A stretch of 64,000 nt of DNA, taken from contig JBBIHC010000002.1 of assembly GCA_037447235.1 (NCBI GenBank), positions 5,951 to 69,950 on the forward strand. Direction: 5' to 3'. The notes beneath the pieces were generated by a model that had not been told where the DNA came from, did not search any database, and saw only the letters and a program-made list of their open reading frames with translations. Origin of the DNA: Candidatus Micrarchaeota archaeon (lineage in GTDB: Archaea > Micrarchaeota > Micrarchaeia > Anstonellales > Bilamarchaeaceae). This document shows positions 1-64,000 of this stretch, in pieces (within the stretch, counting starts at the first letter, position 1; each line of letters begins with the position of its first letter). The translations under genes were made by a program, and so were the position numbers.

Positions 1-120
1 TGTCTTATCTGTTCCTGCCGGGGTTTGCTGCCGCGCCAGGCAGTTTCGATCTTCTTCGCCGAAAGTTCGCTTGAAGGCCAAAAAGCAAAACAATATAAAT
101 AAAGCGTGTTTTTCTAATTT

Positions 121-2379
121 ATGAAAATTGTGAAAACCGGAATTTTTTTATTCCTGATTTTTGCGTTTGTGCAGACTGGATCCGCCATCATTTATTTCGG
201 GCCCGGGACCGCATTGGACTGCAAGGCAGGCCCCATCGTAATCAACGCGCCGGAGTACTATCAGTGGGATCCGGCCGCGGCGGGCACGATGGTTGGCGGC
301 GGCCTGGCAAGCCCCTGCATCACGGTTGACGCCAACGATGTATTTATCAACTGCACAACCGCCGTCGGGCGCGGCAACATAGACGGCCAGGAGGCAAATG
401 TTGCCGGCATATACATCGCGCCCGGAAGGCACAACATAACGATATACAACTGCAGAATTCTTGATTTTTTCGGAAGCAACATTTACATAAACGGAACCGG
501 GAAGCTTGCTTACAACATAACAATAAATAAAACCGAACTAACTTACGACCATCCCATGGGCAAGCCTGCAGATGATATCGCGTGCGTTGGTTCAAGCGAC
601 ATAACGCTGGACGGCGTTAATGCGATAACAAAGGCAGCCCACACGGCCAGCCAGTCTGGTTTTGGGGACGGTGCTGGCGGCCCGGCGATATGCGATGCGG
701 TGACCGTGATAAATTCCAATCTCAAAGAAAACAATGATTTCGGCATTTATTTACAAGGGGACAAACACCATTTCCTTAATAACAACATATCCCTGAATGG
801 CGTGGATGGCGCCAGAATGCTGATGAGCTCAACTTTTTTTGCATACGGCAACAATTTTTCGGATAATGCCGCCGCCGGCCTGTACCTGGAGGATGTACGG
901 GATTCGACCGTTGAATCCAATCATATCCGAAACAACAGCAAATACGGCATTGTAATAATTCCGAATGTTCTTCCGTCCAACGAAAGAGTGGACATACTGT
1001 CAAATGACTTTTACTCCAATGATTATGGGCTTGTCGTTTTTAGCCTGATAAATTCGAAGATAGAAGGCAACGACATATACGCGAGCAAGCGGGACGGGGT
1101 GCAGCTTGCCGATTTCTATGACAGCAACTTCACGGGCAATTTAATTGACGGCAACGGGGAGTCGGGAATCCGCGGGCTGGCCGGCTATCTCATCGACAAT
1201 ATTACATTTTCAAATAATACTATCAGCAATAACACTGAAAATGGCATTATTATCGAGAGCGGCACAAAACGCTTGATATTCAATGGAGAGCGCTTTGTGG
1301 ACAACTCCGGCTATGGAATGCGGGTGGACGGGACATCCGGCATTGTTTTGAACAAAACAAGGATCTATGGTAAAATAAGCAAGTACTTTTACGTGGAGGG
1401 CAATTCTGTATTTGATACCCACGACCTCTGGCTTGGCTATAACGATACCGTGGGCATATTATGGCCCTCGATGAAATTTGATTCTGTTGAAACTGATGTC
1501 ACTGACAGCAATCTGCTTATTGGTGAAGACTTTGTTTCGCTTGATGCATCCGACCCCCTTGCGGCTGAGCTCAACGAAACTGCAAGAATAACAATCGCAG
1601 TGCCGGGATGCGCCGCGCTTAAATTTTACCGGCTTGACGGCTTCCCTGCGAGCAAAGACGAGATAATAACAAACGGTACGTTATTTGTGCCCACAATGCG
1701 GGAATGCACGAGAAACCTTGCAACATTCAGCGTCGCCGGCTTCTCCGGTTATACTGCAAACGGAACCACTGCGGTTCCGCCGTCACCGGGAGGGGGCGGA
1801 GAAAGAAAACCGCTTAGTCCTTCCGCTGAAACAATCTGTCCAGGCAATACCCTCGAGCTTACGGTGACAAGCAAAGACCATCCGGTGAGCGATGTGATGG
1901 TCCGGTTTATACAATATGAGCCGTATGTGGAACTCCTTTCCGTAAAATACACTGATGAGGAAGGAAAGGCCACATTCACGCCGCCACGGGCAGCAGTTTA
2001 CCATATAGAGCTAAAAAAAGACGGGTACTACTACGATAATCCTTATGTTCTGCAATACGAAATGTGCGAAGAAGAGGTTTTGGAAACAAGGCCGGGGGAA
2101 CAGCAGCAGCCTTCAGCAGAACAGCCGCCGGCAGAAGCCGCGGAAGAGAAACCAGTTGAGCCTGAAGTGCAACCGCCAGCGCTGCCAGAAGAGCATGAAG
2201 AAAAGCCCGCCGAGCAGCCGCAGCCCCAGCCTGCTCCCTCTGCTGATGAGGGGGTCCCTGCTGCTGAAGAAACCAAGGGGGACTTATGCCCTTTGCCAAC
2301 GCTCCTCTTGGCAACAGCAGCGGCTGCCGCACTCCTTTCAGCGATCTACTATTGGTTTGTCATGAGGCGCAGGAAGTAG
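121..2379 (+). CDS. Secreted right-handed beta-helix (NosD/pectate-lyase-like) surface glycoprotein. Has a Pro/Glu/Gln-rich spacer and a C-terminal TM anchor with a basic tail.
   Basis: The N-terminal signal peptide is MKIVKTGIFLFLIFAFVQTGSA. There are many parallel beta-helix repeat signatures (NITIYNC, SNIYINGT, NNISLNG, GIVII and similar). N-x-S/T sequons are numerous. Low-complexity EQQQPSAEQPPAEAAEEKPVEPEVQPP precedes the C-terminal LPTLLLATAAAAALLSAIYYWFVMRRRK, which looks like an archaeosortase-type sorting signal. Confidence 0.6.
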   Translation: MKIVKTGIFLFLIFAFVQTGSAIIYFGPGTALDCKAGPIVINAPEYYQWDPAAAGTMVGGGLASPCITVDANDVFINCTTAVGRGNIDGQEANVAGIYIAPGRHNITIYNCRILDFFGSNIYINGTGKLAYNITINKTELTYDHPMGKPADDIACVGSSDITLDGVNAITKAAHTASQSGFGDGAGGPAICDAVTVINSNLKENNDFGIYLQGDKHHFLNNNISLNGVDGARMLMSSTFFAYGNNFSDNAAAGLYLEDVRDSTVESNHIRNNSKYGIVIIPNVLPSNERVDILSNDFYSNDYGLVVFSLINSKIEGNDIYASKRDGVQLADFYDSNFTGNLIDGNGESGIRGLAGYLIDNITFSNNTISNNTENGIIIESGTKRLIFNGERFVDNSGYGMRVDGTSGIVLNKTRIYGKISKYFYVEGNSVFDTHDLWLGYNDTVGILWPSMKFDSVETDVTDSNLLIGEDFVSLDASDPLAAELNETARITIAVPGCAALKFYRLDGFPASKDEIITNGTLFVPTMRECTRNLATFSVAGFSGYTANGTTAVPPSPGGGGERKPLSPSAETICPGNTLELTVTSKDHPVSDVMVRFIQYEPYVELLSVKYTDEEGKATFTPPRAAVYHIELKKDGYYYDNPYVLQYEMCEEEVLETRPGEQQQPSAEQPPAEAAEEKPVEPEVQPPALPEEHEEKPAEQPQPQPAPSADEGVPAAEETKGDLCPLPTLLLATAAAAALLSAIYYWFVMRRRK

Positions 2380-2402
2380 GGTGCGGCAAGACCGCGCGCC
2401 GT

Positions 2403-2777
2403 CTACACGCGCTTCAACCCCTTTATCTTTTCGTAATCAGCGGCGCGCCGCGTGAAAAGAAAGGCGTCGTTGACTATGCAGACCGCGGCGTTCATCAAGG
2501 TTTCATGCGAAATCTCGTTGGCGTTCTCCGCCAGTTCATTCCTCAATTTTGACGACACTACCACGACTTTTCTGTCTATGGGCAGGATGGTGACGCTGTT
2601 CGCGAATGATATTATGACATCCTGCTTTTTTACAGTATAAAGCAAATAGGCGAGCGTAAGCGCGGAAATGCAAATTTCATCGTTGTTTATATAATAATTC
2701 AGCTTTTCCGCAACTGTTCTTTCCCCTTTGAGGAAGTCCAGCGCAGCAGAGTAATCCAGGCATATCTTTTCCACCAA
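2403..2777 (-). CDS. vapC: PIN-domain ribonuclease, VapC-like toxin.
   Basis: The 124-aa protein has an N-terminal ICLDYSA acidic motif and a conserved late Asp (IVNDAFLF). It sits immediately downstream of a small antitoxin-like gene. Confidence 0.55.
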   Translation of the reverse strand: MVEKICLDYSAALDFLKGERTVAEKLNYYINNDEICISALTLAYLLYTVKKQDVIISFANSVTILPIDRKVVVVSSKLRNELAENANEISHETLMNAAVCIVNDAFLFTRRAADYEKIKGLKRV

Positions 2778-2788
2778 AACACCCCTGG

Positions 2789-2989
2789 CTATTCAAGTAT
2801 TCTCATGGCCGCCTTTCTTTCCACATCCTTTTCCTTTATCGCTCCTGCAAAAACCTTCAGCTGCTTCTCGCTCTCCTGCTTTTCGCGGAGCAGGAAGCGG
2901 ATGGCGCCGCTGAAGCTCGTGCCCTTTGCCTTTTTCAGCCTGTTCAGTTCAACATAAACATCATCCATTATCGTTATCACGCGCACCAT
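2789..2989 (-). CDS. vapB: VapB-like antitoxin, a small DNA-binding protein.
   Basis: The 66-aa protein lies 11 nt upstream of the PIN gene on the same strand. The N-terminus MVRVITIMDDVYVELNRLKK is typical of an RHH/AbrB-like antitoxin. Confidence 0.5.
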   Translation of the reverse strand: MVRVITIMDDVYVELNRLKKAKGTSFSGAIRFLLREKQESEKQLKVFAGAIKEKDVERKAAMRILE

Positions 2990-3170
2990 AAAAATCGATA
3001 AATGTATTTATTAAATATATTTAAATTTATCGCCTGATTTTTTTAAATGTAATAAAAAATAGATTTTTATAGTTTTTTTTCTCAGACGGCAAAGCAAATG
3101 TTTTTAAATAATGGTTGGGCCGTTTTTCCTACCCGGCGAAACGCCGGGAAAATGCGACCAGGTGAAAAAT

Positions 3171-4250
3171 ATGGAAGATTTGGTAAAGTCCGTTATGGGA
3201 GAGTCCACCTCCCAGGTTAAGGAAGAAAGCGAAGCCATGAGTTCGGAAACGATAAAAATCGTTACCGTGGGTATCGGCGGCGCCGGCAACAACACGATAA
3301 ACCGGCTGATAAAGGCAGGCGTCAAGGGCACTGAGCTTGTTGCTGTCAACACCGACAAGCAGCATTTGGGCATAATACACGAAAGGGCAAAGAAGATTCT
3401 GATAGGCAAGAGCGTCACGAAAGGGCTTGGCGCCGGCGGCTATCCAGAGATAGGCGCAAAGTCTGCAGAGGTTGACAGGCCGCTCATAGAGAAAGAGCTT
3501 GAAAACGCCCATCTTGTTTTCATATGCGCAGGCATGGGCGGCGGGACAGGCGGCGGCGCTGCGCCGATTGTAGCGCAAATCGCAAAGGAGCAGGGCGCGA
3601 TAGTAGTCGCCATGGTAACCTACCCGTTTGCGCTTGAGCGCGCGAGAAAGAAGAAAGCAGACGAAGGCATAAAATTGCTCAAAAAGAGCTGCGACTCGGT
3701 CATCATACTGGACAACAACAGGCTGGTTCAGTTGGTCCCGAACCTGCCGATGACAGAGGCTTTTGCAGTTGCAGATGAAATTTTGGCAAGAGCAATCAGC
3801 GGGCTTGTCTGGACGATCACCCAGCCGTCTTTGATAAACATCGACTTTGCCGACGTCCGCGCAATCATGGAAGGCGGCGGAGTCGGTTTCATAGCTGTGG
3901 GCGAGGGAAAAGGAAACGACAAGGTAAGGGCGGCATCCGAAGGCGTGATAAAGAACAGGCTTCTTGATGTTGACTTTGAAGGCGCAAAGGGTGCATTGAT
4001 ACACATAAGCGGAGGAAGCGACCTTACGCTCGGCGACGCGATAAAAGCAGGCGAGCTGATTACCGAGACGATGGATGCTGAGGCGAATGTTAAGTGGGGC
4101 GCAAGGATAATGCAGAACTACGAGGGCAAGCTTGAGATAGTTGCCATAGTTACCGGCGTCAAGGGAGCATCGGTTGGCGGCTCTGCTTACTCAACAGAAG
4201 AGGAAACAGCCACGCCGTTGTACGGCGAGGAGCTTGAGGTCCTCGGCTAA
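3171..4250 (+). CDS. ftsZ: Cell division GTPase FtsZ.
   Basis: Carries the tubulin/FtsZ signature GIGGAGNNTINRL plus the GGGTGSG-type motif CAGMGGGTGGGAAPIVAQIAKE. The ORF opens at 3111, but a good SD (GGTGA) sits 6 nt before ATG 3171, so that start is preferred. An oligo-T terminator follows. Confidence 0.9.
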   Translation: MEDLVKSVMGESTSQVKEESEAMSSETIKIVTVGIGGAGNNTINRLIKAGVKGTELVAVNTDKQHLGIIHERAKKILIGKSVTKGLGAGGYPEIGAKSAEVDRPLIEKELENAHLVFICAGMGGGTGGGAAPIVAQIAKEQGAIVVAMVTYPFALERARKKKADEGIKLLKKSCDSVIILDNNRLVQLVPNLPMTEAFAVADEILARAISGLVWTITQPSLINIDFADVRAIMEGGGVGFIAVGEGKGNDKVRAASEGVIKNRLLDVDFEGAKGALIHISGGSDLTLGDAIKAGELITETMDAEANVKWGARIMQNYEGKLEIVAIVTGVKGASVGGSAYSTEEETATPLYGEELEVLG

Positions 4251-4253
4251 ATT

Positions 4254-4300
4254 TTTTATTTTTTTTACTTTTTTATTTTTTTTTGCTTTTGACGAATTCT
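4254..4300 (+). terminator. Oligo-T archaeal terminator downstream of ftsZ.
   Basis: The sequence is ttttttattttttttacttttttatttttttttgctttt, immediately after the ftsZ stop. Confidence 0.6.
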
Positions 4301-4411
4301 CTTCCAGCCGCGGCACCATTCACCTGTGTTCTACCACACTTAACCAAGTGGAAACATTTATAAACATTTCTCACAATAATATAACATAAAACACTATATA
4401 TTGGTGGAAAT

Positions 4412-5272
4412 ATGGCAGGAAAATTTAAGCATTCAGGCGGAAATCAGCAGGCTGGGGGTAAAGATGCTAGACACGATGAAAAGATGAGGCAATTGAAGGT
4501 TTCGGATCCTCTGATAGAACAGACAAGGCAGCCAGCGGGCGGCAGATTCCAGGACGGCAGAACAGTGCCAGTGGATTATCCGCAAAAAATGCTTGAATGG
4601 TCAAAAACAGTCGAGCCTAGCCCAGAGGCTGCGGAAGCTTCTTCAAAACCGCTTCCCCCGCCGCCGGCCAGAGTACAGGCTCCGGAAATACAGAAGGTGC
4701 CGCAAAAAGAAACGGCAATGGCCACGGTAAATCCGCAGGCTTTGCAAACAGCCCTTGATGGGCTCACCAAAGCTATAAATGACCTGGGCAGAAGGGTTGG
4801 CGTGGTGGAGCAGTATCACAAGACGACCCTTCGCGAATGGATGACTGCCAAGGACGCCAAGCTTCAGCAGACAGAAGCCGGGTTGGGTTCATTGAGGCAG
4901 GAGCTGGAAGGGCTGAAGCAAGATGCGGTGAATCAGGAAAAGCTGGATTCCACCATTGAGACAGTAGTTGATGGCGTTAGCGGTCTGGTTACCGAAGAGG
5001 TAAATAAAGCGACTGACAGGTTTGACGCGGATGCAAAGAAACTCGCGGATGAACTTGACAGGCTTAAGATGTCTGTCAGGGAAATTTCCAGCAAGCATAA
5101 CGAGCTTGTTGATAGTTGGGCTGAGTTGTCGCAGCTTCGCGAAAACTTTTCCGAGTTTGAGGGAGCGCTGAGCAACCTGCTCACCAACTTTGAGTCGTTC
5201 CTGGCAAGCATTGCTTACGCCAGCAATGACATAATTAAGAAAATAAGGAATAATGGTGGTAGCAATGAGTAA
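4412..5272 (+). CDS. Hypothetical protein with a disordered Gly/Gln/Pro-rich N-terminus and a long coiled-coil.
   Basis: The 286-aa ORF has a heptad-rich C-terminal 170 aa (LQQTEAGLGSLRQELEGLKQD and following). Its own AT-rich promoter lies directly downstream of ftsZ. Its 3' end overlaps the next ORF. Confidence 0.5.
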   Translation: MAGKFKHSGGNQQAGGKDARHDEKMRQLKVSDPLIEQTRQPAGGRFQDGRTVPVDYPQKMLEWSKTVEPSPEAAEASSKPLPPPPARVQAPEIQKVPQKETAMATVNPQALQTALDGLTKAINDLGRRVGVVEQYHKTTLREWMTAKDAKLQQTEAGLGSLRQELEGLKQDAVNQEKLDSTIETVVDGVSGLVTEEVNKATDRFDADAKKLADELDRLKMSVREISSKHNELVDSWAELSQLRENFSEFEGALSNLLTNFESFLASIAYASNDIIKKIRNNGGSNE

Positions 5273-7295
5273 AAAACTCAATGCCAGGGAAGTTAAGGCA
5301 GTTCTCAAGGAGAGATTGAAACAGATGGAGCAGAAAAGCCAGCCGCTCGTGGAGCAGCCGACAGCTCTTCCGGCAACCAAAAAAAATGGTCTGCAGAATG
5401 TTGAGGAAGAGGACGACTTGTTAAGAAGCACGCGAGAATTGATGAAAGAAATAGACGAGGTCCACTCGAGCGTGTTTAACGCGCCCCCGCCGAGCTTTAG
5501 CGACGGGCCGACCGACCCGAATATAAAACTGACCTCTAAAAAGCCAAAGAAAGAGGAACCATCGCCTCTCGAAGTTTTGGACAAGGAAATCAACTCGGCT
5601 ATAAGCGGCCTGGACAAACAGCTGAACAAAGAGGAAACCGCTTCTGTAGAAGAAGCAGAAAGCAGCCAGCCTGAGCAGCAGAGTACGGCTGATGCTGGCG
5701 CGGTTGGGCAGTCGGTTCCTGAAAGCGCAGAGGCGCAGCATTCAGTCCTGCCGGTTTTGCCTATTGAACTGCCCGACGTGTCTGAAGCACCGGGCAAAGA
5801 AGCAGCCCCTGTTGAAGCAGCAGCCGAAGCGGCATGCTACGAAAGCCAGGGGGACCTGGTCCTGCCGGTTTGCGTTGTTGAGCAGGGCGAATCCCCCCAG
5901 CCAGAAGCAAAACCGAGTTTCAGCCAGGGCGGCACAACCATGAGCCATAATGTTCAAGCGAACGGAGCAAAAGCGCCAAGCGAAAGCGCCCGGGCGGCTG
6001 AAAAACCCTTCGGCCAGACTGGCACAACAATAAGCAGCGTGCCTGAAGGCGAACGCAGCAGACGCTCGATTTTCGGCATAGGCGCCGAAGTTGAGAAGTT
6101 GCTTGAGAGGCGCGAGGCAGAACAGCTTGACTCTCTTGAGCAGATTCCTTCGTCCCGCTATGATGAGCAGACAACGCCCGGGGAACCGCAGATTAAAATT
6201 ACCCCGCCGCAGTCAGAATCCGCTCAGTTCCAACAGCTCAAACCTAATAAAAAGCCAAAAAGATGGAAAAAGTGGCTGGCAGGAGCGTTGATAGCGGCAG
6301 GTCTACTCGCTTCCGGCATCGGCATTTATCTAAGTTCAAGAGACCGTAAAGACGCGCCACCAGCAGTAATTTCGGCGTGCGCCGAAAGCCCGACCTTAGG
6401 TGGTAAAGAGTGTCCGTTCATAAGCCAGGCTTCAATCTGTCTTAGTGATACTTATATGATAAGCACAGAATTTTTTTGCGACCCAATAAAAGTTACTGTG
6501 GACGATGAGTTTTCAAACTGTGTGCCAGGGACGTGTACTGTTTCTTTCCCAAACTTCAAATGGGAAGCGATTAGCCTCAAAGAGCTTGATAAAAAGATTA
6601 TTGATAACCTTAACTACCTTCTTGTTCAAAACGAGTACTTGTCCATTATACCGCCGGAGTTGTTACTTAACTTGTCCATTATACCGCCGGAGTTGATACT
6701 TAAAATGCCGGAGTTGTTACTTAAAATGCCAAAGCTGTTTACTGAAGGGTTTTGCATATCCCTATCATTTGAAGAAGCGCAAAGATATCTGACATTGCCG
6801 TTAGATGAGCCAAAAAAAGGGATAAGACCGATGTACCTTCTACCCAGAACCAAAGTCATAATAAACACGTCCTCGCTATTGTTTACTGTCAATCTAAACG
6901 GAACAAGAGGTGATGCCTCATTCGCGAACGTTATGAAAGAAAAGCATTCTGGCGAGAGCATCATAGGCTTAAAAAACATCTCTGAAATAGAGCATATTTG
7001 CAACAAAACTGCCAATCCTGTTAGCTGCCTTGGCGGAGCTTTGGCAAACCTGACCGGCCAGATAAAAAGCGCCATAAACAATGTTGGCAGGCTGGCTTAC
7101 AAAGGGCTGCTCGGGAACGGCTCTTGCGACAAGAGAGACATTACCATCGTATCGCCAGACGGGGGGCACGCAACGGTTATAGGTTACAACGAGACTGAGA
7201 TGCCGGAAGCAAAAGAGAATGACTGCAAGCCTGCCCCGCCGAGGGGAGGCGGTTTTAACTTGCCTCTTGGAATGGGCGCGGCCACGGGCCAATAA
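5253..7295 (+). CDS. Bitopic membrane protein. Has an acidic/Pro-rich disordered cytoplasmic N-terminal half, a single TM, and a Cys-containing extracytoplasmic C-domain.
   Basis: The 680-aa ORF has a single TM at WLAGALIAAGLLASGIGIYL near residue 340. The C-domain carries multiple Cys, N-glycosylation sequons, and the internal tandem peptide repeat LSIIPPELLLN/LSIIPPELILK/MPELLLK. Confidence 0.5.
   Translation: MVVAMSKKLNAREVKAVLKERLKQMEQKSQPLVEQPTALPATKKNGLQNVEEEDDLLRSTRELMKEIDEVHSSVFNAPPPSFSDGPTDPNIKLTSKKPKKEEPSPLEVLDKEINSAISGLDKQLNKEETASVEEAESSQPEQQSTADAGAVGQSVPESAEAQHSVLPVLPIELPDVSEAPGKEAAPVEAAAEAACYESQGDLVLPVCVVEQGESPQPEAKPSFSQGGTTMSHNVQANGAKAPSESARAAEKPFGQTGTTISSVPEGERSRRSIFGIGAEVEKLLERREAEQLDSLEQIPSSRYDEQTTPGEPQIKITPPQSESAQFQQLKPNKKPKRWKKWLAGALIAAGLLASGIGIYLSSRDRKDAPPAVISACAESPTLGGKECPFISQASICLSDTYMISTEFFCDPIKVTVDDEFSNCVPGTCTVSFPNFKWEAISLKELDKKIIDNLNYLLVQNEYLSIIPPELLLNLSIIPPELILKMPELLLKMPKLFTEGFCISLSFEEAQRYLTLPLDEPKKGIRPMYLLPRTKVIINTSSLLFTVNLNGTRGDASFANVMKEKHSGESIIGLKNISEIEHICNKTANPVSCLGGALANLTGQIKSAINNVGRLAYKGLLGNGSCDKRDITIVSPDGGHATVIGYNETEMPEAKENDCKPAPPRGGGFNLPLGMGAATGQ
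6641..6730 (+). repeat. Intragenic tandem repeat: a roughly 33-nt unit twice, followed by partial copies.
   Basis: The DNA reads tccattataccgccggagttgttacttaacttg, then tccattataccgccggagttgatacttaaaatg, then ccggagttgttacttaaaatgcc. Confidence 0.7.
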
Positions 7296-7381
7296 TCTTT
7301 TCTTTTTTTTGTGTTTTTTTGAGCAATCGGCAGCAGGCGGTTTAGCATAATAATTTAAATTTACGATTCCTTATCTGCAGT

Positions 7382-8053
7382 ATGGCAAAGCCAAGAGCAT
7401 TTTTCTTTGACATTGACAACACACTCTATCCGTCCCGCGAGTTTGCTGAGCTTGCGCGGAAAAATGCGATAAGCGCGATGATAAGGGCAGGCCTGCCCGC
7501 GAGCATAAAAGAAGTTGAAAGGGAGCTAAACAAGGTAATAATGGAAAAAGGCTCAAATTATCCCTATCATTTTGACAAGGTTCTGGATGCGTTCGGGGTA
7601 AAAAACAAGGCGAAATATGTCGCTGCTGCGGTTGCAGCCTATCATGACACCAAGATAACGATATTGCCGTATCCTGAGGTGCCACGTGTTCTTCTTTGGC
7701 TCAGGGATAAGAGGATAAAACTTTATGTGGCATCAGAGGGCATTGAGGTAAAGCAGTGGGACAAACTTTTGCGGTTGCAGGTGGCGCAATATTTTGAAAA
7801 TGTTTTCGTAGCAAATCCTAGCAAAGGCGGTAAAGATGCGGAATTTTACCGAAAAATTGCCAAAAAAATAAACGTTGCTCCGAGTGAATGCCTTATGGTT
7901 GGCGACAAGGAAGACAAGGACATCATCCCAGCCAAAAAAGCCAGTTACAGAACGATAAGGATTTTCAGAGGCCCTTATGCCGGCAAAGGAAGGAAAACCG
8001 CTGCTGATATTTCAAGCAGAGATCTGAACATCTTGTTTAAAATTATTGATTAA
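7382..8053 (+). CDS. HAD-superfamily hydrolase.
   Basis: Motif I is FFFDIDNTLY. A C-terminal MVGDKEDKDI matches motif IV. Confidence 0.65.
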   Translation: MAKPRAFFFDIDNTLYPSREFAELARKNAISAMIRAGLPASIKEVERELNKVIMEKGSNYPYHFDKVLDAFGVKNKAKYVAAAVAAYHDTKITILPYPEVPRVLLWLRDKRIKLYVASEGIEVKQWDKLLRLQVAQYFENVFVANPSKGGKDAEFYRKIAKKINVAPSECLMVGDKEDKDIIPAKKASYRTIRIFRGPYAGKGRKTAADISSRDLNILFKIID

Positions 8054-8111
8054 GCCGCATTGTCGGCAGAGAAGTAAGGTTTTTTAAACAATTGTCAAAT
8101 AAGATAAAGCC

Positions 8112-8954
8112 ATGAAGAACATCGTTTTGTTAATCATAATTTTGGCAGCATCGCTGTTTTTGTTTGGCTGTTTTGAAAGCCAGACAAAATGCACGAAAAG
8201 TTCTGACTGCAAGGATTACGAGGTTTGCAACATTCAGACAGGCGTTTGTGAGCTTAAGCCCGGATACTGCAGCATTGATAGCGATTGCAATGATAGCCTG
8301 ACAACCTGCAACAGAACAACTCATCAGTGCGTTTTTCTTGAAGGCAGGTGCAGGATTGACAGCGACTGCCCTGTTTGGCAGGTGTGCACTGTTGGAAACA
8401 ACTGCGTAGCTGCAAGTGGCTTCTGCGATTCTGATGCACAGTGCGACCCGGCTTTTGAATACTGCGACCCTGAAAGGCACAAGTGCGAGCCAAAGGCAGG
8501 CTTATGCAGGAGCAACAGCGACTGCGACGGTTGGGAAGAATGCAATCTTACATCAAGAAAATGCGTTGTTCTGCCCGGAAGATGCAACATTGACGGTGAT
8601 TGCGAGAGCTGGCAGGTTTGCGATGTCAAGACGCATTACTGCAAGGCAAAGGCGGAATATTGCATAAACGATGCTGACTGCAAAGAATGGGCTAAATGCG
8701 ACCTTGAGCAGCATCGCTGCGTGGCAAGGCAGGGCTTCTGCGCCGCAGACAACGACTGCAACTGGTGGGAGTACTGCAGCCCGCAGACGCATAAGTGCGC
8801 AGTGAGAAAGGACCACTGCAATTCAGGGAGCGACTGCGGCAGCTGGCAGGTTTGCGTGGAGCACCGCTGCAAGGCAAAGGCAGGGTACTGCGATGTTGAC
8901 CAGGATTGCGTTGCCGGAGAGACCTGCAATCAGGCAACACACAGATGCCAGTGA
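8112..8954 (+). CDS. Secreted lipoprotein made of about ten tandem 27-residue four-Cys repeats.
   Basis: The signal peptide carries the lipobox LFGC. The repeats follow C-x2-DSDC-x2-W-x2-C-x3-TH-x-C-x4-G, for example CRIDSDCPVWQVC, CNIDGDCESWQVC and CINDADCKEWAKC. Their period is about 81 nt at the DNA level. Confidence 0.6.
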   Translation: MKNIVLLIIILAASLFLFGCFESQTKCTKSSDCKDYEVCNIQTGVCELKPGYCSIDSDCNDSLTTCNRTTHQCVFLEGRCRIDSDCPVWQVCTVGNNCVAASGFCDSDAQCDPAFEYCDPERHKCEPKAGLCRSNSDCDGWEECNLTSRKCVVLPGRCNIDGDCESWQVCDVKTHYCKAKAEYCINDADCKEWAKCDLEQHRCVARQGFCAADNDCNWWEYCSPQTHKCAVRKDHCNSGSDCGSWQVCVEHRCKAKAGYCDVDQDCVAGETCNQATHRCQ

Positions 8955-9023
8955 TTTTTTTCGTCAGGCTGCAAAACGAATACATTTTTAAATAAACACT
9001 TATAATTATCGCCAGGTGACAAT

Positions 9024-9422
9024 ATGTTTGGAATGGTTGGGATAAGGCTGCTTGATGGGAGCGTTAGCATAAAAGAGGATAAGCCGCCGAAAGGCCTTTC
9101 TATAGACCTGAAGATAACAAAAATCTCAAAGACCGACAGGGAAGATCTCGCGAATGTCAGGTTTTCCTATCTTGTGGGCTACACGCCGAATACTGCTGTC
9201 CTGAAGCTTGAAGGCGAGGCGCTGGTGACTGATGAACCTAAGGAATTGGATAAAATGGTTTCATCCTGGAAAGAGAAGCACAGGATAGACGAGAATATGG
9301 CCGCCAACATCCTGAATGCGATTAACCCGTATGTAACGCATAACGCTTTGCTCGTTCTCAGGGCGTTCAACCTGCCTCCGCACATCGCTCCTCCCCCAAT
9401 AATGCCGTCAAAAAAGAAGTAA
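9024..9422 (+). CDS. Hypothetical protein.
   Basis: A 132-aa ORF in the same orientation as the downstream membrane protein, with tight spacing to it. Confidence 0.35.
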   Translation: MFGMVGIRLLDGSVSIKEDKPPKGLSIDLKITKISKTDREDLANVRFSYLVGYTPNTAVLKLEGEALVTDEPKELDKMVSSWKEKHRIDENMAANILNAINPYVTHNALLVLRAFNLPPHIAPPPIMPSKKK

Positions 9423-9428
9423 GTTGGT

Positions 9429-10157
9429 TTGATGGAGCTCAAGACCGTCTTTTCCGCTTACGGCGAAAAGCCATTTCTTTTCATCTGGGGCTCAGTGCTT
9501 TATGTCTTCTTTTCACTGCTTGTGCTGTTTGCCACGACAGGCATACTCCTTTTTTCCTCACTCGCGCTTTTCTTTGCGGGTTTTCCGCTTTCTTTTGAAG
9601 ACTACACGACCATCACCCTCTACGCAATCCCCCTTCTCGCTGCTGTGTTTTTTTTGATATACATGAACGGCTGCATAACGGCAGCAACAATATACGCATA
9701 CAAAAAAGCGCTTACGGGCTCGCATGTTTCCCTTGTTGAGTTCTATCATTACGGCCTGTCGCGCGGCCCGATGATCTTTTCAATAGGCATAATGCGCGAT
9801 TTCTTCATGCTCATCATAATCGGCATCGGCGTAGCGCTCTATTACTATGCCCTGCAGGACTGGGAATACGGAATCCATCTTCTCGCTTTGTATTCTCTCT
9901 CGGTTTTCTTTGTCTTCCATCTAACCGCAAAACCCGGGATAATCGCGTGCGGGCTTGGCGCAGAGCCATTTGAGGCATTCAAGGAGCTTTATTTCGTGTT
10001 TGCAGAAAAGCACATATACTATGTGAGCTTTTTCTTCATCTACAGCATCATCTGGCTACTGAATTTCATCCCGCTTATCCAGTTTGTCTCCCTTCCTGTT
10101 CTCTATCCGCTTGTTTATAGCGCGCTTATCACGATGGTTGAGGAAGAAAGAAAGTGA
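9429..10157 (+). CDS. Polytopic integral membrane protein.
   Basis: The 242-aa protein has 6-7 hydrophobic helices. It ends in TGA 4 nt before the next ATG. Confidence 0.5.
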   Translation: MMELKTVFSAYGEKPFLFIWGSVLYVFFSLLVLFATTGILLFSSLALFFAGFPLSFEDYTTITLYAIPLLAAVFFLIYMNGCITAATIYAYKKALTGSHVSLVEFYHYGLSRGPMIFSIGIMRDFFMLIIIGIGVALYYYALQDWEYGIHLLALYSLSVFFVFHLTAKPGIIACGLGAEPFEAFKELYFVFAEKHIYYVSFFFIYSIIWLLNFIPLIQFVSLPVLYPLVYSALITMVEEERK

Positions 10158-10161
10158 TGCT

Positions 10162-10470
10162 ATGGAAAGGCTGTACGAAGTCGCATTGGAGAAGAAGCAA
10201 GCCTTGACGAAAGTGCTTGAAGCAGACCCTTATGCTACTGATAGTTTTGCCAGGGTTGGCTACAGAATTCGTGACGGCGCCTCGCTCGGCGAGGACAAAT
10301 CAAAGGTTTATCTTTATATTTCTTCCTCAGCGGATTTCATAAGAAAGGCAGATGCAGCGCTGAAGGATATTGCTGTTGTGGCTGAAGGGAAAAAAGCAGA
10401 AAGTATAATCAAAAAAATAAAAGAAGAGGAAGAGGCGGCAGAGCAGGGGCTTGGCTCCCTTTTTGGTTAG
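10162..10470 (+). CDS. Small acidic protein with a ribosomal P-stalk (aP1/L12e-like) C-terminal tail.
   Basis: The 102-aa protein starts with MERLYEVALE, which resembles the archaeal P1 MEYIYAALLL. It ends with ...KKIKEEEEAAEQGLGSLFG, a match to the conserved stalk C-terminal motif (EEE...GLxxLFG). The middle region is atypical for P1. Confidence 0.4.
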   Translation: MERLYEVALEKKQALTKVLEADPYATDSFARVGYRIRDGASLGEDKSKVYLYISSSADFIRKADAALKDIAVVAEGKKAESIIKKIKEEEEAAEQGLGSLFG

Positions 10471-10576
10471 CCGGTTGTTTGGCAGTGCTTTGTGCAGGTA
10501 CCCGATTTTTTACAAAACATCACATTTATAAATATTTAATGTGTTAATATATATCAGTTAGCGGTTATAAATCACG

Positions 10577-13500
10577 GTGAGCGGGATGAAGATAAAATAT
10601 TCAGGCAGAAAGGATGCGAAAGATTTAAATAGCGTTAGTGCGACTAGTTATAAGCCGAAATCTTTCTCGGCAAAGCATCCGTTGCTTGCTAAAATACTGG
10701 CAACATGTTTAATGTTTGAAGGTGTGTGTATGCCGTTTGGAAGTGTTAGGGCGGCCCCGAGGGAGGCGGCGGGAGCGGAAAAGAAAAACGAAGTGGCAGA
10801 GCAGGCAAAAATCCTAAAAGAATTCACTAATCTTATTCCTAAAATTAAGGCGGAGCAAAAAACTGCCCGCGTGTCTGAAAAGTTTCAGGGCTACATAACT
10901 GCAGACAGCGAATACGCTAAACAAATCTTTAAACTTTTGCAAAAGTTGGGTTTTGTAATAAAAATTAACGATAATGCGAGAAGAGACGGCATATACATCG
11001 GACAAGGCACTAATATATTGTCGGTTTATCTATTTGACCAAACGGTTGAGGGTGTTGTGAATCTCGGCAAACTGGATGATCTGTACAAGAAAGTAATTGA
11101 AGTATTTAACCAGAAGCAGGCTGAAAGTTTGGCTGAGGAAGCTTTGGTAGGGCTGGTGCAGGCAGTGCCGGCAAAAACCGCTGGCAAGGAAGAGGAGCCT
11201 ATCCCGGTCGGGCTGGCTGAGTCTGAAAAAACTAAAGAAACTAAGCCACCAGAAGCCCAAGCCGAAGAGCCCGCTCATGCTGAAGTTAAACAATCTGTGA
11301 AGGTAGATGTAGAAGAGGTAATAAAGGACTTTAATGGGTTTTTAGACAATTGGTCTTTGTTTGCTATAAAGTTAAATCTTTCTCTCGCGAGCATCGCCCC
11401 TCCCCAAAAAATCAACAAAAACGATAAACAAGCCATTCAAAAAATAGCACAGACATTGTTTAAGGATTCAGAAAATTTGCTAGGCCATTTCAATAAAATG
11501 CAAAACAATGATGATAAACTACTTTTTTTGTCCAATCATATTAAGGCACTGCTTCACCTGCAAGACAAAGCCCTCCTGGAGTACATAAAAGAATCTGAGA
11601 CCACGCGCGGGGAAAAAGAAGCGGTTAAAAAAATACTAAAAAGTAAAGGTGTCAAAGTTGACGGCTTTTCCATATACAGCGTTGTAGGCGCGAGAATGCT
11701 TTTATTGCGCATAAACGAGATGGCTCTGCGACACCACGAAAACAAAGCACAGAAGTTGTTCCAAAATAAAAACAAAGTCAAAAACGACATGGGAGAAAAC
11801 TATGAAACTTTCAAAAAAATCGTTGATTTGGAGCACGAGCGTTTACTGCATATGCACGATCCTGATCTTAATAGGGCCAACAAAAGACTATTTAACAGTC
11901 TTGTTTCTAACAAACTTTCTTCCGTTGGCAGCAGTGTCGTACAAAGCGCTTTCGGCGCCGATGATGGATTTTTCAAGTTGCTGGAAGATATACCCGAAAA
12001 TCTGGACCCCAATAAAAAAGAAATCGCATTATATACACTGTTGTCAATCGCAGAGCTTAAGCTTTTATTGGACCTAAAAGAAAAAGACGTTATTAAAAAA
12101 GGAGACAAAACTGGTGCAGAGGCTAGCCTTGGGCTTGCGAAAGACCAGTTTGTAAGGCTTTTCATTAACCGAGAAAAAGAAGAAGAGAATATGAGGCTGC
12201 AAGACCAAAACGTCGACCTTTCAAAAGCCATCAATGACAACGCCGCGTTGGTAATTGCGAATGCAGGCATTGCGAAGATTCTGCCTTACTGGCACGATTT
12301 TGCCGCTTACATAAACAGGAATTATTATCAAGTTGACAAACCGGATCTTAAAAAAAGATACGATGCTGTTTTTGACTTGTTGGCGTATAATTTGAACGTA
12401 ACAAACATCCAAAAAGGATACTACCCAATGAGATACGCGGCCATCGCACAATTGCGCCCCTCGCTGACGACTTCAGCGGATAGAGAATATGTTGGAACTT
12501 TATTTACTAATGTTGTAGGCCCGGAACAAATAGAAAAAATATATAAGAAAGGTGCAGGCTATCATCAGGCATTTACTCCTGCTTTGCTGGGCATAGGCGG
12601 AGGAAGCACCAATTACATTGTCGGCGACCTAATGGTTAAAGAAATCATTAGCGACAAATTTTGGAGTACTGCTGATAACATTAGGGTGGAATCCCAAAAT
12701 AGTAGTCTTGAAAAAAGAAAGGACTATCAAAAAAATTCAGCTCTTCAAGACATATTGCAGAAAGCAGGAGTATGGTATATCGAAAAACTGCTGGCTTTTG
12801 GCGCGCCAACCGCAGTTGAGATAAAGAAGGAGGAAAAGACAGAAGAAATGCAGGCAGAAACTACGCCGCCTGCCATACTGCAACTTCCGTCCCTCCTGCC
12901 AGAGCGGTTCCCGCAGCCTTTTATGCCTTCCCGCTACACTGCCAAGGCAGGCGAAACTAATTACATATTCGGCGAAAATATGTCAGCCGCGCTGACATCT
13001 ATGTTTGGCGAGGAAAAGACAAAGGGTTTATACGATGCATTTGCAGAAGGCTTAAATGCCAAAGACCCCGAACAGGTTAAAAATGCTGCATCTGCTCTTT
13101 ACGATATTATATTAACCGGTTGGAATCCGACGAGCGATGCGGACAGCGGCACAAAAGCAGCTATTTTAAAAGCGCTTGAGAAGGCAAAAGAAAGCGGCGA
13201 TACAGCGGATTTCAAGATGGCGCTTATGACATTCAGCGACCGCCTTGGGGTCAACCTTTTGGAAAATTTCTATACTTACCGTTTTGAAGGCGATACGCTG
13301 AGAGTCAGGATCCCCATCGGGATTGAGGTGGCGCTCCGCTTGGGCTTGTCTGAATCTGAAATAAGAAGCAAAGTAGAAGCGCGGGGAGTCGCGTTCCTGA
13401 CAGGGTTGGCTGTTCAGCTTGGCTATCTTTACCGCCCGGTCAATGGCAGATTATCAGAGTACCAATTAAAGGGCTTTGATGAGCAAGGAAAATTAATAGT

Positions 13501-14188
13501 TGAACCGACAGGGGAATCCATCTCGGCAACGCTTGAAACGCACGCCATTGACATTAACACAGCTCTTGACTTGTTGGCTTTCAAGGCGCCTGAAGCTTTG
13601 GGGGGTATTGGGGTTATAAGGGTGAATGCGGCTGTTGAAATAGACAAGGCATCCCTGAAAACAGCCATCCACGGCCAGCCGCTTGCCATAAGCGACTGGG
13701 TTGCTTCATTCAAAAGCATAGGAATAAGCGCTGACTTTCCTGGAGGCGAAGGCTTAAAGATAAGATCAGTCGGCCTCGGAGGATGGGGCATAGGCAGCAT
13801 AAGCGAAGAAGGGCTGAAGTGGGACCCAACGAGCAACTGGTATGGAAATGTTGTGCTGGGGTGGACTGAAAAGTTGGATGAATATCAACCACTTGCGTTG
13901 CAGCGGCTGACATTTTATTTAAGCCCGACAGTTCTTTTCGGCGGGCAGACAGGCTTTTCGTTGACAGGAGGCATTCAGTCAGTCCATAGAATTTCAGAAA
14001 ACTGGTATGCTCTGCCGGCGCTAAACGCAACATACCTTTACGACGGCAGGAATAATTATGGCCAAGGGTCCACCGAAGTCCTGTTCAATTTTGCGCCTTG
14101 GGGGCTTGCTGCCGGCCTTGGAGCTTCTTTGGACAGCAACCTTAATTATTCAGTTATGCTTTTGTTCAGGTTTAACCTGGAGAGATAA
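10577..14188 (+). CDS. Very large ORFan protein of 1203 aa. Has an N-terminal hydrophobic anchor, a long K/E-rich helical region, and a Gly/Ser-rich beta-like C-terminal 250 aa.
   Basis: A long uninterrupted ORF preceded by an AT-rich promoter. The N-terminus has the hydrophobic stretch LLAKILATCLMFEGVCMPFGSV. The C-terminal segment has alternating hydrophobic residues (...GFSLTGGIQSV...NYSVMLLFRFNLER). It is the first gene of a three-gene operon. Confidence 0.5.
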   Translation: MSGMKIKYSGRKDAKDLNSVSATSYKPKSFSAKHPLLAKILATCLMFEGVCMPFGSVRAAPREAAGAEKKNEVAEQAKILKEFTNLIPKIKAEQKTARVSEKFQGYITADSEYAKQIFKLLQKLGFVIKINDNARRDGIYIGQGTNILSVYLFDQTVEGVVNLGKLDDLYKKVIEVFNQKQAESLAEEALVGLVQAVPAKTAGKEEEPIPVGLAESEKTKETKPPEAQAEEPAHAEVKQSVKVDVEEVIKDFNGFLDNWSLFAIKLNLSLASIAPPQKINKNDKQAIQKIAQTLFKDSENLLGHFNKMQNNDDKLLFLSNHIKALLHLQDKALLEYIKESETTRGEKEAVKKILKSKGVKVDGFSIYSVVGARMLLLRINEMALRHHENKAQKLFQNKNKVKNDMGENYETFKKIVDLEHERLLHMHDPDLNRANKRLFNSLVSNKLSSVGSSVVQSAFGADDGFFKLLEDIPENLDPNKKEIALYTLLSIAELKLLLDLKEKDVIKKGDKTGAEASLGLAKDQFVRLFINREKEEENMRLQDQNVDLSKAINDNAALVIANAGIAKILPYWHDFAAYINRNYYQVDKPDLKKRYDAVFDLLAYNLNVTNIQKGYYPMRYAAIAQLRPSLTTSADREYVGTLFTNVVGPEQIEKIYKKGAGYHQAFTPALLGIGGGSTNYIVGDLMVKEIISDKFWSTADNIRVESQNSSLEKRKDYQKNSALQDILQKAGVWYIEKLLAFGAPTAVEIKKEEKTEEMQAETTPPAILQLPSLLPERFPQPFMPSRYTAKAGETNYIFGENMSAALTSMFGEEKTKGLYDAFAEGLNAKDPEQVKNAASALYDIILTGWNPTSDADSGTKAAILKALEKAKESGDTADFKMALMTFSDRLGVNLLENFYTYRFEGDTLRVRIPIGIEVALRLGLSESEIRSKVEARGVAFLTGLAVQLGYLYRPVNGRLSEYQLKGFDEQGKLIVEPTGESISATLETHAIDINTALDLLAFKAPEALGGIGVIRVNAAVEIDKASLKTAIHGQPLAISDWVASFKSIGISADFPGGEGLKIRSVGLGGWGIGSISEEGLKWDPTSNWYGNVVLGWTEKLDEYQPLALQRLTFYLSPTVLFGGQTGFSLTGGIQSVHRISENWYALPALNATYLYDGRNNYGQGSTEVLFNFAPWGLAAGLGASLDSNLNYSVMLLFRFNLER

Positions 14189-14202
14189 TTTCAGGTGGAT
14201 GT

Positions 14203-15672
14203 ATGTTTGATGAGAAGGTTGAAAAGGCGCTTTGGGTTATTGATGTCGCTGCAGGAAACAAGGCAGCGGCAAATCCAAACGACTGGGCATCAGTTGTGCT
14301 TTACTCCACAAGGGTTATGCAACTGTATGACCTCGCCGGCAAACTAAGCAACTGGTCAAAATATGTCTATGACAAGAGCAATGCGATTTTGGGAGCAGAT
14401 GCGGTTTACAAACTCAAAGCCGCGAGAAAGGACGCCCTTATGAAGCTTGCTTCCCTGAACCCGAAGCAGTTAAGTGAGATAAAGCCACTACTAAGGGAAG
14501 ACATTGTCGGGCTGAGAATATTCGACGTTGAGCCTGAAGTCCGGGAGGTGTACTATAAGCTGTTAACTACCATCGCCAGGGAAACCGAGATGAGGCGCTA
14601 CAAGATTGCGCTGACATCTCCAACACCACTTTCAATCTTGTCAAGCGAGCCGGGCTATATGGTTGTTATGATGGACAAGCCGCACCTTCCTGCCGAAACC
14701 GTGGCTGAATTTGAAAGCGCGAGCGATGCCGCCGCTTTCTTCTCAGCTTTTCTCACTCTTGCTCTTTATGCCAAGCAGAAAAGAATGTTTGATGCCGAGC
14801 AGATAGCCAAGGATAAGCTTGCCTCAAAATACGCGAGGGAGTCATACAAGATTTTCAGCAGAAGCATAAGGAAAGACAAGCACATCCCAATAGCAGAGGC
14901 AATACGCTCAGGAAATGTCTGGGAGGCAGTGGCTGACCTGCAGATGGAAGAAAGCTTTTACAATGCCTTTAAGCACATGTGGAAAGCCACCCTTGTATCT
15001 TTCGGCTTCGGCGAGATGAAGCTTACATCTTTTGTGTCAGAAACTACGCTGGCAATAGATAAGTACGGGCTTGAAAAAATGGCTGAAGCGTTTGAGAAAA
15101 ACAAAAACGCGACAAAAGAGTATCTTACGGCGATATGCCTTCTGAATACTGCCATTCAGGATTATTTCCTTGACAGGAGAATTTACCTTTCAAGGGAGCT
15201 TGAGCCGGTCCTGCCTTCTGATATGGGCTGGAAACTTCCTCTAACTGTTGTTATGGAATGCACTGCTGATTGCAAGCCCATAAAGCCCCTGGACAACCTG
15301 CCTGCCTCATTGTTCGGCATAAAAAACATCAGGATAGACACTGCTGACAGCAAGTTTGTCTATTTTGGGAAAGCCCCGGAGGATTTCAAGATTGACCCGA
15401 TTAACGGGACTGTGGCAAATGTTATCATTTATTCCGTGCCTGACAGCGAGTTTTACAGGGGAAACCTGTTTTTCATCCCTGAAGCATTGCACTGCCTTGC
15501 TTCCATCGCGATAAACAGGATATTGGACGGCAGGGTTGTCGCGGCCATAAATTCCAATCCGGGCTTGAGAAAGCTGAAGTTTATTTCAGAGGATGGTAAA
15601 AACGGCATTGCAGGATACTTTACCGATTACCTTAAAACTCAGCAAAAAATCGCAAAGAGGTCGAAAAAATGA
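14203..15672 (+). CDS. ORFan protein of 489 aa, probably cytoplasmic.
   Basis: Lies 15 nt downstream of the previous gene, and its stop overlaps the next start. It has no signal peptide. Confidence 0.45.
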   Translation: MFDEKVEKALWVIDVAAGNKAAANPNDWASVVLYSTRVMQLYDLAGKLSNWSKYVYDKSNAILGADAVYKLKAARKDALMKLASLNPKQLSEIKPLLREDIVGLRIFDVEPEVREVYYKLLTTIARETEMRRYKIALTSPTPLSILSSEPGYMVVMMDKPHLPAETVAEFESASDAAAFFSAFLTLALYAKQKRMFDAEQIAKDKLASKYARESYKIFSRSIRKDKHIPIAEAIRSGNVWEAVADLQMEESFYNAFKHMWKATLVSFGFGEMKLTSFVSETTLAIDKYGLEKMAEAFEKNKNATKEYLTAICLLNTAIQDYFLDRRIYLSRELEPVLPSDMGWKLPLTVVMECTADCKPIKPLDNLPASLFGIKNIRIDTADSKFVYFGKAPEDFKIDPINGTVANVIIYSVPDSEFYRGNLFFIPEALHCLASIAINRILDGRVVAAINSNPGLRKLKFISEDGKNGIAGYFTDYLKTQQKIAKRSKK

Positions 15673-17975
15673 AAAAGCTGTTTTATCTTATCTTGTTGCT
15701 GGGCTTGTCTTTTGCCCTTGAGAGCTGGGTTGGCACTGAGTACTATGGTTTTATTGATCCAAATAACTACCGGATGATAGCCCGCCACGGCGTTTATGTC
15801 GGAAAGGCGTCCTGTGCCGTGGATGGCGTTGTTTTGAGCGGCGACCCTTGCGAGCAGGGAGAATCAACAGTATGCGCAGGCACTGTTCTCAGGTACACTC
15901 CTGCCATAAATGCGAACTGGCGAACCTCTGATGTAAGGACCGCGACGCGCTATCTGTCCCTTGATAACCTGCCTTTTGAGGATTATTCCTCTACAAGCAC
16001 CTATCAGGTAAAATGGCTTGACAATGAAACTTATTACAGGTATGATGCCGAAGGAGAATGTTTTCCCGGCCTTGGCTTGGGGAACGGCTGCGTGAAACAG
16101 GATATATGGGATTCCTTCAATGAAGGCTTGGGAGAGCTTTATCCAGAACTTGGCGGCCCATCCACATTCAACTATCCGCAGGCGGTTACATACGGCGTGC
16201 TTTATCCGAATACTAGCTTTTTTTCAAACAAAAAAGGATATCCAATGGTCTTTTGCCACGGAAGATACAGGGTCAAGTACGGCCTGGACATTTATGTGGT
16301 GCTGGAAGAAGGAGATATGGCTGATTTGGCAGGCCCTGAACTCACCGAGAGGGTTTTCACATTTGACAACCCGGGCAGGTATGCGATTACCACCACATTG
16401 TCTGATCTTGACTGTTTCGGTGCAGTGGTCGGCCATCCGCGCAACGACAACAACAACCCCCCAAACAACATAAGCAATTTCGTTCTTCATTTTTTTGGCA
16501 ATGATGTCCACGGCTCGTTTGATCCGCACAGGAGTTTTTCAGACCAACACATAATAAATGTTGTTGATGGAGATATGGCGATTGATGTTAGAAGCGACAA
16601 CATAATAGCAAGAGACGGCTATGGCCACTATCTTCTGGCAACAGTGGTGCAGAATACCGGGGATTTTGCCGTCAACATAACCAACGTGTCTGCAGGCGCC
16701 CTTCAGGGAGCCTCTGCAACGCCTTCAACATCAAACTGGTGCCGGACATATTTTGGAAACCGGTTGGAATGCTTCCTGGGCAATGGTTATAATACGGCAA
16801 TACAGCCGGGGGCAAACACCACCCTTTACACCATCTTTTCATATGCCGGGCAGGAATATGAGCTTTGCGGCCAGCCTTCGATATTTAAGCTTGAATTCGT
16901 GCCTGCCGGCCCTGCCTGCGTTCCGGCAAATGAGAGTGGTTTTGCCGATGTTGGCGGCCCTTGCGGCTCCTATCCGTCCTGCGTGATAACTCCCCAGAAC
17001 AGCACCATCGGCCCGTTTGAGGTCCACCAGTGGAACGTTTCCTGCTTCACTGAACAGGGCGCACCAACATCCTGCACAGGAAACGACTGGCGGCTTGAAG
17101 GCATAGACGGAGACATCATTACCGGGACCAGCGAATACGCTCACGCGGTTTCCTATGAGGAAACAAGAACAACAGGGCAGATAGTTTATGTCCAGGGCAA
17201 TTCAAGATGCTCTGCCGGCATCACAGTTGACCCGTCATCAGTTGTCGCTGAATGCGACTTTGACCCTGCTTCAGCCTACCTTGATGTTGGCGAGTCGCAG
17301 GATTTTGATCTCCTTTGCTCTTTGAACAGTCAGCCAAGAACTCCTGACAGCGCTGATTACAACCTGACTGGAAATCTTGCCGGCACCATCCAGCCTTATC
17401 CCAACCCGGTTGAAGGAGCCATATTCGTTTCTTCAGATATGAGTGCCGGAAACCTGATGGGCATCGGCTGGTTCACCTCGCCCTCAGTTCCGACTTTGAG
17501 GGGCGCGGTTGCGTTTGCCTACATCCAGGTTGGCTGCGAGGAAGACGAGATATTGCAATGCCATCTTGAGTTCGTCGGCATCGGGCCCGGCGGAGAATAT
17601 GTGTATGAGCAGGTTTGCGAGTGCATACCTGCTGGCCAGAACCAGACCGGCGGCGGCGATGACAGGGAAAAGAAATTCTGCGTGATAGCGCCTCCTTTCC
17701 AGCAGATATCACCGCTTCAGCCAGGCAGAGCCAGCGTATCCTGTTTCATTGAGGACGAAAATGGCGTGCCCAGGGAGGTCGAATGCGGCCTGGTCAGCTG
17801 GAGGATAACAGAAAGCCTTGCAAGGCTGTCAAACCAGTACGGCGAAAATGTCGTTTTCACTGCTGTCGTTGGCGCTACCGGCGATGGTACGCTAACCGCT
17901 GAAATGGCTGACAACAACAAGGAATGCGAAGCAGCATTCAGGGTTACACCCTACACCTGCCAGGAAATAAGCTAA
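15669..17975 (+). CDS. Secreted Cys-rich ORFan glycoprotein of 768 aa.
   Basis: The signal peptide is MKKLFYLILLLGLSFALESW. It has more than 25 Cys, and many N-x-S/T sequons (NET, NTS, NIS, NIT, NVS, NTT, NES, NST, NQT). It is translationally coupled to the upstream gene by an ATGA overlap. Confidence 0.5.
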   Translation: MKKLFYLILLLGLSFALESWVGTEYYGFIDPNNYRMIARHGVYVGKASCAVDGVVLSGDPCEQGESTVCAGTVLRYTPAINANWRTSDVRTATRYLSLDNLPFEDYSSTSTYQVKWLDNETYYRYDAEGECFPGLGLGNGCVKQDIWDSFNEGLGELYPELGGPSTFNYPQAVTYGVLYPNTSFFSNKKGYPMVFCHGRYRVKYGLDIYVVLEEGDMADLAGPELTERVFTFDNPGRYAITTTLSDLDCFGAVVGHPRNDNNNPPNNISNFVLHFFGNDVHGSFDPHRSFSDQHIINVVDGDMAIDVRSDNIIARDGYGHYLLATVVQNTGDFAVNITNVSAGALQGASATPSTSNWCRTYFGNRLECFLGNGYNTAIQPGANTTLYTIFSYAGQEYELCGQPSIFKLEFVPAGPACVPANESGFADVGGPCGSYPSCVITPQNSTIGPFEVHQWNVSCFTEQGAPTSCTGNDWRLEGIDGDIITGTSEYAHAVSYEETRTTGQIVYVQGNSRCSAGITVDPSSVVAECDFDPASAYLDVGESQDFDLLCSLNSQPRTPDSADYNLTGNLAGTIQPYPNPVEGAIFVSSDMSAGNLMGIGWFTSPSVPTLRGAVAFAYIQVGCEEDEILQCHLEFVGIGPGGEYVYEQVCECIPAGQNQTGGGDDREKKFCVIAPPFQQISPLQPGRASVSCFIEDENGVPREVECGLVSWRITESLARLSNQYGENVVFTAVVGATGDGTLTAEMADNNKECEAAFRVTPYTCQEIS

Positions 17976-19264
17976 TTTTTGTTTTTTTCGAGTTCTTCGG
18001 CAAATGCCAGCAGGAAACAGTTTAGCTTGTCTTCAGGTATGGAAGCGCCTGCAGCCATCCTGTGGCCGCCCCCGACCCCGCCGCATAAATCCGCAGCCGC
18101 CCTTAGGGCAAGCCCAAGGTTTCCTCCTTTTCCCCTTGTTGAAATCTTAAGCTGCCTGCCATTGCTGTCTGCTATGCCGACAACAGGCTTTTTCCATAAT
18201 GGCTGCAGCACCATCCCGCATATTATCCCTATTATGTTCTCGCTTATCACTCCCCTGCCATCAATCAGGTAAAATGGCCCCAAATCCTGGATTGAGGCAG
18301 AGGCGTATGCAACGCCATCCTTAAGCATTTTCCTGTGCAGCTGAAGCAGTTTTCTCGCTTCCTCAAAATGCTCCTCTATGCCAAGCGCCACCCCAACGCC
18401 AACATCATCCCTCCCGTGCCTTCCGCAGGCATTTAGCATAGTTGAAAATTCGCCTGCTTCATAAGTTTCATTCATCCTGTTTTTTGGGAACACATAGCTT
18501 TCCTCGATTAGTTCATTCACATCCTTTATCCTTCCCCTGTCAATTAGCAGCTCTGCAAGTGCAGAGACAAGCTTCTTTTTCTCCTCTGCGCCCAAGTCCG
18601 CATATGTCCTGTACCTGTTTCCCTCCTTTATTGCTATGCCAAGCGACTGGATTAGCTGGATGCATCTGTCCTCTCTATACGAAAGCCCTGGAAGGTACGG
18701 TTCATCAGAATATTCAAGAAACTGGATAAGCGGCCTTGAATACCTGCCATAAAAACACAGGTCGTTTTCCACCTTTACCATTCCTTCTTTTTCGCCTTCA
18801 TTCACGAGTTCCCTGTTCTTTCCGATAAACGGAGCCTGCATATCCCCTACTGCTCCAGTTACTGCAAGCTCCACTCGCTTTCGGAAGACAAAATAAGCGG
18901 TTCCTGCGGCTGACAATTCGGTGCTGCCATCAATACCATACAGAAGCGGGTTTACCTGAGGCTTTTTTATTCCTTCAGTCTGATGGTGGTCAATTATCAG
19001 GACATCCTTGAGCTCGTTCACCTTCTTGTTCCCTCCGCCAAGGTCAACGAATATTATCTCCTTCTCCTTTGCAAGCGCATCAATAGCCGCATCATCAAGT
19101 TTTTTTATGCACATTCTCCTGTATCGCCTGTTCTCATCAATGAATGCGCCCGTTACTATCGCCCCAGAGGTTATTCCATCTGTGTCGTAGTGATGAACGA
19201 TTAGCGGATTGGAAAAGGAAAACGCGATTTTTCTTGCTTCTTCGCAAGCCTCTTCAAAGTTCAC
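17972..19264 (-). CDS. DHH/DHHA1 phosphoesterase, an archaeal RecJ/GAN-like nuclease.
   Basis: Motif I is HHYDTDGITSG, the DHH motif is VLIIDHHQ, and the DHHA1 motif is GGVGGGHRMAAGASI. The track ORF extends to 19495 through a poly-Phe translation of an A-rich spacer. A GTG start near 19264 is preferred, because TATA-like TTTAAAG/TTTATAT elements lie 15-30 nt upstream. The start is uncertain. Confidence 0.55.
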   Translation of the reverse strand: MNFEEACEEARKIAFSFSNPLIVHHYDTDGITSGAIVTGAFIDENRRYRRMCIKKLDDAAIDALAKEKEIIFVDLGGGNKKVNELKDVLIIDHHQTEGIKKPQVNPLLYGIDGSTELSAAGTAYFVFRKRVELAVTGAVGDMQAPFIGKNRELVNEGEKEGMVKVENDLCFYGRYSRPLIQFLEYSDEPYLPGLSYREDRCIQLIQSLGIAIKEGNRYRTYADLGAEEKKKLVSALAELLIDRGRIKDVNELIEESYVFPKNRMNETYEAGEFSTMLNACGRHGRDDVGVGVALGIEEHFEEARKLLQLHRKMLKDGVAYASASIQDLGPFYLIDGRGVISENIIGIICGMVLQPLWKKPVVGIADSNGRQLKISTRGKGGNLGLALRAAADLCGGVGGGHRMAAGASIPEDKLNCFLLAFAEELEKNKN

Positions 19265-19415
19265 ACTGGATTTTTGATATAAAACTTTAAATAAAGATTG
19301 CTTAATATCCTTGGTGATTAAAGTGGTATGCAAAAAACCAATGAAGAAAAAAGCAGCAAAGAAAAAAACAGCAAAAAAGAAAGCGAAGAAAAAATAGCGT
19401 CTTCGCTTTAGGCTG

Positions 19416-20861
19416 GTGTTCCCGTTGCAGGTTGACAAATCAGATTTTTCAGAATGGTATAATGCCGTGATAAAAGAGGCCGGGCTGTGCGACATCCGCT
19501 ACGGCGTCAAGGGCTTTGTAGTCTTTATGCCGTGGGCAGTCATGAGCATGAACCAGATGTATCTGATGTATGAAGAAGAGTTGCAGAAAAGGGGGCACCA
19601 GCCGGCTCTTTTTCCAGCCCTTATCCCGCAGTCTTATCTCACAAAGGAAAGCGAGCACGTGCAGGGTTTTGTGCCAGAAGTTTTTTGGGTAACTGCTGCA
19701 GGGAACAACCAGCTTGAGGAAAAACTGGCGATGAGGCCGACAAGCGAGACAGCGATGTATTCAATGTATTCTCTTTGGATACACGGAAAAAAGGACCTGC
19801 CGCTGAAAATCTACCAGCGCTGTCAGGTGTGGCGCTACGAGACCAAGGCAACAAAGCCTTTCATACGCTCGCGTGAGTTTTACTGGATAGAAGCGCACAA
19901 TTGCTTTGCAACGCGCGAGGATGCAGAGGCGCAGGTACGCGAGGATATGGAAATGGCGGAAAAGGTAATTCATCAGGAATTTGGCGTTCCATTCCTTTTT
20001 TTCAAGAGGCCGCAATGGGACAAGTTCGCTGGCGCGGTTGATACATATGCGGCAGACACCATTATGCCTGACAGAAGAGTGCTTCAGCTTCCAAGCACCC
20101 ATATGCTCGGCCAGAATTTCTCAAAATCGTTCAACATAAAATATATGGATGAGAACGAGAAAGAGCATTTTGTCTGGCAGACCTGCTACGGCCCGGCAAT
20201 ATCAAGGATATATGCTGCAGTCTTTGCAACGCATGGCGATGAAAAGGGCCTTGTCCTGCCGTTTGACCTTGCCCCGCTTCAGGTGATCATTGTTCCAATA
20301 ATAAAAGCAGAAACCGCGGACGAGGTAAAAAAGAAGTGCGAGGAGATGAGAAGGGCGCTTTCTGAAAAATATCGCGTTGATGTTGATTATGGCGAGGAAA
20401 CGCCCGGAGCTAAGTTTAACTATTGGGAGCTCAAGGGCGTGCCGGTGAGAGTGGAAATAGGGAAGAAGGACATTGAAAAAGGAGTAGTGACAGCGGCGCG
20501 AAGGGACACCCGGGAAAAAATCGCGGTTAAAGAGAAGGAGCTTGTTGCAACCATTGAGAGGCTGCGCGGCGAAATCAAAAAGAACCTTATTGCAAGAGCA
20601 AACGCCTGGTTTAAGAAACAGCTTGCCTCTGCGGACGATATGGGGCATCTTGCCGGCGCGCTTGACAAGGCGGGCTTTGTAAGGGTTCCTTTCTGCACTG
20701 ACCAGAAGGAAGGGGAAAAGTGCGCGGATATTGTCAAGGAAAAATGCCACGCCAACATAAGGGGCACGCTTTACGGAAGCGATGAGACGCCAAAAGGAAA
20801 AAAATGCATAGCCTGCGGAAAGCCTGCCGCCATCTATGTTTATGCCGCAAGGCAGTATTAG
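19416..20861 (+). CDS. proS: Prolyl-tRNA synthetase, archaeal/eukaryotic type.
   Basis: The N-terminus DFSEWYNAVIKEAGLCDIRYGVKGFVVFMPWA is characteristic of class II ProRS. The C-terminus carries a zinc-binding CIACGKPA...Y. Confidence 0.85.
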   Translation: MFPLQVDKSDFSEWYNAVIKEAGLCDIRYGVKGFVVFMPWAVMSMNQMYLMYEEELQKRGHQPALFPALIPQSYLTKESEHVQGFVPEVFWVTAAGNNQLEEKLAMRPTSETAMYSMYSLWIHGKKDLPLKIYQRCQVWRYETKATKPFIRSREFYWIEAHNCFATREDAEAQVREDMEMAEKVIHQEFGVPFLFFKRPQWDKFAGAVDTYAADTIMPDRRVLQLPSTHMLGQNFSKSFNIKYMDENEKEHFVWQTCYGPAISRIYAAVFATHGDEKGLVLPFDLAPLQVIIVPIIKAETADEVKKKCEEMRRALSEKYRVDVDYGEETPGAKFNYWELKGVPVRVEIGKKDIEKGVVTAARRDTREKIAVKEKELVATIERLRGEIKKNLIARANAWFKKQLASADDMGHLAGALDKAGFVRVPFCTDQKEGEKCADIVKEKCHANIRGTLYGSDETPKGKKCIACGKPAAIYVYAARQY

Positions 20862-20881
20862 GCCGATTTGCAATCCGCCGC

Positions 20882-23620
20882 ATGAAGAAAAAAGCGAGGC
20901 TTAAAAAAGTTCTCCACGAATTCAGGAATATGGCGCTGAAGCAGATGGAGGCGAGCCTTGAGGCAAACAAAATTAGGGCTTATGCTACGATGCTCAAGGA
21001 AAACCAGAAGTTTTGGGATTTTCTCATCGTGTTCCTCGCGGCATTGCTCATGCTCTCTGCGATAAATTTCTATCCTTTGCCTGTAATCGTTCTGCTTGCG
21101 CTGGTTGCCGGAATCGCGGCATATGCCAGGCCGCCGCTGGGTGTCATCCTTTCCTTTGTTTTTGCTATACCCGCGTTTGTATACCAGTCCATCTCTTTCG
21201 GCTGGTTTTTCCTTTTTGTTGCCGCGCTCATGCTTTTTGAGGTCTTTGAGCGCTGGCTGCTGATAGCAGTCCTCCAGATAATAATATTCGCCCCCTTCAG
21301 CTTCGGCGGCCTGCCCTTTGCAGGATTCTTTTCCATTCTTGGAATGGCAGTGTCTGCATATCATTTTGGCTCGCGAAAAAGCGTTATGGTGTCCGCGCCG
21401 GCAGTTTTTCTGATACTGCTTCTTTCATCGTTGTTTCTCGTCCAGAACAGCGCGTTCTTTCCAATCAATCTAAACCTTTACCGCTCCGCATACCACCTGA
21501 GATTTGACAAGCCTGCTGTCAGCCTGGCAGAATTAGGCAGCGTTTTCTCTTCCTCTCTGCGCGATTTCCTGAGCATTCAAAACATCGGGCTGGTTTTTGA
21601 GACTGTTGGGATAATCATAGGCCAGTCATCCACGCTTCTCTTCAGGGACTCGGCGCTTATTCAGATAATCGGCTGGTCGGCGGCGCTTTTCGCAATGCCC
21701 TATCTCTCCGGCAGGCTGAAAAAAAACCAGCAGGCGCTTTCTTCCCCTGTGCTTCTTCTTCTCCTTCCTTTCTATTATTTTGCAGGCATTGTTTCCGGCA
21801 CCGGTGGCTTGAGCGTTAATTTTGCCGCAATGGTGGTGTTGGCAGCGGCAGTCCTCGCAGTTGCGGAGTGCTTTGGCCTCAGGGTAAGCCGGGAGGTTGA
21901 GATTGAGCGCGGAGAAAAGCTGAAGGCATACGACAAGTTCGGCTTCAAGGATGTCGGTCTGGCGGCTGCGGAAACCCTGGACGATGTCGGCGGCTATGAT
22001 GATGTGAAGCAGGAGCTTCGCGACGCCATAGTGGTGCCGTTGGAGAAAAAGGACATAGCGATGGCTTACGGGATGAAGCCGCCTTCGGGCATATTGCTTT
22101 TCGGCCCGCCAGGCACAGGCAAAACGATGCTCATGAGGGCGCTGGCCCGCGAGCTGAAGTATCATTTCATAGAAGTCAAGTGCGCAAACATAATGAGCGA
22201 ATGGTACGGCGAAAGCGAAAAGAATGTTGTTGAGGTTTTTGCGAAGGCGCGGACAATGGCGCCGGCGATATTGTTTTTTGACGAGATAGATGTGATAGGG
22301 AAAAAGAGGGCAAAGGGCGGGCTGGATGAGGTCACGCCCAGAATCCTGAGCACAATGCTTCAGGAGATGGATGGCGCTGTGAAAAGCAAGGCAAGCGTTA
22401 TCGTCGTCGGAACAACAAACATACCTGACCAGCTGGACCGCGCTTTGCTGAGGCCAGGCAGGTTTGACAAAATAATCTATATGCATCTCCCGGACGCAAA
22501 GGCAAGAAAGGACATACTGGAAAAGATCGCGAGAAGGCTTCCGCTTGCGCCTGATGTTGATTTTGATGTCTTGGCGAAAAAGGCAGAGCGCTTTTCCGGC
22601 GCGGACCTTAAAAATCTTGTCACTGAAGCCAAGAGGCTTGCGGCAAAGGAAGCAGAAATCGCCGGCAGGGTCGTGCCGGTTTCAATGCAGCATTTTACGG
22701 CTATGCTCAAGAGGATAAAGCCGAGCACCACATTTGACCAGCTCGAGGAATACGAGAAATTCAGGATGGACTTTGAGAGAAGCATCGCAGGGAAGCCGGA
22801 GGAGGCTGAGGAGAAGAAGGAAGTGCGCTGGAGCGATGTTGCAGGGATGGAGGATGTAAAGCAGGCGCTTATGGAGGCGATACAGCTTCCTCTCTTGCGC
22901 GAGGACCTGATGAAAGAGTTCAAGGTAAAGCCGAGCAAGGGAATACTGCTTTTTGGTCCGCCCGGCACCGGCAAGACGCTTCTTGTCAGGGCTGCGGCGA
23001 ACGAGCTTAATGTTTCATTCCAGTCCTTGAGCGGAGCTGATTTGAGCAAAGAAGGCTATTTCAAGGCAGCAGCCATAGTCAAGGAAGCATTCAACCGCGC
23101 AAGGGAAAACGCGCCATCCATACTTTTCATAGACGAGATAGAAACATTCGCGCCGGCCAGGGGGGCAGGCGCAGCGTCCGAAGTGGTCGGCCAGTTTCTT
23201 GCAGAGATGGACGGCATAAGGGAACTGAAGGGGGTTGTCGTAATTGCAGCCACGAACATCCCTGAACTTGTTGACAAGGCTCTCCTAAGGCCCGGCAGGT
23301 TTGACAAGGTTTTCTACATTCCGCCGCCTGACGAGAAGACAAGGAAAGAAATATTCAGGATTCATCTTGGCAGCTTTGCTGAAGGAGTTGACCTTGGCAG
23401 GGTGGCAAAGGCAAGCGACGGATACAGCGGCGCAGACATATCTTCTGTTTGCCAGGCAGTAAAGATGCAGGCGCTAAGGAAGAAGCTTGCCGGCGTTGAA
23501 AAGCCTAAAATAAGCACCGAAGACCTTCTCGCAGTGATTTCAGCGCAGAAGCCATCAATAACCCCTGCAATGCTCCGCTCCTACGAGCTCTTCCTTGAAA
23601 AATACGGCGAGAGGAGATAG
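20882..23620 (+). CDS. Membrane-anchored tandem AAA+ ATPase. Cdc48/VAT-like D1+D2 domains are fused to a roughly 350-aa polytopic N-terminal membrane domain.
   Basis: There are two Walker A motifs, ILLFGPPGTGKTMLMRALA and ILLFGPPGTGKTLLVRAAA, and two Walker B motifs, ILFFDEID and ILFIDEIE. The N-terminal 350 aa consist of 8 or more hydrophobic helices in place of a Cdc48 N-domain. The ATG at 20882 is the first Met after the ProRS stop. Confidence 0.75.
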   Translation: MKKKARLKKVLHEFRNMALKQMEASLEANKIRAYATMLKENQKFWDFLIVFLAALLMLSAINFYPLPVIVLLALVAGIAAYARPPLGVILSFVFAIPAFVYQSISFGWFFLFVAALMLFEVFERWLLIAVLQIIIFAPFSFGGLPFAGFFSILGMAVSAYHFGSRKSVMVSAPAVFLILLLSSLFLVQNSAFFPINLNLYRSAYHLRFDKPAVSLAELGSVFSSSLRDFLSIQNIGLVFETVGIIIGQSSTLLFRDSALIQIIGWSAALFAMPYLSGRLKKNQQALSSPVLLLLLPFYYFAGIVSGTGGLSVNFAAMVVLAAAVLAVAECFGLRVSREVEIERGEKLKAYDKFGFKDVGLAAAETLDDVGGYDDVKQELRDAIVVPLEKKDIAMAYGMKPPSGILLFGPPGTGKTMLMRALARELKYHFIEVKCANIMSEWYGESEKNVVEVFAKARTMAPAILFFDEIDVIGKKRAKGGLDEVTPRILSTMLQEMDGAVKSKASVIVVGTTNIPDQLDRALLRPGRFDKIIYMHLPDAKARKDILEKIARRLPLAPDVDFDVLAKKAERFSGADLKNLVTEAKRLAAKEAEIAGRVVPVSMQHFTAMLKRIKPSTTFDQLEEYEKFRMDFERSIAGKPEEAEEKKEVRWSDVAGMEDVKQALMEAIQLPLLREDLMKEFKVKPSKGILLFGPPGTGKTLLVRAAANELNVSFQSLSGADLSKEGYFKAAAIVKEAFNRARENAPSILFIDEIETFAPARGAGAASEVVGQFLAEMDGIRELKGVVVIAATNIPELVDKALLRPGRFDKVFYIPPPDEKTRKEIFRIHLGSFAEGVDLGRVAKASDGYSGADISSVCQAVKMQALRKKLAGVEKPKISTEDLLAVISAQKPSITPAMLRSYELFLEKYGERR

Positions 23621-25369
23621 TCACGACCTTGCCTTTCCGCTTTTTTCTTTTTCGTGCTGGATGAAGTACATCTCTTTTATCTCGTCCGTTGTCGTGGCTT
23701 CAGTGGGGCTCTTGTCCTCGCGCAGCCGGAGCATCCTCGGGAACCTGAGCGCATACCCCTTGTCGCCGTGCAGCCCGCAGGTGTGCGTTGGCGACATCGT
23801 GATTTCGTCAAAAACCACTTCCACGACATATTTCGGCTCCACCCAGAAATCCGGCTCTATCCTGTAATCCAGGTCTGGCGGGGCGCCGGCTCTTTTTATC
23901 TTGTCAAGTTTTTCCTTCAACTGGAGCATTTCCTCCTCGCTGAAGCCCGAGCCTATCTTGGCGACTGTTTCAAAAATTCCGCGGTCAGGATTGTAAACTG
24001 CAACCAGCAGGCCCCCGAACTCAAACTGCGCTCTTGCCCCCTTGCCAAGATAATAGCCCACTATGACGCCATCAATCGTGTCAACCGCTTCCCCATAGGA
24101 CTTCTTGAGTTTTATCCAGGCGAATTTCCTCTTTCCTGCGGTATACGGCGCATTCAGGTCCTTTGCCATTATCCCCTCAAGCCCGCGGCTAAGCGCGTCC
24201 TTGAACTGCCTCTCAAGCTCATCAGGCGTTTTCACGACTTTTTGTTCGCTGAGTTTCAGGATGCCATCGCCGGCAATTATCTTTTCAAGTGCGGCGCGGC
24301 GCTTCCTGTACGGCTCGGTTGTATAGTCCTTGCCGTTTAGGTAAAGAAGGTCAAAGCAGAAAAGGTTAAGCGGCAGCTCTTTTTTCGCCTCCTCAATTCC
24401 GTATTTTCTCTTTCTCTGCATCGTCTGCTGGAAGGAGTAGTATCTGTTTTCCCTTTTGTTGTAGGCAAGCGCTTCCCCCTCCAGTATTATCTCATTTGCC
24501 TTCAATTGCTTTACAGCGTCAACAATCTCCGGAAACATGTGCGTCATTTTGTCCAGGCGTCTTGAATAAAGCTCAACCGCGTTCCCGCTTTTGTGTACCT
24601 GCAGCCGGAAGCCGTCATATTTTCCTTCGCTTGCGCACTCGCCTATTTTTTTTACTATTTCCTCCGCGCTGCCAAGCCTTTCGGCGAGCGCCGGCATAAG
24701 CGGCTTGAACGGCTGCACCCTGAATCTTTCTATTTTTTCCCTCTCCCCGTAAAAAAGCCTTGCGACATGCCCCATGTCGGCGCAAACGTTGTAAGCCCGC
24801 TCAAGCTTCTCCCTCCATGACTTGTCGCCTGTTTTTGCGACAGAAAGCGCATCCAGTATGGTCGGATCCCCAACGCCAAGCCTGAGCCGGCCAGTGACGA
24901 ACCTCACTATGTATCTTGCCTCAAGCGGCGTTGCATTGTTTAGCAGTTCAACAAGATATTTTTTCTTCAGCTCAGTGCTCCCCGGCCCGCTTGTTTTCGC
25001 TATCCGCAGCAGCGCATTGTAGAGGCGTATGACATCCAGCGGGTTTGAAATAAGCGACTGCTGTTTTTTCTTTTTCAGGAAATTTTCCGCAGTGATGCCA
25101 AGGTCGCCGGTTTTTTTATATTCCCCATCAACCGCCGAGGCAGAGTATCCGGTTGCGCTTCCTATGGCTTCCACGGCAAACCTCTCGCCCATTCCAAGTT
25201 CAATGTTTTCATAGGGTGGTGCCACTATGCCCTGCACAAAATATACGATGGCTTTTATTTCCTCCGGGTCTGCTTTGCCGAAGAGCTCGGCCAGCAGGTT
25301 GGTCATCTCTATGCGGCCGCTCTTGCCCTCGACCTTGCTGAAAACAGCAACGACATCATCAAAAAGCAT
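23621..25369 (-). CDS. lig: ATP-dependent DNA ligase.
   Basis: Motif I is KYDGFRLQVHK and motif V is EGIMAKD. The conserved YALRFPR lies in the OB domain. Confidence 0.85.
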   Translation of the reverse strand: MLFDDVVAVFSKVEGKSGRIEMTNLLAELFGKADPEEIKAIVYFVQGIVAPPYENIELGMGERFAVEAIGSATGYSASAVDGEYKKTGDLGITAENFLKKKKQQSLISNPLDVIRLYNALLRIAKTSGPGSTELKKKYLVELLNNATPLEARYIVRFVTGRLRLGVGDPTILDALSVAKTGDKSWREKLERAYNVCADMGHVARLFYGEREKIERFRVQPFKPLMPALAERLGSAEEIVKKIGECASEGKYDGFRLQVHKSGNAVELYSRRLDKMTHMFPEIVDAVKQLKANEIILEGEALAYNKRENRYYSFQQTMQRKRKYGIEEAKKELPLNLFCFDLLYLNGKDYTTEPYRKRRAALEKIIAGDGILKLSEQKVVKTPDELERQFKDALSRGLEGIMAKDLNAPYTAGKRKFAWIKLKKSYGEAVDTIDGVIVGYYLGKGARAQFEFGGLLVAVYNPDRGIFETVAKIGSGFSEEEMLQLKEKLDKIKRAGAPPDLDYRIEPDFWVEPKYVVEVVFDEITMSPTHTCGLHGDKGYALRFPRMLRLREDKSPTEATTTDEIKEMYFIQHEKEKSGKARS

Positions 25370-25390
25370 GATACCATTCCCTTTCGCTCT

Positions 25391-27025
25391 TTAAGGCTGT
25401 TGTGCCTTCTTGTTCATCATCAATATCTTCCTTATGTTCCTTATCCTTTCGTTTGCCTCGTCCAGTGCGACTATCAGCTCTATGAAAATTGAGCCGTAGT
25501 TTGTGGATTTTTCAAGCATTCTCTTCATATGCGCCTCGTATGTCTTCTCTATCCGCTTTCTCAGCGCATCGTCCTTTGCCCGCATTTTCTTGGCCGTATC
25601 CTTGTCCATCCCGTCAAAATTCTCCCGCAGGATGTCAAGGTTATCGCGAATGATAGCATAGTTCCCCAGCAACTCAGCCCGCGACGCGTCTGAAAGGTGG
25701 ATGCCCCGCTCATAAAGATTGGAATATGTTATGCTTATCATTTTTGCAATGTCTGCAAAATGCTCCACCTGGTTGGATATCCGCGTAAGAATAACCGTTT
25801 CCTCCAGTTCTTCTTTCGTTAATTTCCTCTTTGACAGCGAGACGAGGGCGATTGTTATTTTTTGGTCCAGAAAATCAGTATACGCCTCAAGTTTCTGCAC
25901 TCTGTTCCGCCTGTCCGTTTTTGTTTTTATTGCGTTTATCGTTTCTTCAAAAAGGTCGCGCGAGATTTCCAGCGCGTGCTTTATTTCGTTTTTTACGAGT
26001 TCCAGCGCTTTTTCGTTTTTCTTCGGCAGTTCATCGTTCAGGTATTTCGTTGCAAACACAATCTCCTTTTCGTCGCTCGGCACGATTTTCCTTATCAACA
26101 TCTCGAATTGCCTTATCACGATCAGGAATACGATTGTTGCAATCACATTGACCAGAAGATGGGCGTTTGCCAGCTGCTGCCCGACACCCCCTCCAAGCAT
26201 TTCAACAAAACGCGAGAAATCGCCCAATACCGGCAGTATGAGCAGAACACCAAAAAAATTGAACATAAAGTGCGCCACAGCGGCGCGCTTTGCGCTGTTT
26301 TCCATTCTTGCCGCAGCGAGCAGGGCAGTGGTCGTTGTGCCTATGTGGGCTCCCAGGATTATCAGGATGCCGTCATACAAACTCAGCAGGCCTGCCTGGG
26401 CAAAAATGACCGCAAGCCCTGCGGTGACCGCGCTTGACATAAATATGTTTGTGAGGATGAAACCGGCCAGTATGCCTATGGCTGGATTCGTGAAGTGCGA
26501 GAACAGCGAGATGACTTCCGGGTGCGCCTTTAGAGCCTCTGTTGCATCAGCAATCAGGGTAAGCGAGAAAAAAACAAGGCCAAAATAAAATAACGGCTTC
26601 CCCACGAACTTGTACCTTCCCCCTATCAGGTCGATTATGAAACCTATGACTATAAAAAGCGGAGCAAATTGGGTAAGCTTGAATGCTATCAACTGTGTCG
26701 TAATCGTGGTGCCTATGTTTGCGCCTGCTATTAACCCAAGGCTTTGGGAAAACGACAGCGTGCCTGCGTCAACCAGTCCGACGACTATGATCGTCATCGC
26801 GGTGCTTGACTGAAGTATTGCTGTCGCCACCATTCCGCTCACAACGCCTATTGGCTGGGTTTTGGCAAGCCGTTGAAGCTGGGTGCGGAAGGTCTCGCCG
26901 GCAACCCTAAGCAGCTCTTTGCTGAATTGTTCTATCCCGTAAAGGAACAGCACCACGGCCGGCAATACTGAAAGTATGAGCTTCATCTCAAAGTTGTTCA
27001 ACAGTTCCATCAAAAAATATTTCAA
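25391..27025 (-). CDS. Na+/phosphate cotransporter (NptA-type) with a C-terminal PhoU-like domain.
   Basis: Duplicated GANIGTT / GAHIGTT motifs sit in a polytopic N-terminal half. The C-terminal 200 aa are soluble and helical, as in a PhoU/PhoU-like regulator. Confidence 0.7.
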   Translation of the reverse strand: MKYFLMELLNNFEMKLILSVLPAVVLFLYGIEQFSKELLRVAGETFRTQLQRLAKTQPIGVVSGMVATAILQSSTAMTIIVVGLVDAGTLSFSQSLGLIAGANIGTTITTQLIAFKLTQFAPLFIVIGFIIDLIGGRYKFVGKPLFYFGLVFFSLTLIADATEALKAHPEVISLFSHFTNPAIGILAGFILTNIFMSSAVTAGLAVIFAQAGLLSLYDGILIILGAHIGTTTTALLAAARMENSAKRAAVAHFMFNFFGVLLILPVLGDFSRFVEMLGGGVGQQLANAHLLVNVIATIVFLIVIRQFEMLIRKIVPSDEKEIVFATKYLNDELPKKNEKALELVKNEIKHALEISRDLFEETINAIKTKTDRRNRVQKLEAYTDFLDQKITIALVSLSKRKLTKEELEETVILTRISNQVEHFADIAKMISITYSNLYERGIHLSDASRAELLGNYAIIRDNLDILRENFDGMDKDTAKKMRAKDDALRKRIEKTYEAHMKRMLEKSTNYGSIFIELIVALDEANERIRNIRKILMMNKKAQQP

Positions 27026-27075
27026 GCGAGAATTTAAAAAATGCGCTCACTTAATACTTTGAAGGAGGGAGACAC

Positions 27076-28671
27076 ATGGAGACTTTTACTGACAGCGAGA
27101 AAGCGGTACTTTCAAAGTTCGTCAGTAATGCCGAAAGGGATGTTTTCGTGCTCAAGAACCTTCCTGAAGTCGTGAAGGGCGCGCTTTTCTCAAGATACAG
27201 CAGAAGCACGAAGAGCCTGAGAAGGCTTCTGCTTGACGAATTTTTGGGCAACAGGGACCTTAACGTGGGATGCCGCCAGGGAACGGCAGAAGAGGATTTT
27301 GTGCTCACGAAAAAGGCAGAGGAATTTTACGACCGCGTCCTGGTCGGATTCGGCGATGATTCGGTTGCCGAGCTCGGCGGCGCCCATATAGCGCTTGAAA
27401 ACATTTCCATCCTCGCAACCAAGGCGATTGAAGACAGCCGCATCGGCATTTCGCCTCTGGAAAAATCCACGCGCTATGTTTATTTTGATAAGAAGGTTAA
27501 TGGAAAGTGGTTGTACTATGAAGAACCGCTCCTTATGAAAGAGATGCCTGAAAGCTACGCCGCAGCCTGCGAAAAATGTTTTGAGACATACGCCGCGCTC
27601 ATACCAAAAGTCGCAAAATACGTCTCTGAAAGGCTGGAGAGAAAAGAGCTGAGCGAGCGGGCTTATGAGGCGGTCGTCCGGGCGAAGACCTGCGACATAT
27701 TGCGCGGCATTCTGCCTGCCGCCACGCTCACCAACGTCGGCTTGTTCGGCAACGGCAGGGCCTTTGAGTACCTGATAACAAAACTGTACGCGAGCGGGCT
27801 TGCCGAGCTTGAGGGGCTCGGAAAAGCGATGGAAGCCGAATTGAGGACAACCATCCCTTCTTTCGTGAAGCGTGCCGGCGAGAAGCATGGCAAAGAGATG
27901 CAGGAGTATATAAAAAGCGCATCGCTGGCTGCCGCTTCCCTTGCGCCGCAGGATTCTTCAGCAACACAGAAAGCAGTCCAACTTGTTGATTTCGATCCAG
28001 ACGCATACGCCAAAGTGGTTGCGGCAATTCTTTATCCGCACAGCCGCATCCAGCTTTCTGAACTTGAGGAGCGCGTCCGGAAGATGAGCAAGGAAGAGAT
28101 TAAGCGGGTGATAAGCGAGCATCTTGGGCAAAGAATGAACCGCAGGCAAAGGCCCGGGAGGGGGTTTGAGCGCGTTTATTACACATTTGAGATATGCACC
28201 AATTTCGGCGCCTACCGGGACCTTCACAGGCACCGCATACTCAGCCAGCAGAGGCAGATGCTCTCAACCAGGCTTGGCTATGATATGCCGCCGGAAGTGG
28301 TTGAAGCAGGCTATCAATCTGATTTCGCGGACGCGATGGAAACCGCGAGGATCAGCCATGAGGAAATCGCGGCCCGTTATCCAAAGCAGGCGCAATATGT
28401 TGTGCCTCTTGCTTACCGCCTGCGATGGATGGTTACGATGAATGCGCGCGAGGCTTATCACCTCTGCGAGATAAGAAGCACCCAGCACGGGCATCGCGAT
28501 TACAGGCGCGTGGCCCAGGAGATATATTTTGAAATAAAGAGAGTCCATCCGCTTATCGCTGAGAAGATGATTGTTGACCTGAACGAGTATGACTTTGAAC
28601 GGCTGGAATCCGAGAAAAAAATAGACAGGAAAATAGAGGAGATAAAGAAAAAGTACGGCGAAAAGGGCTGA
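27076..28671 (+). CDS. thyX: Flavin-dependent thymidylate synthase ThyX-like, long form.
   Basis: The ThyX signature AYRDLHRHRILSQQRQMLSTRLGY sits in the C-terminal part. A strong SD (GGAGGGAG) lies upstream. The 531-aa length is comparable to the long chlamydial ThyX proteins. Confidence 0.5.
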   Translation: METFTDSEKAVLSKFVSNAERDVFVLKNLPEVVKGALFSRYSRSTKSLRRLLLDEFLGNRDLNVGCRQGTAEEDFVLTKKAEEFYDRVLVGFGDDSVAELGGAHIALENISILATKAIEDSRIGISPLEKSTRYVYFDKKVNGKWLYYEEPLLMKEMPESYAAACEKCFETYAALIPKVAKYVSERLERKELSERAYEAVVRAKTCDILRGILPAATLTNVGLFGNGRAFEYLITKLYASGLAELEGLGKAMEAELRTTIPSFVKRAGEKHGKEMQEYIKSASLAAASLAPQDSSATQKAVQLVDFDPDAYAKVVAAILYPHSRIQLSELEERVRKMSKEEIKRVISEHLGQRMNRRQRPGRGFERVYYTFEICTNFGAYRDLHRHRILSQQRQMLSTRLGYDMPPEVVEAGYQSDFADAMETARISHEEIAARYPKQAQYVVPLAYRLRWMVTMNAREAYHLCEIRSTQHGHRDYRRVAQEIYFEIKRVHPLIAEKMIVDLNEYDFERLESEKKIDRKIEEIKKKYGEKG

Positions 28672-28675
28672 TTAC

Positions 28676-29590
28676 TTGGCAAGCGGCCGAATTGTTTACA
28701 TAACCGGCGCGACCGGGCGTCTTGGCAGATATGTTTATAATTACCTCTCAGGAAAGATGGAAGTCGTTCCGCTGGTGCGCAGGCCTTCGGGCTTGAAAAA
28801 CGAGGTCGTTTCTGATTTTTCACCAGATTCGCTCACAAACATCCTCAGGAATGCAGGAGCCATAATACATCTTGCAGGCTCTGTGAAGACATATGACAGA
28901 AAGGATTTATGGGAAAAAAATGTCGAATTGACGCGAAAAATTGCGGATGCCGCGCCAAAAAATGCGAAGATTATACTGGCAAGCTCAATTTCGGTTTATG
29001 GGAAGGAATTGCTGAAAAAGCCGGCAGACGAAACCACCCCAATAAGGCCAGACAGCGATTATGCGCGCTCAAAATACGAGGCAGAAAAAATAGTTTCTTC
29101 GCACCCCAACAATGTCATTCTCAGGATAGGCACAGTATACGGTCCTTTTGAGGATTACAAGGCAGTGCTTCGGAAAATAAAAGAAGGAAAGATGTTCATA
29201 ATCGGAAGCGGCAACAATGCCATCCCGTTTGTTTATGCCGGTGATGTTGCAAAAGCCTTTCTGCCTGCGCTGAAGAAAAAAGGCGTTTATAACATCGTCG
29301 GACAACCAGTGACTCAAAAAGAGGTTTATGAAATTGCCGCGCGCGAACTGGGCGTAAGGCCGCCAGAGAAAAGAGTGCCTTTCTTCCTTGCTTATGCGCT
29401 GGCGGCGGCAAATGAAAAAATCGCTCTTTTGAAAGGAGAGAGGTGCGGCATAACGGCAGAGCATATCGCGGTCCTTTATTTTGACAGGCCTTTCGACTGC
29501 CGCAAAGCTGAAAAAGAGCTTGGCTTCTCGCCGCTCAAGGCCGCCGATGGAATAAAAAAGGTCGTAAGCCGGCTCAGGCAGGGCTTATAG
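28676..29590 (+). CDS. NAD-dependent epimerase/dehydratase, extended SDR family.
   Basis: Rossmann motif ITGATGRLGRYV and the catalytic YARSKYEAEK (YxxxK). Confidence 0.7.
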   Translation: MASGRIVYITGATGRLGRYVYNYLSGKMEVVPLVRRPSGLKNEVVSDFSPDSLTNILRNAGAIIHLAGSVKTYDRKDLWEKNVELTRKIADAAPKNAKIILASSISVYGKELLKKPADETTPIRPDSDYARSKYEAEKIVSSHPNNVILRIGTVYGPFEDYKAVLRKIKEGKMFIIGSGNNAIPFVYAGDVAKAFLPALKKKGVYNIVGQPVTQKEVYEIAARELGVRPPEKRVPFFLAYALAAANEKIALLKGERCGITAEHIAVLYFDRPFDCRKAEKELGFSPLKAADGIKKVVSRLRQGL

Positions 29591-29656
29591 CCTGTTTTGC
29601 CAGCGGATTTCTACAAAAATATTTGTAGATACAAATAAATATGTAATCTGCCATAT

Positions 29657-30313
29657 ATGCTTATGCATTCAGCCAATGTTGAGAAAGCGGCGGAGGCCCT
29701 CAAGAGAGGAAGTTTCCTGGTTATGTACGACGGCGACGAGCGGGAAGGCGAAGCAGATCTTCTCTTTCACGCGGCATTTGCCACCCACGACAAAATAGAA
29801 ATGATGAGAAAAGAGGCCGGGGGCCTGATGTGCGTCGCGCTTGGAAGCAAAGAGGCAGAAAGGCTGAAACTGCCGTTTTATACTGATTTGCTGCGAACGG
29901 CCGGCTTTGGCGATATTGCCTGCCGAAGGACTGCCTACGGCGATGAGCCAGCGTTTTCGCTTTCGGTGAATCACAGGCAGACATACACCGGCATAACCGA
30001 TCAGGACAGGGCATTCACCATCAGGGAGCTGTGCACCGTTCTCCAAAGCGGCGCGCCATACGAGAATTTTGTTAAGAATTTTTATTCTCCCGGCCATGTT
30101 TTCCTTCTCAGAAGCCGCACTCTTGAGAAAAGACACGGGCATACCGAGCTGGCTACAGCGCTTGCCGAAAAGGCGGGCATTACTGCCGCCGTTGTCCTGT
30201 GCGAAATGCTTGGCGAGAGAAAGGCCATGAAAAAGGAGGATGCGGCTTCCTATGCGAAAAGAAACAACCTGATTTTTATCGAAGGCAAAGAAATTTTGGG
30301 GGCGGTGCTGTGA
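29657..30313 (+). CDS. ribB: 3,4-dihydroxy-2-butanone-4-phosphate synthase.
   Basis: Conserved DGDEREGEADLLFHAA and the surrounding DHBP synthase signature. Confidence 0.75.
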   Translation: MLMHSANVEKAAEALKRGSFLVMYDGDEREGEADLLFHAAFATHDKIEMMRKEAGGLMCVALGSKEAERLKLPFYTDLLRTAGFGDIACRRTAYGDEPAFSLSVNHRQTYTGITDQDRAFTIRELCTVLQSGAPYENFVKNFYSPGHVFLLRSRTLEKRHGHTELATALAEKAGITAAVVLCEMLGERKAMKKEDAASYAKRNNLIFIEGKEILGAVL

Positions 30314-31197
30314 AAATTGCAGTTGTTGACACGATGTTTTCAAGGGTAAATATGGGGCAGATTGCCCTGGACGAGCTTAAGAAGAATTATCCTGATGTCG
30401 AGGTTATAAGGACGACTGTTCCCGGCATAAAGGACCTTCCGGTTGAATGCAAAAGGCTTCTTGACGCCGGCTGCGACATCGCGCTTGCGCTTGGGATGGT
30501 TGGCGGCGCGCCGGTTGATGCGGTTTGCGCGCACGAGGCATCGCTGGGAATACAACAGGCAAAGCTCATGACAGGCAAGCACATTATTGAGGTTTTTGTG
30601 CACGAAAACGAGGCTTGGAGCGAAGACGGGTTTTTTTCAATATGCGAAAACAGGACGAGAAAGCACGTTCATAACGCGATCTGGCTTGCTTCCTCGCCGG
30701 AGAAACTTGTTGAGAATGCGGGGAAAGGCGTTCGGCAGGGAAAGGAGGACGAGGGACCGATAATTCCGGGAAAAAGAAAAAAGATAAGGCTCGGCATCGT
30801 GGTCGCTTCTTTCAACAGCGAGATAACCGGGGAGATGCTTGAAGCGGCAAAGAAAAGCGCGGAAGAGTTTGATGCGGCAGTAGCCGCGGTGATTCCGGTC
30901 AGAGGGAGTTTTGAGATTCCACTCGCAGCAAAGAAACTGCTTATGGAAAAAGACATAGACTGCGTTGCGGTTCTGGGGGCGGTCGTGAAGGGGGAGACAG
31001 CACACGACGAAGTCATAGTGAAAACGATAGCCGCAAGGCTTAGCGCCCTTTCGCTTGAAATGAGAAAACCGATAGGATTTGGCGTGATAGGGCACGACGC
31101 CGGCTGGGAGGAGGCAGAGGAGCGCGCGGCGGAATACGCAAAGCGCGCAGTTGAGGCGGCGGTGGAGCTAACCGAGGTGCTTAAAGGCTATGGTTGA
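30310..31197 (+). CDS. ribC-ribH: Fused archaeal riboflavin synthase (RibC, N-terminal half) and 6,7-dimethyl-8-ribityllumazine synthase (RibH, C-terminal half).
   Basis: The GTG start overlaps the ribB stop as GTGA. The N-terminal half (KIAVVDTMFSRVNMG...CAHEASLG...HIIEVFVHE...AGKGVRQG) aligns with Methanocaldococcus-type RibC. The C-terminal half (RLGIVVASFNSEIT...GAVVKGETAHDEVI...GWEEAEERAAEYAKRAVEAA) aligns with RibH. There is no stop between the two halves. Confidence 0.7.
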   Translation: MKIAVVDTMFSRVNMGQIALDELKKNYPDVEVIRTTVPGIKDLPVECKRLLDAGCDIALALGMVGGAPVDAVCAHEASLGIQQAKLMTGKHIIEVFVHENEAWSEDGFFSICENRTRKHVHNAIWLASSPEKLVENAGKGVRQGKEDEGPIIPGKRKKIRLGIVVASFNSEITGEMLEAAKKSAEEFDAAVAAVIPVRGSFEIPLAAKKLLMEKDIDCVAVLGAVVKGETAHDEVIVKTIAARLSALSLEMRKPIGFGVIGHDAGWEEAEERAAEYAKRAVEAAVELTEVLKGYG

Positions 31198-31858
31198 ATT
31201 TTATTCAAAAGCGAAGCTGCCTACCCGTTATGGCGATTTTGACATTTATGTTTTCCGGGACAATTCCCTGGAGCACACGGTACTCTTCAAGGAATACCGC
31301 GATTTGCCAGTTTTGGTCCGCGTGCATTCAAAATGCCTGACCGGCGATTCGTTCAGTTCGCTCAGGTGCGACTGCGGCTTTCAGTTTGGGCAGGCAATGT
31401 CTGCCATCTCGCAGGTTGGCGGCTTGCTCATCTACCTGGACCAGGAGGGAAGGGGCATCGGGCTTGCGAACAAGATAAAGGCGTATGCTTTGCAGGACAA
31501 AGGGTACGACACCGCAGACGCCAATCTTATGCTGGGTTTTGGCATTGACGAAAGAAATTATGCGCCTGCCGCATCAATACTGGAATTCTTTAAGATAAGG
31601 ACACTTGCCCTCCTGACGAACAACCCGGCGAAGATAGAGGCGCTGAGAAAAGACGGATTTGAGGTCCATCGCATTCCAATCGCCAGCGGCATAAACAGCC
31701 ACAACGCCGACTATCTGAAGACAAAAAAGCAAAAAATGGGGCATGACCTTGTTTGCGGCGATTGCGAAATCCGGGCGCGCTATCGCGAGATTGTGAAAAA
31801 ATTCGCCCGCCGCGCCGCAAGCAAAAGGCTCAATCCACCGAAACCACAAATTCGTTGA
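31190..31858 (+). CDS. ribA: GTP cyclohydrolase II, bacterial RibA-type.
   Basis: The conserved VHSKCLTGDSFSSLRCDCGFQ zinc site and GRGIGLANKI are both present. It overlaps the upstream gene by 8 nt. Confidence 0.7.
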   Translation: MVEFYSKAKLPTRYGDFDIYVFRDNSLEHTVLFKEYRDLPVLVRVHSKCLTGDSFSSLRCDCGFQFGQAMSAISQVGGLLIYLDQEGRGIGLANKIKAYALQDKGYDTADANLMLGFGIDERNYAPAASILEFFKIRTLALLTNNPAKIEALRKDGFEVHRIPIASGINSHNADYLKTKKQKMGHDLVCGDCEIRARYREIVKKFARRAASKRLNPPKPQIR

Positions 31859-32228
31859 GAAGCCTGAACGCTTTTCTTGGTTTGTCAACGAGTATCGTGG
31901 CAAGACCGGCATTCTCTCCGCAGCCTATCAGCCGCAATTGCCTGAGTTTTATCCGCTCCTCATTGAGCCTGTTTTTTATGTAGTCTATTCTTTTTATGTA
32001 ATCAGGAATCTGGAGGACTATCGCTTCCCTGTCTATAACCTCAAACCCGTTTTTGGCAAGCACTTCCTTGGTTTTGTGCGCGTCCCGGACTGCCATGACT
32101 ATGGCAGTCTTGCCGCCTGCCGCCTCTATGGTTATGTTTTGCACCCTTATCCCTTCCTTGCTGAGAATGTAGGAAATGTCGGTTAACAACCCTGGTTTTT
32201 CATCTGCCAGTATCGCTACTGTTTGCAT
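31830..32228 (-). CDS. ACT-domain protein.
   Basis: MQTVAILADEKPGLLTDISYILSKEGIRVQNITI is the typical ACT strand-helix. The start is taken at the internal Met; the track ORF extends to 32312. Confidence 0.45.
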   Translation of the reverse strand: MQTVAILADEKPGLLTDISYILSKEGIRVQNITIEAAGGKTAIVMAVRDAHKTKEVLAKNGFEVIDREAIVLQIPDYIKRIDYIKNRLNEERIKLRQLRLIGCGENAGLATILVDKPRKAFRLLNEFVVSVD

Positions 32229-32238
32229 GCTATCCCTC

Positions 32239-32580
32239 TTACAGATATCTTCTGATGTCCTCCGAAATGGAGTCAAGGATCTGGTATGTCCTATAGCCCT
32301 CCGTCGTTCCAAGCATTGCGGATTTTATCTTGGCCTGGTTTATCAGCCGGACGACATCTATCTTCTCGTTAGGGCTCAATGAAACCCCGGAAAGGAGAAC
32401 ATCCCTCAGCTTTATTGCCACCTCAACTATGTTTTCCTGCCTTTGACCGAAGTCGTCGTTGCCCAAAAACGCCATGACCTCAAACCTGCTTCTCGCCTTA
32501 GCGAAGTCATCTTTTAACGCATCAATATTGAATTTTGCCTTGTTTGAAAATATGCCAAGCACACAAACCATCTTAACCAC
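32239..32580 (-). CDS. Hypothetical protein.
   Basis: A 113-aa ORF tightly linked (10-nt spacer) to the ACT-domain gene. Confidence 0.35.
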   Translation of the reverse strand: MVKMVCVLGIFSNKAKFNIDALKDDFAKARSRFEVMAFLGNDDFGQRQENIVEVAIKLRDVLLSGVSLSPNEKIDVVRLINQAKIKSAMLGTTEGYRTYQILDSISEDIRRYL

Positions 32581-32808
32581 CCCATTTATACTTATGTATG
32601 TGTGGTATTTATATATTTCGCCAAATAATATGTGAAATATTACATTTTTTTTGTATTTTTTTGTATTTTTTTTACCTTAATCAGCGACGGACATATATTT
32701 TATTATAAAACACAATATCCAACGACGATGAAGACGCGGCCGGGGCGGGTAATGCTCCGGCATAATGCTCCGGCAATAACACAGCCTTAAAAACCTTTTT
32801 GACAAAAG

Positions 32809-33933
32809 ATGTACAAGACAGCTTCTATAGGTCAGATTATGAACTTTCCTAACATATATTCCATAAAGGACTATCGGTTGTTGGCCATCGCCCCGCTGGT
32901 CCTTCTGACATTGGCAATTTTCTTTATACCGAATGTGAGGCTTGGCGTTGAATTCAGTGGCGGTACCCTGGTATCGCTTGAGCTGGACGAAAGGATAAGC
33001 GACATCGCGGGCTTGAAAGCGGCTCTTGAAGCAGACGGCCTAAAGGCCGAAGTAAGGGTCTATGAGGCTGCATCTGGTCAAAAAGCAGAAATCGAATTGC
33101 CCCAGAGCGAGGTGCTTATAGAGGCGGAAAAACTAAGGGGCGATTTTGACAAGATCCTGCCGCTTGCCAGCGAGCTGGAAGTGGCGGCAGAGCAGAACTC
33201 TTCAAGGAAAGACGAATACCTGCTGAAATACTCCGAGGCTGAAAAAATAGTCAAGGGCATGTATGCGCTGGCGAAAATGGACTACGCGCCTTCCAACAAG
33301 ACCAGCGTGAACGAGCTTGACAGAAAAATAGGCAGGGCGTATTCCGAGGTATACTCAAATTACGAGAAGTCGATAATCGGCCCGATAAACAAGAACATAG
33401 AATACCGGACCATCTCGGTCAGGACAGTAAGCCCGTTGCTAAGTTCGAGTTTCATAGACACCGCCCTGAAGGTTGCGCTTGTGTCGGCAGTCCTCTCTTC
33501 CCTGTTCGTTTTGCTGTTTTTCCGCTCCTTTGTCCCGAGCCTTGCGGTCATAATCGGCGCGCTGTGCGACATCGTGATGGCTCTTGGCGCGATGGGCTTC
33601 TTCGGAATACCGCTGACTCTCCCATCCTTCGCGGCACTGCTGATGCTTGTCGGCTTCTCTCTTGACACTGATGTACTTCTTACCATGAGAATGCTTAAAC
33701 AGAAAGGAGACCCCAGGGGAAAGGCGCACGATGCCATGAAAACCGGGCTGACGATGAGCACGATGGCGATCGTATCTTTCGGCGTTCTCTTCATCCTGGC
33801 CAGCATCACCCACATAAGCACTTATTATGAGATAGCATCGGTTGCGCTCGCCGGGCTGGTAGGCGACATGTTCGCGACATGGGGGATAAACGCAGTCATA
33901 CTTCTCTGGTATCTGGAGCACAAGAGGGAATGA
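32809..33933 (+). CDS. secF: Protein-export membrane protein SecF.
   Basis: The C-terminal TM bundle (LVSAVLSSLFVLLFFRSF...GFSLDTDVLLTMRM) is typical of SecF. It lies 1 nt upstream of secD. The start could instead be at 32839 (MNFPNIY). Confidence 0.7.
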   Translation: MYKTASIGQIMNFPNIYSIKDYRLLAIAPLVLLTLAIFFIPNVRLGVEFSGGTLVSLELDERISDIAGLKAALEADGLKAEVRVYEAASGQKAEIELPQSEVLIEAEKLRGDFDKILPLASELEVAAEQNSSRKDEYLLKYSEAEKIVKGMYALAKMDYAPSNKTSVNELDRKIGRAYSEVYSNYEKSIIGPINKNIEYRTISVRTVSPLLSSSFIDTALKVALVSAVLSSLFVLLFFRSFVPSLAVIIGALCDIVMALGAMGFFGIPLTLPSFAALLMLVGFSLDTDVLLTMRMLKQKGDPRGKAHDAMKTGLTMSTMAIVSFGVLFILASITHISTYYEIASVALAGLVGDMFATWGINAVILLWYLEHKRE

Positions 33934-33934
33934 G

Positions 33935-35656
33935 ATGGACATTTTCAAGGACCACAAGTTTTTGTTTTTGCTCGCCATTTTCGCGCTTTTTGCAGGCGCC
34001 ATTGCCTACTGGGCTTCATATTCTGGCATACTCCAGATATTCGGCATAATCGTCTTCGGCTCCTTTTCCCTCCTCTGGAAGGAAAAGCGCATCAAGATAG
34101 CAGGCCTTGTTTTTCTCCTGCTGCTCAGTTTAATAAATATCGGCCTGAACGGCCTGAAGTTCGGCATAGATTTTAACGGCGGCACGAGAATTCCGGTTCT
34201 TCTGGAAAGGGCAGTCGATGACGAAACCATGGCAAAAATGATTTCCATAATAAAAGAGAGAGCCAGCGCATTCAGCCTGTCAGAGGTCAAGGTAAGGGCG
34301 ATAGGAAACAACCAGATAAATGTTGAGATTCCAAGCAGCGACGAAGAGCGCATAAAAACCGTTGAGGATATCCTGTCGCACAAGGGCGTCTATTGGGGCG
34401 TAATTGACGGCAGGATAGCAATAAGCGGCGAGCACATATTCGCAAAATCAATAGGCCCGATGGATGCAAACTCGCTCTTGCGCAGCGGCGCTGACTGGGG
34501 CGTAAGCTTTATGGTTGACCGCGAAGGCGCGGAGATGTTCGCAAGGGCGGCAAAAGGAAAGGCAGACTATCCGGTGTACATGTTTCTTGACAGGCCCGCA
34601 GACGCGGATTTGTTTTATACCCGCAGCGAGCTTCGCTCGGCGATGCTTGAAGATTCCGGCGAAAGGGAAACGCTGGGCGCATTGCGAAACGCGCTTAAGC
34701 TTGACGAGGGGCGGGACATAGGAGTTTATGTTCTTGACGATGTTTTCAACGAAACCAACATCAGCATTGCGCCCAGGACAAACGCCACGCTCGCACTGAT
34801 AAGCAGGAATGCTTCAGCGGATTACAAACAACGGCTTGAGGGGCTCGGATATGTGGTCAAGGAATTTGACGACACTTCAATCAGGCCGTCTTTCATACGC
34901 ACCGCCACCGCCGTGCTGGTCGTGGATAAGCTTGAGGCGGTCGGGCTTCTTTCAGCACCGCTCTTGAACGTGGGCCTGGCAGGCGGGATTCCGGCGTATA
35001 ATTTTGCGATAACCGGCAGCGTGGGCAATCTGAGCGGGACTGCCAAGGCGGAGGCAGCAAAGGAAAAAATGCGCTATATGGAGTCAATATTGAAAGGGGG
35101 CTCTTTGCCTGTTGGCATATCCCTGGGCTCGCGGACAACAATTCCTGCCATGCTCGGCAAGGAATTCCTGAACCTCAGCCTTATCGGCATCATCGCGTCC
35201 CTTGTCGCGATTTCAATTCTTGTCGGGCTTCGTTACAGGAATGTGCGGGCAACCCTTCCCATAATCATAATAAGCCTTGCCGAATTTGTGATACTGCTGT
35301 CAATCCTTGGCTCATTTACCATTGATTTGGCAGCCATTGCAGGCATCCTTGCCGCGATAGGCGTCGGGATAGATGCGCAGATAGTCATCACTGATGAATT
35401 GCTGAAAAAGGACAATCGAGGCGTTGAAGAAAAAACCGAACACGCATTCGCGATAATAAAAACAAATGTCATCGTCGCCAGCCTTTCCATGCTTCCGCTT
35501 CTGTTCTCCAAGGTGATCTCAGGCGTCGTGGTGGTTGAGATTCTCGGTTTTGCGATTTCAACAATACTCGGCGCGCTTCTTGGCTATCTTCTCTCCAGGC
35601 CGGCTTATGCCGCAATCGTGGAATACATTCTTGGCACGGAAGAACACGAAATTTAG
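33935..35656 (+). CDS. secD: Protein-export membrane protein SecD.
   Basis: GIDFNGGTRIPV follows the first TM. A large periplasmic-type domain and a C-terminal 6-TM bundle follow. Confidence 0.7.
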   Translation: MDIFKDHKFLFLLAIFALFAGAIAYWASYSGILQIFGIIVFGSFSLLWKEKRIKIAGLVFLLLLSLINIGLNGLKFGIDFNGGTRIPVLLERAVDDETMAKMISIIKERASAFSLSEVKVRAIGNNQINVEIPSSDEERIKTVEDILSHKGVYWGVIDGRIAISGEHIFAKSIGPMDANSLLRSGADWGVSFMVDREGAEMFARAAKGKADYPVYMFLDRPADADLFYTRSELRSAMLEDSGERETLGALRNALKLDEGRDIGVYVLDDVFNETNISIAPRTNATLALISRNASADYKQRLEGLGYVVKEFDDTSIRPSFIRTATAVLVVDKLEAVGLLSAPLLNVGLAGGIPAYNFAITGSVGNLSGTAKAEAAKEKMRYMESILKGGSLPVGISLGSRTTIPAMLGKEFLNLSLIGIIASLVAISILVGLRYRNVRATLPIIIISLAEFVILLSILGSFTIDLAAIAGILAAIGVGIDAQIVITDELLKKDNRGVEEKTEHAFAIIKTNVIVASLSMLPLLFSKVISGVVVVEILGFAISTILGALLGYLLSRPAYAAIVEYILGTEEHEI

Positions 35657-35680
35657 TAGAAGATATAAAAAGTAGGTGTT

Positions 35681-36034
35681 GTGTTTATGGCTCAAAAGAA
35701 TGTTGAGAAAGCAAGTGAGCAACCAGCTCAACAAGTTTCCAAGAAGGACCCATCGATTGCGCTAATATTAGCGTTGGTAGGCGGGCTGATATTTGGAATA
35801 CTTCCCGGTATAGGGCACATATACATGGGCTTAGCAAGGAAGGGCATTATTTACTGCGGAATTTCAATATTGCTCTGGGGCTTGATTGCCGGCGGCTATA
35901 TAGTGTTGTCTTTTACTGTAGTCGGCATGTTATGCTTCCCAATACTCTTTATACCCTATCTGTTCAACTTGGCAGTAGTCTATGACCTATACAAAATAAC
36001 AAAGGGAGAACAAGAATTTCTCCCTAATTTCTAA
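35681..36034 (+). CDS. Small membrane protein.
   Basis: A 117-aa protein with 2-3 hydrophobic helices. Confidence 0.35.
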   Translation: MFMAQKNVEKASEQPAQQVSKKDPSIALILALVGGLIFGILPGIGHIYMGLARKGIIYCGISILLWGLIAGGYIVLSFTVVGMLCFPILFIPYLFNLAVVYDLYKITKGEQEFLPNF

Positions 36035-36054
36035 AAATGCTGTAAAAACAGATG

Positions 36055-36492
36055 CTACTTCTGGGTCAGTAAATATGCCGCCCCGCCTATGAAGCCGAGC
36101 ACGAGCACCATTACAAAATTAATCACAAGACCAATTATAATCCCTGCTATGCCAAACATCATGCCAACTCCGCTGCTTACCATGATGCTTTCCATACTGT
36201 TGTTCGATAATGCGGTGCTGGCTGTCGATATGCCTACCCCCATGAGCAGGGTGATGAGGCTTATGAAAAAGCTAACGACCGTGAAAGCAACAGAGAATGC
36301 CGCCATCTCTTTTGCAAGCGGAATCCACTCGCCCTTTGCCAGTTTTGCAGTGGAAGCAACGAAGTATCCTCCGACCAGCATGAGCAACGGGGAAAGGAAA
36401 CAGTTAATCAAATTCACAAAAGGAATGAACCCTATTAAGCCAAGCACGGCAGCGATTGCCGCGCCTATAAGAGCACTCTTCAACAATGCCAT
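36055..36492 (-). CDS. Small polytopic membrane protein.
   Basis: A 145-aa protein with four hydrophobic helices. Confidence 0.35.
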   Translation of the reverse strand: MALLKSALIGAAIAAVLGLIGFIPFVNLINCFLSPLLMLVGGYFVASTAKLAKGEWIPLAKEMAAFSVAFTVVSFFISLITLLMGVGISTASTALSNNSMESIMVSSGVGMMFGIAGIIIGLVINFVMVLVLGFIGGAAYLLTQK

Positions 36493-36554
36493 AAGACCAC
36501 TAATCCAAATTAAATAGAAACTCTTTTAAATATTAATGAAACCATCCGCCGGGG

Positions 36555-37289
36555 TCAGCCGTACATTCCTCTGCCGCCTGCAGTTTCATCAGCGGCCGGG
36601 CCGCGCCTTGATATCCTGGATTTTATTAGCGCCTCTTTTGTGCCCTTTGCTTCCTTGTCCAGCCGGGCGGTGTTTATCTCAACCCTGAGCAGTTTTGATA
36701 GCGCTCTCAGGACCCGCGAAGCGGCATCAGCGTCCAGATACTCTTCTGATGATTCGGCAAGCAGGGTAATGACCGGAAAGTTGTTCAGCACCCCTTTTGT
36801 CAGAAGCAGGCCGGTTACTCCTGTTGTCGCGCCCTCGCGAATCGGCTTTGCGACTTTTTTATCCGTTATATCCTTTGTCAGGCTTTTTTGGCTTGCGATT
36901 ACATAGACCTCGTTTTTCCCTTCTTTGAGCGATATCCCGCCAACGCTTATTATCCTCTGCGCCTTGGCTGATTTTGCAAATTCAAAGATTGCGTCTGCAA
37001 GCTGCGAAGCAAGCGATAGGGGCACCGACATTTCGGAGAGAATCAGTATTATGTTGTATTTTTCCGAATAGTGGAATCTGGCCGGCGGCATCGGCGTGTA
37101 ATCGTGAATTGCCGCCAACGGCGCGAATTCGTCGCTGGCTATGTAGCCGCCGAAATCAAGTTTCAGGGCATCAACCATATGCGCTGCCGCCACGCTTCCG
37201 ACCAGGCCGGTGCCTGGGAAACCGACTATGATGGTTGGCCTGTTCAGGTTCTCCATGCTTGCCGTCTTCTTGAATTCAACTGATGCCAT
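36555..37289 (-). CDS. PAC2-family proteasome assembly chaperone/activator, PbaB-like.
   Basis: The N-terminus carries the motif IIVGFPGTGLVGSVAAAHMV. The C-terminus ends ...GRGMYG, a HbYX-type (hydrophobic-Tyr-X) tail. Confidence 0.55.
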   Translation of the reverse strand: MASVEFKKTASMENLNRPTIIVGFPGTGLVGSVAAAHMVDALKLDFGGYIASDEFAPLAAIHDYTPMPPARFHYSEKYNIILILSEMSVPLSLASQLADAIFEFAKSAKAQRIISVGGISLKEGKNEVYVIASQKSLTKDITDKKVAKPIREGATTGVTGLLLTKGVLNNFPVITLLAESSEEYLDADAASRVLRALSKLLRVEINTARLDKEAKGTKEALIKSRISRRGPAADETAGGRGMYG

Positions 37290-37361
37290 GCTTTAATTCC
37301 ATAGTTTGCATTTAAAACTTTTTGCTTATTTTTAAATGCGCAAAATGAGAACAGGGTCAGC

Positions 37362-37871
37362 TCACTTTTTCTTCTTTGCGGCGGGCTGCGGGCCGGAAAA
37401 TTCCTCAGCCTCCAATTCCGGTTCTTCAGCCGGATTTTCGCCTTCTCCGGCAGGCGCGACAATTTTCTCCGTCTTCATTCTTTTTGCAATCTTTTGGGCC
37501 ATCTCGCGCTCCAGCTGTTCGCGCTTGTAGGAATCGTCCTCCAGCTTGCCGCGGCAATAATAGACGCCGGCAAAGAACATAAGCGCGGAGATCACCGCAA
37601 GAAGGGCCGGAAAGCCGATATACAGCGAGGGTAGAATGAGCGAGACAAATTCATCCTTGAGTTTGCCGAACTGGGGCGGGGGCGTGACTCCGCATTGCTG
37701 CAGTTTGGAATAGTCGTTTGTCGTGACAAAATTTACGATGGCGTTGATGATGTCGCTCGCGTATGATATGATCACATAGGCTGAACCGGCAATCACTATA
37801 ACCCCAAGCAATACGAAAAGATAGCTTATCAGCTTATATCTATTCATAAAAACCCCCATCATATCATTCAT
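37362..37871 (-). CDS. Membrane protein with an acidic C-terminal tail.
   Basis: Two TM helices, then EGENPAEEPELEAEEF...AAKKKK. Confidence 0.35.
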   Translation of the reverse strand: MNDMMGVFMNRYKLISYLFVLLGVIVIAGSAYVIISYASDIINAIVNFVTTNDYSKLQQCGVTPPPQFGKLKDEFVSLILPSLYIGFPALLAVISALMFFAGVYYCRGKLEDDSYKREQLEREMAQKIAKRMKTEKIVAPAGEGENPAEEPELEAEEFSGPQPAAKKKK

Positions 37872-37943
37872 TGTGAAGTAAAATAAACCTTTCTGTTGCT
37901 GCCGCCCAGTCTCAGGAGAGCGCTTATGGAAAATGCGCCGCGC

Positions 37944-38723
37944 CTATAAAAGCAAAGAAGGGAGGTCCTTTACCGAGGCGGCCACAATGTCCGGCTTCAG
38001 CCGGCTTTTTTTAATGTCTTTTTTCGTTGATATCCCGGTAAGCACGAGCACGGAAATCAAACCTGTCTTTTTTGCCAGCATTATGTCCGTGTCCATCGAA
38101 TCCCCCACGAGGGCTATCACGCTTTTTTTGAGCCCGTGGTCCTTTATCAGCCAGCTGATGAGCCTTGCTGCGGGTTTTCCTATCAATGTCGGCTTTTGCC
38201 CTGCCGCGGCTTCAACGGCACCGACGATTGCGCCTGCACCGGGCATGTTGCCTTTTTCCACCGGATAATCAGGGTCCTTGTTCGTTGCTATGAATTCAGC
38301 GCCTTTTTTGATGAGGATATACGCCTTTGCGATTTTTTCATATGTCACTCCCCTGTCAAGAGCCACGACCACCGCACGCGGCTTTTTGTCGTCAAAACGA
38401 AGGCCGATTTCCTCCATTTCCTTTATGACTTCCCTCTCGGCAACCGCGTAAAATCCGCTTCCTTTTCCGTATTTTTCAAGTATGTACCTTCCTGCCCCGT
38501 AGGCGCTGCTATAGATTTCTTCAGGCTTTGCGCCTATTCCCATCCTTTTAAGTTTTGCCGCCATCTGCCTTCTGCCGTTTGTGCTGGCATTTGACAGAAA
38601 AAATATCCCCGCTCCTTTCTTTCTAAGTGTTTTTATGCAATCTGGCGCGCCATCTATTGTTTTCTTTCCCCTGTAAAGCGTGCCGTCCAAATCAAAAATG
38701 ACCGCGCTGATGCGAGTGCCCAT
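37944..38723 (-). CDS. HAD-IIA family phosphatase (NagD/PNPPase-like).
   Basis: Motif I is VIFDLDGTLY, motif II is FLSNAST, and motif IV is LVGDSMDTDI. Confidence 0.7.
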   Translation of the reverse strand: MGTRISAVIFDLDGTLYRGKKTIDGAPDCIKTLRKKGAGIFFLSNASTNGRRQMAAKLKRMGIGAKPEEIYSSAYGAGRYILEKYGKGSGFYAVAEREVIKEMEEIGLRFDDKKPRAVVVALDRGVTYEKIAKAYILIKKGAEFIATNKDPDYPVEKGNMPGAGAIVGAVEAAAGQKPTLIGKPAARLISWLIKDHGLKKSVIALVGDSMDTDIMLAKKTGLISVLVLTGISTKKDIKKSRLKPDIVAASVKDLPSLLL

Positions 38724-38753
38724 ATTTTAATCTTTTCCCGTAAAAATAAAAAT

Positions 38754-39386
38754 ATGCGTGTTGTTTGCCTGTTTTCGGGCGGCAAGGACAGCACATACGC
38801 AGCGCAATGGGCGGTCCGGCAGGGCTACGAAACAGTTTTGCTGAACATAAGGCCAGAGCCGTACAGCATGATGTTCCACCACCAGAATGTCAAATGGACC
38901 GGAATGCAGGCAGAATCCATGGGGCTGGAATACCACTATGCTGAGGTCAATGAAAAAAACTGGGGGGCGGTGGTTGAAGACTGCCTGAAAAGCCTGGATG
39001 CCGGGGCTCTGGTGAGCGGCGCGGTTGCAAGCAATTACCAAAAAACAAGGCTGGATAAAATCGCAGGGCGGCTTGGCATAAAAAGCCACGCGCCCCTATG
39101 GCACGCCGGCAGGGAAGTGTTTGCCGAAATGGTAGGTACGATGGAGATATACATAACCGGGGTGTCCGCGGCAGGGATGACAAAAGATATGCTCGGCAGG
39201 CGGCTGGGGGCAGATTTTGTTCATCCAGAATATGTCCATCTTTTTTTTGAGGGTGGCGAGGCGGAAACTTTCGTTGCCGATGCGCCTTTGTTCAAGAAAA
39301 GGATACTCATAGAAAAATGGGATATCAGCTGGGACGGGGTGCGGGGAAGCGCTGAGATAAAATCCGCAAGGCTGGTTGGTAAATAA
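38754..39386 (+). CDS. PP-loop ATP pyrophosphatase, a diphthine-ammonia ligase (Dph6)/MJ0570-like protein.
   Basis: VVCLFSGGKDSTYAA is the PP-loop of the alpha_ANH_like_IV family. The 210-aa length fits. Confidence 0.55.
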   Translation: MRVVCLFSGGKDSTYAAQWAVRQGYETVLLNIRPEPYSMMFHHQNVKWTGMQAESMGLEYHYAEVNEKNWGAVVEDCLKSLDAGALVSGAVASNYQKTRLDKIAGRLGIKSHAPLWHAGREVFAEMVGTMEIYITGVSAAGMTKDMLGRRLGADFVHPEYVHLFFEGGEAETFVADAPLFKKRILIEKWDISWDGVRGSAEIKSARLVGK

Positions 39387-39404
39387 CGGATTTGACACGC
39401 GTTT

Positions 39405-40382
39405 TTATGCTATCTTCGCCTTTTTTTCTCCGCAACTCACCACAACGCCCTTTTCAGAAGTTATCTTGCCCATGATTTCGGCATTTGTATCGTATTTTTT
39501 TGCTATGTTGATGATGGTTCCTGCCCTGTCCTCCGGCAGTATCACCACCATTCCGACGCCCATGTTGAATGTTTTTGCCATATTCTCAAATTCAACATGT
39601 TTTGACAGTTCATTGAATATGCCTTCTGGCTTTGGCAATTCTATGTGATAACCGGCATTGGAGTTGAGTCGCATGAGTTTTGAAAATGCGCCGCCGGTTA
39701 TGTGCGCTATTCCGTGAATGTCGCACACATCTATCATCTCAAGCACGGCGTTTACATAAATCCTTGTCGGTTTCAGCATTTCCTCCTTCCATTCTTTCGA
39801 GGTCAGGACTTTTCTGGCCAGCGTGTATCCATTGCTGTGAAGGCCGCTGCTCTCAAGCCCTATTATCACATCATTGGCTGTTATGTCGTTTCCGTATATC
39901 TGCTTCTTTATCCTGCCAACAACGGTAAAAGCAAGGTCGAAAGGTTTCGCCCCGCCTTTTATTATGTCCGGCATTATGGCGGTTTCTCCGCCGACAATTG
40001 CGCAGTTGCTTTCCTCTGCGCCTTTCACAAGGCCCTTCGTTATCTCTTCCACAAGCACGGCATCCTCGTTTGCCAGCGCCAGATAATCTACGCCGACCAG
40101 CGGCTCCCCGCCAACGCAGACGATGTCATTCACTGACATTGCCACGGCGTCTATGCCTATGGTGTCATATCTTTCAAGCTCCTGTGCGACAAGCACTTTC
40201 GTGCCGACGCCATCCGTGTGTATGACAAGCACATCGTTTCCGCAGCGAAACACGCCTCCGTAATGGCCGAAGACAGGCAGCGGCTCGCCGAACCCTTTTC
40301 TGAAAGAAAAAGTTTTCTTTATGCCCTCCCAGATGCTGCCGTGCATTTTTTTCACTTTGGAGAGGTCTATTTGATACTCCAT
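39405..40382 (-). CDS. purM: Phosphoribosylformylglycinamidine cyclo-ligase (AIR synthetase).
   Basis: GHYGGVFRCGNDVLVIHTDGVGTKVLVA is the PurM N-domain signature. The length is 325 aa. Confidence 0.75.
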   Translation of the reverse strand: MEYQIDLSKVKKMHGSIWEGIKKTFSFRKGFGEPLPVFGHYGGVFRCGNDVLVIHTDGVGTKVLVAQELERYDTIGIDAVAMSVNDIVCVGGEPLVGVDYLALANEDAVLVEEITKGLVKGAEESNCAIVGGETAIMPDIIKGGAKPFDLAFTVVGRIKKQIYGNDITANDVIIGLESSGLHSNGYTLARKVLTSKEWKEEMLKPTRIYVNAVLEMIDVCDIHGIAHITGGAFSKLMRLNSNAGYHIELPKPEGIFNELSKHVEFENMAKTFNMGVGMVVILPEDRAGTIINIAKKYDTNAEIMGKITSEKGVVVSCGEKKAKIA

Positions 40383-40434
40383 GTTTTTTAGTGCATACTA
40401 AAAATATTTAATAATGTTGTTTGTTTAAGTACCT

Positions 40435-40887
40435 TTGGTGCTTATGAGGGTTTATTCATTTGCCGAGTTTGCCGGGAGGGTGCTGGCTGCCGCAAAAAAT
40501 GGAGGGCTTGGCCAGAAAGACCTGAAAAAACTCGAGAGGCTTCTGGTGAAAGACGGAAAAAGGAACAAGGTGCTGGCGAGCGGTCTTGTTTCGGCAATGA
40601 GGGTCGGCGGCACCAAAGAGGTAAAGAAACTCGGGCAGATATTCGAGCGGGCAAGCGAGCGGATAGCCGCCGGAAAGCCGCCGTTTACCGAAACAGAAGC
40701 CGCATTTCTCCGTTCCACGCTGAAAAATGCCGGCATTTCGGAGAAGACCGCACGATGGGTGCGAAGGAATGTTGATGAGCTGCTGGCAGACGAAATAAAG
40801 GAATTTGCAGAAGAGGGGGTTGTCGGCACAAGCGTCGTGCCGACCAAAAAAACCTGGGAAGGAAAGAAAAAACTCGCCTTAAGGTGA
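40435..40887 (+). CDS. Hypothetical basic protein.
   Basis: A 150-aa, Lys/Arg-rich helical protein. Its stop lies 4 nt before the next gene. Confidence 0.35.
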   Translation: MVLMRVYSFAEFAGRVLAAAKNGGLGQKDLKKLERLLVKDGKRNKVLASGLVSAMRVGGTKEVKKLGQIFERASERIAAGKPPFTETEAAFLRSTLKNAGISEKTARWVRRNVDELLADEIKEFAEEGVVGTSVVPTKKTWEGKKKLALR

Positions 40888-40891
40888 GGGC

Positions 40892-41398
40892 TTGAAGATA
40901 AAACTGACGCCGGAGCTTGCCTATGTCATCGGGCTCTGGAGAAAAAGGCGCTCTTTTGAGGGGCTTGGCATACACGCTGAGCAGAAGCTTTTGGAAATTT
41001 TCTCGCAACAGGTGCTTGCCCAGAAACTCACGGCGCCGGAAAAACTCCTTGCGGACGGCAAGAGGGTGTATTTTTACCATACCGCATACAAGAAATTTTT
41101 TGGCGAGGTTGAAAAGGAGCAGCTTGAGAGGTTCAAGTACCTAAACGAGTATGCCGCCAATTATCTGGCCGGCCTTTTTGACGCAGTGGGCGAAATTGAC
41201 GAAAAGGGCGTTGTTTCCCTTTCCAAGCTTAACAGCGAAGACGAACTCATGCTGCTGCGCCTTGGATTCAAGACAAAAAGAAAAAAGGAAAAGTGCATAA
41301 TAGAGAAGCCGCTGGTATTTCTGGCATTCATAAAAAACTATGTAAGGGCCTCAAAGGACCAGAAGGCATTTGATTTGATTGAAAAATTAAGAAAATAG
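40892..41398 (+). CDS. Free-standing LAGLIDADG-type homing-endonuclease-like protein.
   Basis: It has two LAGLIDADG-like helices, LAYVIGLWRKRRSFEG and NYLAGLFDAVGEIDEKG. The start is TTG. It is not embedded in an intron or intein. Confidence 0.5.
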   Translation: MKIKLTPELAYVIGLWRKRRSFEGLGIHAEQKLLEIFSQQVLAQKLTAPEKLLADGKRVYFYHTAYKKFFGEVEKEQLERFKYLNEYAANYLAGLFDAVGEIDEKGVVSLSKLNSEDELMLLRLGFKTKRKKEKCIIEKPLVFLAFIKNYVRASKDQKAFDLIEKLRK

Positions 41399-41409
41399 GG
41401 AGGGCAGGG

Positions 41410-41523
41410 CTAGAGCTCGCCCACTCTTCGTTTTATCTTTCTCTTCAATCTTCTTCTCTTTTTCTTTACCCACTTCCAGCGCATCTTGTTCTTCTTTTTC
41501 CATTTTCGCGGCTTTGAACCCAT
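41410..41523 (-). CDS. rpl41e: Ribosomal protein eL41 (L41e). This small ORF is absent from the ORF track.
   Basis: The minus-strand translation is MGSKPRKWKKKNKMRWKWVKKKRRRLKRKIKRRVGEL. The core MRWKWVKKKRRRLKRKIKRR closely matches the eukaryotic eL41 [25 protein letters not shown]. An SD-like GGGGGAT lies upstream of ATG 41523. The internal Met at 41484 is an alternative start. Confidence 0.6.
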   Translation of the reverse strand: MGSKPRKWKKKNKMRWKWVKKKRRRLKRKIKRRVGEL

Positions 41524-41597
41524 CTTATCCCCCGCAATAAACGCAATATGGTAGTGACACTATTGTTTGGCACATTTTTAAAAGTATGCTGGCTTGT

Positions 41598-41837
41598 TCA
41601 TTTTTTTCTTTCGGTGATAAGCAGGCCGTCTATTATGCCGTAGGCATAATTGGCAGCCCCGAAGCCGCTGAAATAGTCGCCGGTTGCCAGAAAGTGCTCG
41701 GCATCGCTTAGATAGTTTTTTGCCCACTCATAAGCTTCCTTGTATTTCCTTTCCAGGCCGGCTTCCCTGAATTCCCCCAATATGCGTTTTAGTTTTTCCA
41801 CATCCTTTTCAGCCCGTTCTTTTTGGTCCATGGCAGG
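41598..41837 (-). CDS. Hypothetical small protein.
   Basis: Taking the start at the internal Met (MPAMDQKER...) avoids overlap with the Lhr 3' end. The conserved-looking GDYFSGFGAANYAYGIIDG motif is present. Confidence 0.35.
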   Translation of the reverse strand, partial: PAMDQKERAEKDVEKLKRILGEFREAGLERKYKEAYEWAKNYLSDAEHFLATGDYFSGFGAANYAYGIIDGLLITERKK

Positions 41838-41844
41838 CATCACC

Positions 41845-44415
41845 TCATATCTTCCAGTATTTTTTTGTCTTAACAAAATTTTTCTGCGCTTCAATCAGGT
41901 CAAGGTAAAACGCCTCCTCGCTTTTGTGCAGGCGGCGAAGGATCCTTTTTGCCGTTTTCACGCCTATTCCGTAAACCGCGAGCGCAACAAGCGCCTTTTT
42001 CCCGTAATTTCTTATCAGCTCTGCGCTTGTTTCGGTTTCCTCAGCCGATTTGCTTTTCAGCCCGAGCGATTTTTTCCCGCAGCGCGGGCATCTGAATTCC
42101 TCCTCCGCGCCGCCCAGATAGACGAACCTTGTTGCGCTGCATTCAAGGCAGACGAGCTCCATTGTTTTTGAAAGCGCCCTCTCTTTCATCGCGGCGATTA
42201 TTCTTTCCCTGGGCTCAAAGATTCCTATCGCCTCTCTCGCGGATACCCTGTTAATGCCGATTAGTGCAAAGAAGCTCGGTTCTTTCCGCTCGTCAAGCAG
42301 AAACGCGACCTCCTTTTTTCTGATCCTGTCAAGCAATTTTTGCGCGCCGTCGGCATCAAAATACCTGAAGAATACCGAGCGGAGCGTTTCCTCGTAGATA
42401 ACAGAATACCTGAGCGCATCTATCAGCCTGTGGCTTGCCGCCGCATCTTCCTCTATCAGCCCGAACATCCTGGCGACATGGCTGAACTTGAACTTAAGCA
42501 GGTTGGACTTGACAAGGCTCTCTTCAAGCTTTCTTCTTGCATTCCCGCAACCCAGGAGGATCTCATTCAGTTTTTTTGGGTCAAGCGGGTACGGCAGTTT
42601 TATCATTATGCGGTACGGGTCAGCCACTGCGCGCACGCTTTCCCCGATTCTTTCAGATATCGCGTATGCGAATATCCGCCCGAGCGTTTCGTTTATCCTG
42701 CTCCCGAAGCACGAATGTACGACCACTATCTCCCCTATGGCTTCGGTGATTATCGTTTTGTCGTCCGGGATTGGCCGCTCTTTTCTTCTTAACCTCCTCA
42801 ACGCCCCTGCCTGTTGGGCAACTTCTTCGTCAACAGGTATGTCTTCCCCGACCCAGGATGGTATCACTATGTCAATTGCGGTTCCGGGCGTTGCTTTTAC
42901 CTCCTCATCGTTTATGTCAAGAACTTCCCAGACCTGGCCCTTGGAGAGGAAGTTGTCCCCGACCGCCAGATTGCCCACGAATTCCTCGTCAAGTGACGCT
43001 ATTCTCCTGTTTGAGGCGGAGTCAACAAGCAAAAATTTCTTGGTTTTGGGGATGGTGCTGAGGTATTTGTAATAATAATCCCTTGCCCTGTTCCTTATTT
43101 TCAATGTTCCGTCCTGGTTGAAAAACAGCAGGTCTTCGGCGTGAAGCTGCAGCAATACCGCTTTGAGCTTGTCAATGCCTATTCCGTAAGCAGCTGACTT
43201 GCCCAATATTTCGTCAATTTTCTCAAAGTGCATCCTGTAGTTTTCGAGAAGAAGCCCTATCGCCTGATGCGCGATGACATCCAGCGCCCCCCTCTCAATG
43301 CTCTTTTTTTCCATCCAGCCGTTTCCGGCAAGCGAGACTATCGCTTCCGCTTCAAGGTAATCGTCAAAATCCGTTGGGAAAAGCACGCCGCGCGGCACTG
43401 CCTTTACTGAGTGGCCGGAACGGCCTACGCGCTGTATCAGCCTGAAAACCTGCCGCGGCGAGCCGTACTGCACTACAAGTTCAACATCGCCTATGTCTAT
43501 GCCGAGTTCAAGCGAGGAAGTGCAGACCAGCGATTTTATGCTGCCGCTCTTGAAGCCGTCTTCCGCTGCTATCCTGACCTCTTTTGACAGCGAGCCGTGA
43601 TGGACCTCAACCGGCGCGCCGCTGCTCTTGAGCCAGTTTCCGACTTCCTCGGCAGTGCTGCGCGTGTTTACGAAGAGCAGCGCGCGTTTGCTTTCCACGA
43701 GCTTCTTTATTTTCTGCAGCCTTTTCTCGCGGTCGGTTTCATAGACTATATCGAACTCGAATTTCTTTTTTGCGTCCGTCTCGGCGACTACATAATCCCT
43801 CTTCCCGAAAAGAAGCTCCGCGCCCTCGTGCGGGTTGGGCAGCGTGGCGCTTATCCCTATCCTGCTGAACGAGGCGGCCATCGCAAGGCGCTCCAGGGAG
43901 AGCGAAAGCTGCGCCCCTCTTTTGTTGTCCAGGATGTCGTGCAGTTCGTCAACTATCACGTATTTAACATTTCTAAGATGCCTTCTCATTACAGGGGCGA
44001 CGAGCAGCGCCTGGAGCGATTCTATGGTGGTCAGGACTATCTGCGGCGGATTTTTCCTCTGCCTTGCCCTTTCCGAAATCGTGGTGTCGCCGTGCCTGAT
44101 GTCGCTGCTGATGCCGTAAATCGAGCACCATTCCTTGAAGCGCTTCAGGAGGTCCCTGTTCAGGCTTCTCAGCGGGGTTATGTACAGGGCCGCGATGCCA
44201 TTCTGTTTCCTGATGCCTGACAGCACCGGCAGGAGGGCGGCTTCTGTCTTGCCGTAACCGGTCGGCGCTATGATTAGTATGTTTTTGCCGGCGGCTATCT
44301 CCGGAATCGCCTTTTCCTGTATGTCGGTCAAGGAGCCGAATCGCTGGGAGAGCAGCTCTGCTGGGCTTTTGTCCATAATCATTTTTTGGAAAATCGCCTT
44401 ATTATTTCTTCCCAT
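41845..44415 (-). CDS. lhr: Lhr-family large ATP-dependent helicase (DExH) with a C-terminal zinc ribbon.
   Basis: Motif I is IIAPTGYGKTEAAL, motif II is VIVDELHDIL and motif III is GISATLPN. The C-terminus carries CLECSATRF...CPRCGKK. The true start may be an internal Met near 44376-44382. Confidence 0.75.
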   Translation of the reverse strand: MGRNNKAIFQKMIMDKSPAELLSQRFGSLTDIQEKAIPEIAAGKNILIIAPTGYGKTEAALLPVLSGIRKQNGIAALYITPLRSLNRDLLKRFKEWCSIYGISSDIRHGDTTISERARQRKNPPQIVLTTIESLQALLVAPVMRRHLRNVKYVIVDELHDILDNKRGAQLSLSLERLAMAASFSRIGISATLPNPHEGAELLFGKRDYVVAETDAKKKFEFDIVYETDREKRLQKIKKLVESKRALLFVNTRSTAEEVGNWLKSSGAPVEVHHGSLSKEVRIAAEDGFKSGSIKSLVCTSSLELGIDIGDVELVVQYGSPRQVFRLIQRVGRSGHSVKAVPRGVLFPTDFDDYLEAEAIVSLAGNGWMEKKSIERGALDVIAHQAIGLLLENYRMHFEKIDEILGKSAAYGIGIDKLKAVLLQLHAEDLLFFNQDGTLKIRNRARDYYYKYLSTIPKTKKFLLVDSASNRRIASLDEEFVGNLAVGDNFLSKGQVWEVLDINDEEVKATPGTAIDIVIPSWVGEDIPVDEEVAQQAGALRRLRRKERPIPDDKTIITEAIGEIVVVHSCFGSRINETLGRIFAYAISERIGESVRAVADPYRIMIKLPYPLDPKKLNEILLGCGNARRKLEESLVKSNLLKFKFSHVARMFGLIEEDAAASHRLIDALRYSVIYEETLRSVFFRYFDADGAQKLLDRIRKKEVAFLLDERKEPSFFALIGINRVSAREAIGIFEPRERIIAAMKERALSKTMELVCLECSATRFVYLGGAEEEFRCPRCGKKSLGLKSKSAEETETSAELIRNYGKKALVALAVYGIGVKTAKRILRRLHKSEEAFYLDLIEAQKNFVKTKKYWKI

Positions 44416-44633
44416 TCTTCCTTTTCTATATCAATATCCAATGTCTTGCGCCTTGATTTGAATCCTGACACTATGCGGACGCTGGCTCTCGTCAGCCTTT
44501 CCAGGCTTTTTATGAGCTCCGCGTTCGCCCTGTTCTTCTCTGCTTCTTCAGTCAGCCATATCCTTATCCTGCCGTCCTGCCGCGTTATGGCGAATCTGGG
44601 CGAGCGCGGCATTACCATGACATCAATCAGCAT
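44379..44633 (-). CDS. DUF167/YggU-family protein (UPF0235).
   Basis: The 84-aa protein has KNRANAELIKSLERLTRASVRIVSGFKSRRKTLDI, typical of DUF167. Confidence 0.55.
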   Translation of the reverse strand: MLIDVMVMPRSPRFAITRQDGRIRIWLTEEAEKNRANAELIKSLERLTRASVRIVSGFKSRRKTLDIDIEKEEWEEIIRRFSKK

Positions 44634-45276
44634 TGCCCATCGCTTCCATCAAAGTCTTTTCGTTGACGGGGCCCGCATAGGTTGTACCGCCTATTATCGT
44701 CGTCGGGTGGGTCTTCACGCCGTGCTTTTCCTCCAACGCCTCGACTATCGAACTGCCTATCCCGCCATCAAACGCATATATCCTTATCCTGTCTTTGTTT
44801 GGAAGGCCGTCCCTTGCCCTGAGTATGGCGTCCCCGGCTTGTTTGCAGTCCGTGCAGTTTTTGTTGTCATAAAAAAACATCACAATTGCATATTTGTCCC
44901 CGCACTTTTCATTTATCTTCTTTGCCAGCAAGTAAGACTGCGCCTGCAGTACCATGTAATCTTTTTTTACCTCGCCAGAGGAAAATCCGCGCTCTTCCTC
45001 CATCAGGTTTATCCTGTATCCGACTTCCTCCCGCTCAGCATCAAGATGCTGCAGCTCGGAGCGGTAAACCGGACAAAATGAGGTATCGTTTTCTTCAAGA
45101 AGCAGGAGCAGTTCAACCCCGAAAATGCGCTGGTTCAGCGAGGCGATGTTCCTGTCGATGGCGTTCATCGCGTCCTGGTTTATTATCGTTCCTACATAAA
45201 CCCCTGCTGAAAAAAGGGCCGCGGCAATGATAAACGCAAGCATATAAAGTTCAACCGATATCTTTCTTTCCATCAA
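44623..45276 (-). CDS. Membrane-anchored thioredoxin-fold protein.
   Basis: An N-terminal TM is followed by the CxxC motif NCTDC inside a Trx-like beta-alpha-beta segment (AIVMFFYDNKNCTDCKQA). Confidence 0.45.
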   Translation of the reverse strand: MMERKISVELYMLAFIIAAALFSAGVYVGTIINQDAMNAIDRNIASLNQRIFGVELLLLLEENDTSFCPVYRSELQHLDAEREEVGYRINLMEEERGFSSGEVKKDYMVLQAQSYLLAKKINEKCGDKYAIVMFFYDNKNCTDCKQAGDAILRARDGLPNKDRIRIYAFDGGIGSSIVEALEEKHGVKTHPTTIIGGTTYAGPVNEKTLMEAMGNAD

Positions 45277-45283
45277 GCCACCT

Positions 45284-46474
45284 TCACCACGAGTATTTTT
45301 CCATTTTTAATTCCTGCAATACCATAAGGAGGTTGTACCCCATCATAAGGTACCAGTAGAAGAAGTAATAAAGGATTATCGGTATGATGCTGACTTTCTC
45401 TTTTTCAAAGCTTTTCAGCACGAGCGCCAGCCAGATGACCGAGGCAGCTCCGGCGAAGAACAGCGGGACGGTTATCGGGCTGACCCCAAGCGCCACGCTC
45501 TCAAGCAGGACATACTGGCTGTAATATGGCTTGTTTAACAGCGCATTGACCATAAGTCCGAATACGGTAAAAAAAGCAGCAAGCGTTATGAAATTCAGCG
45601 GGATGAAGAATAAGCCGAAATCACCATACTTTGGATTTATCAGGTGCCGGTAATTCCAGTAATTTCTCACCCCGCCCCTTTGCCACCTAACCCTCTGCCT
45701 GAGCAGGTCTTTGATATTGTCAGGGGGTTCTGTAAATACCTCTGCCTTTACCGAGCTTCTTATCCTGAAATTGTGCTTTTGAAGGCGCAGCGCTATTTCC
45801 TGGTCCTCCACAAGATTGTTTTCGTCAAAACCCCCCACTTCCCTGAAAACGGATGCCCGAAACATTGAAAACGGGCCTGGCGCTACTGGCACTGAATCTA
45901 TGAAACTCAGGAGTTTTCTGGAAAAAATTATCATTAGGTACTCTATCCTCTGCAACTCAACAAGCAGGTTTTTTGATGGTTTTATTTTTATGGCTGGCGT
46001 GACTGCCGCCACCTCGCCATCTTTCCTAAAAAAGGCAAGCAGCTGTTTCAGCGTCTTTGGCATCACCTCGGAATCCGCATCCATTGTCACTATGAATTCG
46101 CCCTTTGCGAGCCCTATGCCGCGGTTCAGCGCAGCCCCCTTTCCGGAATTTTTTTGCGTGAATACCCTTACCCCACGTTCTTCAAATTTTTTTGCTTCGC
46201 TTTGCGTTCGGTCGGTTGAGCCGTCGTCTATGATTATGATTTCAAGTTTTTCCCTTGGGTAATCGAGCTGCAGGAGGGAGCGCAGGCATTTTCCTATGCA
46301 TTTCTCTTCGTTATAGGCAGGGATTATTATGCTGACCAATGGAGCATAATTTTCGTCTATTTCCGGTTCCTCATCATAATTCTTTCTGTATGTAAAAAGG
46401 AGAAGAAAATAGAAAACCACAGTGAATACGGCGAAAAACGCGATGCTGTAGTTGACTATTGTAATGATGTCCAT
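45284..46474 (-). CDS. Family-2 processive beta-glycosyltransferase (cellulose/chitin-synthase-like).
   Basis: IIIPAYNEEK, IIDDGSTD, the DxD motif TMDADS, and QRVRWQRG (Q-x-x-R-W) are all present. TM helices flank the catalytic domain. Confidence 0.7.
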   Translation of the reverse strand: MDIITIVNYSIAFFAVFTVVFYFLLLFTYRKNYDEEPEIDENYAPLVSIIIPAYNEEKCIGKCLRSLLQLDYPREKLEIIIIDDGSTDRTQSEAKKFEERGVRVFTQKNSGKGAALNRGIGLAKGEFIVTMDADSEVMPKTLKQLLAFFRKDGEVAAVTPAIKIKPSKNLLVELQRIEYLMIIFSRKLLSFIDSVPVAPGPFSMFRASVFREVGGFDENNLVEDQEIALRLQKHNFRIRSSVKAEVFTEPPDNIKDLLRQRVRWQRGGVRNYWNYRHLINPKYGDFGLFFIPLNFITLAAFFTVFGLMVNALLNKPYYSQYVLLESVALGVSPITVPLFFAGAASVIWLALVLKSFEKEKVSIIPIILYYFFYWYLMMGYNLLMVLQELKMEKYSW

Positions 46475-46488
46475 CCGCTATCATCTGC

Positions 46489-47364
46489 TCATATTCCGAA
46501 AAGCAGGTTTTTTGAGAAGAATATGGCAAGCAGCATGCCGCTGAGAAGGAAGGGCACGAAAGGAGGCAGATTGGCGTATATCCATAGCGTTTCCAGGCCG
46601 CTTTCCTTCAGTCTTGCGAGCTCCTCTGTAGTTACCAGCCTTTTTATGCCGTAGTCGCGCACTACCTTTGGGTCAATGAGCTCTATCGCGACAACATCCT
46701 CCGCCTCTATCCTATCCAGCGGAAGCTCCTCTGCCAGCATGAGCGTGATGTCCTGTTTGTACACCATGAAAAATATCGTCGCAAGGAGCAGGATGGAAAC
46801 AATCCCAAGATAAACAGGCGAGAAGACCGGGGAATTCACATAAACGTATATGAAAAATATGAAAGGAATTATCAAAAGAAGGTAAAGCAGGTTTGGGGAG
46901 CCGCCCTGCGACATTATTTTTGTTGCGAATTTTATCGTTGCATAGATGGTGAAGAGCAGGCCCGCGTATATCATTGCCGGTATTATGAAAGGCAGATTGA
47001 ATGAAAGGCCTGCAAATGAAGGCACGAACGGCACAAGAAGCATCATGGCCGCCATCGTGATTACATCAGCGCCGCCTATCTGGCCCATCCTGTAAAAGAC
47101 ATAACCAATTGCAGCTATGAAGAGTGCCGCGCCAAATGTGAATATGAGCACGTCAAAGTCCGGCTGGAAAAGGTAGGAAGCGATGTTTGTTACTATCGCC
47201 AGCCCCAAAAAGCCGTATAATACCCTATCCGGCACGTTTTTCCTGTTGAACAGGTCGTAATACGCGACAACCAGCACTCCGGCAAAAGCAAGAATCAGGC
47301 GTATCGTCTCGCCTGCGACTGGAACATTGCTGAATAAGATTCGCTCTATCAGCCCTTCAAACAT
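46489..47364 (-). CDS. Prepilin/preflagellin peptidase (A24 family, PibD/FlaK-like).
   Basis: A polytopic membrane protein with the first catalytic Asp in AYYDLFNRKN and the second in the GxGD-type motif GQIGGADVITMAAMM. Confidence 0.55.
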   Translation of the reverse strand: MFEGLIERILFSNVPVAGETIRLILAFAGVLVVAYYDLFNRKNVPDRVLYGFLGLAIVTNIASYLFQPDFDVLIFTFGAALFIAAIGYVFYRMGQIGGADVITMAAMMLLVPFVPSFAGLSFNLPFIIPAMIYAGLLFTIYATIKFATKIMSQGGSPNLLYLLLIIPFIFFIYVYVNSPVFSPVYLGIVSILLLATIFFMVYKQDITLMLAEELPLDRIEAEDVVAIELIDPKVVRDYGIKRLVTTEELARLKESGLETLWIYANLPPFVPFLLSGMLLAIFFSKNLLFGI

Positions 47365-47426
47365 AATATCCCCGATGTATTCTTATGTCGGAATTAATAA
47401 AAATGTGCTGGATGCGGGGGGCATTG

Positions 47427-47771
47427 CTATTCCATAAGGTTCTTCAGCGTCTCGCTTGTAAAGTCGTTTGAAAGCGCCTGGTCAAGGCCGGGTATGCCTG
47501 TTTCCAGGTTCGCCCCAAGTTGCTGGGTTGCGGACTGCCCCTGCTCGCCTGCCGCGGCCGCCTTCTCCACCACAGCAAAATCTATCTGCAGCATATTGCC
47601 GCATAGCGGGCATTTTCCAACCGCCGTCATCTGCTGGAGCTCTATATTGCCGTTGAAAACAAAATTCATCTCAGTACCGCATTTGAGGCATTTCACATTT
47701 CTTTTAAGGTCCATACGATCGCCTTGTATCGCCATCTCGCAAACAGAATAAAAACATTTCTGTTTTATCAA
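47427..47771 (-). CDS. Zinc-ribbon protein.
   Basis: A 114-aa protein with CLKCGTEMNF...CPLCGNM (CxxC...CxxC). Confidence 0.4.
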   Translation of the reverse strand: MIKQKCFYSVCEMAIQGDRMDLKRNVKCLKCGTEMNFVFNGNIELQQMTAVGKCPLCGNMLQIDFAVVEKAAAAGEQGQSATQQLGANLETGIPGLDQALSNDFTSETLKNLME

Positions 47772-47839
47772 ATTTAGCCGGCCGTTTAAGCCATTGATAT
47801 TTAATAAAATTTAAATATTTAATGATTTATTAAATAGCC

Positions 47840-48928
47840 ATGGCAGGCAGGAAAATCAGATGCGCGGTTGTGGGGGTCGGCAATTGCTTTGCCGGTCTGG
47901 TGCAGGGGATAGAGTATTACAGGCAGCATCCAGAGATGGAAATCATCGGAGTGATGCATCCCGAAATAGGCGGGTATTCAATACACGACCTGGAGTTCGT
48001 CGCCGCCTTTGATGTTGACAGCAAAAAGGTCGGGCGGCCGCTCAGCGAGGCGGTTTATGCAGAGCCGAACAAGGTCAGATGGGTGCCAGAACTCAGCCGG
48101 ATGCATGATGTGATAGTAAAGCAGGCGCCGCGCCTTGACGGCATCGGGCATTATGTTGAAAAGGTGGTGGTGCCGGTTAAGGACCGCCCGATTGAAGAGC
48201 TCAGAAAGGAGATTCTGGAAGAATTGAAAAACAAGAATGTCGGGATACTCGTTTCCTATCTTCCCGTTGGCTCGGATAATGCGACTAAATTCTGGGCGCA
48301 GGTTTGCCTTGATGCAAGAATAGCTTTTGTGAACTGTATGCCGAGCTTCATTGCTTCCGACCCGGAATGGGCAGAAAGGTTCAGGAAGGCAAACATCCCT
48401 GTCATCGGAGATGATATAAAGGGCCAGGTCGGTGCCACTATAGTCCACCGCGCGCTTGCCAGATTGTGCGACGACCGCGGCACCCGCATAGAAAGGACAT
48501 ACCAGATAAATGTCGGCGGGAACACAGACTTTCTTTCTATGAAAGAGCAGGAAAGGCTGCATTCCAAGAGGATATCAAAAACAGAAAGCGTGCAGTCGCA
48601 ACTGCGGCAACGCTTACCGGATGATGCGATTTATGTTGGCCCATCTGACTTCATTCCGTTCCTGGGCAACACCAAGCTCATGTTCATGCGCATAGAGGGC
48701 AGGATGTGGGCGAATATCCCGTACAATATGGAGGTCCGGCTTGAGGTTGACGACAAGGCAAATTCAGCAGGCATAGTGATTGATGCGATAAGGCTGGCAA
48801 AGCTCGCCCTAAACAAGAATATTGGCGGCCCGGTCATTGCCGCATCGGCTTATCTTATGAAGCATCCTCCGGTGCAGATGAGCGATTCCGAGGCAAGAAA
48901 GGCCCTGGATGATTTCATAAGGGGCTAG
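47840..48928 (+). CDS. ino1: Myo-inositol-1-phosphate synthase, archaeal-type.
   Basis: Rossmann motif AVVGVGNCFAGLVQG. The conserved SAGIVIDAIRLAKLAL and the signature ASAYLMKHPP (SAY-F/L-MK-x-PP) are present. Confidence 0.75.
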   Translation: MAGRKIRCAVVGVGNCFAGLVQGIEYYRQHPEMEIIGVMHPEIGGYSIHDLEFVAAFDVDSKKVGRPLSEAVYAEPNKVRWVPELSRMHDVIVKQAPRLDGIGHYVEKVVVPVKDRPIEELRKEILEELKNKNVGILVSYLPVGSDNATKFWAQVCLDARIAFVNCMPSFIASDPEWAERFRKANIPVIGDDIKGQVGATIVHRALARLCDDRGTRIERTYQINVGGNTDFLSMKEQERLHSKRISKTESVQSQLRQRLPDDAIYVGPSDFIPFLGNTKLMFMRIEGRMWANIPYNMEVRLEVDDKANSAGIVIDAIRLAKLALNKNIGGPVIAASAYLMKHPPVQMSDSEARKALDDFIRG

Positions 48929-48953
48929 GCTAAAAACAACCGCCGGGCAGCCG

Positions 48954-49232
48954 TTAGAATTTTGGCATTATGTCCGGTTTCTCGTCAGTCAAATTGTTGA
49001 AGTACGGCTGCCAGCTTATAACATATCCCACATAAGCCGCGATTATCCTGTTTAATATCTCAATCCTCTTCCCCAGCACGAGTACCGCCAGGAACTGGAG
49101 GGAGTAGCAGGCTTGCGCTATCATCCCGAACAGAATCATGATCAGGCCTATCACTATGTAGTATATAAACCGGACGAATAACTCTATCCTGCTGGCGCTC
49201 TCCTCAAAAGGAAGCTCAACCTCAACTTTCAT
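48954..49232 (-). CDS. Small membrane protein.
   Basis: A 92-aa protein with two hydrophobic helices. Confidence 0.3.
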   Translation of the reverse strand: MKVEVELPFEESASRIELFVRFIYYIVIGLIMILFGMIAQACYSLQFLAVLVLGKRIEILNRIIAAYVGYVISWQPYFNNLTDEKPDIMPKF

Positions 49233-49243
49233 ACTTCATAACC

Positions 49244-50659
49244 TCATTTTTTCCTTTTAATCAAATCAACAAATAACTGCAACAGCAATCTTGCGCCGGT
49301 CCCGCTCGCGCCCTTTTCCAGATACGGGTGTTGCGCGTTTATCAGGTCAACGCCTGCAATGTCAAGATGCGCCCATCTGCTCTCGCCCACGAATTCTTTC
49401 AAAAAGGCCGCGCCTGTTATCGAGCCTGCTTCGCCGGTATCGCTTATGTTCTTTATGTCGGCTATCTCGGACTTCATCATCTCGCCGTATTCCTTCCAAA
49501 TCGGGAAAGGCCACACCCTCTCAAAAGTTTCGTTGCCAGCTTTTTGCAGCATTTCTGAAAGCCCGCTGTCATTGCTGAAGAGCCCTGCAGCGTGCCTGCC
49601 CAATGCGACTATTATTGCCCCGGTCAGAGTTGCCACATCTATGATGTAATCAGGCTTTTGTTCAGCGGCGTAAGCGAGCGCATCGGCAAGTATCAGCCTG
49701 CCTTCCGCATCAGTGTTAAGCACTTCTATGGTCTTGCCGTTGTATGCTTTCCAGATGTCGCCCGGCTTCTGCGCGCTGCCTGAAGGCATGTTCTCTGCAA
49801 GCGGCAGGACTGCGATGAGCCGCATCGGGAGCTTCAGCTCCGCCGCCCCCCGTATGGCCGCCAGAGCCGCAAGCGCGCCAGACTTGTCATACTTCATCTC
49901 GTGCATTTTTGCCGATGGTTTTATTGATATGCCTCCGCTGTCAAAAGTGATGCCTTTTCCTACCACCGCGCAAAACGGCTTCGCCGCTCCTTTGTACTCA
50001 AGCACCACAAGCCTTGGCGGGTTTGCGCTGCCGGAGCCTACTGCCAGCAGGGCATTCATCTTCATCTTCCTCAGCTCCTTATCGTTGAAAATCCTTGCCT
50101 TTAATCCGTATTTCTTTGCCAGCGCTGAAGCCTCTTTGGCGATGAAGTCCGGAGTTGCTATGTTCGCCGGCAGCTCATTCAGTTCTCTGAGGTAATTCTG
50201 CGAGACGGCAAATATCCTTCCAGCCCTTGCTTCTTCGCTTACATCCTCCGCAGTCACGAGCGTTATGCTGTCCAGCATTTTTTCTTCGGGTTTTGACTTG
50301 AACCGCAGGCACTTGTAATCCGCCAGCACTGCCCCTTCAACGAGCAGCCTCGCCGCTTTGTTCATCTTTGGCACTACAATCCCGACAGCGTTGTATTTCA
50401 GCGATTTGGCAAGCCTGACTGCAGCACCGCCTGCCCTTCTAAGAAAGTCCTGCTCAAATTCATCTTTTTTGCCCAATGAGAAAAAGGCTATCCTCTTGTA
50501 TGGTCTGCCGGTTACCGCCGATGAGTAGAGCGTGCAGGCCTTCCCCTCAAATGTCCTGGTATCGTTTTTCAGTGCATTGAATTCCGGCGGAAAATCTTTT
50601 TCAAAGCCGACAAAAACCAGCAGGTCGCCTTCAAAATGCCTTTTTGCTATAACATCCAT
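49244..50659 (-). CDS. pepA: Leucyl aminopeptidase (M17).
   Basis: The M17 signature NTDAEGRLILADAL is present. The 471-aa length fits. Confidence 0.8.
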   Translation of the reverse strand: MDVIAKRHFEGDLLVFVGFEKDFPPEFNALKNDTRTFEGKACTLYSSAVTGRPYKRIAFFSLGKKDEFEQDFLRRAGGAAVRLAKSLKYNAVGIVVPKMNKAARLLVEGAVLADYKCLRFKSKPEEKMLDSITLVTAEDVSEEARAGRIFAVSQNYLRELNELPANIATPDFIAKEASALAKKYGLKARIFNDKELRKMKMNALLAVGSGSANPPRLVVLEYKGAAKPFCAVVGKGITFDSGGISIKPSAKMHEMKYDKSGALAALAAIRGAAELKLPMRLIAVLPLAENMPSGSAQKPGDIWKAYNGKTIEVLNTDAEGRLILADALAYAAEQKPDYIIDVATLTGAIIVALGRHAAGLFSNDSGLSEMLQKAGNETFERVWPFPIWKEYGEMMKSEIADIKNISDTGEAGSITGAAFLKEFVGESRWAHLDIAGVDLINAQHPYLEKGASGTGARLLLQLFVDLIKRKK

Positions 50660-50716
50660 GAAACCACGGATTCCTATATGCTTTTAATTTTAAAAGTTTA
50701 GCTGTGAAGCTAGATT

Positions 50717-51592
50717 ATGGAAAAAAAGCCAGACATTCGCTTTGGGCCTGCCGGCATACCCATACAATGCGATGGAAGAAGCACGCTTGAAGGGGTAAAA
50801 TGCTGCGCACAGCTCGGCCTTCGCGCGATGGAGATGGAGTTTGTTCAGGGCGTGAGGCTGAAAGAAAAGGATGCCGAAATAATAGGGAAAGCAGCAGAAG
50901 AGGCTGATGTCTCCCTTTCATCGCACGCGCCTTATTTCATAAATTTCTGCTCAAAGGAAAAAATCAAGGTGGCAAACAGCATAAGGAATCTATTTCAATC
51001 GGCAGTAATAACCGCGGCAGCAAGGGGCAGGATAACGGTTTTCCATCCCGGTTTCTACCAAAAACAAAGCCCTGAAGAGGCATATGCGGCCGCCAAAAAA
51101 AACCTGCTTGAAGCTTATGAAAAGATACGGTCTGCAAAAGCAGGCAAGGTAATCCTTGGCGCTGAGACAGTGGGCAAGAAAAGCGCGTTCGGCGGCTTCC
51201 ACGAAGTTGTCAGGCTTGCGGCAGAGCTTGATTTCGTGCAGCCCGTCCTTGATTTTGCCCATATGCACGCCAGAAGGGATTTCCTGATAAGGAATGAAGA
51301 GGACTACAGGAGAATTTTCGGCATTCTTGAAAATGAGCTTGGGGGCTATGTGAATCATTTTCACTCGCATTTCTCGGAGATAAAATACAGCGACAAGGGC
51401 GAGCTTTCCCACCTGCCGCTCGGCACCAATAACGAGCCGCCGATAGAACCGCTGCTCCGCGTTGTCGCGGAGAATGGCTACAGCGGGGCCATCATATGCG
51501 AGACGCCCAAACTGGACATAGACGCGCAAAAAATGCAGAAGATCTATGAGAAGCTGCACGGTGAAGAAGATGGCAAAAAGAAAAAAGGATGA
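50717..51592 (+). CDS. nfo: Endonuclease IV-type AP endonuclease (xylose-isomerase-like TIM barrel).
   Basis: SSHAPYFINFCS, VFHPGFY and HFHSHFSEI match the Nfo metal-binding His/Glu blocks. Confidence 0.6.
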   Translation: MEKKPDIRFGPAGIPIQCDGRSTLEGVKCCAQLGLRAMEMEFVQGVRLKEKDAEIIGKAAEEADVSLSSHAPYFINFCSKEKIKVANSIRNLFQSAVITAAARGRITVFHPGFYQKQSPEEAYAAAKKNLLEAYEKIRSAKAGKVILGAETVGKKSAFGGFHEVVRLAAELDFVQPVLDFAHMHARRDFLIRNEEDYRRIFGILENELGGYVNHFHSHFSEIKYSDKGELSHLPLGTNNEPPIEPLLRVVAENGYSGAIICETPKLDIDAQKMQKIYEKLHGEEDGKKKKG

Positions 51593-52511
51593 AAGCACGG
51601 CAAACCGGAATGAGAAAAAAGAAGAGCTTCTGGTTGATTACTTTGAGAATGCTTCGGCCTTTTTTGGTGAGAGGAAAAGCAGGTTGCACGAGCTTGAAAA
51701 GCACTATAACGAATCATACTCCCGGGACATCAAGGACGAGATGAACATAATCAAAGAAGAGATAAAAAAGAAACGCGCCGAGTTTGTTGATAAAATATAC
51801 GAAAACTCAGAAGAACTCCGATATCTGAAAAAATATTTTCCGGATTTTTTCGCCATTCTGCTTGAAGAGCCTGAGATTGGCAAGATAATTAAAAAGCACG
51901 ATCTGCTTTTTGACAACCTGGAATTCCCGCAGCCAGCGCGGCGTTTGATGGAAATAAGAAGAGCCAGAATGCAGCTAAAAGATGCAATAAAGTTTCTTGA
52001 AAAATGGCCAAGCATCATAAAAAAGAAGCAGTTAACAGCTACTTATCCGCTGCTTGAAGGGGAAATAACCAGGGATATGGAAAGCTCGGAAGCAGTTGAA
52101 AAACTGAAGGAAATGGACCGGGCATTGAAAAGGGAGGGGTGGAAGGCCATAATCAGCGATTTGGCATTGTTGAGGCAGGTCGCAGAGCGTTATGTCCAAA
52201 AACGGAAGAAACTCGACATTGAGATCCTACAACTATCCAATATTTACGAAGATGCCAAAGGCAAGGGCACTGTTGCTGAGTACAATGCCCTCAAAAGGCT
52301 TGAGAACGCCAAAAAGAAAAGAGAGAAGCTGGATAGATTCATAAGAAGGCTTATGCTCGCAAACACGGCATTTCTGGATAGCCTGAAGAAAAGCAGAAAC
52401 TGGTTAAGCCGCTCTAAGAAAAGCGAATTGGAAAAAATCGCAGAGAGCGTGGCGTCAAAAAAAATAAGGGAAAAAATCTGGCTTGAATGGATGCGCAGAA
52501 AACTTGCCTGA
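51546..52511 (+). CDS. Hypothetical K/E-rich coiled-coil protein.
   Basis: A 321-aa, highly charged helical protein. The true start is probably MAKRKKDE near 51568. Confidence 0.35.
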   Translation: MRSCTVKKMAKRKKDESTANRNEKKEELLVDYFENASAFFGERKSRLHELEKHYNESYSRDIKDEMNIIKEEIKKKRAEFVDKIYENSEELRYLKKYFPDFFAILLEEPEIGKIIKKHDLLFDNLEFPQPARRLMEIRRARMQLKDAIKFLEKWPSIIKKKQLTATYPLLEGEITRDMESSEAVEKLKEMDRALKREGWKAIISDLALLRQVAERYVQKRKKLDIEILQLSNIYEDAKGKGTVAEYNALKRLENAKKKREKLDRFIRRLMLANTAFLDSLKKSRNWLSRSKKSELEKIAESVASKKIREKIWLEWMRRKLA

Positions 52512-53021
52512 TTATTTTTTCTGAAGGGCCTTTCTTATGCTCTGCTTGTCGTTTTCCCCATATGCGGGGTTTTTTTCTATTACCTCGTGAAAGAAATCCC
52601 TCAGCATGCTTATCGTTTTTTGCTTGTTTGCGGCATACGCTTTTTTTATGTATGCCGCGCTTATCTGGTTTCCTTCAAGCAGATAACATACCGCCAGGTA
52701 AAAATTGGCTTCCTGGTCGTTCGGTTCCATTTCCAGGCAGGAAAGGAATCTCGCCTTTGCATTTTCGGTGTCAAGCATCTCAAGGTATGCCAGACCGTCA
52801 AGAAGCATGGAATCGCAGTTTTTTCTTATTGAAAGCGACCTCTCAAAATGCTCGTGGGCCAGCTCGTAATTTCTCATCCGCATTGCTATGATTCCGAGTA
52901 GGTACCAGGCCATGCCGTCTTTGCTGTCTTTCAGTATGCAATCGTCAAGCTTTTTTTTGGCTTCCCCATATTTTCTCTTGGCAAGAAGCGCCTTTATCCG
53001 TGCCTCTTCGGTTTTTTCCAT
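52512..53021 (-). CDS. TPR-repeat protein.
   Basis: Tandem TPR-like helices, for example AWYLLGIIAMRMRNYELAHEHFERSL and ANFYLAVCYLLEGNQISAAYIKKA. Confidence 0.6.
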   Translation of the reverse strand: MEKTEEARIKALLAKRKYGEAKKKLDDCILKDSKDGMAWYLLGIIAMRMRNYELAHEHFERSLSIRKNCDSMLLDGLAYLEMLDTENAKARFLSCLEMEPNDQEANFYLAVCYLLEGNQISAAYIKKAYAANKQKTISMLRDFFHEVIEKNPAYGENDKQSIRKALQKK

Positions 53022-53465
53022 GCAATTGTTATTTCCAGCATTCTTTAAAAATTATTCTTAATATGATAACATCCGGATATTGCCCGGATATGCGGCCGAA
53101 GCAGGAGACGGCGCCGGCGCAAGCCAAGGTTTATAAAGTGTTTCATTTATATATTTGTATGTAAGTGGAAAAATGTGGTAGTATGTTCATTCAAAGGAAG
53201 AAAGAGAGGCAGCAGTCGCAGTTGCCTGGCGTGCTGTTAGTAGACTATATGAATGAGCGGGAAACTGCAAGGCAAACCGGCATAAGCGTCAGGTGTGCGC
53301 TGGGGCTTCCGGAAGCCGCTAGAAACGCCGGAAGCGCAAGCCTGTTTTTGGCTGCCGCAAAGAACGCCGAGAAGCGCAACCTCCACGAACTTCCGCGTAA
53401 TCTTCTCCGTTTGATTAAGGAGCTTGCCTAAGGCAGAAGTTTTAAACTTATTTCTTTTCAATTAG

Positions 53466-53906
53466 TTGATTATGGCAGAGCGCTTCGGCATAGTTAGAAC
53501 TAAGCCCGAGCCATACCGGGCACTTGAATCGTTAGAGATCTCCAGGGAGCTCCTGAAAAATGCCGAAAGATATTTTGAGGAAGGAAGATATCCGGATGCC
53601 TATAACGAAGCGCTTGGGGCAATCAGGATGTCGGCCGCGGCTTTGATGTTCATTGACGGCAGGATCGCGCCAACGCTGGAAAGCGCGACCGAATATGTCC
53701 GGGAGTTTTATCCCCAGCTGAATGCCGAGGAATGGAGGCGGCTTGAGCTGAACAGCCCTCAGAATAGGGGGGCGTTTGTCAGGATTATGGACGCATTGGG
53801 CGTAAAAAAAACGGACGAGAGCACCGAGGCTGGCAATGCCGTGACGCTTGCCAGATATTTTGTCGCATATGCAGACAAAGCGGTTGGCGGCGGCTTTTTA
53901 GAGTGA
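53466..53906 (+). CDS. HEPN-like helical protein.
   Basis: A 146-aa all-alpha protein (EEGRYPDAYNEALGAIRMSAAALM...). The assignment is weak. Confidence 0.3.
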   Translation: MIMAERFGIVRTKPEPYRALESLEISRELLKNAERYFEEGRYPDAYNEALGAIRMSAAALMFIDGRIAPTLESATEYVREFYPQLNAEEWRRLELNSPQNRGAFVRIMDALGVKKTDESTEAGNAVTLARYFVAYADKAVGGGFLE

Positions 53907-53910
53907 GCTT

Positions 53911-56640
53911 ATGGATGTAAATAAAAACGAACTCAGGGCGAAGTTTGCTGCAGAATGGAAAAAACATTATGAACTCAACTCGCTGATTTCAAGGGGCTTT
54001 GAAAGGCGGAAGTGCAGGAAATGCGGCAGGAACTTCTGGAGCATCGGGGAGCGCGAATTATGCGCTGACGCCGGCTGCATAGGGTTTCAGTTTATCGGCA
54101 ACAGCCCTGTAAGCGACAGGCTGGATTACACCGGAACCTGGAAGAAGATAGAGCGGTATTTTACCGAGCATGCCCATACCTATGTCAAGCCCTATCCGAC
54201 AGTCGCCAGGTGGCGTGATGACCTTTATTTTACGATAGCCAGCATAAATGATTTTCAACCTTATGTTGTCAGCGGAGAACTGGATCCGCCTGCCAATCCG
54301 CTTATCATCCCCCAGCCTTGCATACGTTTTCCTGACGTGCAAAACGTCGGTGTTACCGGCTCCCATTATACCAATTTCGTTATGATAGGGCAACACGCGT
54401 TCAACAACGACCGCACAGGCATGTTTTATTGGAAGGACGAGGCCATAGGGCACGACATAGAATACCTCAAACGGCTTGGAATCCCGCTGAACGAGATTGT
54501 TTTTCAGGAGGATGTCTGGGCAGGCGGCGGAAATTTCGGCCCGAGCATGGAATACTTCGTGCAGGGGCTGGAACTTGGAAACTGCGTATTTATGCAGTAT
54601 GAGATAACTCCTTCAGGCGCCCGCGAGCTTCGCACAAAAGTGATCGACATGGGCGCAGGCCTGAGCAGGCTGGCGTGGATAACCTCCGGGGATCCGACCA
54701 GCTACGAAGTCGTCTTCGGCAAGGTCATAGAGGAAATGAAAAAAGCGGCCGGTATAAAGAGCGACAGAAAACTGTTGGCCGGTTTCACGAGGCTCGCCGG
54801 CAGTCTGAATATAGACGAAGTTGACGACATTGAAAAGGCGAAAGAGCGGGTTGCTGCAGGGCTTGGCATGGAAAAGAGGGAGCTGTTTGCGAAGCTTGAG
54901 CCTCTGCAGGCGCTTTATGCCAGCGCTGACCACCTGCTTACTTTGTTGTTTGCGGTCACTGATGGCATGCTTCCCAGCAACGCCGGCGGCGGGTATAATC
55001 TAAGAATGATACTGCGCAGGACTTTCGGTTTTGACGACCGTTTCGGCCTGAACCTTGACTATGGAAGGATAATAAGCGGGCACGCAGCGCACCTGGCATA
55101 TCTGTTTCCGCATCTCAAGGATGGCGTGGAAACTACGATAGACGTAATCTCCGAGGAAAAAAAGAAGTACGCGGCTGCAAAGGAGAAAGCCCGGCTCATA
55201 GTCGCAGGACTCATAAAGAAAAGAAAAGAAGAAGGCGGGGCTAAAAAGGAAAGGGTGGAACCGCGCGGGGCGGGAGCGATAACCGCAGAAGAACTGGGCG
55301 TGCTTTACCGGAGCCATGGCATCCCGGTTGATTATGTTGTTGAGGTTGCGCGTCAGAATGATATTGAAGTAAAAATACCCGGTAATTTCTACGAGATGAT
55401 AAGGGAGGGAGAGGGAGAAAAGCCTGCAGAAGAAGAAAGAAAAAAAGTGCTTGATGTGGACGTATTGGAGTATCCAAAAACCGAAATTCTGTATTATGAT
55501 GAAGCCGGAGAATTTGACGCTCAGGTGTTGGGTGTACTGCCTTTAGGCTATGTGATATTGGATAAGAGCGCGTTTTATCCTGAGGGGGGAGGCCAGGTCG
55601 CGGATACCGGGCAGATAGGCGATGCGGAAGTTATTGATGTGATAAAAAAGCACGGTGTGATGCTGCACAAGGTTAAAAACTACCAAAAAATAAAAAAAGG
55701 GAAAGTCAGGTGTGTCGTTAATCTGGAGAGGAGGAAGATGATTACCATCCACCACACCTGCGCCCATCTTCTTAATGCGGCAGCGAGAGCGGTTCTCGGC
55801 CCGCACGTTTGGCAGGCAGGCTCTTACAAGGACGAAGAGAAGGGCCATCTTGACATCACTCATTACAAAAAAATAACTCCGGAAGAGCTGGATGCGATAG
55901 AAGATAAGGTGAATGGATACATCCGGCAGGACCTTCCCATCCGTGTTGAGGTCCTACCAAGAAACGTGGCCGAGCAAAAGTACGGATTCAGGCTTTACCA
56001 GGGCGGGGCGGTGCCGGGCAAGGAGCTGAGGGTGGTGGCGATAGGCGACATAGATTACGAAGCCTGCGGCGGAACCCACCATATGCTGAAGACAACCGGG
56101 GAGATGGGGTATTTCAAGGCAGTAAGGCGCGAGAGCGTCCAGGACGGCGTTGAAAGAATAACCTACAAGGCCGGAAAAGCAGCAGTTGCTTATGTGCAGG
56201 AAAGGGAAAAAATCATAAAGAGGACAGCCGCAGTTGTGAGCGTTGGCGACAACGAGCTTGAAGCGACTATGAGAAGATTTTTTGAGGAATGGAAGCGCCA
56301 GCGCCACGCAATAGAGCAGATGGGCAGGCGGCTCGCCGACAGCGAGAAAGAGGGCATACTGGAAGAATTCAGGAAGAAAAACCGGCCGGTTCTCAGGATA
56401 ACCGACCTTGAGGGGGATGCGTTGAAAAAGCTCGCTGCCGCGGTTTCGGAAGAAGACGAAAAAATCGCATTTTGCATAATGAACCGGGCGGGGGACGTTG
56501 TCTGTGCTGCCGGCCGGGATTCAGCCCACGATGCCGCGGCCCTGATGCAAAAGGTGTTTGGGCAGCTGGGCGGCAAGGGCGGCGGCGGAAAAAGAATAGC
56601 GTTTGGGAAGGTCTCAAAAGTCGGCGCGGCCGAGCTTTAA
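53911..56640 (+). CDS. alaS: Alanyl-tRNA synthetase, archaeal type.
   Basis: A 909-aa protein with the class II catalytic domain and the editing-domain HxxxH (ITIHHTCAHLL) plus CGGTHH. The C-terminal DHHA1-like GGKGGGGKRIAFGK is present. Confidence 0.85.
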   Translation: MDVNKNELRAKFAAEWKKHYELNSLISRGFERRKCRKCGRNFWSIGERELCADAGCIGFQFIGNSPVSDRLDYTGTWKKIERYFTEHAHTYVKPYPTVARWRDDLYFTIASINDFQPYVVSGELDPPANPLIIPQPCIRFPDVQNVGVTGSHYTNFVMIGQHAFNNDRTGMFYWKDEAIGHDIEYLKRLGIPLNEIVFQEDVWAGGGNFGPSMEYFVQGLELGNCVFMQYEITPSGARELRTKVIDMGAGLSRLAWITSGDPTSYEVVFGKVIEEMKKAAGIKSDRKLLAGFTRLAGSLNIDEVDDIEKAKERVAAGLGMEKRELFAKLEPLQALYASADHLLTLLFAVTDGMLPSNAGGGYNLRMILRRTFGFDDRFGLNLDYGRIISGHAAHLAYLFPHLKDGVETTIDVISEEKKKYAAAKEKARLIVAGLIKKRKEEGGAKKERVEPRGAGAITAEELGVLYRSHGIPVDYVVEVARQNDIEVKIPGNFYEMIREGEGEKPAEEERKKVLDVDVLEYPKTEILYYDEAGEFDAQVLGVLPLGYVILDKSAFYPEGGGQVADTGQIGDAEVIDVIKKHGVMLHKVKNYQKIKKGKVRCVVNLERRKMITIHHTCAHLLNAAARAVLGPHVWQAGSYKDEEKGHLDITHYKKITPEELDAIEDKVNGYIRQDLPIRVEVLPRNVAEQKYGFRLYQGGAVPGKELRVVAIGDIDYEACGGTHHMLKTTGEMGYFKAVRRESVQDGVERITYKAGKAAVAYVQEREKIIKRTAAVVSVGDNELEATMRRFFEEWKRQRHAIEQMGRRLADSEKEGILEEFRKKNRPVLRITDLEGDALKKLAAAVSEEDEKIAFCIMNRAGDVVCAAGRDSAHDAAALMQKVFGQLGGKGGGGKRIAFGKVSKVGAAEL

Positions 56641-57333
56641 AAGCGACGGCTTTTTCAGGAATTCAAATAATCCGGGATTGCTGCTGAACTCAGTCAGGAG
56701 GTCCTTGCTTTCAAAAGAGTATCTTTTGTTTATCTCGCCCGCTTTTACTCTCTCGTTTCCGGAGATTATGTAATTTGGATTCTGCACGATGGTTTTGTTA
56801 CCCAGGACATAGTATGCCGCGCCGTGGTTGCGTTTGAACATCGAATAGTTTGGCGTAAAAACATCCGCCACGATATTTGCCAGCAATAGGTCCTTTTTGG
56901 CCGCGTTTATGCTTGCATGGCAAAAATTCGGAGGTATCAGCAGGACATCCCCTTTTTCCGCCTCAACAATGGAAACGAAAAAAGCGCCATTCATCAGCTC
57001 TTTCTGCAGTATGAAAAAAGCATCTCCATCAAGAACCTGATAAACCTCAGGGTAAGTGAGTTTTTTTTCCGCCACCGGATGGCAATGCCCGTAAGTTTTA
57101 GCGCATTCGTCCTCATTCTTCCATTGAGGTATAACGGTTATATCGTATCGCAAGTCATTGCTTTTCATTACTTCCCTGTACATGTAATAAGCATCGCCTG
57201 CGCCCTGCGGCTGGTCTTTCAGGACATCTGCGAGTTCGGAAAATGTTCTTATGCTTGGTCGTATTGCTCTTTCGTCCGCGATTATGGTTCTTTGCGCCAG
57301 CTCTATCCTTATGGGCTGCTCATACAGGATCAT
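56614..57333 (-). CDS. pgiA: Cupin-type glucose-6-phosphate isomerase (archaeal cPGI).
   Basis: YGHCHPV...PEVYQVLDGDAFFILQ...GDVLLIPPNFCHASIN matches the Pyrococcus cPGI metal-binding His/Glu pattern. Confidence 0.55.
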   Translation of the reverse strand: MILYEQPIRIELAQRTIIADERAIRPSIRTFSELADVLKDQPQGAGDAYYMYREVMKSNDLRYDITVIPQWKNEDECAKTYGHCHPVAEKKLTYPEVYQVLDGDAFFILQKELMNGAFFVSIVEAEKGDVLLIPPNFCHASINAAKKDLLLANIVADVFTPNYSMFKRNHGAAYYVLGNKTIVQNPNYIISGNERVKAGEINKRYSFESKDLLTEFSSNPGLFEFLKKPSLLKLGRADF

Positions 57334-57713
57334 GACTCAATTACTCCTTTCATCTTTTTAAATTCCAGCTTTCTTTCCAATGCTTTATTGACCGCCAGCT
57401 TCTGGTTTTCAAATTTTTTTGCAACCGTTTTTGCCAATATCAGGAATTCGTGACCGGTTCGCCCAAATTCTTTTTCCATCCGCATAATCATTTTCAGCAT
57501 GCCTACCAGCAAAGCAGCGTTTATCGTACCGCTTCCGTTCATGCTTTGCAGGTGTGCGCTGAGCACGCCCTTTGCAAAAATAATTTTGTACCTTATTTTC
57601 TTGTCTTTTATGTTCATCAGGTTGATTCTGCCCATCAGGGTCGCAAGAGCCGTCCAGTCCTCGGTTATAAGGCTTGCTGTCAGTGGGTCTGTCAGTGTTT
57701 TTTCTGGGTGCAT
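57330..57713 (-). CDS. Hypothetical protein.
   Basis: A 127-aa ORF overlapping the pgiA start by 4 nt. Confidence 0.35.
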   Translation of the reverse strand: MHPEKTLTDPLTASLITEDWTALATLMGRINLMNIKDKKIRYKIIFAKGVLSAHLQSMNGSGTINAALLVGMLKMIMRMEKEFGRTGHEFLILAKTVAKKFENQKLAVNKALERKLEFKKMKGVIES

Positions 57714-57825
57714 GCTTTGTTTATTTTAGTGCAAATTTAAAAATATTCTGCATTCAAAAGCAACATAAATTATTAATAATCCCTTCTGCATAAAATCTAT
57801 GCTTGCTGTCACTGCCCTCAGCTCA

Positions 57826-58013
57826 CATTCGTTCGCCGAGGTTTGTTTGACCGACGATTCGGTCAAAGCCCTCAGCTTGCGCCGAGGTCGCATAAAGGTT
57901 GGCGTGAAATCCGGTAGTGCGTCGGTCTTGAAAACCGATCCCTCTGGGATTGCAGGTTCAAAAACCCTTGCTGAAAGCAATTGTTTGGCAGGGCTGAAAA
58001 TCCTGCCCTCGGC
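57826..58013. ncRNA. Candidate structured non-coding RNA. Family and strand are unknown.
   Basis: A 300-nt gap with no protein-like ORF. It holds three near-perfect hairpins: TTGACCGAcgatTCGGTCAA, GTCGGTcttgaaaACCGAT and GGCAGGgctgaaaatCCTGCC. CGCCGAGG occurs twice near the 5' end, and its complement CCTCGGCG occurs near the 3' end, which would enclose the element in a terminal stem. Confidence 0.35.
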
Positions 58014-58021
58014 GTTTTCCG

Positions 58022-59125
58022 CTAAATCAGCCTAACAAGGTCCAAAAAATCGTCTTTTATGCCAACTACGCGGAGGCTTGCGCATCTCACCCTTGCATTC
58101 GCAAGGGACGAAAAACTCGGGCTCGTCCGGCCTTCATCGCCATTAATGAGTTCTTTTATGTAGGTTCCGGCTTCCGCGGTTATCAGGAATTCTGCTTTTT
58201 TGCCGGCTTTTGACAGAAGTTTCACATCCAGAATCCTTCTTTTTCTTTCAAGAAAAGCGCGCCGGTGCTCCACGCGCTGCGGCGTCTTCTGCCTTATTTC
58301 AGTGCCGCTGAGTGCCAGCACTTTTTGCAAACTCTTTTCGTCGCATTCTTTATCAAATTCCACAATTGCGGCATAGGTTTTGTCAAAATGCGACGCTGCA
58401 ATAATCTCTACTGCACGGCGCGCCGCAGCCCTCATTTTGAAAACTTCAACATTTCCCTTTGCATTTATTTTTTTTTCGGCAAGGCTGAAATCGATCTTTC
58501 TGTTTTGCGCTTCCTTCAATTGCATTATGAACGGCCTGCCGGCTTCATTCTGTACATCTATGTCTTCCCGACCGCTTGCATGCATCGTGTAATCCTTGGA
58601 GTTCGCCATTTCTTTCAGGTCTTCCCCTATTTCCTCTTCTACGGAGTGGTAAAGCTTTCCGCTTCCACCGCATTTTTCGCAGCCTTTGCCCCCGCATTTT
58701 CCGCACAGCCATTTTGTCTGTGATAAGCCGGTTGCCAGTTTTTTGTATTTTCCGAAAACAAACAGGTCGTTCCACTGGAATTCAACGCTGGCTGCGGGCA
58801 AGCCGACTTTGATTGTTACATCGCCATCGCTTTTTGGTTTTTTTCCGGTTGCTTTTTTTATTTCGTTGTTGAGAAAAATGTTTATCGCGGTTTTTATGCA
58901 GACGGTTCCGTCCAATTTTTTGTCCCATGCCATCTCTTCTCTTGCGAGCCATCCGTTCGGAAGCGAGGTTGAGACAAAAAAGGATTCTGCTGGTGCCGGC
59001 AGCGTGTCAGCAGCCTTTTTTGCTATTTCCGGCAGCTGAAGCAGGGCGCCGTTGCAGATAAAGCAGGGGGAGCCCTCCTCGAAAGAATTATTCTTGGAAG
59101 AATTGCAAAACCTGCAGAGTTTCAT
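58022..59125 (-). CDS. pus10: tRNA pseudouridine synthase Pus10.
   Basis: N-terminal zinc motifs CRFCNSS...CFIC and CGKCGGKGCEKCGGSG. The catalytic block is HASGREDIDVQNEAGRPF. Confidence 0.65.
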   Translation of the reverse strand: MKLCRFCNSSKNNSFEEGSPCFICNGALLQLPEIAKKAADTLPAPAESFFVSTSLPNGWLAREEMAWDKKLDGTVCIKTAINIFLNNEIKKATGKKPKSDGDVTIKVGLPAASVEFQWNDLFVFGKYKKLATGLSQTKWLCGKCGGKGCEKCGGSGKLYHSVEEEIGEDLKEMANSKDYTMHASGREDIDVQNEAGRPFIMQLKEAQNRKIDFSLAEKKINAKGNVEVFKMRAAARRAVEIIAASHFDKTYAAIVEFDKECDEKSLQKVLALSGTEIRQKTPQRVEHRRAFLERKRRILDVKLLSKAGKKAEFLITAEAGTYIKELINGDEGRTSPSFSSLANARVRCASLRVVGIKDDFLDLVRLI

Positions 59126-59148
59126 AGATTATTTTTGACGGCCTAAGT

Positions 59149-59490
59149 TTATATTGTTATATCCCTGTGCGGGATTGACGGTAGACCCTCCTTTATTCTG
59201 TAGCCCTCAAGAATCAGCGAAGTGCGTTTTATTTTCGCTTTTTTTGTTTCCGGTATCTTGCTTTCCAGCAAATTATCCACATAAAGCCCAAAATCTGCAA
59301 GCGTGGTGCTTCCGTTGTTCAGGAGCATTTTGATGACCTCGATTACGAGTTTTTTGCCGCTTTCATCATCGCCCCACACACTCAGCGATATTGCAACCTG
59401 GTTGATGAAGTGCATCTTGTCTGTTTCGCTCATTGCTTTCCAGTGTCTTAGTAATTTCTCTTTCGTTTCATCTTCAACATCGTCAAACAT
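59149..59490 (-). CDS. Hypothetical protein.
   Basis: A 113-aa helical protein. Confidence 0.3.
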   Translation of the reverse strand: MFDDVEDETKEKLLRHWKAMSETDKMHFINQVAISLSVWGDDESGKKLVIEVIKMLLNNGSTTLADFGLYVDNLLESKIPETKKAKIKRTSLILEGYRIKEGLPSIPHRDITI

Positions 59491-59494
59491 TCCC

Positions 59495-59875
59495 TCACCC
59501 CGCAGCCCATTTCTTCAATCTCTTTGGCAGTTCGTCTGGCTTTGCGCTTTCAAGTAACGCATACAGCTCCATCGCGCTGTTTATTGCCCGTTCTTTAGGC
59601 ACAAAATCCTTTTTCAGTGAATCGAGCGTATACCGAACCCATTCTTTTATCTGGTCCGGTCTTTTTGTTCCGGCTTTTTGTTCGCCGGCTTTCCGCGCGG
59701 GTTCTTCCATCCCGGTCTGCCTTCTTTCATATGCCATCTTTTCCAATTCGCCCAGATTGAGCCGCGCCTGCCTTCCGCTTTTGTATATTTCCTCCGCTTT
59801 TCTGAATATGTTGTCCAGCAACTCGTTGAACTCTTTCCTGACATCCTTTTCCTTCCTGATGGGCCCTCTTGCCAT
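59495..59875 (-). CDS. Hypothetical basic coiled-coil protein.
   Basis: A 126-aa protein, 4 nt upstream of the previous gene. Confidence 0.3.
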   Translation of the reverse strand: MARGPIRKEKDVRKEFNELLDNIFRKAEEIYKSGRQARLNLGELEKMAYERRQTGMEEPARKAGEQKAGTKRPDQIKEWVRYTLDSLKKDFVPKERAINSAMELYALLESAKPDELPKRLKKWAAG

Positions 59876-59931
59876 AAACGCACCATATGTATAGATTCAA
59901 AAATGTTTTATAACTTATCTGAGATATTCCA

Positions 59932-60954
59932 ATGATGAAGGTACTGGCAATAATAGAGTCCATAGGGCTGGGGCACGCCGTCAGGAGCCTTGAAGCGCTG
60001 AAAGAATTCAAAAAAAATGGATGCGAAGTCAAGGCGATAGCAAGCAACTCTGCAGCCTCATTTCTGGTTAGGAAAGGAGTGCCAACCTTTGACATACCTC
60101 TTTCCATAAACCTGACGAAAAAAGAAGGCAGGTTTGACATGGGTAGAACCATACTTGAAAACATCAGGTTAAGCAATATTGCTGCCCTGGCAAGGATAAG
60201 AGAGGTACTAAAAAAGGAAAAGCCAGACGGCATAATTATAGACACGAGCCTTATCGGCCTCATAGCCGCCAACACTGCAAGAAGGAAGAATACACCGCTT
60301 TTGTTTATCAGCAACGATAACACTTACCAGAGCGGCATAAAAGAGAGCGGCAAGGGGCAGCAGCATAATCCAGGCATAATTGATAATTTTGTGCAGACAG
60401 TGGTTGACAGTTACATCGTGCCGGATTTTCCGCCTCCCTATACCATATCTGAATATAATCTTTTTTTGCGGCCGAAAATGAATTTTGCGGGCCCGCTTTC
60501 ATGGGCTTTGCACCAGAAGCCGGATAAAAGAGCGGGGGGAATATTTTTAACACAGGGCAAGTCAGGCGTCTGCTCAGAAAAAATAGCACGGCTGTTGGGC
60601 AGGAAAGCGCCGGCGGCGCGCGAAAGCGGTTATACCGAACGTTTCTTAAAGTCAGAAATAATCATTCATCACGGCGGCCACACCACTGCCATGGACAGCA
60701 TCCTTCTTGGAAAGCCGCAGGTGGTCATCCCGGTGGACGGCTATGCGGAGCGGGAAAACAACGGAAGAAAGATAGAGCAGCTGCGGCTTGGCAGGATGGT
60801 TTACGAGGCACATTTGGACAAGAATACCATTGAATATGCCATTGAAGAAGCAAGGCAGTACAAGAGGCGCATAGCCTTTTTCTCAAGGTACGCCCGCTCA
60901 TATGATGCGCCAAAGCGGATATGCTCCATTTTTGAGTCGTTGTGCAGGAAATAA
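59932..60954 (+). CDS. GT-B fold glycosyltransferase (MurG/GT28- or GT1-like).
   Basis: The N-terminus has IIESIGLGHAVRS, a GxGxGH-like motif. The C-terminal donor-binding block is IIHHGGHTTAMDSILLGKPQVVIP. Confidence 0.55.
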   Translation: MMKVLAIIESIGLGHAVRSLEALKEFKKNGCEVKAIASNSAASFLVRKGVPTFDIPLSINLTKKEGRFDMGRTILENIRLSNIAALARIREVLKKEKPDGIIIDTSLIGLIAANTARRKNTPLLFISNDNTYQSGIKESGKGQQHNPGIIDNFVQTVVDSYIVPDFPPPYTISEYNLFLRPKMNFAGPLSWALHQKPDKRAGGIFLTQGKSGVCSEKIARLLGRKAPAARESGYTERFLKSEIIIHHGGHTTAMDSILLGKPQVVIPVDGYAERENNGRKIEQLRLGRMVYEAHLDKNTIEYAIEEARQYKRRIAFFSRYARSYDAPKRICSIFESLCRK

Positions 60955-60955
60955 C

Positions 60956-61078
60956 TGCCAAGGGGGGAATTCGAATCCCCGACCTCTCGATTTCCCAGCT
61001 ATCATCGGCTTTCGCCTCAACACTCATAGGGTTTTTTGCCTATGAGTCGAGCACTCTAACCAACTGAGCTACCTTGGC
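60956..61078 (-). tRNA. tRNA-Met (anticodon CAT; elongator Met or Ile2) with a roughly 49-nt intron at the canonical 37/38 position.
   Basis: The minus strand reads GCCAAGG-TA-GCTC-AGTTGGTTA-GAGT-G-CTCGA-CTCATA[49 nt]A-TCGAG-AGGTC-GGGGA-TTCGAAT-TCCCC-CCTTGGC-A. Acceptor, D, anticodon and T stems all pair. No CCA is encoded. A TATA-like TTTTTAATC sits about 26-34 nt upstream. Confidence 0.8.
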
Positions 61079-61127
61079 AATGCAGCAGGCAAACCCGCCA
61101 GATAGAATAATCTGATTAAAAAATTTT

Positions 61128-61541
61128 TTAAGATGATGGGATGCAGGCCGTGAACTGGACGACATCGGGCCGGCCGGCTTTCAGCCAGACTTTCTCCATC
61201 GTTATGCGGTGGCCGCTGCATGATGTCCCGCGGCCGGATGCGGTTATTATGCCCTCTATGTGCATTTGAATGCCGGTCTTGGCTGATATCTCCCCCATTT
61301 TCGCCTCAAGGATGTTGCGGTTTAGCGGGTAGTACGCCAATGCGCCGTTAAGGTAAAGGACCCGCCAGGCGTCGTTGGCCAACTGGTACTGGTAGATCGC
61401 GTAATTCGGTTTTGTATAATCAATCTGCAGCAGCGCATAGGTTGCGAAAAGGAAAAAGAAGAGAAATGAAAATACTGCCTCAAGGGTTTGCATAGTCACC
61501 ACATACGTAAAGCTTTTTTGTTTCCAGCGAGTTTTTTTCAA
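61128..61541 (-). CDS. Pilin-like protein with an N-terminal hydrophobic helix.
   Basis: A hydrophobic N-terminal segment TLEAVFSFLFFFLFATYALL. It is the last gene of a four-gene overlapping cluster. Confidence 0.3.
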   Translation of the reverse strand: MKKTRWKQKSFTYVVTMQTLEAVFSFLFFFLFATYALLQIDYTKPNYAIYQYQLANDAWRVLYLNGALAYYPLNRNILEAKMGEISAKTGIQMHIEGIITASGRGTSCSGHRITMEKVWLKAGRPDVVQFTACIPSS

Positions 61542-61899
61542 CTACCAGCCGGTAAATGCACATCTCCATTTGCCCGGGGCTGTCATCGCCCAGCGAGATT
61601 GCGATCCTGTGCCTGCTGTTCGCGTTTACCATCGTTTCTATTGCGTTGATTTTTGCCGGGTCTATCAGATTTGGCTGCAGGTTGTTTTGCCCATCTGCGA
61701 CTGCCGCACCTTTTTTTACCGCATAGTCGGCTGTGACTACGAGAAAATTGAACAGCTCTTTCTGGCGCAGGGTTGCCGTGGCGTCATCGTGTATCAGCAC
61801 CATAATCTGAAAAACAAAGGCAAGAAGGAACATAATCGGCATTATGCTGAGCAGGGCGTCATATGAGACAAATGCTTTGCACTTATGTAAACGTCGCAT
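61480..61899 (-). CDS. Pilin-like protein (probable class III signal peptide).
   Basis: Taking the internal start, the N-terminus is MRRLHKCKA-FVSYDALLSIMPIMFLLAFVFQIMVLI. It overlaps its neighbours. Confidence 0.3.
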   Translation of the reverse strand: MRRLHKCKAFVSYDALLSIMPIMFLLAFVFQIMVLIHDDATATLRQKELFNFLVVTADYAVKKGAAVADGQNNLQPNLIDPAKINAIETMVNANSRHRIAISLGDDSPGQMEMCIYRLVVEKNSLETKKLYVCGDYANP

Positions 61900-62218
61900 C
61901 TTCGTAGCACCCCGCAAAAATCCCTGAGAACTCCTGCTCCATGCCGGCCTCGGCAGCAACCAGCTTTATCACCCATTTCTCAATCCTTATCCTTGCCGTT
62001 GAAGTTTGTTGCCGGACTTGTTTCGGAGGGACGACATCGCTGTTGCACAAAAGTTCGTTCATAAAAATGTCGTTTTCCACAAGCGCCCTGTGACGCGCCG
62101 CGACGCTTTGTTTTTGCGCGAGTTCGTAAGAATGCAAAAGCGCCTGTGCCATAAGCGAGATTGCGATGAGCGTTGTTGCAAAAAGCATTAGCATCTCAAT
62201 CGTGACCTGCGCTTTCAT
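61883..62218 (-). CDS. Type IV pilin-like protein.
   Basis: The N-terminus MKA-QVTIEMLMLFATTLIAISL has Glu at +5 after the putative cleavage site, like bacterial type IV pilins. Confidence 0.4.
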   Translation of the reverse strand: MKAQVTIEMLMLFATTLIAISLMAQALLHSYELAQKQSVAARHRALVENDIFMNELLCNSDVVPPKQVRQQTSTARIRIEKWVIKLVAAEAGMEQEFSGIFAGCYEDATFT

Positions 62219-62886
62219 GGCCCAACATCACCTATGCTCACTGGCGGCATGTCAAATACCACATCGTCAAATCCGGGATTCTTTATCGTGATGGTAATCG
62301 GCGTTTTTTGCGTGTGGCTGTCTTTTTTTATTTGAAGTACTGCCCCGCTGAGCGCTTTTCGGCCATCATCCGGGCGGACCGGGACCGACATTGCCGGCAG
62401 ATTGCTTAAATCAACATTGAAAACGCTCACGACTCTTTTTTCATCCGATGGCTGGGTAATCCCGCAGGGTTGGGTTTCACAAATCGAATAACTCAAAGAA
62501 TACAGTGGGTCGACCGATATGAAGAAAGCCATCCCGTCGGTTTCAAGGCCGTTCAGCGAATTGATCTTTTCCACCGCCTTTTTATTCACATAGTATTCAA
62601 TGCAATCTATGTTCGGGACCGCGCTCACGTCGCCATCCGCCAGCCGCTTGCTGCAGTCTGAAGCGGCATAGCTTTCACAATACGAAACCACCCCTTCCAC
62701 TGCGCCTTCCCGCGCCGCCTCTATTACCGCTTCTTTTATGTTCATCTCGGCTTGGTAGTACCGCTCTGTCCACAATGCGCCTGCTGAATTTGAGTATTTT
62801 GCGTTTATGTCAAATTGGATGAGCGAGATTGTGAGGAGGCAGGCGGCAAAAACAATCAAAAAAGTAAGATAGCCCCGCATAGCCAT
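62215..62886 (-). CDS. Pilin-like, pseudopilin-like secreted protein.
   Basis: MAMRG-YLTFLIVFAACLLTISLI is a class-III-like signal (basic residue, Gly, then hydrophobic). It overlaps the next gene as ATGA. Confidence 0.35.
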   Translation of the reverse strand: MAMRGYLTFLIVFAACLLTISLIQFDINAKYSNSAGALWTERYYQAEMNIKEAVIEAAREGAVEGVVSYCESYAASDCSKRLADGDVSAVPNIDCIEYYVNKKAVEKINSLNGLETDGMAFFISVDPLYSLSYSICETQPCGITQPSDEKRVVSVFNVDLSNLPAMSVPVRPDDGRKALSGAVLQIKKDSHTQKTPITITIKNPGFDDVVFDMPPVSIGDVGP

Positions 62887-62894
62887 TGCCGCGT

Positions 62895-63077
62895 CTACTT
62901 GACTTTTACCGCGTAAGAGCCTATTGTGTTTATTGATGCTATTTTCGCTATTTCGGAGTGCTCCGGGTCAAGCACTATCACCAGGCCGGCAAAGCGTTTT
63001 GACAGCTCCCCGCCGCATTTTGGGCATGCTTTGTCTTCACCGTATACTACCATCCTGCAATCTTTGCAAGCTCTCAT
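62895..63077 (-). CDS. spt4: Transcription elongation factor Spt4 / RNAP subunit E''.
   Basis: A 60-aa protein: ACKDCRMVVYGEDKACPKCGG (a four-Cys zinc ribbon) and GLVIVLDPEHSEIAKI. Confidence 0.85.
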   Translation of the reverse strand: MRACKDCRMVVYGEDKACPKCGGELSKRFAGLVIVLDPEHSEIAKIASINTIGSYAVKVK

Positions 63078-63658
63078 TTTTTCTCCTCCTTCTTCGGTTT
63101 CTCGGCCTTTTTGCCCTCATCCTGTTTTTTCTCAACCCAAGAAAGCAGGCCCAGACCGTCAGGCCGCATCGTTAGGCCTATCTTCGTGTCGGCGCTTGTT
63201 GTCTTGAGGCTTATTGTTGAAACTTTCACCAGCGCCAGATCGCCTTTCTTTATGCTTTTCCTTGCTGCCTTTGACGACAGGGTCTTGCTCTTTTTGTCAT
63301 AGAAGAATTTATCCTTCCCGACCTGTGAGATGTGGATGAGGCCTTGGAACGGGCCGATTGACGCGAAGGCGCCGAATTCAACCATATCCTTTATCTCAGC
63401 CAGGAATACCTCGTTTACATAAGGCATAAAGGAGAGCGATTTGAACTTTACCGAGTAATAGGCGCCGGCGTCGCCCGGTATCACAACCCCCTCCTTGCTA
63501 ACTTCCGGGTCAAAGACGACAAGAACCATCCCGACTTCCCTGAATATCCTTCCTTCATATCTTTCCCGAAGGATGTGCAAGGTGGCGTCCTCTATTGTGC
63601 TGCCGAACATTGTTGGCGGTATTCTAACCTTATCCTCAATCAGGTTTAGATAATACAT
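63074..63658 (-). CDS. rpoE: DNA-directed RNA polymerase subunit E' (Rpo7).
   Basis: It has an N-terminal RNP-like domain and a C-terminal S1 fold (GLIHISQV...). The gene order rpoE then spt4 is the conserved archaeal arrangement. Confidence 0.8.
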   Translation of the reverse strand: MYYLNLIEDKVRIPPTMFGSTIEDATLHILRERYEGRIFREVGMVLVVFDPEVSKEGVVIPGDAGAYYSVKFKSLSFMPYVNEVFLAEIKDMVEFGAFASIGPFQGLIHISQVGKDKFFYDKKSKTLSSKAARKSIKKGDLALVKVSTISLKTTSADTKIGLTMRPDGLGLLSWVEKKQDEGKKAEKPKKEEKK

Positions 63659-63716
63659 AAAAAATCCCTGCTGTCAGCAATAGCACATTTATTCTCTCAA
63701 TCTTATTTTTAAATCT

Positions 63717-64000
63717 TTACCTGCTCTTCATAACTTGCGCTATCCGGTCAAATGCCTCGTTTATCTGCTCTGGCGGCGGCAGGAAGACCACGCGGAAATA
63801 AAGCCCTTCCACCGGGCCGCAGGCGCTTCCGGGCACCACGACTACGCCGTTCCTGAGCAACTCGCGGGCGAATGCCCAGTCGTTCTTCCATTTGGCGCTT
63901 TCAACTTTCACAAACGCGTAAAACGCCCCCCCGGGGCGGGCGGCCCGCAATCCGTCAATTTCCTCAATCCTTTTCATAAGAGCATCCAAATGCGCGGCTA
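63717..64000 (-). CDS. Class I/II aminotransferase, C-terminal fragment. The gene continues beyond the window.
   Basis: PGGAFYAFVKV...VVVVPGSACG is typical of the aspartate/aromatic aminotransferase C-terminal domain. The ORF is open to the window edge. Confidence 0.5.
   Translation of the reverse strand, partial: AAHLDALMKRIEEIDGLRAARPGGAFYAFVKVESAKWKNDWAFARELLRNGVVVVPGSACGPVEGLYFRVVFLPPPEQINEAFDRIAQVMKSR

Follow-up and report, generated by a model that had tools for sequence, protein, structure and literature searches.

The plus strand between positions 57881 and 58014 of the window (the whole 64,000-nucleotide stretch that was analysed) very probably (about 0.9) carries a functional tRNA-Ser(UGA) gene that would need to be spliced twice, with a structured 5' leader upstream, as judged from its sequence. 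An earlier note on this DNA had placed a structured noncoding RNA gene, rather than a protein, in the intergenic gap concerned, and that view maps directly onto tRNA-Ser(UGA). The novel class of RNA proposed there, however, gives way to a known RNA, a tRNA with introns in its D-loop and T-loop, an outcome that the note itself had named as a refutation. The gene is missed by standard tRNA finders because it is interrupted by two unusually placed introns.

The gap was described earlier as the largest in the window; when ORFs of at least 100 aa are counted, 53022-53465 is likewise free. The features listed by the earlier note are present in the sequence, including two ORFs (57799-58035, plus strand, 78 aa; 57726-57980, minus strand, 84 aa), neither with a Pfam match. 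On one side lies a divergent 127-aa gene (57330-57713, minus strand) and on the other Pus10, whose stop codon is found on the opposite strand at 58022-58024. The AT-rich stretch between the 127-aa gene and the tRNA unit (57714-57800), in which TTTAAA-type boxes are readable, presumably contains the promoters of both. Oligo-T runs terminate archaeal transcripts, and a TTTT run straight after the discriminator (58015-58018) is the probable stop of transcription.

The Rfam search that had been suggested, run on the whole window, gave no match for the region at gathering score, which agrees with the earlier note in excluding SRP RNA, RNase P RNA and C/D RNAs; at E<=10, only three noise matches were obtained from the families of Rfam 15, H/ACA sRNAs among them (12-17 bits, against cut-offs of 39-50 bits). 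ARAGORN found no tRNA on the raw 64-kb window. Its 'tmRNA*' at 41133-41802 was rejected as a false positive that overlies two ordinary ORFs.

The tRNA-Ser(UGA) gene and its two introns

Three relatives (L006, L007 and L054) harbor an ordinary tRNA-Ser(CGA) at the syntenic locus, beside Pus10. Aligned with these, the gene as encoded extends over 134 nt (57881-58014), from G1 to the discriminator G73, and would form the pre-tRNA body. Exon 1 (57881-57895, tRNA nt 1-15) comprises the acceptor 5' strand GCCGAGG, U8, C9, the D-stem 5' strand GCAU, A14 and A15, and is the same as nt 1-15 of L007 and L054. Exon 2 (57910-57962, nt 16-59) holds the remaining D-arm, the anticodon arm, the variable arm, the T-stem 5' strand and the T-loop bases UUCAAA, while exon 3 (58001-58014, nt 60-73) holds U60, the T-stem 3' strand CCUGC, the acceptor 3' strand CCUCGGC and the discriminator G, and includes the 3' box CCTCGGCG. 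The traits of a class II serine tRNA are displayed by the sequence: a long variable arm (UCCCUCUGGGAU), a discriminator G at 58014 and the Ser anticodon UGA (TGA at 57929-57931, from ARAGORN on the spliced sequence). This anticodon would read UCA and, by wobble, probably UCG too. The anticodon loop is without an intron here, whereas about 40 of the 57 related loci have one.

In-silico removal of 57896-57909 and 57963-58000 left an 82-nt class II tRNA, called tRNA-Ser(UGA) by ARAGORN; no call was made when only one of the two inserts was deleted. The spliced form was identical to the L054 tRNA at 80 of 82 positions, differing at the wobble base and at one base of the variable-arm loop. This exon identity compares with about 65% for the flanking Pus10, a figure taken from L007, as the tRNA flanks of L007 and L054 are identical. 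Relatives with a 65-67% identical Pus10 had tRNA-Ser(CGA) at the same position, convergent with Pus10. The Rfam tRNA model RF00005 gave 49.7 bits for L054 (49-50 bits for L054, L007 and L087). Another member of the Bilamarchaeaceae with the same Pus10 synteny, L143, contained both intron types and was missed by Rfam, as was the window gene.

The related loci were collected via a 16-mer from the window tRNA, which yields a biased and partly related sample, so that the fractions of loci reported here are rough. A Pus10-peptide scan of reference genomes retrieved no relatives, and no further copies of the element were found elsewhere in the window. All seven related contigs end inside this intergenic region; we infer that the assemblies broke there on short repeats and on tRNA-Ser exons that occur repeatedly.

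Intron junctions were judged by the BHB rule (a 3-nt bulge, a 4-bp helix and a 3-nt bulge at each exon-intron pair), which placed about 40 related introns at the canonical 37/38 junction. The insert in the T-loop (intron 2, 57963-58000, 38 nt) displayed a strict hBHBh' motif, with a central helix UUCA:UGAA (4/4 pairs), bulges AAA and AAU, an outer helix formed by the 5-bp T stem and an inner CCC:GGG. Four junctions are permitted by homology for this insert, and position 59/60 gives the perfect motif. Inserts at 59/60 were present in about 24 of the 57 related loci, with the full 4-bp central helix (UUCA:UGAA/UGGA) in about 10 of those, and the 3' end of the intron was conserved in the close relatives L004 and L005.

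The insert in the D-loop (intron 1, 57896-57909, 14 nt, AGGTTGGCGTGAAA) is the stretch missing from L006, L007 and L054. Its junction is ambiguous by sequence (13/14, 14/15 or 15/16), and the 15/16 register was chosen because, across the family, its central helix paired best and most consistently. The BHB motif is relaxed only (HBh'-like), with three of four pairs in the central helix and one inner pair; family members carrying the insert reach four of four central pairs. At the same site, 16 of the 57 related tRNA-Ser loci had inserts of about 13 to 80 nt, whose 3' end, G(C)GUGAAAU, is conserved. At several loci, this intron mimics the 3' strand of the D-stem with a GUGC or AUGC, which completes the central helix.

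The transcript would probably start in or upstream of 57801-57835, with the T-run at 58015 as its end. The tRNA splicing endonuclease of archaea would cut the strict BHB of the 38-nt T-loop intron and, by analogy with other organisms, the relaxed BHB of the 14-nt D-loop intron, and a ligase would join the three exons into the 82-nt class II tRNA, with CCA added later. The 80 nt at 57801-57880 would form a structured 5' leader made of one complete and one truncated unit of a hairpin element (hereafter rod), and this leader would then most likely be removed by RNase P.

The 5' leader and the recurrence of its rods

The first hairpin and the duplicated boxes reported earlier fall outside the tRNA, in the 5' leader, and are the sole part of the region without an explanation from known biology. 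That hairpin stands, as a perfect 9-bp stem (57846-57854 with 57859-57867), but not as one of "three hairpins" of a single novel RNA. The other hairpins possibly meant are the anticodon arm and the variable arm, both parts of the tRNA, and a hairpin at 57985-58006, made of T-loop-intron bases paired with the T-stem 3' strand. The duplicated boxes are indeed present, with GTCACTGCCCTCAGCT at 57808 and GTCAAAGCCCTCAGCT at 57862, and CGCCGAGGT at 57834 and 57880. As for the long-range stem thought to enclose the element, either copy of CGCCGAGG (57834 or 57880) can pair without a mismatch with CCTCGGCG at 58007-58014, at distances of 165 and 119 nt rather than the 180 nt or so given before. The true closing stem is the acceptor stem, which uses the second CGCCGAGG copy (57881-57887) and not the first.

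The complete unit, rod unit 1 (57835-57877), begins with a copy of tRNA nt 1-8, GCCGAGGT (57835-57842), followed by a linker TTG, the 9-bp hairpin (57846-57867), GC and the complement CCTCAGC (57870-57876), with one C.A mismatch at position 3. Its fold reached -20.2 kcal/mol (z = -4.3). A short spacer TGC (57878-57880) separates the rod from tRNA nt 1; rod-tRNA spacers in relatives were 4-15 nt long. Upstream, a truncated and older unit (57801-57834) has its counterpart in the 3' part of the complete units of L006, L159 and L090 (there GTGACATGC.CTTGCTGTCACTGCCCTC...), and its sequence was also found in the close relative L002. It consists of the 3' half of a second hairpin type (GCTTGCTGTCAC), a complement box GCCCTCAGC (57814-57822) and a 12-nt spacer TCACATTCGTTC.

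Rods recurred in front of related tRNA-Ser genes. An exact upstream copy of the gene's own acceptor 7-mer was found in about 23 of 55 distinct tRNA-Ser loci (about 40%), at -46 to -91 (mostly -46 to -61), and in none of about 36 non-Ser tRNAs found by ARAGORN in the same loci. A covariance model (R1) recovered rod unit 1 as the sole match in the 64-kb window (43.4 bits, E ~1e-7). In 469 kb of DPANN loci it scored 25 times at E<0.1, and in 610 kb of unrelated loci not once at that threshold, every R1 match lying on the strand of the adjacent tRNA; these E-values are rough, and one of the alignments (A2) was fitted to the model. 

All seven pairs of the rod inner helix were changed on both sides across the family. 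Paired cells amounted to 83.6% in the MAFFT alignment and 90.7% in the model-fitted one, against 31-51% when the 3' partners were slid by 1-3 columns, and the observed pairing was reached in 0 of 500 shuffles. When 20 rods were folded, 17 closed the full acceptor-like helix and three paired the inner 4-5 bp only (z from -2.5 to -7.1). Of 20 distinct rods, 15 had a mismatch at helix position 2 or 3, and the base after the rod helix was never G, against G73 in the tRNA. Single mismatches C.A/A.C were as frequent as G.U in the stems (as tallied from folds and counts), which gives no clear indication that selection acts on the plus-strand RNA specifically. Compensatory change in palindromes can also arise via template switching, for which selection is not needed.

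In the minimum-energy fold, rod and cloverleaf were separate and the second copy served as the acceptor strand. By pairing within itself, the rod would leave the real acceptor 5' strand (57881-57887) free for the tRNA 3' end. The rods resemble duplicative hairpin insertions that would have been added repeatedly at the tRNA 5' boundary, and the copy would be kept base-paired, probably because a free copy would rival the real 5' strand for the tRNA 3' end. No description of a leader rod was found in the literature, in which nothing relevant was found either on a leader minihelix or on RNase P in Micrarchaeota.

Alternative readings of the locus

The first GCCGAGGT copy (57835-57842) could be the real 5' exon, in which case 57843-57888 would be a third intron, at position 8/9, whose 3' end repeats exon 1. 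The position of promoters, which also supports the leader reading, agrees with this. TATA-like boxes of relatives lay 33-41 nt upstream of the first acceptor copy, a distance which, although roughly measured, equals that from box to tRNA nt 1 in rod-less loci, and which holds for orthologous promoters (L022 compared with L138 and L026; L165 compared with L057 and L095). In addition, the copy begins exactly at tRNA nt 1 in the tRNA-Ser, tRNA-Leu and tRNA-Met cases and sometimes extends to nt 14 or 17, into the D-loop, and a rod-like element in the L205 tRNA-Met intron forms a relaxed splice motif. Nevertheless, registers from -10 to +9 gave no BHB motif across 23 loci, nor was any found in the scan of the window: with direct repeats at both junctions, the two strands of the central helix are identical rather than complementary. 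Spacer length varies from 4 to 15 nt, the choice of acceptor strand in the minimum-energy fold goes against an exon at the first copy, and the occurrence of several units in tandem is more easily explained in a leader. We thus consider a third intron unlikely.

A decaying tRNA-Ser pseudogene, with two disabling inserts in place of introns, would agree with the lack of a strict BHB motif at the D-loop insert, and the breakage of all seven related contigs here marks a region that is hard to assemble and whose assembly could be imperfect. Decay is nonetheless very unlikely, since the exons have remained 80/82 identical next to a Pus10 at about 65%, with both changes at harmless positions, and since the T-loop insert has a perfect splice motif and a 3' end conserved in L004 and L005. 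Both insert sites are moreover common to many genomes, with conserved boundary motifs.

The reading of the earlier note, a stand-alone structured RNA of about 220-300 nt with three hairpins closed by the CGCCGAGG/CCTCGGCG stem, has in its favor that no Rfam family matches, that the stems are real and that the minus strand folds better than shuffled sequence (z = -3.2). On the plus strand, 12 of 200 shuffles folded equally well (z = -1.8). Folding energy alone is weak evidence, and the strong evidence is comparative: every conserved block fits the tRNA-Ser cloverleaf, the non-tRNA blocks fall exactly where relatives have no insert or inserts of other lengths, and in L006, L007 and L054 an ordinary tRNA occupies this position, which leaves this reading hardly credible. 

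A functional minus strand, whose hairpins would serve Pus10 as a terminator or 3'-UTR structure or would belong to an sRNA, is hardly credible either, for although that strand folds more stably and would hold two CCTCAGC/GCCGAGG stems in which the C.A mismatch becomes G.U, relatives have C.U or C.C at the mismatch of that helix, which pairs on neither strand, the R1 matches follow the strand of the adjacent tRNA, and the tRNA reading accounts for 134 bases with zero free parameters.

Other candidates were rejected. CRISPR arrays have identical direct repeats of 24-37 nt and unique, non-palindromic spacers; here the repeats are 8-24 nt long and correspond to the neighbouring tRNA, perfect hairpins make up the variable parts, and there are at most three units. 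An H/ACA guide RNA, an idea that came from the neighbouring Pus10, was dropped after the sequences of relatives had been read, as were a retron RNA, a CRISPR-like mini-array, an integron attC-like site, a K-turn and a split or permuted tRNA.

Rod-like insertions and comparison with known systems

The rods covary and duplicate the 5' end of the tRNA beside them; they are largely specific to tRNA-Ser, with additional Leu and Met examples. Their architecture is a segment X of adjacent tRNA sequence, a hairpin, X in reverse complement, a spacer that often has UCAU at its end, and X again. It was found upstream of tRNA-Ser genes, that of the window included, upstream of tRNA-Leu(UAG) in L087 and upstream of the L205 tRNA-Met, there without the reverse-complement segment. 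It was also found within introns, namely the L205 tRNA-Met intron with its relaxed splice motif and the anticodon-loop introns of L159, L090, L105 and L215. Two types of hairpin sequence recur across these contexts. 

Tentatively, the rods may be small hairpin insertions that arise by duplication in the tRNA genes of Micrarchaeota and form a family not yet described, a proposal to which we would give a minor chance. If the proposal were true, arrays would seem to grow at the tRNA boundary, with older units decaying upstream; insertion would be harmless in the leader and spliceable where a BHB motif can form, and the rods would be snapshots of non-canonical archaeal tRNA introns being born. The architecture they share with intron-internal elements could make the origin of such introns testable in one lineage. 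A released minihelix might possibly have a function of its own, as an acceptor-stem mimic. Viral contigs scanned for the tRNA 5' end and for the rod pattern gave chance matches only, in unrelated high-GC phage sequence, and therefore no support for a virus attachment site.

The rods can be compared with a tRNA-Thr 5' fragment of Caldiarchaeum subterraneum, located upstream of a disrupted tRNA-Thr gene and ascribed to mobile-element integration (PMC3293823). Both are partial 5'-end copies upstream of a functional gene, and both are tied to the question of tRNA-intron gain. However, the Caldiarchaeum subterraneum fragment is 1.8 kb off and flanks a recombinase gene, whereas the window copy is 46 nt off and leads into a hairpin and then the complement of the copy, and rods of the window type recur in tandem with no mobile-element gene nearby. 

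The rods also recall the concept of the acceptor-T-arm minihelix (PMC4033280). They have an acceptor-like 7-bp helix of acceptor sequence, coaxial with and stacked on a second helix, and extra 5'-strand bases placed as tRNA positions 8-9, structure rather than sequence being conserved. The likeness is one of shape only, as rods have no T-loop and a non-G base after the helix. RNase P, RNase Z or the CCA-adding enzyme could in principle recognise such a shape. The same likeness of shape extends to tRNA-like processing signals, for instance the t-elements of plant mitochondria.

The interrupted gene itself finds parallels in two groups of archaea. In Thermoproteales and other Crenarchaeota, tRNA genes contain up to three introns, at many non-canonical positions (PMC3239211, PMC4033280). 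These multi-intron genes share with the window gene D- and T-arm introns, BHB motifs built partly from exons and introns that mimic the pairing partner of an exon, but they belong to a distant lineage with an (alpha-beta)2 endonuclease. 

In Candidatus Micrarchaeum acidiphilum ARMAN-2, a member of the Micrarchaeota, 56% of the tRNA genes are disrupted, 59/60 introns included; pre-tRNA-Cys(GCA) has a 13-nt intron at 59/60, pre-tRNA-Pro(GGG) has introns at 53/54 and 59/60, and the epsilon2 endonuclease cleaves strict and relaxed motifs in vitro (PMC3239211). The window gene resembles these in its phylum-level lineage, in the 59/60 T-loop site, in having multiple introns, in combining strict with relaxed BHB motifs and in evading standard finders. 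It differs in being a class II serine tRNA gene, with its second intron in the D-loop at 15/16 and no anticodon-loop intron, and in being known from sequence alone. 

As both Rfam and ARAGORN miss the gene, this genome would be scored as lacking tRNA-Ser(UGA), and likewise L143, and DPANN tRNA counts, as well as inferences on completeness and codon usage, would be biased unless multi-intron tRNAs are explicitly searched for. Multi-intron tRNAs with 59/60 introns being known from Micrarchaeota through ARMAN-2, the window gene is therefore of a known kind, to which it adds the combination of D-loop 15/16 and T-loop 59/60 introns in a class II tRNA, at two sites that are widespread among Micrarchaeota tRNA-Ser genes.

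A tRNA-Ser(UGA) gene with two inserts

The intergenic region lay between the genes for the tRNA pseudouridine synthase Pus10 (58022-59125, minus strand; Pfam Pus10_C, E = 1e-54) and for a 127-aa orphan protein (57330-57713, minus strand), for which a set of 5.8 billion proteins contained only four homologues. The source is a DPANN archaeon, and the nearest named relatives of its Pus10 were from Candidatus Bilamarchaeaceae and Micrarchaeota (55-59% identity). The 127-aa protein belonged to no Pfam family, its four homologues were 71-100% identical, and its gene adjoined a cupin-type glucose-6-phosphate isomerase gene in every case.

Seven contigs with genes for close homologues of the flanking proteins were fetched for comparison (L001-L007; independent, Logan and JGI assemblies). 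All seven stopped inside the intergenic region, within the tRNA or its leader elements (rods, below). These ends were likely due to assembly breaks, caused by tRNA-Ser exons common to isoacceptor genes and by short repeats, while rod number varying within populations is a possible alternative cause. L006 and L007 (Pus10 67% and 65% identical) reached past the Pus10 stop, where ARAGORN called, on the opposite strand, a tRNA-Ser(CGA) of ordinary appearance, whose 12-nt intron sits at the canonical position. The Rfam tRNA model gave 49.7 bits for the same gene in L007 and in the related locus L054.

The plus strand at 57881-58014 aligned block-wise to the relatives' tRNA-Ser(CGA), with two extra segments, one of 14 nt in the D-loop (57896-57909, plus strand) and one of 38 nt in the T-loop (57963-58000, plus strand). 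Deleting both in silico left an 82-nt sequence that ARAGORN called as tRNA-Ser(UGA), while deleting only one gave no tRNA call. The spliced sequence was identical to the L054 tRNA at 80 of 82 positions, the differences being the anticodon wobble base and one base of the variable-arm loop. Together with the splice motifs, the recurrence of the inserts and the ARMAN-2 precedent (all below), these comparisons lead us to infer transcription and splicing of the gene, which is very probably functional and spliced twice (probability of about 0.9).

An earlier note had proposed a novel structured ncRNA here, and the sequence features that it listed were all found. An RNA gene with a long-range closing stem was indeed found, of a known kind, a tRNA-Ser with two inserts; multi-intron tRNAs of Micrarchaeota have already been described. 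The complementarity that the note had seen between CGCCGAGG and CCTCGGCG (58007-58014) was present, and, since the plus strand matches the relatives' tRNA block by block, its enclosing stem is the acceptor stem, in which the second CGCCGAGG copy supplies the 5' strand. The 78-aa and 84-aa ORFs, dismissed as proteins in the note, matched no family; one near-perfect stem-loop was in fact a perfect 9-bp hairpin (57846-57867); and the duplicated boxes GCCCTCAGCT and CGCCGAGGT each occurred twice. Rfam returned nothing for the region at gathering score and only noise at E<=10 (12-17 bits). Folding energy compared with shuffles (z = -1.8 on the plus strand, -3.2 on the minus strand) was by itself not persuasive for the plus strand and better for the minus strand.

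Splice motifs and recurrence of the introns

The geometry of the bulge-helix-bulge (BHB) splice motif was calibrated on about 40 canonical anticodon-loop introns of related tRNA-Ser genes, where it recovered the 37/38 junction (the 5-bp anticodon stem as outer helix, 3-4 central pairs). Homology permitted four junctions for the T-loop insert, and one of them, 59/60, gave a perfect motif: UUCA:UGAA forms the central helix and AAA and AAU are the bulges, with the T stem on the outside and CCC:GGG on the inside. The closest relatives, L004 and L005, shared the 3' end of this intron. For the D-loop insert, the best register had 3 of 4 central pairs and no register gave a strict BHB motif.

Public metagenomes and reference genomes scanned with a 16-mer from the window tRNA yielded, amid many chance matches, about 57 distinct DPANN tRNA-Ser(UGA/CGA) genes. 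D-loop inserts of about 13-80 nt occupied the same site in 16 of these, with a common 3' end G(C)GUGAAAU, and some inserts completed the central helix with GUGC or AUGC, a sequence perfectly mimicking the 3' strand of the D-stem. Inserts at 59/60 occurred in about 24 genes, about 10 of which formed all 4 bp of the UUCA:UGAA/UGGA helix. Both intron types were present in L143, a reference genome of the Bilamarchaeaceae that shares the Pus10 synteny, and Rfam missed its tRNA-Ser gene as it did that of the window.

The leader rod

The duplicated boxes and the first hairpin fell outside the tRNA, in the upstream 80 nt. There, unit 1 (57835-57877, plus strand) comprised a copy of tRNA nucleotides 1-8 (GCCGAGGT), TTG, the 9-bp hairpin, GC and CCTCAGC, the last segment being complementary to the copy apart from one C.A mismatch. 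The unit folded as a rod (-20.2 kcal/mol, z = -4.3). Unit 0 (57801-57834, plus strand) corresponded to the 3' portion of another unit, one with a hairpin of another type; L006, L159 and L090 had that unit complete.

In about 23 of 55 distinct tRNA-Ser loci, the locus's acceptor 7-mer had an exact copy 46-91 nt further upstream (46-61 nt in most), and the copy tracked the acceptor sequence of each lineage (GCCGAGG, GCCGAGU, GCUGAGA, GCCAGGG, GCCACUG, GCCGCUG). None was found for about 36 non-Ser tRNAs called by ARAGORN in the same loci. At E<0.1, a covariance model (R1) built from 17 rods (alignment A1) matched 25 times across 469 kb of DPANN loci and not once across 610 kb of unrelated loci; the 64-kb window had exactly one match. 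All seven inner-helix pairs showed changes on both sides. In the MAFFT alignment 83.6% of cells paired, in the model-fitted alignment 90.7%, against 31-51% when 3' partners were slid by 1-3 columns, and 0 of 500 shuffles were as high; these statistics come from related sequences gathered with a tRNA-Ser probe, and R1 E-values are rough. Mismatches of the outer, acceptor-like helix fell at positions 2 and 3 in 15 of 20 distinct rods, and two lay elsewhere. The base after the rod helix was never G, versus the G discriminator of the tRNA (model-fitted alignment A2, unit 1 and 24 other rods). Both features may reflect either common descent or function, for example an escape from being recognised as the acceptor stem of a tRNA-Ser.

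TTTAAA-type boxes preceded the first acceptor copy by 33-41 nt, the same distance as from box to tRNA nucleotide 1 in loci without a rod, and this spacing was kept between orthologous promoters with and without one (L022 versus L138/L026; L165 versus L057/L095). Because box spacing is preserved and the 4-15-nt spacers are too short for a promoter, the rod would almost certainly be transcribed together with the tRNA. On the simplest reading, it is a structured 5' leader, which RNase P would take off. A third intron, in the acceptor stem, would fit a copy that always begins at tRNA nucleotide 1 and a promoter spacing preserved relative to the first copy. However, across 23 loci no register of the junctions produced a BHB motif; with a direct repeat at either end, the two central strands have the same sequence and are not complements of each other. 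In the minimum-energy fold rod and cloverleaf were separate, with the second copy as acceptor strand. Such an intron is very improbable.

Rod-like architecture at other tRNA boundaries

Other rod contexts were found by model and motif search. In a tRNA-Leu(UAG)-tRNA-Ser(UGA) cluster (metagenome contig Ga0078972_1002682, 1000-1500, minus strand; L087), the tRNA-Leu had a variable-arm insert and an upstream rod with its own acceptor sequence, GCAGGGG, as the copy, and the tRNA-Ser was preceded by three rod units, the most distal degenerate. The tRNA-Met(CAU) of the window (60956-61078, minus strand; Rfam 58.8 bits), missed by ARAGORN, had a roughly 48-nt intron at the canonical 37/38 junction, which formed a good BHB motif with CUCA:UGGG as the central helix. 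Elsewhere in the window (41133-41802), a permuted 'tmRNA*' called by ARAGORN was rejected as a false positive, as it spanned a 168-aa and a 98-aa ORF resembling real genes and Rfam had no match there.

The orthologous tRNA-Met of Bilamarchaeaceae DRTY-6 (scaffold_1, 5300-5500, minus strand; L205) had exons identical to those of the window. Its leader repeated 17 nt from the tRNA 5' end and had the second hairpin type, as in unit 0, without the reverse-complement segment. Its intron carried, by the 3' splice site, an extra 46-nt rod-like insertion absent from the window tRNA-Met, in which exon-start copy and complement formed the inner helix of a relaxed splice motif. Rod architecture also occurred within canonical-position anticodon-loop introns of L159, L090 and L105 (tRNA-Ser(CGA)) and L215 (tRNA-Ser(UGA)). 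These introns repeat the final 9 nt of exon 1 (GGUCUCGAA or GGUCUUGAA) directly after ..CUCAU, a motif that also closes many leader spacers. The copy left the central BHB helix of L159 and L090 with 2 of 4 pairs. Truncated or degenerate units were those farthest from the tRNA (unit 0 of the window; units in L023, L105 and L143). As the architecture occurs in leaders and introns with distal units decayed, it suggests that duplicative insertions have happened repeatedly at the boundaries of tRNAs, and that some of the copies became introns or parts of introns.

Scans of viral contigs found no link of rods to viruses, and the literature searched held no description of the leader rod, a conserved and unexplained extra beside a known RNA kind that merits further study. 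Among published ideas, the mobile-element model for the disruption of tRNA genes in Caldiarchaeum comes closest (PMC3293823). In ARMAN-2, also of the Micrarchaeota, 56% of tRNA genes are disrupted, and its epsilon2 endonuclease cleaves strict and relaxed motifs in vitro (PMC3239211); introns at 59/60 are among those disruptions, a position that the tRNA-Ser of the window shares.
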